Shown here: piece by piece, positions 1-64,000 of the stretch
Numbering within the stretch: the stretch's first letter is position 1
Layout: every line of letters begins with the position of its first letter
From: Stegostoma tigrinum
Taxonomy: Eukaryota
Direction of reading: 5' to 3'
NCBI RefSeq assembly: GCF_030684315.1
Contig: NC_081365.1
Span: forward strand, 35,305,394-35,369,393
DNA: 64,000 nucleotides
Notes under the pieces: model-generated
Database searches by the model: none
Seen by the model: the letters and a program-made list of their open reading frames with translations, nothing else
Told to the model about the DNA's origin: nothing
Program-made: the position numbers and the translations under genes

Positions 1-552
1 AATGCTGTACTAGATAGAAGTTATACTCTATAAAGGGTGTCCAATTTGTTCTCGAAAGGATGTTAAATTGGAGAGGGTTCAGGAAAGATTTACCAGGATG
101 TTGCTAGGAATGGAGGGTTTGAGTTATAAGGAGAGGCTGGATAGGCTGGGATTTTTTCACTGGAATGCAGGAGGTTGACGAGTGACCTTATAGAGGTTTG
201 TAAAATTATGAGGAGCATAAATAAGTTGAAGACCAAAGGCCTTTCCCCTAAAGTGATAGGTTTCAAAACTGGGAGACATATTTTTAAGGTGAGAGGAGAA
301 AGATTTAAAAGACAGCTGAGAGGCAACTTTCCCACAGAGTGGTTCTTATGTGGAATAAACTGCCAAAGGAAGTGGTAGATGCAGGTATTGTTATAACATC
401 TGAAAGTCATTTTGACAAGGATAGCATAAGTTTAGAGAGATATGGGCCAAATGCAGGCAAGTGGCACTAGCTTAGTTTGGGAAACTTGGTTGGCATGGAC
501 AAGTTGAACTGAAGGGTTTGTTTTCACATTGTATGAATCTATGACTGTATAA
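1..552 (+). mobile_element. CR1-clade LINE 3' fragment (end of ORF2 plus 3' UTR)
   Basis: Degenerate CR1 C-terminal motifs (LERVQERFTRMLLGM, DLIEVCKIMR, RHIFKVRGERF) followed by a typical tail ...gaagggtttgttttcacattgtatgaatctatgact. Confidence 0.85.
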
Positions 553-1699
553 CTGTACTGATGAAAATTGAACAGAATATTTATGTCAATGTTATAATGA
601 ATCTGTATAAGTCCATAATGTACCCAAAAACTTTTTCTTATACCAGAAATCACACATAACCATAGTCCAGATATTGGGCTTCAGTTCTCTGGAAAGACTT
701 AAACACATAACATTTTGACTTGGAAGCAGAATGTTAATACTGAGCTAAACTGACATTATCTAAATTAAATACAAATATTCTTTTCTTGGGGACGGATTCA
801 TTAGGGTGCAATAATACTGTGAATTTTAAGGTAAAACTGAAAGAAGCTAAATGCTTGATTTGATTAATCATCTAATTTTTTTGAATAGACAGTAGATAAT
901 TCTGTACACAGGATGTCCTATATTTTAATATGTCCTAAATCCAGAGTCAATTAATGTAGTTCCATGTTGTATGTTGGCTATTTTCTTCTCAATTTAATTG
1001 ATTTCTATATCTCTAAGGATGTTTTATCAGTTTTAGTACAAATTCTATTAACCGGTACATTCAGACCCAAATCTTGAAGTGTTGGACTGTAAGATTTCTG
1101 AAACTGAATTCCAAAAACTTTCATTATTTATAAACTGTATGTTAAAGTCCTGAGGTGAGACAATCATGGTTTAGTGCAGAGAAAACCTTTTCAACCCCCA
1201 CTTCTCATTGTAAGTCAAGACACATATTTAAATCACAAAAAGACTGAATAATTTGTAATTTTGTAATCCGTAATTAGTAATATTGGTGTATAAGTGACAT
1301 AAATGCTAGGCAAATCCAATCAGAAGAAATTACTTGAAAAACAGACATTTTGGCTTGGGTGGCATCTGTCCTTTGTTTTATCGTATTCACCTGTGCTCTG
1401 TATTGTGCCGTCTGCTTTTTATTGAGGACATCAGCTTTTAATACTATTTTCATCGAGTGGTTGGTTCTACCTGTACTAAGGCCAGTTAGTAGCACTGCTA
1501 CAGATCTAGATACTCCTGAAGCTACTTGGATCTACCAATTGTAGTCATTGTTACATTTTTCTCTAGTTGAATGGCCCCTTAGACGTAAACTAGAATATCA
1601 TATTGTTTGACATATCTACAATTGCAGGCTTGAAATATGAGATTAGGAACATTGGTTATTTGTGGCAAGCATGGTAACCCAACGCCTGAAGTTGACAGA

Positions 1700-2212
1700 G
1701 ATAATGGGAACTGCAGATGCTGGAGAATCCAAGATAATAAAATGTGAGGCTGGATGAACACAGCAGGCCAAGCAGCATCTCAGGAGCACAAAAGCTGACG
1801 TTTCGGGCCTAGACCCTTCATCAGAGAGGGGGATGGGGTGAGGGTTCTGGAATAAATAGGGAGAGAGGGGGAGGCGGACCGAAGATGGAGAGAAAAGAAG
1901 ATAGGTGGAGAGAGTATAGGTGGGGAGGTAGGGAGGGGATAGGTCAGTCCAGGGAAGACGGACAGGTCAAGGAGGTGGGATGAGGTTAGTAGGTAGATGG
2001 GGGGTGTGGCTTGGGGTGGGAGGAAGGGATGGGTGAGAGGAAGAACAGGTTAGGGAGGCAGAGACAGATTGGACTGGTTTTGGGATGCAGTGGGTGGAGG
2101 GCTGGTTGTGTGGTGCTGCGGGGGGAGGGGACGAACTGGGCTGGTTTAGGGATGCGGTGGGGGAAGGGGAGATTTTGAAACTGGTGAAGTCAACATTGAT
2201 ACCATTAGGCTT
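1700..2212 (-). mobile_element. Penelope-like element family A, 5'-truncated 3' end with pLTR and hammerhead core
   Basis: pLTR gataatgggaactgcagatgctggag...; hammerhead core on - strand at 1797-1824; flanked by the duplication aagttgacaga (1689-1699 and 2213-2223). Confidence 0.9.
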
Positions 2213-2303
2213 AAGTTGACAGATGTACAGTACTACAATGTTGTTAATGTAGTACCAGAAAGCATGTATTGTTCATTAGTCTTACACCAGTTGACACTTA
2301 CAC

Positions 2304-2398
2304 GGGGGCTGTTGTGATGCAGTGCATGGTGTTCCCACCTCTGAGCCAGGCAACCTTGGTTCAGGCCCCACTTGAACAGGTTGACTAGGGAAATATCT
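2304..2398 (+). mobile_element. Short tRNA-derived SINE-like element (decayed)
   Basis: A-box-like and B-box-like (ggttcaggccc) motifs; similar to copies at 32985, 56180, 56592 and 56710, most ending in ...gaaatatct. Confidence 0.5.
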
Positions 2399-5300
2399 GG
2401 ATATTTACGTGCAGCTTTCTCCGTTCAACTCTAGTCTGGCAGCCAGTAATCCAGTGAATCGTGCAGGAAAGCTGCTGATTCTAAATTCATGACACGCACC
2501 ATGTAAAACAAGATAATCCTTGCAGTTCCTTGCAGTACTGAAATATTGAATCCAGATTACCAGAAGGTTTCAGTAAGAACTGTGCCCTTTTTCTCTATGT
2601 CTGCATGATAAAGCTTCCAGATTCTTAAACAGATTATGGAGTCCAGTGCTAAAAATCTTGAAAAATTGATAAGCATGACAGGCTTGAAACAGTTGGCAGT
2701 CAAGAGTCTAAGTCTGTGATGGCCATGAACAGATCAAACTGAGACAAAATATAGGAATCTAAGAATCTTATATGAGTCTGAGTAACAAGGGCTGTGATGA
2801 AATGTGTGGCCGAATCGGATCAGAAATCTGGCAAGGCCAATCTTGACATCAGGAGCTTCTTGCTCCATCTTTTATGCTTTTGACAAACAATGTAGATTCT
2901 TGCTGGCAGCAGTGTGTTGCCAATTAAAAGAGCACAACTACTTGTTAAATGCTTTGCTGCCAAGCAGTTGATCTTTTCATCTTACCAAACATATCAAATA
3001 AGCTAGACATTATGAAACCAGAATGAGTTTCTAGCAGATTCAGCCTGCAACTTGTGGCTTACAACCAAACCACATCTTGGGACATAATGCAAAGGCACCA
3101 GCTGTATGCACCCCTCTTGCATGGATATAGGCACTTGGCATTTTCCAATCCCTTATGACCATCATGGTAAGCCACTTAGGAAACACAGACTCACATTGTG
3201 GAGGAACCAGCCACTGAAATTGAAGGACTGCAGTAGAGATATTTTGGCATGCACAGACAGGCACTCAACCTCATGGATGGACCAGACTGCAGCTCAGGCT
3301 TGTTTTCTTACTTTCATAGCTCTCACATACTTAGTACTTACCTCCAAGCTTACTGTATTCCTGCCTTGCACTACCTTGCCTGTTAGTGCATTGACTATTC
3401 AGCCATATCAAAGGCTATTAGTTCTACTCTATTGACTAGCTTTTTAGCACAGATACAGATTTCATGTCATGTTTGTCAGTTGGGATCTGTTTGGGGTTGC
3501 GGGGACATCATGCCGTATAGCACACCGAGACAGCAATCTAATATTTACACTATAATACCAATGTGGCAAACACACTGCACATTCATTCAGCCAACTGGCC
3601 ATGTTGGAAAATGGATGACACCTAGACTTCAGTTTAATCAAGTGGAGGCCTCTGTCTGTAATGGGGTCCCAGCTCTGTCAATCGTGAGCACAATGCAGAC
3701 TCAGTTTGGGTTTTTGGCCACAGTCAGTTGCCTGCTTCAGTGATGAAGACATGTCCCCACTTGTCAGGGTGCAGTAAGTTATCTTACTGTGTAGAGGAGT
3801 GTGCTCAGCCGTATCTGCAGGGTATGCCATCGACGATTGCTCTGAAATATAAGTACCTCCTGTGCTCTTTCTGTTCCCAAGATAAGTCATTTTCACTGAG
3901 AGTCCTTTACCCTGCCCCTGCTGGTGGCATATTTGTCATTGCTGCAACAGATGAAGGCGGATGCAGAATGACTAGGGCCAATGGCAAGCCCAGGAGCAGC
4001 AGCAGGCAAATGCAAAGCACAAAGTATACAAGTTCTTTGTGAGCTACCAAATAGAAATGCAGTCGGAAAAACAGTCTCTAGTCAAAGAGTGTCTCCATGG
4101 CAATCTAAGGAGACAGAAGATTTGTCTTGGCATGGCCGGGTGACAAGAGGAGAGGAATTGTTGGAGTAGGTCTCACTGCTGGTATTCAGTTTGGGATACC
4201 TCCAAAAACTGAGAGAAGCAGCTTCTTGATAGTCACTCAGAAGTGAAGAGGAAAAGTGACTGGGCATGATGTTGGACTGATTCTAGTAAAAACTGTTATT
4301 CTGCAGAGAACTTAACATAAAATATAACTGTGGCACGAGTGTCTTAGTTATGTTGAAAGTTATACGAATTAAAGGGAGAATATCATTCCAGTAGTCGAAT
4401 GTGGTGGTTGGTTCCTAAATAGATGATGTTGTTTTTAGATTGCTTGTTACAGCTAAAGTCTTAAAGCTTGAAATCTGCAATGAGATTCCTTTAAATTGGT
4501 CATTGTCAACTGTTTAAAAATTATCACTCTCTGTGGGAAGGGAGTCAATATTTTCAAGCCTTAGTGGTGTATGGCTCAGAAGAGAACCTGCATATAATAA
4601 GATGAACCTATGTGCCTGTTATCCTCATTTTAAGTTATTGAAGTTGCAGATTTGAAAGGAGCCATTGAAGAAAATGAGGCAGGTGCTGCAATCCATTCAC
4701 TAGAAGTTCTGCAACGATTATCCACTAATGGTAGAGGGAACATCAGTTCAATAGGCTGAATTACCCTGAAGTGGTTCACAGTTGTTATAATCCAACACTT
4801 AACTATCTTCATTTTAAAATGGAACTCATTGCCATAGTTCTTCCAATGAAGATGCTGTGAGGGATTCTAGAGCTTCAGTGATGCTGTTAGTGGTAATGTG
4901 GATCTGGCAAATAAAGAGAAAGAATGATCATGGCAACAATGCAAAAGATCACTATGGACATGAAGATACTGCCTATCTACAGAAAGATAGGCTTTAAACG
5001 TTTATTGAAAAAAAATGCTGTCCAATTTGAGAGAAAATTACACTAATACAGAACCCACAGGATTGTACAGATTCCCCAAAACCAACACCGCCCATTTTTA
5101 AAAGCAATAAGAGGATGCAATTGATTTTCCTTCTTTTTGTATTGCCATTGAATACCTCTGAAGAACAGTCCTCAACTAACCTCTGATTGGCTGGCAGCCT
5201 CTGATAAGGTGGGATTCAACTGACGAGATTTGCAATTCACTGAGAAGCCTGCTGGTCAGTTCTTAGCAACTTGATAGAAAATCAATTTATTGCACTTTCT

Positions 5301-6035
5301 CAGTGGGGTGGGTAGCAAGGGATTGTCACTATGCATACCTGCCCCACACTTAGACTGCTATCGGAAAATCACCAACATAGTATATAGTTCTTCAGCAGAA
5401 ATGGAAATAAAGAAATCAATGAAGGTGGTAGATGTGAAACATTGGTAGAGATGTGAAGGTGAGCCAGGGGTAGAAATTTGAAAAAAAAATCCACTAACTC
5501 AACTCATTCCTGTTGGAAGCTGCTGAGCTAATTTCATTTGACTATTTTTATAATTTTGCTGAATAGAGATCTATATTAAACTATTCAACAACAATAAAAT
5601 AACCATTTTAATTAATTGTTCAAAATTACATAAAAACCAACTTACATCATTTTAACATTGTATTAACATTTAGCTTGTTATAGCCAAGCACTATTTTTAG
5701 AAAAGTGGTATTCTATCCTGTGAAAGTTCCAGAACTTTTCAAATAATTAATTATTTGTGTTACTAGCCATGTGAAATGGCTGCACCATTTGTGAGTGTGT
5801 CTTACAATTACTTTTTGCATACCTGTGAGAGAGTCTGGCTATGATTTTCATGCCATGATGATTCATGTTCAATATGAGATGTTATTTTGAGCATGATTTG
5901 AATATTTAGTTTTAAAAATCCAGTCTATGGTTTACACAATTTACACAGATACTTGTATATTTAGAGGCACCCTAGTCAGATAGAAGGTGGTCTTTTCACA
6001 TTTCAGTTTGTTACATTTTACAGTTAGATTGATCG

Positions 6036-6419
6036 GGAGGCAGTGGTGTAGTGGTTGTGTCACTAGACTAGCTATCAAAACCACGTTAATGCTTTGGAAC
6101 ATAGATTTAAATCATACCGTGACAATTGGTGAAATGTGAATTCAGTAAAATTTGGGAATGAAGAGCTAGCCTCATGCTAATCATGTAACCACTGTTGACT
6201 GCCATAGGCCCAATTTGGTTTTTTAATGTCCTTTAAGAAAAGAAAACTGTCATCTTTACTTGCCCTGAAGTACTACAGACTTACAGCAATGTGGTTGACT
6301 GAATTCTGAAATATCTTTTGAAAGCCATTCAGTTCAAGGGAGATTTGGAGATGAGTAATAAACATTGGCCTAATCAGCAACACCCAGATCTCATGAATGA
6401 ATAAAAAAAGAAAAAAAAA
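6036..6419 (+). mobile_element. tRNA-derived SINE with LINE-like tail
   Basis: Head gggaggcagtggtgtagtgg; tail ...taataaacattggcc...cagcaacacccagatctcatgaatgaat plus A-run, shared with the LINE ends near 23180 and 17390. Confidence 0.7.
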
Positions 6420-6970
6420 TTCAATGGTGTCATTAAATGGACATTCAACAGTGACTCATACACATAGTGCAGACCTGGAATTAATAGTTAAAAACTAACG
6501 ACTGTATTTAATTATCCGTAGATTGTGAAAACTCAGCATATCCCTATGAAGTCATTTATTCATATTTCCACAGGAAAAGGGGACATGGTTATGAACAAAA
6601 AGTGGACAGTGGTGTGAAATTTGATCCATAAAATACAGCTCAAAAATCTGATGTAATACAAAATAAAATTTTACATCTTAAACCAATGGGCATAATTTCA
6701 AAATGCAATGTAGAAATCACTAGCATTTTTTGGAATCCCATGTAATACGTCTTGAACAGGTGCTGCCTTATTTGCTGACGATTTCTATCATTTTCTGTTT
6801 TTATTACAGACTTCCAGCAGTATTTTACCTTTGTAAGACAGAGTTTAACTAAGTTGTTGTAAGTTAATTGAGATGGAAACCAATACAAAGCATAGCTAGT
6901 GCACTTTACAAATTGCTACTTTTATATAGGAAAAATGTATTGTCAGAAAACCACGCCAGCATTTCAGCAA

Positions 6971-8715
6971 AGATAATAGGCACTGTAGATGCTGGAGAAT
7001 CCGAGATAACAAGGTGTGGAGCTGGATGAACACAGCAGGCCAAGCAGCATCTTAGGAGCAAGAAAGCTGACGTTTCAGGCCTAGACCCTTCATCAGAAAT
7101 GGGGGAGGGAAAGAGGGTTCTGAAATAAATAGGGAGAGAGGGGGAGGCAGATCAAAGATGGATAGAGGAGAAGATAGGTGAAGAGGAGACTGACAAGTTA
7201 AAGAGGCGGGGATGGAGCCAGTAAAGGTGAGTGTACGTGGGGAGGTAGGGAGGAGATAGGTCAGTCCAGGGAGGACGGACAGGTCAAGGGGGCGGGATGA
7301 GGTTAGTAGGTAGGAAATGGGGGTGCGGAGGTGGAGGAGGGAATAGGTGAGAGGAAGAACAGGTTAGGGAGGCGGGGACGCACTGGGCTGGTTTTGGGAT
7401 GCAGTGGGGATAGCAGAGATTTTGAAGCTTGTGAAGTCCACATTGATACTATTGGGCTGCAGGGTTCCCAAACGGAATATGAGTTGCTGTTCCTGCAACC
7501 TTCAGGTGGCATCGTTGTGGCACAGCAGGAGGCCCAGGATGGGCATGTCATCTGAGGAATGGGAGGGGGAGTTGAAATGGTTCGCGACTGGGAGGTGCAG
7601 CTGTTTATTGCGAACCAAACATAGGTTTCTGCAAAGTGGTCCCCAAGCCTCCGCTTGGTTTCCCTGATGTAGAGGAGGCCACAACGTGTACAGCAGATGC
7701 AGTATACCACATTAGCAGATGTGCAGGTTAACATCTGTTTGATGTGGAAAGTCTTCTTGGGGCCTGGGATGGAGCTGAGGGAGGAGGTGTGGGGGTAGGT
7801 GCAGCACTTCCTGCGGTTGCAGGGAAGTGTGCCAGGTGTGGTGGGGTTGGAGGGGAGTGTGGAGTGGACAAGGAAGTCAAGAGAGAGTGGTCCCTCTGGA
7901 AAGCACACAAGGGTGGGGAGGGAAAAATGTCTTTGGTGCTGGGGTCGGATTGTAGATGGTGAAAGTGTTGGAGGATGATGCATTGGATGCGGAGCCTGGT
8001 GGGGTGGTGTGTGAGGTCGAGGGGGATTCTTTTTTGGTTGTTATTGGGGGAAGGGGGTGTGAGGGATGAGTTGCGCGAGACACCATCAAGGATGTTCTCG
8101 ACCACGGCGGGGGGGATGTTGCAATCCTTGAAAAACAAGGACATCTGAGATGTACGGGAGTGGAATGCTTCATCCTGGAAGTAGATGTGGTGGAGGCGAA
8201 GGAATTGAGAATAGAGGATGGCATTTTTGCAGGAAGGTGTGTGGGAGGAGGTGTATTCTAGGTAGCTGTGGGAGTCGGTGGGCTTGAAATGGATATCGGT
8301 TTCTAGGTGGTTGCCTGAGATGGAGACAGTGAGGTTCCGGAAAGTAAGGGAGTTGTTAGAGATAGTCCAGGTGAACTTGAGGTTGGGGTGGAAGGTGTTG
8401 ATGAAGTGGATGAACTGTTCAAGTTCCTCGTGGGAGCATGAGGCGGCGCCGATACAGTCATCAATGTAACGGAGGAAGAGGTGGGGTTTGGGGCCAGTGT
8501 AGGTGCGGAAGAGGGATTGTTCCACATAACCTTCAAAGAGGCAGGCAAAGCTTGGGCCCATGCGGGTGCCCATAGCCACCTCTTTTGTCTGTAGGAAGGG
8601 GGAGGAATTGAAAGAGAAGTTGTTGAGGGTGAGGATGAGTTTGGCTAGGTGGATGAGGATGTCAGTGGAGGGGGACTGGTCAGGCCTGTGGGACAGGGAG
8701 AAGCAGAGGGCCTGC
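6971..8715 (-). mobile_element. Neptune-type Penelope-like element, 5'-truncated, with RT, Cys-rich linker, GIY-YIG endonuclease and pLTR (frameshifted)
   Basis: ORF 7728-8741 has AMGTRMGPSFACLF and FLRYIDD (PLE RT). ORF 7303-7983 has CNRRKCCTYP and NVVYCICCTRCGLLYIRETKRRL (GIY-YIG). pLTR at about 6971-7100. Confidence 0.93.
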
Positions 8716-8719
8716 ACAT

Positions 8720-9480
8720 TGTTTGTATTTAAATAAACCAATGGCCTTTTGAATGCCTCAATGAAACTGTTTCAGTCGTACTTTCAGGCGTGCACTTTAG
8801 ACTCAACCTACCAGCTGAATGAAGTATTTTTTGTTTCCTCACCTCACATTTGGTACTTTTACAGAACAGTTGACAACATTGCCATCTGGTCCTCAAACCA
8901 TTTATGAAAGGGAAGAGTCTCTCTTCGTCAACTCTGTCCCAACCACTCTGATTTTGAAAACTGTCAATTTGTCTCTTGGCCTTCTCCACTCAAAGGAAAA
9001 CAGCCCCAGCTTCTCCAATCTTTCCTCAGAGCTGAAGTGTTTTATCCTAGAAGTCATACTAATAAACCTCCTGCACTTTCTCCGAAGTGTTCGCATCCTT
9101 TCTATGACATGGTGCCTAGAAGTATATACTACATTCTAGATAATACCCAAACAGTGTCTTATACATCATAAGATTCATCATAATCTCGCTGCTCTTGTAC
9201 TCTACACGCTACCTATGAAGTCTAGAATGCTGTATGCTTTGTTAACAGCTCTTGCTACCTGTCCTGCCACCTTTAATAATTTATGTCCATATACATCCAG
9301 GTCACTGTGCTCCATCACACCCTTTAGAATAGTACCCTTTTATTTTAACTATCTCTCCATTTTCTTTGTAGAAAAGTGCACTACCTCACACTTCTCTGCA
9401 TTAAATTTCAGCTGCCACCTATCTGTCCACTCCATCAACTTGTCAGTATCCATTTGAAGTTACTCACTGTCCTTGTCATA
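8720..9480 (-). mobile_element. CR1 LINE fragment(s)
   Basis: Minus-strand EERLEKLGLFSFEWRRPRDKL and WQLKFNAEKCEVVHF-like motifs. Confidence 0.8.
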
Positions 9481-10204
9481 CACTGAAATAATCAATGAGA
9501 TTATTGAGACTCAGATTCTTCTTTCAATCAAAACCAGTTTCATTAAATAACCATTCCTCTAATCACCATTTCCATCTCCTTCACTGTCTTTGCACTGTAA
9601 AGTCCTTCCAGATAGTGGATGAACCTATATGTTATCAATGAGAACTTTCACCATATTGGGACTGGACTTCTTTTGCATTCTATACACTCTACACTCATCT
9701 CAAAGTCTTCCTGATGTTTTGGTAAGTGTTTGTAAAATTCCATCTCTATTGTGGTTTTGTAACCTGAGAACAAAATCTAGGTGTACTTTTTGATTCAAGA
9801 AGTCCATTTTCTATCCATACCATCTTTTTCCGGTGCTCAACTCACCTCAAGCATTTTCTATTGAGCTAGTTGTACATAGGACATCATCAGTTTCACAATA
9901 AGTGAAAATTTCACATTCTGTTTGTAAGTTGAAGATGACATTTCAGTTTGATGATCACAGAAAGACTTTGTTTTTTGAATTATGTGCAGGACTTATTTTT
10001 TATGGAGCCTGAAGACACTTTTGGTTTTCTTTTCTCATTACTTTCAGGGCTGAATTTCTTAAATTATATTTGAGTGTACAGAGGATGATGGAGCACATAC
10101 AAGGCTTTTACGCTGCTCAGCGGTTGAGTGTGTAACATTTTATAGAGAACACCACTGTCAGGTTTACAATAGGCATTGCAGCAAGGTCCATTCACTTGAA
10201 TCAG

Positions 10205-10428
10205 AGATAATGGGAACTGCAGATGCTGGAGAATCCGAGATAACAAAGTATAGAGCTGGATGAACACAGCAGGCCAAGCAGCATCTTAGGAGCACAAAAG
10301 TTGACATTTCGGGCCTTGACCCTTCATCGGAAAAGGGTGATGAAGGGTCTAGGCCCAAAATGTCAGCTTTTGTGGCCCTCAGGTGCTGCTTGGCCTGCTG
10401 TGTTCATCCAGCTCCACACTTTGTTATC
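10205..10428. mobile_element. Fold-back mini-PLE (two inverted pLTRs, family A)
   Basis: The left arm 10205-10330 is the reverse complement of the right arm 10337-10428; flanking duplication tccattcactt (10187-10197 and 10429-10439). Confidence 0.88.
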
Positions 10429-10802
10429 TCCATTCACTTTAAACCTGATCTTCCCTACTGTGGATGACAAACCTTGTTTGTCGCTGTTACTTATCATCTT
10501 CCTGCTCCTCCAACCACATACTATTTCCCTTCCACACTTGCCTCTAGTTGGTTCACTCTATCCACAGTAAACACAGATGAGCACCAGCTTGTTATTGGAG
10601 GAGCAGCTCATTTCACAATTTCTCTGTTCTACATATCAGGGTGATTTTTTTCTCATTGGTAGCCCCTATGGAGATAACATTTCCCAGGAGATTGTACACT
10701 TTTGAGGTTGATTTTGCTTGCTGCTCCCATGTGTTTTGAACACTAGCAAAGATGTATGCTTGCTGATACAGACCAGTGTGTTTGACTCCATGCACTGGAT
10801 GT

Positions 10803-11113
10803 CACGGTGGCTCAGTGGTTAGCACTGCTGCATCACAGCACCAGCGACCCAGGCTCAATTCCAGCCTCGGGTGACTGTTTGTGTGGAGTTTGCACATTCT
10901 CCATGTGTCTGCATGGGTTTCCTCCGGGTGGTCCGGTTTCCTCCCACAGTCCAAAGATGTGCAGGCTTGATGGACTTGCCATGTTATTGCCCGTAGTGTT
11001 CAGGGGTGTGTAGATTAGGTGGATTATAGGGGGATCTGTCTAGTGAGATGTTTTGAGGGTCAGTGTGGACTTATTGGGCTACAGGGCCTGTTTCCACACT
11101 GTAGAGATTCTGT
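10803..11113 (+). mobile_element. HE1-type V-SINE (tRNA head, V-domain, CR1-like tail)
   Basis: ggtggctcagtggttagcactgctg A-box, ggctcaattcc B-box, V-domain tgtgtggagtttgcacattctcc...ggtttcctccgg...ggtttcctcccacagtccaaag, tail gggcctgtttccacactgtag. Confidence 0.88.
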
Positions 11114-11650
11114 GATAGGAGCAGGAGGTCATTTGGCCCTTTGAGCCTGCTACACCACCCCTCATGATCATGGCTGATCATCCAACTCAATAGCCTAATC
11201 CTGCTTTCTCCCCATAACCTTTGATCCCATTGGCCCCAAGTGCTATATCTAGCTGCCTCTTGAATGCATTCGATGTTTTGGCATCAAGTACTTCCTGTAG
11301 TAATGAATTCCACAGGTTCACCACTCTTTGGGTGAAGAAATGTCTCCTCATCTCCGTCCTAAATTGTCTACCCTGAATCCTCATACTGTAAATCCTGATT
11401 CTGGACACACTCATCATTGGGAACATCCTCCCCGCATATACCTTGCCCAGTCCTGTTAGAATTTTTTAATTCTCTAAGGGATACTCTCTCATTCGTTTGA
11501 ACTCTAGTGAAAACAATCTCGACCTAGTCAAATCTCTCCTCATTTGTCAGACCTGCCATCCCCAGAATCAGCCTGGTAAGCCTTCGCTGCACTACCTTGA
11601 GAGCATCCTTCCTCTGAAAAGGAGACCAAAACTGCACACAATATTCCAGG
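11114..11650 (-). mobile_element. CR1 LINE 3' part, interrupted by a PLE; continues at 13518-13645
   Basis: ORF FRTEMRRHFFTQRVVNLWNSL...; the LEYCVQFWSP motif is cut at the insertion site. Confidence 0.85.
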
Positions 11651-13517
11651 ATGATAAAATGTGAGGCTGGATGAACACAGCAGGCCAAGCAGCATCTCAG
11701 GAGCACAAAAGCTGACGTTTCGGGCCTAGACCCTTCATCAGAGAGGGGGATTGGGAGAGGGAACTGGAATAAATAGGGAGAGAGGGGGAGGCGGACCGAA
11801 GATGGAGAGAAAAGAAGATAGGTGGAGAGAGTATAGGTGAGGAGGTAGGGAGGGGATAGGTCAGTCCAGGGAAGACGGACAGGTCAAGGAGGTGGGATGA
11901 GGTTAGTAGGTAGATGGGGGTGCGGCTTGGGGTGGGAGGAAGGGATGGGTGAGAGGAAGAACAGGTTAGGGAGGCAGAGACAGGTTGGACTGGTTTTGGG
12001 ATGCAGTGGGTGGGGGGGAAGAGCTGGGCTGGTTGTGTGGTGCAGTGGGGTGAGGGGACGAACTGGGCTGGTTTAGGGATGCAGTTGGGGAAGGGGAGAT
12101 TTTGAAACTGGTGAAGTCCACATTGATACCATTAGGCTGCAGGGTTCCCAGGTGGAATATGAGTTGCTGTTCCTGCAACCTTCGGGTGGCATCATTGTGG
12201 CACTGCAGGAGGCCCATGATGGACATGTCATCTAGAGAATGGGAGGGGGAGTGGAAATGGTTTGCGACTGGGAGGTGCAGTTGTTTGTTGCGAACTGAGC
12301 GGAGGTGTTCTGCAAAGCGGTCTCCAAGCCTCCGCTTGGTTTCCCCAATGTAGAGGAAGCCGCACCGGGTACATTGGATGCAGTATACCACATTGGCAGA
12401 TGTGCAGGTGCACCTCTGCTTAATGTGGAATGTCATCCTGGGGCCTGGGATAGGGCTCCGGATACAATGCATCATCCTCCGACACTTCCACCATTTACAA
12501 TCCAACCCCACCACCGAAGACATTTTTCCATCCCCACCCCTGTCTGCTTTCCGGAGAGACCACTCTCTCCGTGACTCCCTTGTTCGCTCCACACTGCCCT
12601 CCAACCCCACCACACCCGGCACCTTCCCCTGCAACCGCAGGAAATGCTACACTTGCCCCCACACCTCCTCCTTCACCCCTATCCCAGGCCCCAAGATGAC
12701 ATTCCACATTAAGCAGAGGTTCACCTGCACATCTGCCAATGTGGTATACTGCATCCACTGTACCCGGTGTGGCTTCCCCTACATTGGGGGAACCAAGCGG
12801 AGGCTTGGAGACCGCTTTGCAGAACACCTCCGCTCAGTTCGCAACAAACAACTGCACCTCCCAGTCGCAAACCATTTCCACTCCCCCTCCCATTCTCTAG
12901 ATGACATGTCCATCATGGGCCTCCTGCAGTGCCACAATGATGCCACCTGAAGGTTGCAGGAACAGCAACTCATATTCCGCCTGGGAACCCTGCAGCCTAA
13001 TGGTATCAATGTGGACTTCACCAGTTTCAAAATCTCCCCTTCCCCTACTGCATCCCTAAACCAGCCCAGTTCGTCCCCTCCCCCCACTGCACCACACAAC
13101 CAGCCCAGCTCTTCCCCCCCACCCACTGCATCCCAAAACCAGTCCAACCTGTCTCTGCCTCCCTAACCGGTTCTCCTCTCACCCTCCCTTCCTCCCACCC
13201 CAAGCCGCACCCCCAGCTACCTACTAACCTCATCCCACCTCCTTGACCTGTCCGTCTTCCCTGGACTGACCTATCCCCTCCCTACCTCCCCACCTATACT
13301 CTCTCCACCTATCTTCTTTTCTCTCCATCTTCGGTCCGCCTCCCCCTCTCTCCCTATTTATTCCAGTTCCCTCTCCCCATCCCCCTCTCTGATGAAGGGT
13401 CTAGGCCCGAAACGTCAGCTTTTGTGCTCCTTAGATGCTGCTTGGCCTGCTGTGTTCATCCAGCCTCACATTTTATCATCTTGGAATTCTCCAGCATCTG
13501 CAGTTCCCATTATCTCT
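11651..13517. mobile_element. Large fold-back PLE family A insertion (two inverted GIY-YIG plus pLTR arms)
   Basis: Arm 11651-12455 (-) is nearly the reverse complement of about 12678-13482 (+); GIY-YIG motif YCIHCTRCGFPYIGGTKRRL; 14-bp TSD cacaatattccagg (11637-11650 and 13518-13531). Confidence 0.95.
13386..13419 (+). ncRNA. Minimal type-I hammerhead ribozyme motif in a PLE pLTR
   Basis: CTGATGA (13389-13395), A, stem II GGGT-CTAG-GCCC, GAAA (13409-13412), palindromic stem III ACGT, GTC cleavage triplet ending at 13416; identical cores at 1797-1824(-), 11714-11741(-), 45435-45462(-) and 61561-61588(+). Confidence 0.82.
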
Positions 13518-13645
13518 CACAATATTCCAGGTGTGGCCTCACCAAGGCTCTGTACAACTTCAACAACACATCCCTGCTCCTGTACTCGAAACGTCTCACA
13601 ATGAAGGCCAACTTACCATTGGCCTTCTTTACAGCCTGCTGCACC
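13518..13645 (-). mobile_element. CR1 LINE, upstream continuation of 11114-11650
   Basis: ccaggtgtggcctcaccaaggctctgtacaac reads LYRALVRPHLEY on the - strand and joins the 11650 side across the TSD. Confidence 0.8.
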
Positions 13646-15124
13646 TTGTCTCTCCTTTGAGTGCATTATTTGCTTCAACCAGAAAATGACAAAAAGTGAC
13701 TTTTATAAGAGTGGTGTAAAATTTGGCCCTCCCCTAAATAGTCTATGTTTCTTTGCCACCGGAGGGAAAGGCAAAAGCTCTATCCAGGACCCTCAACCCA
13801 GTATGACCAGTGATTAGACAGTTCAGCTGACTTTGAATACGTCTACTGCCCTGCCCCAGATGAGAGTTTCCATGGCAAATATCACCTGCTGCGCTTAACA
13901 AAATAGGGCCATTCCAGCATAATGTCAGGATGTTTCTCGGGATGTTGGAATGTGCTAATGATTCCTCCTGCATCTCAATTTGATGTGGTTTTGATGGCTG
14001 GCCCATTCCTTTTGGAAAAACTTGTGACTAGGCTTCATTCTCTTTTTGCAACTACTTCAGCCTTACTTTGTCTATCATGTTAAAAAATGATATTGTGTCT
14101 TTGAGAGTGAATAATTAGAAACTTGAATTCAACTTTACATCAAAACAGTTTTATAATGCAAACCAATATTCTCTCTAAGCCAAATGGTTAAAAATTCTGA
14201 AATACAACAGAGAATGCAGTATTGTAATCGAGGAATTTCTTGCAATTGCACAAGAACAGAGACAGTTGAATTCCTGTATTAGATTACAGTTGTGACGTCT
14301 CTGCATACAGTATATAGTATATAAGTTATTTGGCATTTGGCCCTGTTTTGTGACAGCAGCAGCTGTCAGTACAGGCATCAATAGTGAGTGGAGGTAGCAA
14401 CTGTGAGTGCCCACAGCAGCTGGTTAAATGCTCAATATATATTCTAATAATTGTATTCTCATTGATAGACTACAGAGTTAACTGTAGTTGTGGCCCTTTC
14501 CTTTTGTGTTATTATTCTACATTTTGACACATTTTCTTTCTTCAGAATTTTCTAAGTCTGCAATCTGCCCATGAATTTTTATTGCAATTAACGTGCCGAC
14601 TTCAAACACTGATCTTCCTATATTTGGTCTAAAGTACACTTAGTAAGATAAAATTTCAATTGTTTCAATAGAACATGTCTTGAATGATCCCTCTCGTGAC
14701 ACTGTTATAAAGAACAAATGATGAAATAAATTAGAAACTGAGTACATATTTTTCACCACGCAGTTATTTTTCTGTTATTGTCGAATCATTTTTGAATAGG
14801 ATGAGTGCAGAGCACAAATTGATCCTGTATCAGATAGCTTCTTGTTTGTCTTTCCACCCTTGTATTCTCTTGTGACTAGCTGTAATTAAATGGGTTAAAT
14901 ATCAAAAAATAATAAATGTTATATTGTTATAATCTGTGTAATGTTATTTTAATGGCTGATCCGGCTACACTTGCTATATTTTGAACATTTTATTATAGTT
15001 ATGTGTCATTATCATTCATCTTACATTATGCAAATTCAATGTCTTGATTAACAAAATGGCAAATAATTCCAAGAACAACTGACACGGTGGAAATTGCATA
15101 GACATGCCCTTGTCCATGTGCCAG

Positions 15125-15572
15125 ATGCAAGCTGGAAGAACAACACCCATTTTCCGCTAGGGGACCCTGCAGCCCTCCAGACTCAATATGGAGTTCAATA
15201 ATTTTAGGGCTTAAACTCTCCCATGTCCCAGCCCCCTACCCCACACACCAGGCCTTTTACCACGTAGCTTGCCATTTCAAACCACCTGTTGTTTGTCACG
15301 AATAGTCTGCATTAACAACTCCCTCCCAGTCTGATCATTATCAACTCTGTCCAACTGCTTTTCTCTCTCTTTAGGCTCTATCCTATCGTTTACTCCCTAC
15401 CCCATCCCCCTCACTATTTTCTGCATATAAAGTGATGTTTTCCCAGCCACCATCAGTTCTGAGGAAGGGTCACCAAACTCGAAACATTCATTCTTTTTTC
15501 CTTTACAGATGCTGCCAGACCTGCTTTGTGTTTGTTCCCGATTCACAGCATTCACAGTTCTTTCGGTTTTTA
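15125..15572 (+). mobile_element. PLE family C 3' end with decayed pLTR and hammerhead
   Basis: KLEEQHPIFPLGTLQPSRLNMEF (GIY-YIG C-terminus); gttCTGAGGAagggt...actcGAAAc; homologous to 51490-51958. Confidence 0.75.
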
Positions 15573-16267
15573 CAATCATGGGGATAGCTGAACCAGAACC
15601 AGACATAAGTCAACAACTTCAAAAATCTTGGAGCTGTCAGAAATACCAAGGCATTCAGCTTCAATTAATATTCATTCATAGAAAACACCGGACATGCCAT
15701 GCAATCAAAATACATTTACACTTCTTCTAAACAATCAGGAAACCTATTCACCACCGATTGAAAGATATTCACACCTATTCTAAGGATCAGAATCCAATTC
15801 ACGCCCAGAAGAGTAACAGTAATACTATTGCTAAAGCCAGATTTGGCACCGAGATAACAGACGTGCACTTTAGTATAATTTGTAGGCCCCAATCTCAGCT
15901 GAACAAGACAGAAGGATAAAAAGAGAGAAGGAGAGCTATTGCCCGCAGCTACATACAGGACTCCAGAGAGCTACTGCACCGAGAAAAACTCCTACAGCTG
16001 TCTCCGGTGACCGACCGCAATCTGCAGACTGAACGACCAATTACCTGATCAACACCCCAAGACCTCAGACACAGCCTGAGGTGAACACCCTACCACAAAA
16101 CCCACCAAAAGTATGCAAACCAAAGTGTTTTCCCGATAGACATCTTACTTCATCAGTGGACACAACCCAGAATGAAGGCCTACACTGTCCAAAGTCTTCA
16201 GCGAAGCACCAGCTATGGCAAGCAGGGATGGCCAGCTGTGATTCAAAATCCGTTTACCCACTCTGGT

Positions 16268-16904
16268 GATAATGGGAACTGCAGATGCTGGAGAATCCAA
16301 GGTAACAAAGTGTGGATCTGGATGAACACAGCAGGCCAAGCAGCATCTCAGGAGCACAAAAGCTGACGTTTTGGGCCTAGACCCTTCATCAGAGAAGGGG
16401 ATTGCAGTGCCTGGAGATGCCAGCGCATGGCTGCGAGTGTTTGTTTCAGAACTCGCAGGGAGAAACGCTTCTGAAGGGTCTGAATGTTCTAGGTGTAGAA
16501 GTGGTCATGGTTGGGACCAAGTTGGGAAGGCTTGAGTGTAGACTGTAGTCCATTGGGGATGATCTGGCTCAGTAGGCAGGTACTGAGGAAGGTGATGTGA
16601 CTGTGGTACCTGGTTTGCTTCAGGACATGGTCGAGCAGTTTCAAGGCTGAAGAGATTACAAGAGAGTTGCAATGGGAGAGAGATTCCCTGAGGTTGGTCC
16701 GGAGGGAGGAGGGTAACTTACTCAGGTTAGGCATCCCTGGAAGAGGCTTTGCAGTGAGGTTAAAATTGTATCAGTGATAATGGGAACTGCAGATGCTGGA
16801 GAATCCAAGATAACAAAGTGTGAAGCTGGATGAACACAGCAGGCCAAGCAGCATCTCAGGAGCACAAAAGCTGACGTTTCGGGCCTAGACTCTTCATCAG
16901 AGAG
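16268..16904 (-). mobile_element. Internally deleted PLE family A retaining the 5' pLTR, ATG, ORF N-terminus and 3' pLTR in direct orientation
   Basis: Direct pLTRs at 16776-16904 and 16268-16400; ORF from ATG 16734 contains HITFLSTCL..IIPNGL (PLE N-terminal HxxFLxxC..PxGL-type motif), with one stop at about 16489, and stays open to about 16400. Confidence 0.85.
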
Positions 16905-17395
16905 CTCTGATGACCATTAGGAAGGGAGTTTCAGGATTTTGATCCAGCAACACTGAAGGAATAACGATATATTTCCAAGTCAGGATTGTGAGTGGCTTGG
17001 AGGGGAGCTTGTGATGCTCTTGTGTATCTACTGCCCTTATCCTTCTAGATGGTTGTGGGTTTGGAAGGTGCTGTATAAGGATCCTTGGTGAATTTCTGAG
17101 TGCATGTTGTAGATAGTACAAACTGATGCTACTGAGCATCTGTGTTGAAATGAGTGAATGTTTGTGGATGTGGCATTAATCAAGTGGATGCTTTATCCTG
17201 GATGGTGTTAAACTTCTTAAGTATTGCTCAGGCAAATTCCTGGAACTCCATTCCTAGCAGCACTGTGAACATACTTACACCTCAAGGACTGCAGTGCTTC
17301 AAGATTGCAGCTCACCAACAACACCTCAAGAAAAGTTCAGGATGGGCAATAATAGCCTATCCAGTAATGATCATGTCTCACAATTCTTATGATAC
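16905..17395. mobile_element. L2/CR1-superfamily LINE 3' fragments, rearranged (minus piece then plus tail)
   Basis: 16905-17230 is the reverse-complement homologue of 22700-23050; 17235-17390 is the forward tail ...gatgggcaataa. Confidence 0.6.
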
Positions 17396-17411
17396 GGACT
17401 AGGCCAATTTA

Positions 17412-17890
17412 TGCTGAGATGAGGTGAAATGTCTTTGCCCAGTGTGAGAATGTGGAATTCTCTGCCACAGAAAGTGGCTGAGGTCAAAACAAGATGTAGA
17501 GCTGGATGAACACAGCAGCCAAGCAACATCAGAGGAGCAGGAAAGCTGATGTTTCAGACCTAGACCCTTCTTCAGGAAGATGCTAGAATGATGTAGATGC
17601 AGAAAGATTTCCTAAGATGCTGCTTGGCCTGCTGTGTTCATCCAGCTCTACACCTTGTTATTTTGGATTCTTCAGCATCTGCAGTTCCTATTATCTCTAA
17701 GGTCAAAACATAACATTTTCATGGAGGAGTTAAGATATTGTTCTTAGGGCTAAAGGGATCAAAGGGTATGGGAAGAAAGTAGGACCAGGGTATTGAGCTG
17801 GATGTTCAGCTATAATCATATCGAATGGTGCAGTAGGTTCTAAGGGCCGAATGGTCTATTCCTGCTGCTAGTTTCTATATCTCTGCAGTC
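17412..17890 (+). mobile_element. CR1 3' end interrupted by a mini-PLE
   Basis: gtggaattctctgccacagaaagtggctgagg...ggagttaagatattg...gggccgaatggtctattcctgct. Confidence 0.7.
17492..17699. mobile_element. Fold-back mini-PLE
   Basis: Inverted pLTR arms; TSD aggtcaaaaca (17481-17491 and 17700-17710). Confidence 0.85.
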
Positions 17891-18530
17891 TCTATGAGGA
17901 GTTTAAACTCAGGAGTGGGCAAATACATCCTCCAATTGCGACTACTGGGTTGACATAAAATCATTTAAAAAGGGTTAGTGCAGTGATTATAGCTTCATTT
18001 ATCCAACATGAACTTTACAATTTTAGCTGTAGGGTAGTAGACTTTATCAGGAGCTCTCCTGTTTGAAGAGACGTCATTCAGAGTAGGAAGGGAAAAAAAA
18101 ACACGACAAGAATACTTGTGGATGTTGAGTTAAATTGAAGTACAGATCAGCAGAATGGCTCTAAACTGCAGGATATACTGTCTCTTTGTGCATATTCTCC
18201 AAAAAAATTTTACGGTTTACACAAATATTATGTATGGTTATGCTGCCTATTATGTTCAAGTTGGAAGCAATATCTTATCAACTGTGTGTAACAGTTATGT
18301 TAAGTGCCGTCTGTTCCCGCTCAGTGCTCCTTGGATTTCAACTCCAAACATGGTAACCTTTTCATTGCAATTTAGCTCTGTTGCCAAGACAAATTCTGTC
18401 TCCCTCTCCCTCTCTCTCTGCGCACACGCGTACACACACATGCAACCCGGCTTTCACCCTGCCTGCTTGGGCTCCTCAGCGATTAACTCAAAAATCCGAA
18501 ATCTGCCTCAAGTTTTATTTTCGAGCAGAA

Positions 18531-19024
18531 ATGTTTAGGGAAAATTCAAGTTTCATCGAGACTATTTTGTACGATAGTCCTGGGTGTAAGATTTTGAGAA
18601 ATGGGAGTGAAGGAGCTGTTTACCACTTGGCCAATGTCATGTTTACACTGGGCTACATGAGCGGCAGTGGGTTCTTTGGTCTCGTTTACCTATTTAGTCT
18701 TCTGGGCGTTGGGTTTTTTATTCAGTCTCTTTGGGGTTGGGTCGATGCCTGCGGACTGGATATCTTTATGTGGAGCCTGTTACTTTTTGTGTTCTGCTTG
18801 GTTCAACTGGCGCACATTGGTTACCGGCTGAGGAAGGTGAATTTCGGGGAAGACTTCACGAACCTTTACAAAGCTATGTTCCGGCCCCTCGAAGTGCCGC
18901 TCAGTGTCTACAAGGAGATCGTGAACTGCTGCGATGCCGAGGTGACGAGTCTCGCCCGTGAGCAGAACTACGCCGTGGAAGGCAAAACCGCAATTGACCG
19001 CTTGTCTCTGCTGCTCTCAGGCAG
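18531..19024 (+). CDS. POPDC2: Popeye domain-containing protein 2, first coding exon (three TM helices and start of the Popeye domain)
   Basis: MFRENSS...EGAVYHLAN...GSGFFG...WGWVDACGLDI...QLAHIGYRLR...YKEIVNCC...YAVEGKTAIDRLSLLLSGR; donor AG|gtcagt at 19025 (phase 2). HLAN, ACGLDI and YKEIV match POPDC2 better than POPDC3. Confidence 0.92.
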
Positions 19025-19721
19025 GTCAGTGGTAACAAGTGCTAGCAACCGGACAGTCTGCAACATAATACACTGTTTGGGAGGGGGGGGGGGGGCTTAA
19101 TGTAACCATTTGTTTGGTAGGATGTAACTGATACCAACGCCATTGCCCTCAAAAACACGTCGTGTTACTATGTAACTAGTTTTATCACGTACTCAAATTA
19201 TTCTCAGTCACACAGACAGATGCGTTTTTATCAACAACGTTGCCTCCAGCTTCAGTTCCTTGTAAATCGTCGGGATAAAACACCTTAATTTCACTATTTT
19301 TAGGGAGCGAATTCTCAAAAGAAAGTTATTTCGCTTTCCGCCCATAGCCTCAGACTGTGATTTTCTGAGAGTAGCTGAGGGTAAGGTAAGGTAGAACGCG
19401 GTTTACGCTAACTTTTTCTTTGTTTTAACCATTGACGTCTCGGCTTTTAATGTAATCCCACTTGCTATTCAAGTAGAACACAGCAAAGTGGCCGCTGAGA
19501 ATCCAGCCCCGCAAAGGCGCCAGTGTTTACTGTAGGATCCCCTCCCTCAGCAGTGATCCACGTTGTAGATTTCAGTGTCCCCTAGGGATGCAGGTGGAAT
19601 GCAGACTCACCCTCACTTTAGTAACATGGCTGTAACATAGTTTATTGACTTTATCCACTAAAATGGATATTTCATTAAAAAATTACTGTCCTCTGCCTTT
19701 AGTTAATAAGGACATGCAAAG

Positions 19722-21252
19722 TGAATGATTCTGTTCAAGGTGGTTGCCAACCGGGTCAGGTCTGCTCTGGGTTCAATGATTCACCCTGACCAAACCTGTG
19801 CTGGACCAGGCAGTAAGGTCCCTGAGAGTCTCGGGGGATTTGATTGCCTACATGCAGGACAGGGGGGTGGATGCCTGTCTCATCAGCATGGCCCAGGAGA
19901 AGGCCTTTGACAGGATATCCCCACACCTACATGTGGGACGTGTTCTCCAAAGTGGGCTTTTGGGAGGGAATCCATAACTAGTTCTGACTGCTCTACACCA
20001 AAATCATTTAGTGCCATCTCAATTAATGGGTGGGAATCAGAAAACTTCCCGATCAGATCCGGAGTCAGGCAGGGCTACCCACTGCCTCCTGCTTTGTTTG
20101 TGTGTTGTATAGACCCTTTTGCTGAGTCCATCAGGAAGGATGGGAGCCTGAGAGGGGTGACTATTCCAGGCAGCAGAGAACTGCAGGTCAAAGCCTCCCT
20201 GTACATGGATGACATCACCATTTTCTGCTTGGATCCAGTGTTAAGTGCGCAAACTCATGAGTTCAAACTGGCCTCGGAAGCCAAAGTAAACCAGGGCAAG
20301 AGCAAGGCCATGTGGTTTGGAAAGTGGGCCAACTGATCCTTTATCCCCTTCACCATCAGGACAGATTACCTGAAGCTGCTGGGAATATGGTTCAGAGGAG
20401 CTGGGGCATGTGCAAAATCTTCGGAGGAACTTAGAGCTAAGCTATAAAAATGATAGGTCTAGCCTTATTACTGCAGAACATTCCAAGTAGTTGGACCATT
20501 CCGTATCACCTGTTGTTCATGGAGAAATTTGGAAAGAAAAATACCTTTGACCACAAGTCCATCAAGGAAGTGGTCTGCACGTAGCATTCTTGAGACTATG
20601 CAGGAAAAGGAGAAGTGGATCCTGTTGAATGGTTCCTTGGGGAGACTGTCAAAGTTATTTGGCAGAATGCCTCATCATCAGAATTTTCCAACAAGCACCA
20701 AAACATTGCTTGACTGGTGTGAGAGGGGCACTGCCTGTGAGATCCTTCATGTACGCCCACACACTCTGCACCACTGCACACTGCCCTTGAAATGGCTCTG
20801 GCGAAGTTGGGAGAGGGGTGCAGGTAGAGACTGTTACAATCTCCTTCTGGAATGTGCCTTTGCAAAGCAAATCTGGAGGAAGATGCAGTGGTTTTTGTCG
20901 GGGTTTCCTCCAAGCACTTCTGTGACGCAGAACTCCATGCTGTCTGGTCTGTTCCCCGGGACATGCCAAGATAAACATGGACTGCACCTGGAGGACCATC
21001 AACTCGGTGAAAGATGCTCTTTGGTCTACCCAAAACTTGTTGGTCTTCAAGAACAAGACAATGACCCTGTGTGTAGCAGACTGTAACATTCTAAGGTGCA
21101 GTACTATGTGTTAAGGGATGTACTAAGGCTTGGGGCAGCTGCTGCCAAGGTACAGTGGGGAAAGACCACCATCTAAGGTCTTTATGCTGAAGTTAAGTGG
21201 GTGTCTGTTCAGTTATCAGACCCTCCCGATTCCTCAAATATATGTAGATATC
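19722..21252 (+). mobile_element. Tx1/L1-clade non-LTR retrotransposon fragment (decayed RT and C-terminus)
   Basis: IHPDQTC, SGVRQG.PL, SLYMDDITIF, LLLECAFAKQIW; its 3' UTR resumes at 22313-22464 and matches 46606-47171. Confidence 0.8.
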
Positions 21253-21279
21253 TGACGGGATCAAGGGTTACAAAATTAA

Positions 21280-22312
21280 CTTGAAGGCCGAAGACAGAAA
21301 ATGTTGGTAGAGGGCTGTCTTTCAAACTGGAGGCCTGTGACCAGTGGTGTGGCTCAGGGGTCGGTGCTGAGTGCGCAGTTATTCACTATTTATATAAATA
21401 ATTTGCTTGTGAATTTAGGAGGCATGATTAATAAGTTTGCGAATGACACCAAGATTGGTGGTATAGTGGACAGTGAAGAAGGTTATCTGGAATACAGTGA
21501 GATCTTGACCAACTGGACCAGTGGGCTTAGGAATGGCAGATGGAGTTTAATTTAGATACATGCAGAGTGTTATACTTTGGTAAGTCAAACCAGGGTGGGA
21601 CTTAACACAGCCAATGGTAGGCCCTGGGGAGTGTTATAGAACAAAGAGTTCTAGGGGTGCGGGTTCACAGCTCCTCGAAAATGGGTAGACAGGGCAGTGA
21701 AGACGGCTTTCGGCATGCTTGCTTTCATCGGTCTGAGCATTGAGTATTGGAGTTGTTGTAGCTGTTCAAATGAGGCCTTACCAACATCTTAAAGTTCAGT
21801 TTTGGTCACCCTAATATAAAAAGGATACCATTAAACTAAACGACTGCAGAAAAGATGTACTAGGATGCTACCTGGACTGGAAGGTTTGAGTTATACGAGA
21901 GGCTGGATGGGCTGGGACTTTTTTCCCTGGAATGTAAGAGACTTAGGGATGACCTTATAGAGGTTTATAAAATCATGAGAGGTATAGATAAAGTAGTCAG
22001 CCAACAACTTTTCCTCAAGGTGGGAGAGTCGAAACCTAGAGAACATAGGTTTAAGGTGAGAGGAGAGAGATTCAACAGGGTCCAGTGGGTAATTTTTTTC
22101 ATACTCAGGGTGGAGGGTGTGTGGAATGGGCTACCAGAGGTAGTGGTAGAGGTGAGTACAGTTTTGACATCTGAGAAACATTTGGACAGGTACGTTGATA
22201 GGATAGGGATTTGGACCAAATGAAGGCAACTGGGACTAGTTTAATTGTGAAAACTGGGTGGCATGGTCAAGTTGGGTCGAGGTGCCTGTTTCCATGCTGT
22301 AAATCTCTATGA
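21280..22312 (+). mobile_element. CR1 LINE 3' portion nested in the Tx1 3' UTR
   Basis: WRPVTSGVAQGSVL, INKFANDTKIGG, DLIEVYKIMRGID, RVEGVWNGLP; tail ...tgtttccatgctgtaaatctctatgact. Confidence 0.88.
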
Positions 22313-22464
22313 CTAATATTATCTTGTACAAATAAGAAAGGGACAGAGTCAAACTCCAATGTTTTTTGTTTCTTCGTATGCTACTGTACAGAACTGAACT
22401 GCTTTAGGGACTGTATGTATATAAAGATATTCATATGAATTAAGTATATTTTTGAAATAAAAAA
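22313..22464 (+). mobile_element. Tx1-like element 3' UTR remainder with A-rich end
   Basis: Homologous to 47005-47171 (agagtcaaact...tacagaa.tgaactg...tatataaagatat...aagtatattttt.aaataaa). Confidence 0.75.
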
Positions 22465-22689
22465 TATGATTCCCAGGTATACGGATAATGCATGGCACTG
22501 ATGGTGCAGTATAGGGACTTGATTGATTAGATACTGGTATAATTTGTAATGGTGAATTTCCAATCTCATGGCTACAAAAGAGAGGCTATAAGTAGGAGTT
22601 AGGCATTTCCCAGACAGCAAGACAGAAAGTGACAGAGCACATTTCAGATACAGAGGAAACAGAAGCCAGCAAATTGTGTGCCTTCCCAG

Positions 22690-23186
22690 TCCATCACTTC
22701 CCTTTGCAGCACCTGCCTGGATGGATGCAGCTTCAACACTCAAGAAGCTTGGCACCATCCAAGACAAAGCAGCCCATTTGTGTGGTACTGAATTCTCAAC
22801 TTTCACTCCTTCCGATACCAATGTTCAATAGCAGCAGTGTATACCGTCTCAAAGATAACCTGCAGAGATATTCACCAAAGACTTTTAGATAGCATCTTCT
22901 AAACCCATAACCACTAAAATCCAGAAGGACAAAGGCAGCAAATACATGGGAACACCTTCACCTGCTTGTTCCCTCCAAACCACTCACTATCCTGACTTTG
23001 AAATACATTGCCGTTCCTTCAGTGTCAAATTCCAGCCCTAATGGCATTGTGACTCTTCCTACGGCAGATGAACTGTAGTGGTTCAACGAGGCAGCTCAGC
23101 ACCACTTTCTCGAGGGAAGCTGGGGATGGGCAATAAATGCTGGCCCATCCAGCAACGCCCATGACCCACAAGTGAATAAAAACAAA
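22690..23186 (+). mobile_element. L2/CR1-superfamily LINE 3' end
   Basis: KKLGTIQDKAAHL motif; tail ggatgggcaataaatgctggccca...cccacaagtgaataaaaa. Confidence 0.7.
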
Positions 23187-24339
23187 ATTCGCCAGAGACT
23201 GCCATGCCAGGGTGGGGCCACTGAGCTACACCAGGCATTGTTTAGCACAGAATTGACCCCAGGGTGCAGACTGATTTTTCGAGATGGGAGACTGACATCT
23301 ATTTCAGATACAGTTATAGTTTACTGTATGCATTCCTGACTAAAATCCAGTTCATTCTTTGCTAACAATATAGATCTCCAGCCATCCAATATGTGTATTG
23401 CAGAAGCCAAATAGACCAGATTAGCAACCATTGACAGAGTAGTTTGAGGTTTCACCACTAACTTTCCTTCTTCCTCAAGGTCCTCATGCCTCACCCAATT
23501 CAGTATGAAGTCCACATCTGGCCGGTGAAGTGATTATTTAAGATTTTTAAATCAGCACAACACATTCAATCCACTTGCTTAAATTTCATACAAACTGGTC
23601 CATACTACGATCATTCAATAATCTCTACAGACACTTTGCAGTTAAATTAACCCATCAGTCTCTCTCAATGATTGATTTCTCTGCTGTCAACTCAAGCCAG
23701 CCCAGCCTCTTGGACAGACATAGACTCTTAGCAATACCAGATCTTGAAAGAAGGTATATGTAACTAAAGTTACTACTTTCATTTCAAACATTATTAATTA
23801 ATTTCCTGTTCCTCAATTTACTAGTTTCTTTATTACTAAAATGGCTCAATACCATTCAAGCTTCAATTTTAATAAAGGGTGTGCACCTAAAAATATTAAA
23901 TGTTTCTTTCACTTTACATTGCCTGATGTGCTGTGTAGTGCCAGCATTTAGCTTCTTTATTTCAGATTTCCAGCATGTGCCATTTTCCATTGTATAGCTG
24001 CATGATATTATCCATTGGGTCAGATGTCAAATGAATGTAATAATTTATCCAATACTGTATAACTTTCTGGTGAATTTGTTGAAGAACACAGAATCACAGA
24101 ATTGTTATAGTGCGGTTTCTCATTCCTGGAAACATTCTGATAAATCATTTCTGCACTTCCTCCAATGCAATCATAACTTTCCTATAGTACAACACCAGAC
24201 TGGTCTGTCATTGTTTTGACCTCAGAACAACCCTTTTAATAATGACCAATGAATCGCTTAAGCAATTCTTTTTAAAAAATTGAAAACATTTGTGGTATAA
24301 TTCTGATCATTACAAATATGTACAACTGATTGATCCTGC

Positions 24340-25524
24340 ATCATGGATGAAGATAGAGCAACGGATGTGGTATACATGGATTTAAGTAAGGCACTTGATA
24401 ACGTTCCCCATGGTAGCATCATGAAGAAAGTAAGAAGCCATGAGATAGGGGGAAATATGGCAGATTGGATTCAGAACTGACTGACCCTTAGAAGACAAAC
24501 AGTGGGAGTGGTCAGAAAATATTCAACATGGTGCTCAGTTGCAAGTGGCGTACCACAAGGATCAGTTCTGGGTTGTCTTCCATTTGTGATTCTTGTTAAT
24601 GATTTGGGTGTAGGAGTGGAAGGGTGGATTAGTAAGTTCACGGATGATACGAAGGTTTGTTGAGTTGTGGAAAGTGCGGAGGGCTGTTCTAGGTTACAAA
24701 GGGGCATCAATTGGATGCTGAGCTGGGCTGAGAAGTGGCAGATGGAGTTTAATCCTGAAAAGTATGAGGTGATTCATTTTGGAAGGACAGACTTGAAAAC
24801 AGAATACAGGGTTAATGGAAAGATTCTTGGCATTGTGGAGGAGCAGAGGGATCTCAGCGTTCATGTCAACAGTCCCCTGAAAGCTGCCACTCAGGTGGAT
24901 AGAGTTGTTAATAACGCGCATGGTGCGTTAACTTTCATTAATAGAGGGATTGAGATCAAGAACCGTGAAGTTATGCTCCAGCTGTACAAAACTCTGGTTC
25001 GACCACATCTGGAGTATTATGCCCAGTTCTGGTTGCCTCATTACAGGAAGGATGTGGAAGTTTTGGAAAAGATGCAGAGGAGATTTACCAGTTTGTTGCC
25101 TGGAATGAAGGGAAGGTTGAGAGGTCCGGGGCTTTTCTCTTTAGAATGACGAAAGATGAGAGGTGACTTGATAAAGGTGTACAAAATGATCAGAGTAATA
25201 GTTAGAGTGGGCAGCCAGAGACATCTTTCTCGGTTGGAGGTAGCTATTATGTGGGGGCATAGTTTTAAAGTGATTGGAGGTAGATATAGGGAGATGTCAG
25301 AGGTAGGTTCTTTACTCAGAGAGTGGTAGGAGCATGGAATGCATTGCCGGAGCGGGTCATGGAGTCAGCCTCATTAGGGGCATTTAAGCAGCTATTCAAT
25401 AGGCGTATGGATAATTGTATAAGGTAGGGGTGGAGGTTAGATAGACCTTAGGATTAGGGTAAAAGTTCAGCACAACATCGTGGGCAAAGGGCATGTAGAG
25501 TGCTGTACTGTTCTATGTTCTATG
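24340..25524 (+). mobile_element. CR1 LINE 3' portion
   Basis: DVVYMDLSKALD, SGVPQGSVLG, KFTDDTK, WAEKWQMEFNPEK, LYKTLVRPHLEY; tail tgtactgttctatgttctatg. Confidence 0.9.
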
Positions 25525-26307
25525 ATTTCCCTAATGACCTTTACAATGCACTACGTCTCAAAATGTATCTTTGCAGAAGCTTTTGATTCCACCAAAAGAG
25601 ATTTAGGTAGCATGTACAGCATTACAACTTCCCTTAAATTAGTTGATCACAACAATACCTCTCCTATTTTGTGGTTACCTTGATGAAGCTATGATCAATG
25701 ATTTGGCAGCTAGTACAGTTTTTGTTCAAGTTTGTTCACGTGTTTAGCTGTAAAGGCAAGAAAATCATTGACTAAGTCATCCATTGTTAAATTCACTGCA
25801 TTACAAATATTGCAGATGCAGCTTGCTTTATATTTAGCAATTATACAGTTGTGGCCATGCTCCTTGTCAAAGTCACATGCTACGTTGAGGTTATAAGTGA
25901 TTCATTTTTGGCAATTTCACCTAATATCTGTGGCCTTGGTCTGCCCCTCAGCATTTGTTGAACTATGCCCATGATTCCTTTCAAACCTCAGGAACTTCAA
26001 AAAGCAGGAAAGCAAGGCAAGTGAGTAAGGATCAAAATCTAAAGTGTTTTGGAATTGCAATGACGGATCACAATTTAAAGCCTTTCTTTGCATTGTCATA
26101 TTTGACTCTTCCACTTCCCAATTAACACTGGTTAAAGTCAGATGAATTAAAGATGTTGAAAAGTTACCTTTGTACTGGCTGTGAAAACTGGATAGTATAG
26201 GAAAACTCACTTCAGTGAAGGGTAGAAATAACTTCAAAAAATAGTTATCATCACTAAATGTCAAAAATACATGTTATTCTGTAAAGGAAAATGATTTTTT
26301 TTTACAG

Positions 26308-26416
26308 AGTTCGTGTTACTCATGAACAGCAGTTTCTACACTACATCTTTCCGTATCAGTTCCTTGATTCTCCAGAATGGGAATCGCTGCGGCCTAATGA
26401 AGAAGGCAATTTTCAA
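26308..26416 (+). CDS. POPDC2: POPDC2 second coding exon (cAMP-binding Popeye domain, FLDSPEW motif)
   Basis: Acceptor tttttttacag|; 109 nt encoding (R)VRVTHEQQFLHYIFPYQFLDSPEWESLRPNEEGNFQ; donor |gtaatt. Too short to appear in the ORF track. Confidence 0.95.
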
Positions 26417-26544
26417 GTAATTATTTTTTAAATTTGTCTAATGTTTAAAGTGAATCATCAGTATAATAACTAACTTTATAATGTAATTCTTGTATCTATC
26501 TTTATGAATATATTTAAAAAATGTCGGCCTGAAATTAGTACAGA

Positions 26545-26652
26545 GGTATTAGGAACTGCAGATGCTGGAGAATCTGAGATAACAAGGTGTAGAGCTGGAT
26601 GAACACAGCAGGCCAAGCAGCATCAGAGAAGCAGGAAAGCTGACGTTTCAGA
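26545..26652 (-). mobile_element. Solo PLE pLTR fragment
   Basis: aggaactgcagatgctggagaatctgagataacaaggtgtagagctggatgaacacagcagg...ctgacgtttc. Confidence 0.8.
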
Positions 26653-28338
26653 TTATCAGTAAAGGACGATATATGTGGAATGTGACCATGTGGCATAGGT
26701 GTGAGAAGGCAATAGCATAAAGATGCGTGAGAGTGTTGGCTGTTCAGGCAGAGTTTATGAGAGAAGAATGAGGAATGAGAACATGTCTTCAAATGCCTCC
26801 AATTCTCTCTCTGCCCCCAGTTTCTGTATTCCTCCAGCCACACAACCCTACATGTTACTTGTGCTCATCCAGTTCGGAAACCCTGAACGTACTTGTTTTT
26901 AAAAGCTCCACCATTAGGCAATCTTCTGTTGCCTAAGCCCCAAGATCAAGAATTATTTCCCTATGCCTCTTTGCTGTGCTTTCTTCTTTGAAACACTCTT
27001 TAAAAAAACAACCATTTGACTGGGTTTTTACCTGATCTAATACATAATTTGGTGCCATATTCTATTTTCTAATGTTCCTGTGAAATGCCTTGGAACAGTT
27101 TACTATGCTAAAGATGCTATTGAAATGTAAGTTATTGTTGATTTGTGGAGGGATGCTCTAGATCCAGTTGGTTCACTGCCTCCCGATTGGAGGGAACCAC
27201 GTATCTGTTGCTGACTCCCTTGGTCTATTCCAACTGCTGGAGGCTGTTGATCTTCCTGTTCCTATTGGGAAAGATCCTCAGATCCTACAGCGTGACCTCG
27301 GGTAAGGCAGAGAGACCTTGGGAGCAACCTTTTCCAGGTCACTTCTGCATTCTCGGGGGTTCTACGGCCTCAAAAATCTAGGTGCACTTGAAACTTTCTG
27401 ACTGATGCCCGAATCTTTTTAATTAGAAATTATTCCTCTGATTTTTCCAGCATGTTATCACACTCACCTTCTTTGATAGTGGGGGTACCTAGTGTCGAGA
27501 CTGCTAATGCCCTGGCACAATCACAGAATTTTGTCAAAACCCTGCTGTCATTTTGGCAGGGACTTCTATGTGGAAATTGTGATAGTATTGTGTTAATGGC
27601 TTAATAATTGAAGTGATAGGCATTTTATTTATTAACTAAATTTTGATGAAAGTTTTAAACAAAAGAACTTGGAATAATCGCAAATATGGTGATGAACTGC
27701 TCAATCTCTCTTCATAAAACCAATCCCTCATCTCTGGAATCAATCTACTGAACCTCCTCTGAACTGCCTCCAATGCAACTACAGTCTTCCTTCAGTCAGG
27801 AGATGAAAACTGTGTGCAATCCTCCAGGTGCGGTCTCGCTAATGCCTATTACAGTTGCAGCAACACTGCCCTACTTTTATACATTACCCCTTGAGCTAAA
27901 CTAATGTCCTGTTAAAGATACAATGAACTTGATTTTAAGGTGTTAACCTTTGAAGTACATTTTCCCCTGATTTGATCTCCTGTAAGAAAATCTGTGTGGG
28001 ATCAAATGACTCTTTCCGATCTAGGGACAAAGGGCTAATTTTGCTGAATGCAATTTCTCATTAGAGAGCTTTGCTAGATGGGGCAGCATATTGGGAAACC
28101 TTTTGCTTGGTGTCGCTGGTTTTCTGCATATTAAATGGGAATACTCCCTGGCAGAACTGTCATTTTGTGAGCATATTGCTACAAAAAACAAATTGTCTCT
28201 TTAAATAAAGAGCCGTATGTCCAACTGAGTATGAGAAAATTGTTTTAATTTTTCTGAATCTGAGCATTGTATCTTTTGAAAATATTTTTCTCTCATAATT
28301 GTGTTGTTACTGAGCATCTCACTGAATCTGTTTTGTAG

Positions 28339-28767
28339 GTGACCCTGACAGCAGAAACAGACTGTTGCTATGTGACGTGGAAGAGAAGAAAGCTATATAT
28401 GCTCTTGGCTAAACATCATTATATTGCACGCCTTTTCACTGTGATGCTTGGAAATGACATCGCAGACAAACTTTACTCCCTTATTGACAAGCTGTATTGC
28501 AGGGGTGGGGTCCGCTATGACATCCGTCTACCTAGTCTTTACCACGTATTAGCACCTTCAGTCGAAGCCGAGAAGGAGATGATTGCAGAAAGTCCCCATC
28601 ATGTTCCTCAGAGTTCATTTAGGCCTCAGGAGTCTCCCTTTAAAAAACCAGGGCCGGACAGCAATGATCTAATTGGTGAGGATTCCACCAGCCTTGTTCT
28701 GGAGGACTTTGCAGATATGACTGGATCATTTATGGAATATACCAGTGAAAGGGAGTACATGAAATAG
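28339..28767 (+). CDS. POPDC2: POPDC2 third coding exon, long form (343-aa isoform ending ...EYTSEREYMK)
   Basis: Acceptor ttttgtag|GTG; VTLTAETDC...DIADKLY...DIRLPSLYHVL...PDS..GEDSTSLVLEDF...EYMK*; AATAAA at 28774 and 28850. Confidence 0.93.
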   Translation: MTLTAETDCCYVTWKRRKLYMLLAKHHYIARLFTVMLGNDIADKLYSLIDKLYCRGGVRYDIRLPSLYHVLAPSVEAEKEMIAESPHHVPQSSFRPQESPFKKPGPDSNDLIGEDSTSLVLEDFADMTGSFMEYTSEREYMK

Positions 28768-31700
28768 TGGTCCAATAAATGTGATAAAACCCTGTCACTG
28801 TCTAGTCATGTGTAAGTACACTGCTGCTTCAAATCTTACAACTACACCTAATAAAACTAACTTGGCTATCTAATTCTGCTGGACCACTGTGACAGTATGT
28901 GGTAAGTGGAAAAGCTGTCCTTGTGCAGTTGGGATGTTATGCTGACATTGAAGTATGTTGCTATGATGGATAGCAAATAGTTGTCATTTAACACACTGTG
29001 TTATACTTTCTTTAGTGTTTAAAACTAGTCAACCATACATGGACAACAATGTGTGACAAATTTAAGGAATTCTGTCATAAAACTAAGGATCTGCTTCACT
29101 ATGTGTAAGCATTACTGTGTTACCAAACTTTTTCACTTATTAATAAGAAAACATGTTTTGTCCCATGGCTTTATAAGCACGTTTAATTATGTTTTATTAG
29201 ATTTGGAACCCTTATCTTTCTGTCAGACTATCAATTTTTAAAAGAAAAATAAATCTAACAAAGCTTTGCAGGACATTTTCATCTTAATTTGTCCTCAGGT
29301 ATTATGGTGCATTTTTACTCAGGTAATTACATTGATTAAAAAATTCATTGATTACATAACTTGCATATTGCAGTTGCAGTAGCAGCCAATTTCGATGCAG
29401 TTACGCCAATCTGCACCAGTTCATAGAATATGAGGATTAACCAGACAGTTTACTGATAGGTCAAGCGATGACTAATGAATTCTTCACTGGTCAAAGCCAT
29501 TCCATCACATTCTCTGTAAAATCCAAGGTATCATTGTTTGTGGAATAGAGGGATGATCATGAATCAAAATAGTGTCTGTCTGTCAGTCCATAAGCACTGA
29601 CAGAATCTTGCAGGTAAATGCTCACTTCCTTGGCAACTATTATGATGACTTAATTTTAAGATAGTCCAATATTTACTTTTTATTTGACCAGTAAAGAAAA
29701 GTTGAAAGTTAGTTTCAAGGAGACTAAATGTACCTTCAGGTTAATTTTAGATGTCATCTGTTCCTCTGACCTCCAGGTATGAGAAAGTGAGACAAGCATT
29801 GGAAAAATCATTACCCCCAAGTTCTCATCCAAGCCGTTCACATTCTAATTAAGACAGATTAGGAGGTGCAGATACTAAACCAAATACCATCATAGGAGCA
29901 CTATATTCACATGTTCCGTGAAAAGACTAATGATTCCTTCCTCTGAGCAACAATAGGGATTGTATGAAATGCCAAATGTCACTCTTGCACACATTCCAAA
30001 ACTTATAATGCAGATATGACTGTGTTATAAATGACAGAAGATTACACTGAAGAAAGTAATGACAGGGAAACGTCAGGAAAGATAGACTACTATTGAAGGA
30101 ACAATGACATGTAGTTAGTCAATGTAAGGATGGCTAGAAGTGAATTACTCATGCTATAATAGTTGCTGTATAAATAACAATAGCTCTTAGTATAATTTTC
30201 TACCCTCAGCTCCTGGTGAGATCACAACTTTTCACAATGAATAATGATTTTTTCTGCAGTTAGTGCTTTCAACAATAGTATCTGAGAAAATATTTCAATG
30301 CTATTGTCAATGGTGCTGTAAGGTTTCTATGTCCTTCTCTTTAAACAATAGGAAACTGCTGTTGCTTCTTTTTTTAAAACATCCCTTTAGAATTAACAAA
30401 GCCCAAACGTTCTCAAATAAAAACAAAGTACTAGAAAAGGTTATCAGATCTGGTAGTATTTGTGGAGAGAAAAACACAGTTAACATTTTGAGTCCAATAT
30501 GACTTCTTCAGAACTGTCTACACTTTATGTTCTTATTAAAATGAGAAATGTCTGTGACAACACTGTGTCTCACTAATAGGCTAAAAGAAGAAAACACTTA
30601 AGGACCAAATTCCCTTTGAGCTTACTCCTCAGACAAATGTTTAGCACAATAAGACTGACATCTCTTGTTGCTTATGCCCTCAAACCTAATACATTTTACA
30701 GAGTGAAGAATGTTTCAGTATTGGCTGCTTTGGGGGTCAGAATGAGGTTTATGCCTTAACTGGGAATGGGTGGAATACTTCGGCATCAGTGAGGCTTGGG
30801 AACAGGCGTATTTTTTTTTAAATGGGCCTCCAGACTCACAGTCATCTGCTGTATGAAATTTGTCATGTTATGTAGTTCCCCAGTTGACTGGCATCAAGCC
30901 AGCCATTTATGAGCATGAATCCTTTGGAAAATGTGACAAATGGGACAATTATGATGATTCGTAAATAAGCTGATAAGGAATTCAACCCCAAAATATGCAT
31001 ACAATACCTTTTGTTATATTAACACTGCTAGAACAGAGAAAATGAATAATTGGCCACCCTCAGTGCTCTACACTGACTTGGTTTGATTCTTGACATGTTT
31101 AATATTCATGCTGTTTGTCTTTATTTGAGGCAGCCAGACTCTGGGGCCATTGTTTAGATGGTAGTTCACCAAAATTAAGTATGTTTGGCGGAATAAGGAT
31201 CTTGCCCAAGTGCCATTCAGGTTAGCACCTGCTGCCACTCCTCCTGTACTTTGCACCCATGCACACGTGGGCATTCAATTCTGCCTACATTGTACAAACT
31301 ATGAATCGGAGAAGTAGCTGCTGTTGGGGAAGAGGGGAGCAGTTTGGCCTTGAGCTGGTAGGAGAGAAGAATGAGGAAGGCAAGAGCACTATGTTTGATG
31401 GGAGGAGAATATAAACTGAAAGCAGTACAGTTTAAGTGAGGGGCACCAAAGGTGCTGGATCTGTTGGTTTGCTGATAAGCCAAAGTAAATTTTAAAATTT
31501 GTTCTTGAATATGTGAGCAACATGGAAAGAATCACATTCATTGCCTAAGGGTAATGGATTACTGCATTGCTTTGTGGAGGGCTCCATAATTGAGTTAGGC
31601 AATTTTAATATGTTGAATCTCAGCAAATGAAAAATATCAGTTGGTTGTGAATGTTTAAAAGTGGTTTATTGCTGTTCATTTTAATGTAATAGAAAAATCT

Positions 31701-33259
31701 CAAAATCTGTCACTCTAGAAATAACCAACTTCTAGTCAGGGATGGGAGCAAGATTGAGTGGTCAGAATATTGTGGGTACAAGTCTCAATTTTTTGACAAT
31801 TCTAGATAATCAGGATGTGGCAAAATTATCTCCAAGAAATTCACGTTGTTGCCAATATAAACATTCAAAACAATTCAGTTGGTCATGAGAATACTGGGGA
31901 CATGTGCTACATAATTGCAAGTAATTTCAGCTTTCTTTCTTGGAAGTTCTATCCATTAAATTATTTCACTGAGATATTTAGACAAGAAACGGATATGGAA
32001 ACTGTCTTACAAACTATTATGTTTACATAGTGGGAACGACTTAATGAGCCAAATATACTTCACGTTGCACACTTTGTAGTGCCACCAATAGAGGTTACAG
32101 TGTTTCATATTGCTTCTTTGAAGGACCTGTATATTGGGTCCAGAAGGGGAAGCTTATTATGGTTTCTATATGTTTTTAAAGATCCATTTTTAGTGCATGA
32201 TTGTGCCTTAAATGCTGTGTATATCAATGATCGTACATATGTAATGTTTCCAAGAAATGGGACGAGGCAGAAGTGCAGAATTTTCTTTAAGTCAGAGCTG
32301 AGAGTGCTGTGAATTTATATTATTTCTAAACCTCATTAAGGTACAGATTAATACAAAATGAATTAGTCGCAATGTAAATTGCACATGTGCAATTGTGATT
32401 AATCTAATTATGGGTAAATGCAAGTGAACACTCCTTACTGCACCAAGGTGACTTTTTCATTTTCTGTACTTCTATACTGGCACATTACCCAAATATGACT
32501 AGCAGGTGGATGCAAAAATTAGTGTTGTATTTGATAGCAGTGTCTTGCTGTGGACTTATTTCCATGATGGATTGGATTTTGTTTGTCTTGTCTTGATTGT
32601 GTTTATCCTGATACATAAAGTTTGCCTTCATGTACCATCCAGTTCCCCCAAAAATTCTGTTCCTGTTGTAATTACTGTAAAATTTGCTGCACTTCTGTGG
32701 GTGACCTCTGTTCTCTATTGCCATTTCAGCACCCTGAATTACGGACAATTCTATCAGCACCTTTATGGCAAAAAGCACCAATTCCAGATAATTATGGATT
32801 ATTCTGCAATATAGGCAGCAACAGAATTTGCCCAAGATTTAGATGTGGGATGGAAATGAGATTTTGTAGGACAATCTTATGATTCAAATAATACTTCATG
32901 AATCTTATAATACCTTTCAATGAATTAATTATAATTAAGCATCAGGTGCAATTAATAGAGGTTATTTTGATACATTACCATTGTGCTTGTATGGTGTGGT
33001 GGTAGTGTCCCTACCCCGAGCCAGGAGGCCCAGGTTCAAAACCCATCTGCTTCAGAGCTGTGTTGTAACATCTCTGAACATGTTGATCAGAAAATATATA
33101 AAATACCACACTTGTGATATTTGTAAACAAGATTGCATTTGAAACTTAATAAAAATCACCAACAATTGACATTTACAACACAGACTTTTTAATCTGTTGT
33201 GGAGAAGGAACAAGAAGAGAAAGAGAATTCAAGCGGAAAAGTTGTCTATTCCAGATGGT

Positions 33260-33500
33260 GAGATAACTAGATGTAGAGCTGGATGAACACAGCAGGCCAA
33301 GCAGTGTCAGAGGAGCAGGAAAGTTGATGTTTTGGGTCTGGACCCTTCTTCAGAAATGAGGGAGGGAAAGGGGATTCTGAAATAAATAGAGAGAGGGGGA
33401 TGAGGATGGAAGATGGTTAAAGGAGCAGATAGGTGGAGACAGACAGGTCAAAGAGGCAGGGATGGAGCCAGTAAAGGTGAGTGCAGATGGGGAGTTAGGG
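33260..33500 (-). mobile_element. PLE family A-like 3' fragment (older variant)
   Basis: pLTR plus G-rich 3' region homologous to 7005-7250. Confidence 0.8.
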
Positions 33501-35885
33501 TGGTGTAGTTTGAATTGATTTCAGATGTTCTCTACTTGATCACTAAACTAAGTCTTTGACCTCAGGAGAGAAGAAATTAAAATGACAAAGCATCATATTC
33601 TGCAAGAAGTACAAAGTTCATATAGTCTGATTACTGTGGCATGAAACTGGGAGAGGTTGTGGCTCTGATTTTAAGTTCTCATTCAAAACTGGTCTGTTTG
33701 AAAAGCGGAAAGAAATTTTAAAAACTTGAAAAGAGCGGACACGATATAATGTCAGTCACAGCATTCAGATGTACAATGCTAAACTGATAATAAACAGAAG
33801 TGGATTCAACCCTGATCTTTCAACTGTTTATCATACTTTAGTCCATTACACATCAGAGGGCATTCTGGGTTTGGTCCAGAAATTGATAAGGTAAAGTCTA
33901 CTTAGATGTGGAATTGTTCATAGTCAGATAGGTATGTAGAGATAATCAAGGTAAGCCTTGATTGATTTGATGTGATATTATGCATTTTTCTCAGTTAAAC
34001 ACAACATTTCTCACTGCTTGAATAACACAAATTCCAGGTATACTGTTGGTATTACCTCACATCATACTAAATCGTCACATTTTAATGACATGTTTTTCAA
34101 GAATGTGGATTTCTATCTGGTGAGCTCATAACCCATTTGAAGAAATGTATGTTCCCATTTGGAAAGGAGAGAAACTCATTAACTAAAACAGAATATTACA
34201 CTAAACATGACAACTTGAAAAACATCTTAAAGTTTACATATTATTTGCCTCAAAAATTTGCATTTATGTAGAACAAAGTTAAAAAGTTTAAAATATGTGA
34301 CATGGCTGTTTCTCTCAGTTCTCTGTGGCTGTGGAACATACATGACAGGCAACATTATTATTAGTGAAGGATGTAATTTGTCTCATAACAGGATCAAGCA
34401 GCCATTCTAATATGAAGGTGTATTTTCTCAGAATGTCACTCACAGCTTTAAGGAAAAGACAAGTGTATTATTCCTGTGTCATACCTCACTACATCTATGT
34501 CTGGAAATGTTGCTTCATGTCCAATATCCTTTTATTCTCATTATGTTCCACGTTTGTCTTTCTTGTTCTTCCTGTGTATCAGAATTGGAACACTAGTTGC
34601 TTTCTTGGAAATGCAGATACAAAATAATTAAGAAGAATGTCAAATGGGAAGAAATGATTATAAAATAAATACTGGTGTTTATTCATTAATTTAGGGTTGA
34701 TAGTAATCTGATAAAGTTACTCCTGTGGTGGCAAGAACTGAATTAAACTGTTTACGTGGCCAATGTACATTAGCATTGAGAAATAGTTTGTATGTAGAAT
34801 AAGTATTGATTACCCATGTAACAAGACCACTTTACTAAACCCATGTGAATATCAAGTGTAAATAAGCCACGTCAAAATTAATAGATTTTTCGTTAAAAAA
34901 AGGCCTAATGATGTTTTATTTAGAAAAAAATAAGCTTTGATATTTTTCATGCCTGAATAAGGACTTTTTAAAACATATACTTAAATGAAAATAAATCTTT
35001 TTACACTTAACAAAATGCTCAAGTTAAAATTTGCATAACTTTCAACAAGTAATATAGCTTACGAGTTCGAAAGTATTACATCCTGTCCTTCATTTGCAGT
35101 GGAAATGGTTAGACATAACCTTTTTATTCATTTACAGGACATGGCCATCACTAGCTAGGCCAGGACTTATTGCCCATCCTTAACTACCCAGAAAAAGTGG
35201 TGGTGAGCTACATTCTTGAAATACCACAGTTAATATTATTCAGTTATGGTTATTTTTGATGTCATAATTCCTTCTCCTTGAGTTCTCTGCCTGAAGGCAG
35301 GTCTGACCCACATCGCCATGACCTCTACAACAAGTAGAGTATGAATGCTGGTCCAGACACCAATCTGATCCACACTGACCACCAAGCTAACTGGTCTCCC
35401 AAGCATCAATATTTTTGTAGCCTGGAGCAAGGTCTAGTGACTGATTTATTTCCATCACACAGCTGACCAGAAATTTTGCCTGCTTTTACCACTTGTCATT
35501 GGTGTATGTTGGAAAGATTTACAAACTTATACCCATCAAGACCTGGAGAAGGACTAGAACCTGTAGCTGCTTGCTCCAATGATGGACCATTACTAACTGC
35601 ACCACAAGACCTTTTCAGCATTCTTTTTAAGATAAAACTAAATTACTAATGTAGGAAATAGAATATAGAAAAGTATCAGAAATTTCAGGCTGCTCAGCTT
35701 GGTTCTGTCAGCATATCTTCATTGCATTAGTCTTTTCTTCAGAAATATCAGTTTTACCCAGAAGTCTTAACAGCTGTGCAACAGACCAAGTATTATCTTT
35801 CTACAGCAACTTGCATGGGTCTATATATCAATTTAGACTTGTCTTATTTTAATTAAATGCATTTCAATTGTGTTCATTTCTGCAG

Positions 35886-35959
35886 ACGTGAACAGTTCCT
35901 GGAGAGGCATTTGTAAGGGGCAGGCACCATTGGCTCCCACTCAGACACCAGAACTCTGA
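35886..35959 (+). CDS. POPDC2: POPDC2 alternative terminal exon (337-aa isoform), spliced from the internal donor after 28675
   Basis: Acceptor ttcatttctgcag|AC; the phase-1 join G+AC gives DVNSSWRGICKGQAPLAPTQTPEL*, matching the recalled human POPDC2 end GQAPLAPTHTPEL; AATAAA at 36098. Confidence 0.88.
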
Positions 35960-36944
35960 GTACCATCACTGTGAACAGAGGCCAGCATGAGGAAACGTAA
36001 AATACATACTATTTAAACTTCCAATGAATATAGAAAAAAAAATTTCATATTAAATGACTCCAACATAGGATTCCACTGTGGCTACTGTGGTTTTCCAAAT
36101 AAAGAATCAGACATCATTATTCCGTCAGGTTGGGATAAATCAACAGTAGCAGTACAGTGGGTTACAGTATTTGTATGGTAATTAGTATATGACTGAGCAT
36201 GGCAAATTGAATTACAATTTAATTAAGTTTTATGTTTAATTGTGACAAAATAAATAAAAACCATTAACAGCGCGGTATAGTAATGAAAATGGATGGTAAA
36301 TTGTCATATTTTCCAATGAAAATTCTGGCAGGATTCTGTGAGCAACATGGTTGAAATACATAAAGAAATTTGTTTTGACTAGTAGGAAACAAGGGTAGAA
36401 ATGAAAGGTTATATTGTAACAAGGGTTGACTGTTTTGAGTTAAATGTAGTATATTTACCGTTAAAATAAAGTCACTAGGAGCATTGGAACTATTAAATGA
36501 ACAATATCAAGGTCCATTATTTTTCATTTATCAGCTTGACAGTCACAATGTACAGGAACATCTTAGCAGGCGTGATAATGATGAAAGTCTAAATTAGTAA
36601 AGGTTTGAAATTTTGTGCAACTGTTGGAAACCGTATCATTAATATTGTTCAACTTCACAGCTAATCTGAATTGAGCAATTATCTGATTTCAAGTTCATCA
36701 CTTCTGGATCGAAACAGATTAATTATGAGATGGACATATGAATTAATCAACACATGCTAAATGTATATGCTTATGTATAATTTTTATTTATCAAGTGACA
36801 AATCAACCTAATTGCAATAAAAGTGATAATAAAGACAAATGTTTAAACTTGAATCAATTAACAACCTTCAGATTATGTTGGTATTAAAGTAATTCTAAAG
36901 GTAAACTCCTCAATTTTATCCCACGAGTTCTCTGAACTGAACAG

Positions 36945-37300
36945 AGAGGTGACCTTATTAGAACGTAGTGACTCAACAGGGTAAATGCTGAGAAGGATGT
37001 TTCCCTTCATGGGAGGATCTAGGATCAGAGGGCATAGTGTAAGAATAAAAAATGAGGAATTTCTTCTTTGAGGATTGAGTGCCTTTGGAACTCCTTGTGA
37101 CAGACAGCTGTGGGGACAGAATCCTTATAAATATTTAAGGGTGAGATAGATTCTTGGTCAGTAGGGTAAATCAAGGGTTATGAGGATAAGTCAGGCAAGT
37201 GAAAATAAGGGATGTCAGATCAGCCATGATCCTATCGAATGGTGAAGCAGGCTGGAGGGGGCTGAACAGCTTACTCTTGTTTCTATTTCTCATTGCCTTA
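36945..37300 (+). mobile_element. CR1 3' end (decayed)
   Basis: agaggtgaccttatt...ggatgtttccc...tggaactcc...atttaagggtgagatagattcttg...gatcagccatgatcc. Confidence 0.7.
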
Positions 37301-39762
37301 TGAATGCTCTCCCTATTTTCTTTATTTGACCCCTGTTTATGACTAGGATATATATTTGTATGTGGGTGTGTGCACATCTAAAAATTACTTTGCAATGAAG
37401 CCTGTGTAATAGAGCTTGCCCTGTGATTGTTCAAACATGTGTTTTGGTTGCTGCTCCTGATCAAAGTTCCATCAAGTCTACTTCCACATATTCCATTTCT
37501 TACATATTTTCTTTTTACCTCTCCTAGACCCCTCTCTCTGTGGTCACACTTTTATCATTTCTCCCCTCTTCTTATATACTCTGCACTCCCAAATTCAACT
37601 CCAATCAATCAGCATTCCTCAAACTTCTTAGTATTGCCATTCTTTTCTCCTCCCTCCCACACAAAATATTTCTAGCCCTTATCAAATTTCCTCCAGCCTT
37701 ACATTCTCTGAGATATTTGCCTTCTCAAATTCTGACTTCATAAACATCCCCAATTTCAATTGCTTCAATGTCAACTGTACGTTCAATTAAAAAAGTCTTG
37801 AGTTCCAGAATTCCCTCCATTAACCACTTTAAGATATTCCTTTAAGCAAACTGAGGCTCAGTGTCATATCTCAATTAATAATTTTCCTATAAAGTACCTT
37901 GGAATTATTAAAAACATAATTACTGTAACGTAAATGCATTGTTAAGTCCATTTAATATTAATGAACCCAGTATGTTAATTAAATCAAACTGTTGCTTCAT
38001 CGGGAATTAACAATGCTGTATGAATTTGCACTAGCTGTTACGTTGGCATTTTTTCTGTATGATAAGTCTTATGTTCAGAATAATTATAATAATTCCAGCC
38101 TTGACTGTTTCTTTACTCTGATTAATGAAATAGAAAACATGCACACATGCATTAGACAATATTTCTTTTGATGCATAGACTGACAAGACACCTTCACTCA
38201 GACTTCAAATTTGGAAGAAAATACCCAGACTGACAATACTGAAGCTTTAACTGCTACACAAGTTTGTTAAAAATAATAAATAATAAGCTGACACTTTTGG
38301 AATTTACAATAATTGGAAATAACAATTGGAACTACTGCACTAAGCAGTAATGTACGCAATATTCTTGCTAATCCATCATTAACATGGAAAGCTCACTGGT
38401 TTGACTATGTCTCTAAATGCTTCAAATTCCCAAACATGAACAGACTAAAAACATTTAAAAATGCTTGAAACAAACAAGTGTAAATAGCTATTAAAAACAC
38501 AAACTAATTACCATGTGAAAATTTTATACTATGACCCTGTGAAACACCTTAGGATGTTCCAGCATGTAAATGGCATTATGCAAGTACAACTTGTCAACTA
38601 CACATTTTACCTTGCATATATAGAAGTAGATTGTAAGTGTGCTATACTGACATGACACTTCTCCCCCAGTGAAATATCACTTTGGTGGGGTTGTGGGTGG
38701 CAGGGGGTGGGTTTAATAATGTGACAAATTAGACCATACACCCCATAGAGACATAAGAATTTATGATAGGAATATAAAAAGCCAGAATCTATGATTTTAA
38801 AATGACAGAAATAGATCTGTGTCTTCTGATCCAATTATATCTCACCCTTAAAGCAAACCTATTTCATCTGAAGACTGTAATACTTTCTCCAGTAAGGCCA
38901 AGACCCTTAAGTGAAAATTCCAATAAAGGCATTAAACATCAAGACAATTAAATAAATTAACTTAATAATGATGTGGAAAAATTATATGCTTAAAAGATTA
39001 AGTTTTATTCTTGATATTAGAAACATTCACTTGCAAAGAAACATAAATTGCATTAAAAAAAACAGCTTTTCTTGAGCATTTTATGGGAATCTCATGGTAA
39101 GTTCTTACAGATATTTTTTCTTTATCCTAGCATGGGATGTGGGCGTTGTAGTATATCAATGATAGCCCTTGAACTGAGTGTTTTGTTAAGCCATTTCAGT
39201 CCCCAAGTAAGAGTCAGCAACATTGATGTTGGTTGGAGTCACAGGTAGGTTAGACCAGGAAAGGAATGACAAGGGCATATCACTAAAATTTCAGTATAAG
39301 AATTTATAAAAGAACATAAGAAAGCATGAAAAATATGTGGCATCAGGTTGGACATCTACTGAGTGAAAATTCCAAAAGATATGCTACAGAATTATTAACT
39401 AAGGCATTTGAATTAAGTCTTTTGAATAGTCATTATTTTTCATAATATTTATTGCAGAACTGGCCAAGTTAAAATAAATCATTGGCATACACTAATTCTG
39501 ATATGTATAAAAACCTTTAAATTATTAACCGTACAAAAAGTCCCATTTCATTGCTTAACCAAAAACATTGCAAATACTGATGAAGCAAAAGTGTAAGTGA
39601 ATCATCAGATTTCTCAGACCCTGCCTAGCTGAGTCAGAGGCAGACTCTATTGCAACAGTCCATTTTATGAAGTCTGTAATAGGAGTCTATTACAATGTAT
39701 TATTACACATTTCAGAGAGTAGTATTACAATAATTATTCCACGATATGCTTCCTTCAGAGAT

Positions 39763-39933
39763 CTAAGAGCCATAATTAGCTTCGTCAAAAGCCTTTCTGG
39801 CACGTTTTAATTCTTCATTCATTGTCAACAGGTCTTTCACTCTGGCAAATTTCCGAGGATCTTTACGAATAAGAAAGACTATATCTTCTACTTGAACCCT
39901 GCCCTGACGTCCAATTGACATGGCCTTGTGAGT
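39763..39933 (-). CDS. TAF13: TAF13 exon 4
   Basis: THKAMSIGRQGRVQVEDIVFLIRKDPRKFARVKDLLTMNEELKRARKAFDEANYGS* with AG acceptor at 39934-39935; candidate AATAAA on - at 39448-39453. Confidence 0.97.
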   Translation of the reverse strand, partial: THKAMSIGRQGRVQVEDIVFLIRKDPRKFARVKDLLTMNEELKRARKAFDEANYGS

Positions 39934-40926
39934 CTATACAAAAACAAAATTACAAGTATATTACATTTTTATGTACAAAGAAAAAAAATCCAAAAACAGA
40001 CATGCTGCTACATCACATCTGTAGAACTCTGCAAATAAGCTGCAGCACTCAGCTACAATTCATATAAGATGGATAAAGTTGATAACAGAAATGTAATGGC
40101 AGAACATAAAATTTGTCCCAAGTGAGCTGTAATTTCTACTCAGGAGAATACTAATAGGATATGATCCAAACAACATGTTACTGAAAACCTTAAGATACAG
40201 AACTTAACATTTATTTTGCCTATCTGATGTACTTAAACCCAAGATAATACAGTGAGAAACATTCATAATATTTCCACCATTTGGGAACTTGGGTTATAAA
40301 TTTGAGAAATAATGAACAGCTTTAAATTTGATTTCTATTTTTATATACTATGTGTGTATTAAGAGGAGGACAATTTTTAGTTTCTGTTTTTAAATTCAGA
40401 ATGCAATACTGGGGTTGTCTGGAGATTTTTTTTACGAGTATTTTAAACAAGGTTTTTAAAACTCTGAGGTGAATCCTTCAGAGTATTAGAAATGAGCATT
40501 GAACAGAGAGGAAAAAATAGATTGGGCTGCCTAACAAAGTGTCCTATGGCATAGGGAGATAGACCGAAATTTAGAAAGGCAGAGTGCAGGTTTCTTTCAG
40601 AGAGATCATTCAGAAACAAATGGTCTGGAATAGCAGCAGTGCTACTGAGCAATCTCCAAAACAGACAGGTTGCACGTACTCCCAAGTGGCTTAGAATCTA
40701 GAAGGAGAAAAACTTCAGAATTTTTAAGCTGTCAAGATAGAAAGACATCTGACAAAGTAAGAGTTTCAAGGAGGACATGTCAAGGAGTAAGTGATTAAAG
40801 GTAGCAGCTTGTTAAGATTATTAGGAAGGAAGATTTAACTGAAGATAGTACTGAATAAATGCAGAAGTTCGCTGAAAAGATGCTGATTACAGTCATGCCA
40901 ACTGAATAGGGAACTGTGAAGTAAAG

Positions 40927-41117
40927 CATAGTGTGGACCTGGAGGAACACAGCAGGCCAGGCAGCATCAGAGGAGCAGGAAAGTTGACATTTCGGAACAA
41001 AGGGTGCCAACCCAAAATGTCAATCTTCCTGCTCCTCTGATGCCGTCTGGCCTGCTGTGTTCCTCCGGCTCCACGCTGTTATCTCTGACTCCAGTATCGG
41101 CAGTTCTTACTATCTCT
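40927..41117. mobile_element. Fold-back mini-PLE in TAF13 intron 3
   Basis: Inverted pLTR arms of a divergent variant; degenerate flanking duplication tgaagtaaagca / tgaaagtgaagca. Confidence 0.8.
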
Positions 41118-42539
41118 ATGAAAGTGAAGCAAGAGCCTTCACTGAGCTTTATCCATAAGGCTGTGATGAAGCCAAGAAATTTGAATCTCTTATTATAGAT
41201 ATCTGTAATGAGAGTTTCAAATATTTCTATACAGTACAAGACAGTTCACTTTATTTCTTCGTGTGTACATGTTGATGTTGTTTCGTTCAAAGTACACTTG
41301 CAGCTTCTAAGTATATTCAGTGTCTGACATAGTAAACAATAGCATAATAAAACTTATCAAGTCAGGTTTCAGGTTTCTGACTTGTCCAGTATTACCATCA
41401 GTTGAGATAACTATACTCGAGTAATCCCCACTTAAAAAAAGAAATTTCATTAGTTGATCACTGGACAGTCTTCAAGCATAACCTTTAGCCTCTGCTATCA
41501 AGAACTCATGTGCATCATAATGGATAGTAGAACTGAACATTTTCATCACTTACTGGATAGCAGAACCCTTGAGAAAGACTGGATTAGTAGAATCACATTT
41601 GTAAATCAAGAAAAAATAAAACATTGTCCAGACTAAAATGTTGGTTGACTGAAATTACAATGTAACAAACACAAATCCATGAACAGTCACCAATAAACAC
41701 TGTATTGAAATTATTCGCAAATTAGCCTCAAGGGAGATATTTTTTATGCAAGGATTTACTCTGGTCTGGAATGAAGTGCCTTAAAGGATGCAGTTTCAAT
41801 TGTAACTTTCAAAAAGAAACTGGAAATACATCTGAAGAGGGTAAAATTTTCAGGTCTGTGGGAAAAGGGCAAAGCTCTTTTAAAAAGTCAGCATGGGTTC
41901 ATTAGGTCGAATGATCTCAAAAAACAAGACAATAAATGTATGCCCTACCTTCTTTGCCCAGTGGTTTAGACCATAGAGTCATAGAGCATGGAAACAGACC
42001 CAACAAGGTCCAAGTCATCCACGCCGTTTCCCAAACTTATCAACTTCCACTTACCTGCATCTGGCCCATATCCCTCCAAATCTTTCCGATTCACTTGTCC
42101 AAATGTCTTCTAAATGTTGTAACTATAGCTGCATCTACCACTTCCTCTGGCAGTTAGTGTTAGAGATTCTGGACAGCTGACAAATATTTGTCCCCCAAAT
42201 AATACCAAAAACAGACTACCTAACTGACCAGCGTGCTATTTGTAGGATATCCACGTACCCAAATGGCTCTTGGCTTCACTTAGATAATAATGACGGTTTT
42301 ACCTGAAAATGTAATTCATTGTGTGTGAAGCATTTTAAACATTGATTTAACCATCTTAATTGGACTAAGCTGAGCAAAAAAAATGGTGTTTCTGAACTTG
42401 TAGTAAATGCTGTCATAATCCCAAAGTACAAAACCAGAGTTTTTGTTAACACACTGTACTAAATTTTAACTCTACATCTCATGTCATGTTATCTCACAGA
42501 CTTGATTTCAACAATGATAAAATATAAAGCTCAGCTCAC

Positions 42540-42637
42540 CATTTCAGTGATAAATTCGATGACAAGATCCTCCAAGATATCCACCGATTCAGTGTAAGGA
42601 TTCTGGTCATCCCCAAAACCATACATCATACATCTTA
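42540..42637 (-). CDS. TAF13: TAF13 exon 3
   Basis: 98 nt encoding (L)RCMMYGFGDDQNPYTESVDILEDLVIEFITEM; canonical AG and GTGAG sites. Confidence 0.97.
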
Positions 42638-43207
42638 CTGTTTGGAAAGAATATAAATAAGAATGGCCTGTCTCTGTGCTGTACATTATTTTCAATTGTA
42701 CACACTTCAAAAAAAGATTGTAGGATACCCAATTCTGTCATAATTTAGTGATAACTTCTACCCATCAGTTATAATCATTCACTAGAAGTGTCTGACATTA
42801 ATTGTTGACTGGAAGTATGATTATTTACTAAGATCAGAATTACATTACTCTATTCCTTTACTGTAATTAAAAACAAAACAAAATTTAAAAGCTGTGCACT
42901 TGATATGCAAAACTGGGTAACACTACTTTGTGAACTATATAGATGAAATGAGAAAACCCCTATTATGAGCAATTTTTTAAAATCTTCTTATAGAGAAAAA
43001 AATTCAACAATTTCCAATGACTTAAGCCTCAGAAAAGGGTTGAAAGAAGACATGTGTAATTATCATCAGATAGCATTTCATTGGGAAAATAAGAACAGCG
43101 TGGCATAGCTGTAACAGTTAACTTAAGGAGTACAATTATGCTAGCACAAAACATAGCTCCCAAATTTCCCACTATACTACAAATGGCAAAAGCTGAATGA
43201 GTAATTT

Positions 43208-43980
43208 GGAAATAGGGGAGGAGACAGGGATTCTGAAATAAACAGGAGACGGGGGAGGCTGATAGAAGATGGGTAAAGGAGAAGATAGGGTAAGAGGAGA
43301 CAGACAGGTCAAAGAAGCAGGGTTAGAGCCAGTGAAGGTGAATGTAGGTGGGGACTTAGGAAGGGGATAGGTCAGTCCAGGGAGGACGGACAGGTAAAGA
43401 AGGAAGGATGGGGTTAGGGGTAGGAGATAGGGGTGAGGCTTGAGGTGGGAGGAATGGTTAGGGAGGCGGGGACTAGCTGGGCTGGTTTTGGAATGTGGTC
43501 CGGGGAGGGGAGATTTTGAAGCTTGTAAAGTCCAAATTGATACCCTTGGGCAGCAGGGATCCCAAGCAAAATATGAGATGCTGTTCCTGCATCTTTCGGG
43601 TGGTTTCATTGTGACAATGCAGGAGGCCCAGGATGGACATGTCGTCTAAGAAGTGGGGCGGGGTGTTGAAATGGTTTGCGACTGGGAGGTGTAGTTGTTT
43701 GTTGCGAACTGAGCGTAGGTGTTCCGCAAAGCAGTCCCCAAGCCTCTTGGACCTGTTTGTCTCCTCTCACCCTATCTGCTCCTTTATCCATCTTCTATCC
43801 GCCTCTCCCTGTCTCCTATTTATTCCAGAATCCCCTTCTACTCCCCCTTTTCTGAAGAAGGGTCTTGACCCTAGAAGTCGAGCTTTCCAGCTCCGCTGAT
43901 GCTGCTTGGCCTGCTGTGTTCATCCAGCTTCACAGCTTGTTATGTCAGATTCTCCAGCATCAGCAGTTCCTACTATCTCT
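43208..43980. mobile_element. Fold-back PLE fragment in TAF13 intron 2
   Basis: GIY-YIG 3' part on - (43208-43748) joined to an inverted 3' end plus pLTR on + (43749-43980). Confidence 0.85.
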
Positions 43981-44110
43981 GAATAATTTAGAACTGTTTT
44001 TAAGTATTATGAATGAGAAGATGAACTTTTATATTTATGTTTTCAACAAATTACTAAATTGGTAACATTATTGATTTTTAAAAATAAATTTTAGCAGCGT
44101 TATGACTTAC

Positions 44111-44189
44111 ATTCTTTCGAAAATAATCTTTTTCTTCTTCCTTGTCCACCCTCTGCTCCGCTTCCGCTCTCCTCCACATCTTCATCAAA
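44111..44189 (-). CDS. TAF13: TAF13 exon 2
   Basis: 79 nt encoding FDEDVEESGSGAEGGQGRRKRLFSKE; ctgcag acceptor and gtaagt donor. Confidence 0.96.
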
Positions 44190-45371
44190 CTGCAGTGCAA
44201 AACATACTATATACTTTATCTGATATTTTTGTTACACAGTACTACGTATTATGCATTATTCATGTATTTTACACCCAGAAACATGTTGCCTTACATTTTA
44301 TTGTCCTGAATCACCCATGACAGTGTAGATCAAACCAGTTTGGAATACATTTATGTAGAGTATTAAAAAGAAGTTTAATTGCGAAAAATGCTTGCGTAAA
44401 ATTTTTAGGAACACCAAATGTAAGAGCAGCCATTAAAACAATTTTTGAAACTGAGTTGATAAAGTGGCCATTGCATTTCAGAATCCATGCCTATTATTGT
44501 AATTCAAAGGCAGCACTCAGAAGGTTACCTTCAACTATATGCTAAAATAAGTGAGTGGTCTCACGATTTAATTTCTTTGAAATTATATGCGATCATAACA
44601 AACAAGATTCTTGCCTACGTGCCCTTCCACAAGAAGCAAGTGATGATTAATGCTCTGAATAAAATTTCTCCCTCAGTGTGTCCAGTATGCCTCTTAGTCT
44701 TTTTCATCTGGACATCCTTTGCTTGCTGTGATATGCCTGTACTGCTCGTAAACAAATTTTTTTTTACTGTATTTCGGTACACGTGACAATACAATCAATG
44801 ATTTCAATTCCTGTCACTAATCCTACTGGCTGTATATATCTCATTCCAATCCACACACTGATTGCCAATCTCTTTCTCCTTCCATTGGTTGCAGATATCC
44901 CTCCCAAGCTCTCTGTGCTAAGCCTCATTTCCTGTTTTGTTATAGCTCCTTTATCTGCAGTTTCCAGCCACAGCACTAACACTACATTCAGCCTCCCCCA
45001 CAAATATGCTGTATTTTTGTCCTGCAAATGATTGGCTTTTTCAGCTTTAATTTTAAACCAATCCCACTGTTCCCCATCACTTTCTTAACACAGCAATTCA
45101 ACACCACTTCAAATCCCTACTTCCACATTCATTACTACATGTGCCTTCCCAGGGATTGGTTCATTATAATCCACGCTTTCATCCTTAATTTGAAAAATAA
45201 AAATGTTTTCAAAACTGGAAAACAGGGGAAAGGCAAGTAATATTCAGGGCATCATTCTGGATGGAACTATATGCATATGCAAGAAATGTGAAAATGGGAC
45301 AAGTTTGTCACAAACTGTGAAAATATTAAAAATCAAGTCAATCTTGAAAACTCAACACAACTTGTTCACAG

Positions 45372-46173
45372 ATAATAAAATGTGAGGCTGGATGAACACA
45401 GCAGGCCAAGCAGCATCTCAGGAGCACAAAAGCTGACGTTTCGGGCCTAGACCCTTCATCAGAGAGGGGGATGGGGGGAGGGAACTGGAATAAATAGGGA
45501 GAGAGGGGGAGGCGGACCGAAGATGGAGAGTAAAGAAGATAGGTGGAGAGGGTGTAGGTGGGGAGGTAGGGAGGGGATAGGTCAGTCCAGGGAAGACGGA
45601 CAGGTCAAGGAGGTGGGATGAGGTTAGTAGGTAGCTGGGGGTGCGGCTTGGGGTGGGAGGAAGGGATGGGTGAGAGGAAGAACCGGTTAGGGAGGCAGAG
45701 ACAGGTTGGACTGGTTTTGGGATGCAGTGGGTGGGAGGGAAGAGCTGGGCTGGTTGTGTGGTGCAGTGGGGGGAGGGGATGAACTGGGCTGGTTTAGGGA
45801 TGCAGTGGGGGAAGGGGAGATTTTGAAACTGGTGAAGTCCACATTGATACCATATGGCTGCAGGGTTCCCAGGCGGAATATGAGTTGCTGTTCCTGCAAC
45901 CTTCGGGTGGCATCATTGTGGCAGTGCAGGAGGCCCATGATGGACATGTCATCAAGAGAATGGGAGGGGGAGTGGAAATGGTTCGCGACTGGGAGGTGCA
46001 GTTGTTTGTGGCGAACTGAGCGGAGGTGTTCTGCAAAGCGGTCCCCAAGCCTCCGCTTGGTTTCCCCAATGTAGAGAAAGCCGCTCCTGAGATGCTGCTT
46101 GGCCTGCTGTGTTCATCCAGCCTCACATTTTATTATCTTGGAATCTCCAGCATCTGCAGTTCCCATTATCTCT
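45372..46173. mobile_element. Young fold-back PLE family A in TAF13 intron 1
   Basis: About 710-bp minus arm plus about 90-bp inverted pLTR tail; perfect 16-bp TSD cacaacttgttcacag (45356-45371 and 46174-46189). Confidence 0.95.
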
Positions 46174-46605
46174 CACAACTTGTTCACAGTCCAACCAGCC
46201 GCCAGCCTCTCTCAAAGCACAGCATGAATCAAGACATAACTGACATAATCATAGGATTGAGCCTCCTCCTCTGTATCCAAGTATAATTAATCCTAGAAAT
46301 CAAGACCAAGCAAACTAATTCAACCTCCTGGCCATGACTGCTCCTAATGTAAGCAATGATACAAATCACTTGAATGTGTTCATGCATCCTCCTGAGAAAT
46401 ACATACTTGAAATGTACAAATTGAAGGTGGCTTCAGAAAATGTGTGAAATGCATATTTACATGTAACAATTTTATGAAATGTAAATAGAACAACGCAAGT
46501 TTGAATGTCAATTTTAACTACGTGACAAGAATAAATCAAATTTAAAAACCTGAGATTCTTCATGTACCTCCACATGTTACCCTCATAGCAGCTGCAGAGG
46601 ATATA

Positions 46606-47171
46606 GATCTGTCACACATTTCCTGCTGGAATGTGCCTATTCAAAGGAAGTCTGGAGAAAGATGCAGTGATTTTTGTCGCGGTTTGTCCTGAGCAGCTCT
46701 GTGACACAGGACTCTGTGCTCTATGATCTGTTCCTAAGGATGCATGGACTGCACCTGGAGGATCATAAATTTGGTGAAAAACACTTTGGTCTGCCGGAAA
46801 CTTGTTGGTCTTCCAGAAAAAGGAGTTGATCCTGACTGAGTGCTCCAGATAGGCATATTCCGAGGTACAGGTCTACATGCTGAGGGATGCACTAAAGCTT
46901 TGGGACAGCTGCCACCAAGGCATCGTTTAGGGTCTTTCTGCCAAAGTTAAATGGAGGTCTGTTCAACCATCAGACCCTCTCGATGCTTCAAATATATGTA
47001 AATGTGATCTTGATCAAGTAAGAAAGGCCTTTGGTTTGTTTGCTGGATAGAGTCAAACTTCCACGTTTGTTTGCTTTTTCATATGGTCTCTACAGAATTG
47101 AACTGCCATAGGAGCTGCAGGTGTATATAAAGATATTTTATAAATAAAGTATATTTTTTAAATAAATAAAA
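46606..47171 (+). mobile_element. Tx1/L1-like element 3' fragment
   Basis: Homologous to 20830-21250 joined to 22313-22464; HISCWNV/LLECAYSKEVW region; A-rich end. Confidence 0.8.
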
Positions 47172-47559
47172 CACAGACTGCAGTAGTTCAAGAAAGTGTT
47201 TGATAACCAGCTTCTCAAATCAATCAGGGGTGGGCAATAATGACACCCACGCTATGATTTTTTAAAAATCCACTATTATAACCCTAATTTCTCCACACCT
47301 CATACCTTTCACACAGCACATACTCTGTTACTCAAAACAAGTAACAAAAAAATGAAAAATGCCACGGAAGCTGGGAATCTGAAAGTTACAGAAACAGAAA
47401 ACGTAAGAACAAAATACTGAAGAAACTCAGCAGGCCTAGCACACCTTGTTTTCTCAGATTCTCCAGCATCTGCAGTTCCTATCATCACAGAAAAGTAGGG
47501 TCGTTTGCAGCTCCCGATTTTTAATTGTTTTGCTGATTTCAGACTATGGCTGCTGAAAT

Positions 47560-47835
47560 TAGCAAATAGCTCAGTGTCACCGTCATTCAGGGCGTTTCGT
47601 TGCTGCTGCTGGCGGCAAGAGACATCGATCCGAGCCGTGAACATGCTGAAAGAGAGTGAAGTTCAAGAGCCAGACTCACCGGCTGCTCGTCCTCCTCGTC
47701 CGCCATCTTACTCGGAGACAGATCTCAGTCCATTCAACCATACGTCACCAGCCCGCGCGCAAAGCCGAGCAACTGTTACGGATAATGTTGAGGGGTTTCC
47801 AGAGAGACGTCCGCGTCACCAGCCACACGTGGTGG
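47560..47835 (-). promoter_or_regulatory. CpG-rich TAF13 promoter/exon 1 region
   Basis: Local CpG cluster; YY1/TISU-like AAGATGGCGG over the start codon; CGTCA half-CRE sites; CACGTG E-box at 47826. Confidence 0.6.
47680..47706 (-). CDS. TAF13: TAF13 (TFIID subunit 13) exon 1 coding part; the four exons total 375 nt, 124 aa
   Basis: taagATGGCGGACGAGGAGGACGAGCAGCCG|gtgagt = MADEEDEQP; exon phases 27+79+98+171 join in frame. Confidence 0.93.
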
Positions 47836-48005
47836 GTGTGGAGCAGGAAAGCTGACGTTTCAGGCCTAAACCCTTAATCAGAAAAGGAGTTTTGGCGCGA
47901 AACATCATCTTTCCTGCCCATAAGATGCTTCTTGGCCTGCTGTGTTCATTCAGCTCCACACCTTGTTATCACGGATTCACCAGCATCTGGAGTCCCTATT
48001 ATCAT
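47836..48005. mobile_element. Fold-back mini-PLE directly upstream of TAF13
   Basis: ggagcaggaaagctgacgtttcaggcc... followed by the inverted ...gatgcttcttggcctgctgtgttcattcagc...cctattatc. Confidence 0.8.
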
Positions 48006-48508
48006 CTTTACCCGTATTTATTTTTAAAGTTTTCCTTAAGACAGATAAAATGGCACAGATGCCAAATCGAAAGACTTTGTTTAAATATAGAAGTACATTC
48101 AATCTCAAGCCATGTCTTGTTCAAAACCAAATAGAATGCTCAATCTATTTTAACATTATGTTTAATCCCTCATCCTGAATCACTTAGTTTCTTGAATGCA
48201 ACTGGGTGCATTTCAGAGGGCAACAAAAAGTCAACCGCAGAATCAGAATTGTATTGGTACAGAAAAATGCTGTTTGGACTGTTGTTTGCACCAGCTCTTA
48301 AAATGGGCATCATGACTCATTTTTCTACACTTTCCACATCACCTGCATGTCGTTTCTTGACTGCCTCTATTGAACCTGTCTCTGCCATAGACGATGAACT
48401 CCCAACCTGAACTACACAGTAAGTTTTTTTTTCCATATTGTGTTTACTTCTTTTACAAATGATTTTAACTCTGTGCCCCTCATTCTTTGTCCTTTAGAGT
48501 GTTACTTT

Positions 48509-48720
48509 GAGATAGTGAGAACTACAGATGCTGGAGTCATAGATAACACAGTGTGAAGCTGGAGAAAGACAGTAGGCCAGACAGCATCAGTGGAGCAGGA
48601 AAGTTGATGTTTCAGGTCAGGAAATTTCTGAAGGAGGGTCCCAACCCAAAATATCAACTTTCCTGCACCTCTGCTGCTGCCTAGCCTGCTGTGTTCCTCT
48701 AGCTGCACATTGTGTTGTCT
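48509..48720. mobile_element. Fold-back mini-PLE (divergent variant) inside a CR1 remnant
   Basis: Inverted pLTR arms around ttctgaaggagggtcccaacccaaaa. Confidence 0.75.
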
Positions 48721-48961
48721 ATTTCCATGTTACTCTGACCACATTGCTTGTGATTTTGAAAACTTCATTAATCTCCTTTCATCCTGTTCCTCTCCAAGGA
48801 AAACAGCCCCGATTTCTTTAATCAGTTGATTAAGAAAAAACATCCCTTAAAAATGATATTGCTTTCCATGTGTTCTTATAAGGATTCCTGATAATGTGGA
48901 CTGATGAATGGTATACACAACAGAAAATGTGAATAAAACAAACTGCCTGCAGGTTGGGAGA

Positions 48962-49161
48962 GATAGTAGGAACTGCAGATGCTGGAGAATCTGAGATAAT
49001 TAGGTGTAGAGCTGGATAAACACAGCAGGCCAAGCAGCATCAGAGGAGCAGGAAGGCTGATGTTTCAGGTTTAGACAAGGGTCTAGGCCCGAAACATTAG
49101 CCTTCCTGCTCCTCTGATACTACTTGGCCTGCTGTGTTCATCCAGCTCTACGCCTTGTTAT
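48962..49161. mobile_element. Fold-back mini-PLE
   Basis: Inverted arms; perfect 14-bp TSD tgcaggttgggaga (48948-48961 and 49162-49175). Confidence 0.92.
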
Positions 49162-49316
49162 TGCAGGTTGGGAGAATCTGCAGTGAAAATTGGCAGGAAC
49201 TTTGATGCAGGTTTGTGATCACAAACAGGTTAAGCTATGAAGGATAATTTATTTCCCTAAAGGACAAATGTGCCTCAAGTTTGTTTAAAATAATTCAGTT
49301 TATTTATTTAATTAAG

Positions 49317-50234
49317 ATGTGGTAGTAGGGGGGTGGACAAGGTCAGAAATCATGCAACACCAGGTTATAGTCCAATGGGTTTATTTGAAAACACGCTTTC
49401 GGAGCCTTACTCCTTTTTCAGGTGTTTGTGAGAGGTAGTCTCAGACACAGAATTTACAAGTAACAGATCAAAAGGTTACACCATTGATGTGGATGTACCA
49501 AACAAATCTAAGATGCTGTTAAATCATTAACCAGTTGAAAATTTTAATTGATTATTATGTATACGTAAATCCCTGAATTCCTTTCAAGTCACTGTCCTGT
49601 GAGAACCAAAGGCTTTACCAGTGTCAAGAAGAGGGACATTTTAGATCAGACAATGCGACTTAGGTGTGAGCCCTTGTTTAGAATCATTTTTGTGTTTTAG
49701 TTTGGAGTCAGACTGGTTTTATTTCTAAATGAGGAATTTATAAAACACCAAATTGACTGTCTATGAATTGTGTGCTTTTTGAACAAAACAGAAAGTGTGG
49801 TGGGGTCACTGGTAGTGCAGTATGAACCCAAGATCCCATCTGAGGCTGTCCTCATGGGTACTGAACTTGGCTACCAGCTTCTGCTCGGTGACTCTGTGCT
49901 GTTGTGTAACCCAAAGTCCAACTTGGAGGATGTTTACCCGACGATCTGAGGCCGAATGTCCTTGATTACTGAAGCGTCCCCCACTGGGAGGGAACATTTC
50001 TGCCTGGCAATTGTTGCGTGGTGTCCATTCATCTGTTGTTATAGCATCTGCATGGTTTTAAAATATTGTTTAGTACATCCTCATCAATAGTGTGACCCTT
50101 TGATCTTTTACTTATAAATTCTGTGTCTGATACTACCTCTCTCACTAACATGTGAAGAAGGAGTAAGGCTCTGAAAGCTTGTGTTTTCAAATAAACCTGC
50201 TGGACTATAACCTGTTGTCATGTGATTTCTGACC
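49317..50234. mobile_element. PLE family B, fold-back, with GIY-YIG C-terminus and a different pLTR/hammerhead
   Basis: Minus-strand QQMNGHH...LPVG..F...GHSASD...EQKLVAKFSTH...DLGFILHYQ*; inverted arms at about 49339-49475 and 50096-50236; TSD ttatttaattaag (49304-49316 and 50235-50247). Confidence 0.85.
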
Positions 50235-50737
50235 TTATTTAATTAAGTTTAAGTTCCCATGTGGCAACAGAGTTCAAGTCTCCTGATCTTTAATATACTC
50301 TCTGTATTTACCAGCTCAGAAATGTGACCATTCTGCTATTGCTTCTCATCACTGAACTAGCATCAGACAAAAAAGCATTTTAGTACTCCAGTCTTCATGG
50401 CTACATGTCATATGTCTTGATATACATTTATTTCAATGTACTAGCTATGTTCCCAATTCATTTCTAAGGCAATTACTACAAAAAAATAAATTGAAGAATG
50501 GAAACTGCTTTAGAAATATAATACACCTGCAAATGCAAATTGACCCTCTCAGCAACAACGTAACTTTATGGGCAAATAGATGTATGGGCAAAACGTTGAA
50601 TAATATTGCATAGGTATAAGTAAATGGATAAATCAGGTAAATAGTTTAAAGAATGAGAACTGAGAGTGTCAGGCTTAACTCAGGCTTAGCTTTTCACAAT
50701 AGTTGAAACACTAAATGAGTACATTCCCTTCTTGCTA

Positions 50738-51958
50738 GCCCTCCTGGGTTTAGAGTGGATATTAGTGGCCGATCTATCCCCAGAAATGGAAACAGATGTT
50801 GTGAAAGGGAAGGAAGGAGTCGGAGATAGACCAGCTGAAAGTGAGGGCAGGGTGGAATTTGGAAACAAAATCACCAAACTTTTCCAATTCTAGACAACAG
50901 AGAGAGAAGCAGCACCAATGATATCGTTGTTATATCAGAGAAAGAGTTGTGGGTGGGGGCTGGAATAGGACTGGAACAAGGAATGTTCCACATACCCCAT
51001 GAAGAGACAGGCATAGATGGGGCCCAGACAGGTACCCATGGTCACCCCTCTGAACTGAAGAAAATGAGGAAAAGTTAAAGAGAAGTTGTTGAGGGTAAGG
51101 ATGAGTTCAGCCAAGCAGAGGAGAGTGGTGGCGGGTGGGGACAGTTCAGGCCTTTGCTCCAGGAAGAAGCGGAAAACCCTAAGACCATTCGGAAATGGGA
51201 ATGAACATGTAAAGGGTTTGCATCTATATGGTAAAGAGGAGGCGGCCAGAACTGGCAAACTAGAAATTTTGAAACTGGTATAAAACAGCAGGAGAATTAC
51301 GGATATACATTGGCGGGGACTGGACCAAGGGAGAAAAGACTGAGTCACGGTAGAAAGAAATGAGTTCTGTGGAGCAGAAACAGGCTAAAACAATGGGTCT
51401 GCCCAGAAAGTCCTGTTTGTAAAGTGCCTCCCACTTTAAAACACCATCCTGTTCCCTGACCAAGCGTGCTGCAGTGTACCATCAAAGCTCAGCATAAGCT
51501 AGAAGAACAACACCTCATCTTCCACTTGGGGACCCTACAGCCCTCCGGAATCAATAACGAGTTCAATAATTTTAGGACGTAAACTCTCCCATGTCCTAGC
51601 CCCCTACCGTACACACCGGGCCTTGTTATCACATAGTCTGCCATTGTACACTACCTATTGTTAGACACTAACAGTCCGCATTAACATCTATTCACCCTCC
51701 TAGCAAGATCATTATCAGTTCATTGTCTAGCCAACTACTCTTCTCTCTCTCTGGGCTCTATCCCCACTATTGTTTACTCCCTAAGCCTTTCCCCTCCTTG
51801 TTTTCTGCATATAAACCAATGTTTTCCTAACTACCATCAGTTTTGAGGAAGGGCCACCAGACCCGAAATGTTAACTCTGATTTTTCCTTCACAGATGCTG
51901 AGCTTTTCCAGCAACTCCTGTTTTTGTTCCTGACTTACAGCATCTGCAGTTCTTACTT
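50738..51958. mobile_element. PLE family C, rearranged (RT piece on -, endonuclease end plus pLTR on +)
   Basis: LILTLNNFSL...GVTMGTCLGPIYACLFMGYVE on -; KLEEQHLIFHLGTLQPSGINNEF and pLTR on +. Confidence 0.85.
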
Positions 51959-51959
51959 T

Positions 51960-52330
51960 TGAGAGGTTCATTTTTGGATGGCCACGTTCAGCCATTTTGC
52001 ACAGGTCCGTGAAGGCCATGATGTTGAATGATGCACTGGTGTCTATCTGATACTTTACGTTGACCTATGTTGTCCTTCTGCAGTCATCATTCCAATAGCC
52101 ACGAACCATGTCTCACCTAATTACTTGACTGAACCAACCTGTTGTATGGTATAGAGTGATTTGGCAGAATCTTCAGCTGATATCTCTGCTGAGGTCATCT
52201 GTACTTGCTTGTTGTGCTTCCTTTTAGCCGTAAAGCACGTGCATAAGTTTCTCCACATTTGACATGCCATCTCCTTTGCATGAAGCATACTCCTTTGCAT
52301 ACTGCTTCGCAATATTCAGATCCTGCCCTT
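51960..52330 (-). mobile_element. Gypsy/LTR retrotransposon gag-protease relic
   Basis: Minus-strand VNVKYQIDTSASFNIM (about 52018-52065) resembles the retropepsin IDTGAS motif; a degenerate Cys-knuckle-like stretch lies upstream. Confidence 0.55.
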
Positions 52331-52551
52331 TGTCTGTAACTGTTCTTCCATTTATATCCGGAGTATCTATCAGCAAACTACAAGACCAGGACTATACTGA
52401 CAAGGCAAAGGAGGAGATTACAGGGTCTCGATGTTCCTTTTCAAATTCTCTTTGGCCAAAGCACAGGTGCGAGAGGACTAGAGAACAGCCAGAAACAAAT
52501 TCTGAGGGATAGAATTAATCTCCACTTGGAGAAGTAAGGATTAATTAAGAA

Positions 52552-52609
52552 TAGTCAGGATGGCTTTTCAGGGTGAGATCTAGTCAGGATGGCTTTTCAG
52601 GGTGAGATC
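52552..52609. repeat. Perfect 29-bp tandem duplication
   Basis: tagtcaggatggcttttcagggtgagatc x2. Confidence 0.95.
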
Positions 52610-52780
52610 AAGTCAGACAAGTTTAAATGAGATTTTTGAGGAAGTGACTAGGTGTGTAGATGAGGGTAGTGCAGCTGATGTAGTCTACATTGACTTCAGT
52701 AAATCTAAACCTGAAAAATGTGAGGTGGTGAATTTTATGAGGACTAACAAGACAGGGGAGTACACAAGAATGATTGGATC

Positions 52781-53014
52781 TTGGATAACAAAGTGTGGAG
52801 CTGGATGAACACAGCAAGCCAAGCAGCATCTTAGGAGTACAAAAGCTGACGATTCGGGCCTAGACCCATCATCAGAAAGTTCTGATGAAGGGTCTAGGCC
52901 CGAATTGTCAGCTTTTGTTCTCCTAAGATGCTGCTTGGCCTGCTGTGTTCATCCAGCTCCACACTTTGTTATCTCGAATTCTCTAGCATCTGCAGTTCCC
53001 ATTATCTCTGATAC
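52781..53014. mobile_element. Fold-back mini-PLE family A
   Basis: Inverted pLTRs centred at about 52878; both arms carry a GAAT change in place of GAAA. Confidence 0.9.
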
Positions 53015-56000
53015 AATGATTGAAACCTAGACGGTTTAGAGGATCAGAGGGACCTTGGTGTGTATGCCCATAAATTCTTAAAGGCAACAGGACAGGTAGA
53101 TAATGTGATTAACACAGCAGATTATTGCTTGTTAAATGTCTTGTTTATGCCGGAACTTACCTTGTTAATTTTCAGACTTCCATCTTACGAAATTTGCCAA
53201 ACTACCAGACACTCGGATACCCCAATAAGGAAACCAGAGCAAAAAAAACCTGGCAAACTGAGCTCGCTGCTTGCTCCATACCCTTCCACTTTGCACGCCT
53301 GGAAACAACACCCTCAGCCACACGCATCCTACCTGCATTGAAATTGGTATTTGACATGTGTCAGCCTCTAAGAACACTAATGGCACATCTCCGATTCATT
53401 TACAGGACATTTCTGCACTTTAGTGTATCTCAGGCTGCACTGATAATTGTCATTGTAGTACTGCTGCGAGGACACTATGTTCTCAGGGACGCACACTACT
53501 CATGGACAGAACCAGGCTACATCTCCAGGCCCTCTGCTTACAGTTGTAGCACTTTCTCACTCTGAACTTACTTGGATTTTCAAAGCATTCCTACTTTGCA
53601 CTGCCTTGCTTTGCCTTTTTGCATTTTGCCCTCTCAGCCAGAGATGCCTGACTCATATCACTGCTGTTTTGACTTGTAGTTGAGCACAAAAGCAGTGCCA
53701 GCAAGTTTGTCATTGTTGCTAGCAGTACTTAGTCAAGTCAAGGAGGATAGCTTTCACTTGGGAGTTCCGGGCACAGAAAGCAGTCCAGACCCATCTTGGG
53801 TGGTCAAAGTCAGGATGCTCTCCTTGCAAGGGGTGAGGAGTTGAATGACAGGCAGTACACCACCTGTCTTGATTCTTTCTGCCTTAATGGGAGATCACAT
53901 ATTATAGAAGACAAAAATGGGTGGCACAACCATTACATTTGGGGCATGTAGGGCCATATTACAAGTGAGTGAGTCAACAGTGCAGGGAGCATGCAGGATT
54001 AGTGGTGTTGGGTGTTAGGGTGGGTAAAATTAAGTGGGGAAGATGTTGCAGGTATTAGTCAGAGTGATAGAACATGAGCCTTAATGGGAGGTGGAGGAAG
54101 TAGGAGAGATAGTGTGATGAACTGGAGGGAAGGTGGAGGCATTTATGGAGAAGAACCTTAAACTTCTTACCAAATTGCTGTGCATTCCTCCAGCTGGCTG
54201 AAAGTACTTTTAAGGGTGACAAGCTCAGACTAGGCTGGTAACATTTGGTATTGTAGTGCCTGGCCCTGGCTGAAGCAGACCTGCAATGTCACCCCATCCA
54301 ACAGGACCTCCAGGTACCTGCCTATGCAGCAGGGCACTGATTTTACTTTGTCTGCTGTGGCCAAAAAAAGCAAAAGATTTGTTCATTAACAAGAGAAGAA
54401 ATAGTACTGTTTTGGGCATTAATGGTTTGTTGCCTACTAGGATCCCAAACATCACTGACCTCATTCCAAAAGCTCTAATTCAGTTTATTTTTAAAACCAA
54501 ACACATTTATCTAAATATAAATGTGACCTCTTGATGAGTTGAGCATGTGTAGTATTCAGATCTAAGCAGGGAGGACTAAACTCAACAACAAGATTTTTCT
54601 AAAAGTAAGTTTGTTTTTCTTTCCAGCATTACATTAACTTCTGTTGTGTTTTTCTATAGTATAGACTTATGGCTGTGCGTGCTGCATGTTAAATTAATCA
54701 TTTAGCAAAAGTGTTGAATGATCATTAAATATCGATAGAGCAAATGGATCTTGTGATCCAGAAAATCTCAGCAACAAAACACAATTTGATACTTAATGAT
54801 GTACAAATCCTTTGTCAAGTAAAATCTTCACGCTGGTGCAGCTATGTGTGAAAAACATAAAGATTTTAATGGTATAAATCTTTCTATAAAACACCCTTCT
54901 TCAAAGAAATACTCAGTTTTAGGTGCATTTGTATGAGTGTATATAAATTCAACAAGACTTCAAGGAGTAACATATGCTGATTTTCTTGAGTAACAATTAC
55001 ATAAGTTTAAATTTAAGACCATTTAAGAAGAATGAAACCACATAGCTCAGATGGTGTCTCATAGATTAAAACTTTTTTTGCTGCAGTATTTTGTGTGATG
55101 AAATAAATCTATAAGAACCCTGAATAACTCCTTTAGAAAGATTAACATGAAGTATTAAGATGTTGCACTTTACAAATAAATAGAAATGCTGCATGATTCC
55201 TGGGGTTTGCTTAAAACCAGAGTGACCTTGCTTTCAACACTGAAAGAAATTTAAATCTAGTATACTACTGAAAATTATCACTATTAAATATGCCCACCAA
55301 CCACAAGCATTGTATGCAATAAAACCAGTAAATGCTGGAAGTACTTAGTGGGTCTGACAACATTTGTGGGCAGAGACAAAGAGTTAACATTTCAGGCTGA
55401 TGACCCTTTCAAGGTTATCATGCTGAATCATTAAACTTGGTTTCACTCTCCATGGACACTGAACATTTCCAGTACTTTCTATTTGTGACTCATATTTTTG
55501 TAGTCTGCAGTATCTTGCTCCAGCATTGCAAGCTAGATATTTTGATTATCCTTGTGCAATTTGATGTGCCAGCCTGGGAATTTCTTCAAGCGCTCAATTG
55601 CCAAAACTGTGGTAAAAGCTGAAAACTTCATGATTTCCACTTATAAATTTTATTAAAGTATTATTAAATTAAATGACCAATATTACTAGTAAACTCTGAA
55701 CATATTTCAATGTCTCTCATTGGAAGTTTGTTAATTTTAGGTGTCAGAAATTGTTTCCTGATGCAGGATATAAATTCCTGTATGGACTTAAAGGGCATTT
55801 AGGGTGAAGTTGCCAAATTGGGACGAGTTTTGTTTTTCAGCATCCAAGCAACTGAGACTGAGGGACAGACAAACGTACCTCAGCCCTCAACTCATTAAAA
55901 TAAATTATTAATTTTACTTTCCCACAGATCAGTAACAATATATCTACAGCCTACATGAGTATATGAGTAACACTAGGACTGTCTCAATTTCTGTGACTTA

Positions 56001-56319
56001 GCAGGTGGATGCCAAGTGCCTTTTTGTGTTGCCTGAGCAGCCTGTCCACCCTCCCTTCCAGCAGAAAAATAGTCAAGGTTAAAGAAAGACACTGCAATCA
56101 CAATGGAACTTCACTAGAATTAAGGAACATACCTTGAGTAGGGTTGAAGATAGATGATAATCAGGTGTCAGATGTTAGCACTTTTGTGGTACAGCGATAC
56201 TATCCCTATCTCTGAGCCAGGAGGCCTGTATACAAGTCCCATCTGCTTCATCGCTCTTTTAATAACATCACTGACCAAATTGATTAGGAAAATATCTATA
56301 ACCCAGGTTCAAAAAGTCT

Positions 56320-56397
56320 AGGCCCGAAACGTCAGCTTTTGTGCTCCTGAGATGCTGCTTGGCCTGCTGTGTTCATCCAGCCTCACATTTTATTATC
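56320..56397 (+). mobile_element. Solo truncated pLTR insertion
   Basis: 78-bp pLTR piece between the 12-bp duplication ttcaaaaagtct (56308-56319 and 56398-56409). Confidence 0.88.
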
Positions 56398-56471
56398 TTC
56401 AAAAAGTCTTTTGGATCTACTTTGTTTACCTGCATTTGAAATGCACAAACCCTACCATGTCTCTGATTGTA

Positions 56472-56577
56472 GCCTACGGTAATAATTGTCTGAAGATACC
56501 TGATCTCACCTGACCTCAGACTTAGGTCTGGTTTGTATTTAGACGGGAGACTGCTTGGGAATACCAGATGAAGCTGT
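56472..56577 (+). pseudogene. Degenerate 5S rRNA-derived sequence
   Basis: gcctacgg...ctgaa...cctgatctc..ctgacctc...ggtctggtttgtatttagacgggagactgcttgggaatacc aligns along vertebrate 5S rRNA, with a deletion in the A-box region. Confidence 0.8.
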
Positions 56578-56591
56578 CACTGTCTAATCAA

Positions 56592-56850
56592 GGGGTCATG
56601 TGGTCCAGTGGTAGTGTCCCTCCCTTAGGGCCAGGAGGCTGGGGTTCAAGTCTCACCTGCTCCAGAGGTGTGTACTCACGTCTCTGAATGGATTGATTAA
56701 GAAATATCTGCAGTGGAATTGTCCCTATCTCTGGGTCAGATGGAGACGTCCTACTTCCAATGGAGGTGTGTCATAACATGTCAAAGAGCTTGATTAAAAT
56801 AACAATGAGATGACTGACTCTTGAGTTGCAGTGACAGTGTCCCTCTATAA
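56592..56850 (+). mobile_element. Tandem tRNA-derived SINE-like units
   Basis: tggtccagtgg A-box and ggttcaagtct B-box; the unit repeats at about 56710, partly at about 56825, with a further copy at 56180-56298. Confidence 0.6.
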
Positions 56851-57279
56851 CAATGTGATATTTGTTAGTAATTATCAATAAATCTTTCTCACCCAGAGGA
56901 TAAACCGTCATAAATTCCTTTCAGTTGTGAACTATTTTCTGATAGGTTAAATGTTAAATTTTAAGTTTAATTTGTCTCCTGACATCCTCTCTGCTTCTTT
57001 GCTACTCTCTTTCAATATAGCTTTTCCTTTACTCTATATTTCTCTGTTATTCATTCATTCTAATTCATCACATTTCAGTCCTTCCACAGTTTATTTCATG
57101 ATCCTGTGGTGAAGATGACTCACTGTTCCATTGTTCATCACAATTCTTCATGTCTTTCTTCCCTTGCTACATTGTGGATTAAAACATGTTAAATTGTAAG
57201 CATGCAGCAACAACTCTAAAAGAGCAACCTGTGGGATGTACCTTTCCATCAAAATCTGGTTATTTCAACTTGTCGTTCT

Positions 57280-57815
57280 TTTCTTGATTGCTTTTCTTTT
57301 TGACCTGTGATTTTCTAACATTTGCTTTCAGTCTTTATTATTTTCACATAACTTAACCTTGCTCATTTTCTCACTCTCCTTAATAACTTGCATTCACAGT
57401 CATTTTGTCTATCGTATGCCTTCCTCCTTGTGTAGCTTTCTTATTCTTTTATACAGTCTAATTTGCTGAACCTAATTTTCTCTCAACTTCTTCTTTCTCT
57501 AATTTATTTTCATGGCCATTATCCTTTCTGTCTGTTTTTTTTTCATTCTTTATTTCAATCATTTTCTTACCCTATATTGTAATTCTTACTGTTTCTTTAC
57601 TTTCACATTCCCTCATTTTTTCTTTCCCCATTCCTATTAATTTTTATTTCTATTCTCTTGTTTTCAATTTCATGTCTCATTCATTTCCTCCTCTTTCTTT
57701 TTAATTCTGTCCTCATTGTTCTTCTCGTACTCTCATTTTCCTTTTCATTTACATTTATCATTATTTAAACTTTACTCTTTTAAATTTGTTCATTTTATTT
57801 TCTTTCACCCTGTTC
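57280..57815. repeat. Pyrimidine (T/C)-rich low-complexity tract
   Basis: Very few G residues on the + strand over about 500 bp. Confidence 0.7.
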
Positions 57816-58414
57816 CCTGGTCATTAGCCTCAATATTAACTTCCCATGCCAAATGGGAGAGGGTTGGAGAAGGAGGATATGTAATCAAATCTGCAAGAAA
57901 CAGTTATAACTTGCTGTGCCTTTTGTTGATGACAGGTCAGTGCTGTAAATAATATTTCCTTGGCTCAGAATCTACTACGTGAGGTCACAGTTACAGGAGA
58001 ACTGTTGGTCATTTAGCGCTGAAGTGAAATGAAAATTCTTCTCTCAAGCAGATCAGAACCTTTGGAATTCTTTACCTAAGAGAGCTGTGGATGTTCAGTT
58101 ATTGACCATATTCAAGGTAGGTGTTTATTTTTAAGTACTTGAGGAATTATGAAAGAATTATGCTAGAAGGTGGAGTTGATATGAGGATCAACCTTGATCT
58201 TGTTGTATGGCAGGGTAGACTCAAAGAGTAAAATGTCCTACTCCAGTTTATAATTCCTATGTTCCTTCTGTTTAAAGGCAAATATAATTTTTCCAGATTG
58301 TCAGCATGAATTTTCTATTCACCACGGGAACATAAAGCCAACTCCAAACTAATCAGGTGAGGTATACTTTCTTCCTAAAGATGAATCTGTAAATTTGCTG
58401 CTCATGCTGTAAAT

Positions 58415-58560
58415 CAGAAACAAAAATAGAAATTGCTGGAAAAGCTCAGTGGGTCTGGCAGCATCTGAGGAAAGGTCATTCCATATCCAATATTAACTCT
58501 GATTTCTCTCCACTGATGCTGCCAGACCCACTGAGCTTTTCCAGAAATGTTTATTCTTGT
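58415..58560. mobile_element. Short fold-back of a family C-like pLTR
   Basis: ctggaaaagctcagtgggtctggcagcatc ... gatgctgccagacccactgagcttttccag is a perfect 30-bp inverted pair. Confidence 0.75.
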
Positions 58561-59345
58561 TTATACTTTCTTCGTCTTTTGCAAGTTTCAAAGTCTTTTT
58601 AAGACAAATGAAATCTCCAAATCTAAATTAATGTCTACCAAAAAATGCCCAAAGTTAGCATTCTGTATTGTGAGGATGGAAAATTGAAATATCCCTTGTT
58701 GGTATCAATGTTGAGTCAAATTGCCAGAAAAATATTGTGATACTCTGAATTGGATCCAGTATTCATACTTGATCTCAAGATGATTGATACCGAGGTTGAA
58801 ATGAATCTAAATGAAAAATGAAATTCCTTACTCTTTATCTCATCACACGAATTACAAGTTGTGCCAAATCACTCACAATGTCTCTATTTCCATTTACTGA
58901 GATCACAACATGATGCTCTGCCTGCGATATAAACCAAACTCCATTAAACTGATGCTCGCTGAACTGAATTTTTTAAAAAATTGGAAACTTATTGTATGTG
59001 AAATTTCTCATATTATAGATAAAGTAATTCTCTTACTCTTTCAGCTGAGAAGAAAGAAGATTAGTCAAAATGGTAAGACATTTGGATATGAACTTGACTG
59101 TCACTGGCAGTAAAATGTAATACTAAGTTTGTACTTAAAAGTTAATACATGTTTATCTTCTGATAGAAATTAATATTTGAATGTTCCAATCTCTGCTGTA
59201 CCCAAAATGCTGTAGTGTTTGTGTGACCTTATCACTAAAGTTAACCTTAATCTCTCACTAGTTTCCTCTCATCTTCTCCTCTTTTGAGCACCTCTCCCTA
59301 TTGCAGCCTTCATGGCTCTCCTTGACAATCTCCTTGACAATCCTC

Positions 59346-59545
59346 AGAGATAATGGGAACTGCAGATGCTGGAGAATCTGAGATAACAAAGTGTGGGGCT
59401 GGATGAACACAGCAGGCCAAGCAGCATCTTAGGAGCACAAAAACTGATCCTTCATCAGAAAAGGGTCTAGGCCCGAAATGTCAGCTTCTGTGCTCCTAAG
59501 ATGCTGTTTGGCCTGCTGTGTTCATCCAGCTCCACACTTTTGTTA
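59346..59545. mobile_element. Fold-back mini-PLE family A
   Basis: Inverted arms; 15-bp TSD tccttgacaatcctc (59331-59345 and 59546-59560), with an extra partial copy at 59319-59330. Confidence 0.92.
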
Positions 59546-60866
59546 TCCTTGACAATCCTCGTTCTTTGCAACCAGCCCAGAGTTTGTCACTGAGGTAGAA
59601 TTCTGAGCTTACTTTCTCATCATTTTATGTTTCTTTTACTTTCTTATGCTAGCATGTGTGCTAGCATCAGTGATAGTCATGACACCGTAGGTCTGTGAAA
59701 GTGTCATTTACATGTGAGCAACAAAGAGGCAAAAATATGGGCAATTGGAGAAAGATAAGTTTCTACTCTGTTAACTCAGTGCTGCCACATAAACCTATGG
59801 TAATTTATGACAGGGTTGTCTTTTCTGAGTTAAGCAAAATTGTGAACTGGTTAGAGACATTCATCAGTCGGTGTTTTTACAGATCTGACCCTGTGAGACA
59901 TGCTAGTGAGTTAAAAATTATTGGGCATAACTCAGCAGCATGAAAAGCTGCAGTGACTGTAAGTGTAGTGAATATGGTGAAATGGGAGTTTCACAAATCC
60001 TAAGTAGTGTCCTTGTAAAAGTGCAGCTTTCTTGTGCACTGCTTCACAAAGTGATGCAGGATAATTAAAGCATTTCTGGTTGCTAATGTTGTTGAATGAA
60101 TTGCACATTCCTCTGCCATGATACAAAGGATAAATGGGATTCCCAAACATGCAACAACCAAGGATTCCCAAAACTTTGAAGGTAGGGAAACCTAAAGTAG
60201 CATGTTCAAAAAATCACAATTTAATGCAAGCAAAATGTCTCCTCAAACCATAAAGTTCTGTATCTGGCAACTTGATTGAGGCCAAAGAATAGTTTAATGA
60301 GAATGCCCAGTGTATGAAGTGAATTAAGGCTTCATATTTTAATTATTGCCAACTACCCCAACATATTTCCCACTTACATAAGAAATTATCCAGAAGAAAC
60401 ACTTAAAAATTAGTGCCTTTTCACTTTCTGTGGAGTAAATTTGGAACTGAAAGAAGCAAAAATGGAAGTGAAGTAGTAGAAAAGTATAAGGTACAACTTA
60501 TACTCAGTTGAGAAAAAGTTGTCCTTAGTTAAAGAGAGATACAAAATAAAGCGATAGGAAAGGAAAAGGAGTTCAAATACCTTAGACCTCAAATTTAGAT
60601 CTTAGATTGTGAATTGCCTCACCTGCCTGAATCTCATTGTAAATTAAGCTCAACTTCTTATGTCCCAACTAAGGTTTATCAGCATTATTTAACAGGAAAT
60701 TTACAGTAATCCCAAGTGTGTAAATATATTCTGATTTCTATTTTAGTGCATGTACATACAAATATGTACAGTCTTGAAAGTGAACTTTAACAGGCTTTAT
60801 TAAAAGTAGTTATATACAAGGCATGGTTACAACGGACATTTTCTGGAACTGTATGCACTCAGGCTC

Positions 60867-61563
60867 CTGATCCACATGATCTGATGTCACATAACATAGA
60901 TCCTTAAGCACATGCTTAGTAGTTATTCTTAGAGTAATTGTATAGTTAACTTTTTATTTCATATCTCCTTCGATGATATTTTATGCTGCTCTGTTTCAGT
61001 TCTAAAATTTAACTATGAACTATGAACTCTTTACTCCCATTTATCCCCACCCTCGCTTTCAAGTCCATTTAGATGTTGATTTCTAATAGTATTCTCAGCT
61101 TCCTTGGTGAGCATCTAGGATGTATGTTCTCTTTTATCATTCTTTAGGAAGGTGAATGCAGAGGCGGAATGGACTAGCACCTTCTCTGTAGATAACCACA
61201 TTTCCAAAACGCCAAAAGAAAGTAAAAGTGCTGATGAGAAACTAGATTTCTGAAACAGAATCTGTGCAAGTTCCTGCTAGCACTGGGGTCCGCTGGCTAA
61301 ACAGAAAATTTGTTTACTTTGTTACTATTTCTAAATCATTAATAGAGTTTTTAGTGCCATAAGCACAGAGACAGATCCTTCGGTCCAATCAGTTCATGCT
61401 GAACATAAGGCCACACCTCCCTTATCCTAACCCATATCCCTCTGATCCACATGATCTGATGTCACATAACATAGATCCTTAAGCACATGCTTAGTAGTTA
61501 TTCTTAGAGTAAATGTATAGTTAACATTTTATTTCATATCTCCTTCAATGTTATTTTATGCTG
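60867..61563. repeat. 122-bp direct duplication (60867-60988 and 61442-61563)
   Basis: 4 mismatches counted by eye; the second copy is fused to a pLTR. Confidence 0.93.
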
Positions 61564-62065
61564 ATGAAGGGTCTAGGCCCGAAACGTCAGCTTTTGTTCT
61601 CCTAAGATGCTGCTTGGCCTGCTGTGTTCATCCAGCTTCACACTTTTTATCTCGGATTCTCCAGCATCTGCAGTTCCCATTATCTCCCTCTAAACCTTTT
61701 GTTTTCATGTACTAAGTGTCTTTTAAACAATGTAACTGTGCCCGCATCCACCACTTCCTGGGAAATTCATTGCACACATGAACCACCCTCTGTGTAAAAA
61801 AACTGCCCCTCTTGTCTTTTTTAGATCTCTCTCCTGTCACCAGAAATATATGGCTCCTAGTCTTGAAATCTCTAATCCTAGGGAAAAGACACCTACCATT
61901 GACCCTATCTATATGCCTCATGATTTTATAGACCTCTATCTGCACCTCTTAAACCCCTACACTCCAGTGAAAAATGATCCAGCCAATCTAGCTGATCTTT
62001 ATAACTCAAACCTTTAAAACCAGCAACATCCTCTTTCGAACCATCTCTAGCTTGATAAATATCAT
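61358..62065 (-). mobile_element. CR1 3' end interrupted at 61444-61684
   Basis: IEVYKIMRHIDRV...FFTQRVVHVCN; the CR1 sequence cccatatccctct|aaacc is split by the insertion. Confidence 0.82.
61561..61684 (+). mobile_element. pLTR of PLE family A with an intact hammerhead core
   Basis: ctgatgaagggtctaggcccgaaacgtcag...cagttcccattatc. Confidence 0.92.
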
Positions 62066-62299
62066 TCTTATTCTGCCAGTGCTCTCTATCATTAATCAGG
62101 GTTTACTTTTCCATGATAATTTTCTGCAAACTTGATTTTTTCTCTCTTTCAAGAGTTTATTTTTTAAACCTAGACCTTAATTTTTTCATTTGTTGTAGCA
62201 GAATATATTTAAGTTAATATTTTTAATTATCTTGATGCTTGAATATTTCTGTAAGAGAGACTTTATCCTCTGCAAATTATTTTTTATGATTGTGTCAAA

Positions 62300-63500
62300 T
62301 GTATGACAGCACAGGCTGCCTCCACGCAGGAATTTTAGAGATCTTCTGTAACTCCTTTTTACCATTCTTCCATGCTTAATAACACTTTGTGAATGCTAAT
62401 AGCTGGGCTTTTACATCAGCAGTCTCTTTGAGGTGGTCGGTTTGTTCCAATCTTTGGTTAAGTTTGATTTATATTAGCTCCTTTTGATACTTCAAGCTTC
62501 ACCAAATATTCTGCATCGCTGCAAGTTTTATAGGTTAGTTCACTAAGTAACAGATGAAAAACTCTTGAGCGTTTCCATGGCTGTTAATGAGACCCTTTCC
62601 ACCTTTCAGGTGCCAATCATGTGAATCAGTAATTTCTACACATTGAATACTGCCATATTTCAACTTAAACTTAACCATTTCCTTTTCTCTGGATAGCTAT
62701 ATATTAACTGCTAGCATTTTGAACTAATGCCTAATGGGGTTGTTCTAAGGTTTAAAGTCTTTCCTTTAAATGTGTCCTCTTTATATTGGTGTTTCCTGTG
62801 CCCAACTGTAAAGACATTTTGTATAGAGTTGCCTTCTGCCAATGTAGTTGGAGCATCATCTGCTCTTTTAGAAGCTCCATGAACTCATGTTGTAGCTCCA
62901 AGGCTTCTTTCCTGCATGATTGAAAACCCTTCCTAACAGTAATCTAAGATATCTCAAATGTTGTGGCAACTTTGCTGTCTGTAGAAACATTCGAGGCTTT
63001 GCTGGTATTCTTCCATCATTGAACTAATATAAGGCCTTCTCCTGTAATCCTGCAGGGAAAAATTTCTTCAACTAACTGTTTCCTGCAGTTGTTACATATT
63101 CCGGTTGGCTATGTAAAATGGATAGATAATTTTCCCACTTCTTTACTTTCTCCAACAAAGCAATAATGTTCCTCAAAAGAAACAGCAGAAATTTCATGAA
63201 TAGTGTGCTTGAGTCCAAGACTACAGGAAGGTTTAAGGTCTCTCCTCCACTAAATGAACAACATGAGTGGTGGGTTCCTACTTACAACAAATCAGGGTCT
63301 AGTGATTGCTCACCTTCAACGTTACTGCCTTTTCTCCATCATTTGGAGCCTCTCTTTTGCAAGAAATGAAGGGTCTGTATTATTTTCTTGTTGTCTTATG
63401 GCTGGAATGACTGTAGTGAAGAGGAATTCCTAGTGCAGAGTCAACTTCAATGTATTTGCTGTCTGCTATTGATTGAAAAATATTCAAAGCTTTATAAAGC
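62300..63500 (-). mobile_element. Possible very old RTE-like LINE remnant
   Basis: Faint minus-strand motifs: ADD near 62850, EMVKFKLKYGSI near 62660; heavily degraded. Confidence 0.3.
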
Positions 63501-64000
63501 TCCTCTTAATTAAAAAAGATTTTAAATGACATACAAGGTTTCTATGATGTGTATTCTATTATAGCAAGTTTAGAATGCATCTGACTGCTCTCTGATTGTA
63601 ACATCTCCAAAGTTCCAAAATTTAACTAGGATCATATGAAAATTTTTGGCCTCGACCAGGGTTTAGCATCTGAAAGGATAGATACACCTACCCTGTATCA
63701 AATTTAAAATTAGCTTTCTTGCTTTTAACTACAATATCTGCACACCAGAATTTGTCTTAGGACTTTAAAAAATCAATGGGCCTATTACATGCCCAAGAAT
63801 AATTCGTCCTGCTACTCAGTGTCCTCTAATATCTAGGCACTAGAAACTTTTTCTGGTCTACTTCCCCTTTTTTTGCGGCTGACACTACAACTCTGTACTG
63901 GTCTTAGCAATCATGACCCTCTATGATACTGGTTGGGCTTAGATTTTCTGAGTTTACTCCTTCAGCCATGTTCTGTATTTCACACACTTTCCACTGGACA

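Follow-up and report, generated by a model that had tools for sequence, protein, structure and literature searches.

The window analyzed here, a stretch of 64,000 nucleotides, carries an insertion of a Penelope-like element (PLE) that consists of a 5'-truncated copy and an inverted copy, as delimited by its inverted repeats and by reading of its boundaries. The insertion is flanked on either side by a 14-bp target-site duplication. Throughout, positions within a copy are counted from C3 as +1, at the beginning of the CUGANGA box (13389 for the focal copy), with the predicted family-A cut falling after +28 (13416). In this numbering, the plus-strand arm of the focal insertion terminates at +129 with a tail, and its minus-strand arm terminates at about +91. 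The focal insertion and the other family-A features of the window are as follows.

11637..11650, plus strand: target-site duplication, 14 bp, left copy
11651..13517, no strand assigned: focal insertion, 5'-truncated PLE plus inverted copy
11714-11741, minus strand: family-A core in the inverted arm of the focal insertion, identical 28-nt core
12453..13148, plus strand: part coding for the Zn-linker and GIY-YIG endonuclease, 94% in tblastn to residues 772-1003 of the L111 ORF (see below)
13355..13360, plus strand: TATA-like box, 34 nt before the focal core, with the RNA start predicted near 13385
13387..13418, plus strand: focal minimal hammerhead of family A, with a 2-bp stem I (13387-88/13417-18)
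13389-13416, plus strand: focal family-A core, predicted cut after 13416
13389-95, plus strand: CUGAUGA box of the focal hammerhead, extra A at 13396
13397-400/13405-08, plus strand: stem II of the focal hammerhead, GAAA at 13409-12
13412-15, plus strand: loopless palindrome of the focal hammerhead, with C17 at 13416
13518..13531, plus strand: target-site duplication, 14 bp, right copy
1797-1824, minus strand: family-A core, identical 28-nt core
45435-45462, minus strand: family-A core, identical 28-nt core
61561-61588, plus strand: identical 28-nt family-A core; the copy is short, begins at the core and lacks the stem I 5' arm
7069..8723, minus strand: older family-A copy, in which a hammerhead (7069-7096) is preceded by remnants of RT and endonuclease (7388-8723)

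A 122-nt direct duplication (60867-60988 and 61442-61563, 97% identical) ends at the start of the core at 61561. Elsewhere in the window, an open frame on the plus strand (18357-19100) is an exon of a Popeye-domain gene (Pfam POPDC1-3, E 4e-40), and a weak 5S rRNA-like match at 56475-56579 on the plus strand (25.8 bits, E 0.5, below the cutoff) possibly reflects chance or a SINE head.

Among the 20 copies with long ORFs that we examined, one, L111, represents a full pLTR-ORF-pLTR element. Its pLTR forms an 833-nt direct repeat (inverted pLTRs are present in others), and its two identical hammerhead cores lie 3,648 nt apart and flank a single ORF. This open frame of 1,008 amino acids contains RYIDD, which we take to be an RT motif, followed by a CX4CxxC linker and by GFLYIG of a C-terminal GIY-YIG domain. 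Pfam returned a weak GIY-YIG match (E 0.004) and no RT match in this ORF, and the inverted copy of the focal insertion likewise gave a weak GIY-YIG match (E 2e-4) under the curated cutoff. The order of RT and C-terminal GIY-YIG in one ORF, the direct or inverted pLTRs and the copy ends at +92 and +129, which fit the optional tail of 30-40 nt, agree with an EN+ PLE. The likely start codon of L111 is located ∼140 nt past the predicted cut. According to the accessible text of PMC8557442, a CX2-5CxxC zinc-finger-like linker between RT and EN marks the Neptune clade. As judged from the CX4CxxC linker before its GIY-YIG domain, a linker shared by Nematis, the family-A element is Neptune-type. Tandem arrays of the retrozyme type were not encountered in the window, where the copies are dispersed or inverted.

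The first-pass annotation of this DNA had described five identical family-A cores and had identified them as minimal type-I hammerheads of PLE pLTRs. The same 28 nt are indeed present at all five sites, and the identification is supported. A 33-mer around the family-A core is found 78,083 times as an exact match in the 3.2-Gb genome, compared to 0 times for its reversed control. With a minimal-hammerhead descriptor (boxes, stem II and NUH), we obtained 71 matches in 864 kb, compared to 1, 1, 1, 1 and 5 in five shuffles, and a Watson-Crick 15.2/16.2 pair was present in 44 of these 71. An Rfam search did not detect any hammerhead family and returned only hairpin-driven miRNA matches, all below cutoffs. 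The CUGANGA and GAAA boxes and NUH are intact in family A and, genome-wide, also in three further families, B, C and D. The extra nucleotide after A9 is present, and the G10.1-C11.1 pair is kept in 16/16 rows (15 G-C and 1 G-U). Conservation of the core relative to its flank among copies is uninformative, because copies decay neutrally once inserted and the flank downstream is conserved as well. We conclude that the hammerhead motifs are genuine, of a class already known in PLE pLTRs.

Families B and C had been read from the window as well. Their consensuses occur exactly elsewhere in the genome (119 copies for B and 1,660 for C), but no copy of either is intact in the window.

49390..49424, minus strand: family-B hammerhead, damaged, with G8A and a shortened cut region
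50149..50183, plus strand: family-B hammerhead, damaged, inverted copy, with C3G
15455..15492, plus strand: family-C hammerhead, damaged, with stems II, III and I broken
51839..51876, plus strand: family-C hammerhead, damaged, with C3T and an upstream endonuclease C-terminal remnant (51466-51609)
30478..30515, minus strand: C-related degenerate core without G12 and with a different stem II

Genomic copies of family B show free variation at N7 and in loop II. Family D (L221-L240) has 382 exact genomic copies, a 6-bp stem II and an ACGT palindrome, and none of its copies was found in the 64-kb window; its protein motifs are presumably Poseidon-like. The proteins encoded upstream of the cores match that of L111 at ∼41 to 61% in old-A and C and at 34% in one B copy, and on these values old-A, C and B are distinct families, with A and C being related.

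Comparison of the families confirmed the earlier observation that the catalytic boxes are kept while the stems differ. Stem III is, as had been noted, always a loopless palindrome, being ACGT in A, old-A, C and D and AGCT in B. Two other elements of the annotation did not withstand this comparison. A compensated stem I had been described for family A, yet this stem comprises only 2 bp (CT/AG) both in the window and in long-ORF copies and is missing altogether from the copy at 61561; representatives of the other families have stems of 4 bp (old-A and C) or 5 bp (B and D), compared to the 2 bp of the focal family-A copy. The palindrome is also not specific to each family, since A and C share ACGT with old-A and D and only B has AGCT, and most families would therefore not be separated by the proposed palindrome-restricted pairing. 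AGCT of family B can pair with ACGT over only 2 of 4 positions. The 5' arm of C and the 3' arm of A can form 4 bp, compared to 2 bp between the arms of A itself, and any family selectivity would come from stem I rather than from the palindrome.

Along the A lineage, in an order of variants inferred from divergence, the stem I arms changed from AGTC/GACT (22 exact copies) through ATTT with AACT or AGCT and then TTTT/AGCT to CTCT/AGCT in the youngest copies. The second stem I pair is C-G in the youngest A subfamily and U-G in the older ones. Covariation across families, with 75% of cells paired and 0/500 shuffles, lends weak support to the stems, most rows having been picked by stem-demanding patterns and five B rows being one column out of register in their 3' half. 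The family-A monomer is predicted to be inactive, with CUGAUG pairing with CGUCAG in a competing 6-bp helix that ends at +30; in a 40-mer, the ensemble frequency of this inactive fold is 0.83. By nearest-neighbour estimates, which do not include tertiary contacts, the active family-A homodimer is predicted to lie 17 kcal/mol above two monomers, compared to 2.5 to 5.5 kcal/mol for old-A, B, C and D.

A family of >78,000 copies allows insertion ends to stand in for RNA ends. In a random sample of 1.264 Mb (121 stretches, the window included), 57 of 126 at-risk A copies had their 5' ends at -6..+1, which corresponds to 0.082 per nt compared to 0.004 to 0.017 in seven other intervals. The same was true for 23 of 37 at-risk family-C copies, and 12 of 30 family-B copies lacked the upstream pLTR, starting at about -4 to -8 as judged by eye. 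Overall, the position just upstream of an intact core was the start point of about 28% of copies. A TATA-like box lies at -34 in A (32/32 counted), at -33 in C (5/6) and at about -39 in B (5/8). Among pLTR-less copies of old-A and C, 16/28 have a G before the start (p = 0.002 versus 0.29), which fits a copied cap; in the older ATTT subfamily of A, a G was seen by eye in 1/8 copies, and A, T or C was commoner. Family D has the core and shows no 5' pile, its upstream pLTR being kept in 20/20 copies by regular expression and in 19/20 by eye. That D keeps its upstream sequence indicates that the core alone does not stop RT. Transcription probably starts 2 to 5 nt before the core, at the stem I 5' arm and ∼30 nt after the TATA-like box. 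An intron ending in stem I, in the style of Drosophila virilis, was considered and rejected, with AG being found there in C and old-A and absent in young A.

At the other end of the copies, 193 A alignments chosen for reaching +45 showed 3' ends clustered at +91..94 and +126..131. Since these ends lie beyond the cut at +28, the templates were uncut at the 3' core, and reverse transcription would start internally, at about +92 and +129, past this core. Of the 30 copies chosen by ORF start (L131-L160; this pattern occurs 3,422 times as an exact match in the genome), most are short inserts whose ends, at about +200 to +300, indicate that RT starts further downstream too. No 5' pile was seen in these 30 copies, which are mostly short long-tailed inserts. 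In the window, a family-A copy on the minus strand (16503-16904), preceded by a G, extends from -4 to at least +365 in the 5' end of the ORF and has an unusually long tail.

We further analyzed the starts of copies around the predicted cut. Genome-wide, there are 709 perfect fold-backs centred on the AGCT directly after the cut, compared to 23 centred on a downstream GGCC and 38 on ACGT, a control that contains CpG and may be undercounted. A pattern for copies truncated inside +25..+33, with perfect palindromes excluded, gave 3,048 matches, of which the first 100, all on contig C1, were listed. Seventeen of these first 100 matches had nothing matching upstream of the fixed part, and a hand tally of the other 83 gave 4, 11, 7, 8, 24, 3, 4, 7 and 15 starts at +25 through +33, respectively. 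The excess at +29 among these first 100 of 3,048 matches is significant (p = 8e-6, or 0.002 minus six microhomology fold-backs). A secondary excess in the same set was seen at +26 (11/83 rows).

We read 22 of the 24 +29 loci in context, over 400 to 1,500 nt of flank, and none had a non-PLE flank in common with another; in most cases the flank is a PLE arm or unique DNA bearing target duplications. The 18 +29 loci outside the six microhomology fold-backs include two solo copies with target duplications and one internal deletion (L332). At one locus (L341, G000:C1:89141013-89141615), we observed head-to-tail repeats of the +29..+97 unit, as if RT had run from the start site to the cut end and then jumped template.

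The random 1.26-Mb sample showed no excess at +28..+30 (5/175, 0.0096 per nt, equal to background), and 3/204 copies in it start at +29, all of them fold-backs. In 301 stretches chosen otherwise, 6/205 arms (from 4 insertions, one of which is among the 24) start at +29, with 1 to 2 at neighbouring positions. The share of family-A copies starting at +29 is about 1.5 to 3%, and a rough extrapolation yields about 2,600 such copies. In the random sample, 0/53 family-C copies start at their own cut site, a comparison that is underpowered and whose repeat was hampered by indels. An interpretation drawn from smaller samples, according to which there is no signal at the cut site, was revised after the genome-wide counts. 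The single-nucleotide start excess at the predicted cut suggests real cleavage.

Our preferred reading, to which we assign a probability of roughly two-thirds, is that the pLTR hammerheads of Neptune-type PLEs likely lie at the RNA 5' end and that most copies derive from uncut RNA, with a small share of family A likely being cut after GUC, probably with the help of protein. Pairing of the two cores, inside a single transcript or across two, would run through the 4-bp palindrome, and in family A the 2-bp stem I together with the competing helix would leave most of the RNA uncut. Cutting at the 5' core would strip a capped leader of roughly 32 nt, about 140 nt before the start codon. Since the cap leader would be lost, cutting would act as an off switch or a leak, and maturation would not require it. 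With its weak stem I, the family-A ribozyme probably needs the element's protein in order to cut, as has been shown for the Anolis element PAc. Cutting is thus likely to be occasional and protein-assisted rather than obligatory processing. The TATA-less, internal promoter described for D. virilis Penelope in the accessible text of PMC2377424 counts against this reading. We put forward more tentatively, at somewhat short of even odds, that in vivo PLE hammerhead cleavage has left a fossil record in the genome: the ribozyme, whose stem I spans 2 bp and whose ground fold is inactive, would lie at the capped RNA start and be activated inside the element's RNP in a few percent of templates, with removal of the cap and thousands of insertions beginning at the scissile bond.

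The main rival invokes RT pausing at the inactive hairpin, whose end lies at +30. The family-A hammerhead would then be dead, the +29 peak would result from RT pausing or template switching at the foot of this hairpin, after a U-run and at AGCT, and the core would serve some other role, for instance as a promoter or protein-binding site, or would be a passenger. We consider this unlikely, if clearly the strongest competitor. Stem I has eroded along the A lineage, from AGTC/GACT down to CTCT/AGCT; the end of the 6-bp monomer helix (frequency 0.83 in the 40-mer) lies close to the peak, and the random sample lacked a cut-site excess. However, a stall at the helix foot would place starts at positions +30 through +32; among the first 100 of 3,048 matches these are low (3, 4 and 7) compared to 24 at +29, and fold-backs are 19 to 31 times fewer at two other 4-nt palindromes. 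Further arguing against it, the second pair of stem I is C-G in the youngest subfamily, as opposed to U-G in older ones, and D. virilis Penelope, as described in the accessible part of PMC4209133, has a 2-bp helix I too.

Routine processing by dimer-dependent self-cleavage, with the palindrome limiting pairing to the element's own family, was the interpretation originally proposed, and we now regard it as improbable. In its favor, all families have loopless palindromes, the full transcript carries two cores, AGCT of B matches ACGT at only half of its positions, and dimer cleavage has been reported for other PLE hammerheads (PMC4209133 and PMC6765202, accessible parts). Yet at either end copies read across intact cut sites and continue beyond them, their 3' ends lying past the cut (about +92 and +129) and ∼28% of their starts just upstream of an intact core, which speaks against cleavage as a routine step. 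Moreover, ACGT is common to A, C and D, and Anolis PAc still inserts normally in vitro when its hammerhead is mutated (PMC11167929, accessible part). That another element, for example a Tx1 LINE, left the +29 junctions as scars at the DNA level is the least probable explanation, with 0/22 of the +29 loci sharing a non-PLE flank within the 400 to 1,500 nt read.

The function of PLE hammerheads is called unclear in the accessible text of PMC8557442. The copy ends described here suggest that the RNA begins at the ribozyme, is usually copied uncut and is sometimes cut, and the exact coordinates together with a natural stem I series from 4 bp to 2 bp are usable for a bench test. Our literature search, the coverage of which was incomplete, did not find a published report of such a cut-site footprint.

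The shark hammerheads closely resemble the minimal hammerheads of metazoan PLEs (Cervera and de la Pena 2014, PMC4209133), which in the accessible part of that study are likewise of type I without loop III, with a palindromic 15.2/16.2 pair, one extra nucleotide between A9 and G10.1 and a G10.1-C11.1 pair. The pLTR location, the presence of several families per genome and the predominance of solo truncated copies are also the same. Helix I comprises 4 to 5 bp in Schistosoma (PMC4209133, same part), similar to the 4 to 5 bp of old-A, B, C and D and different from the 2 bp of family A. That part of PMC4209133 gives no in vivo evidence for PLE hammerheads and contains no analysis of copy ends. 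Animal non-LTR retrozymes, as described in the accessible text of bioRxiv 10.64898/2026.07.22.740005, share type-I hammerheads from PLE pLTRs and are present in the one chondrichthyan sampled there. In contrast to their tandem arrays of hammerhead units, the copies in the window are dispersed, truncated or inverted PLE insertions.

The Anolis Poseidon element PAc (Frangieh et al. 2024, PMC11167929, accessible part) similarly shows internal RT starts at two sites, separated by about the length of a tail, and uses mainly uncut RNA as a template, with protein-dependent cleavage that we infer for family A as well. PAc belongs to the Poseidon clade and has its start codon inside the ribozyme, whereas the Neptune-type family A has its ATG about 140 nt past the cut. 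For PAc, the accessible part of the same paper describes no RNA-seq ends at the cut site, whereas family A shows a small peak of genomic copy starts there. Penelope of D. virilis (PMC4209133, accessible part) shares with family A the 2-bp helix I and the character of a very uniform, recently amplified family. Its hammerhead is located at an intron end, downstream of a TATA-less internal promoter (PMC4209133 and PMC2377424, accessible parts), whereas in family A no splice acceptor lies next to the hammerhead, and the ribozyme seems to be where the RNA begins.
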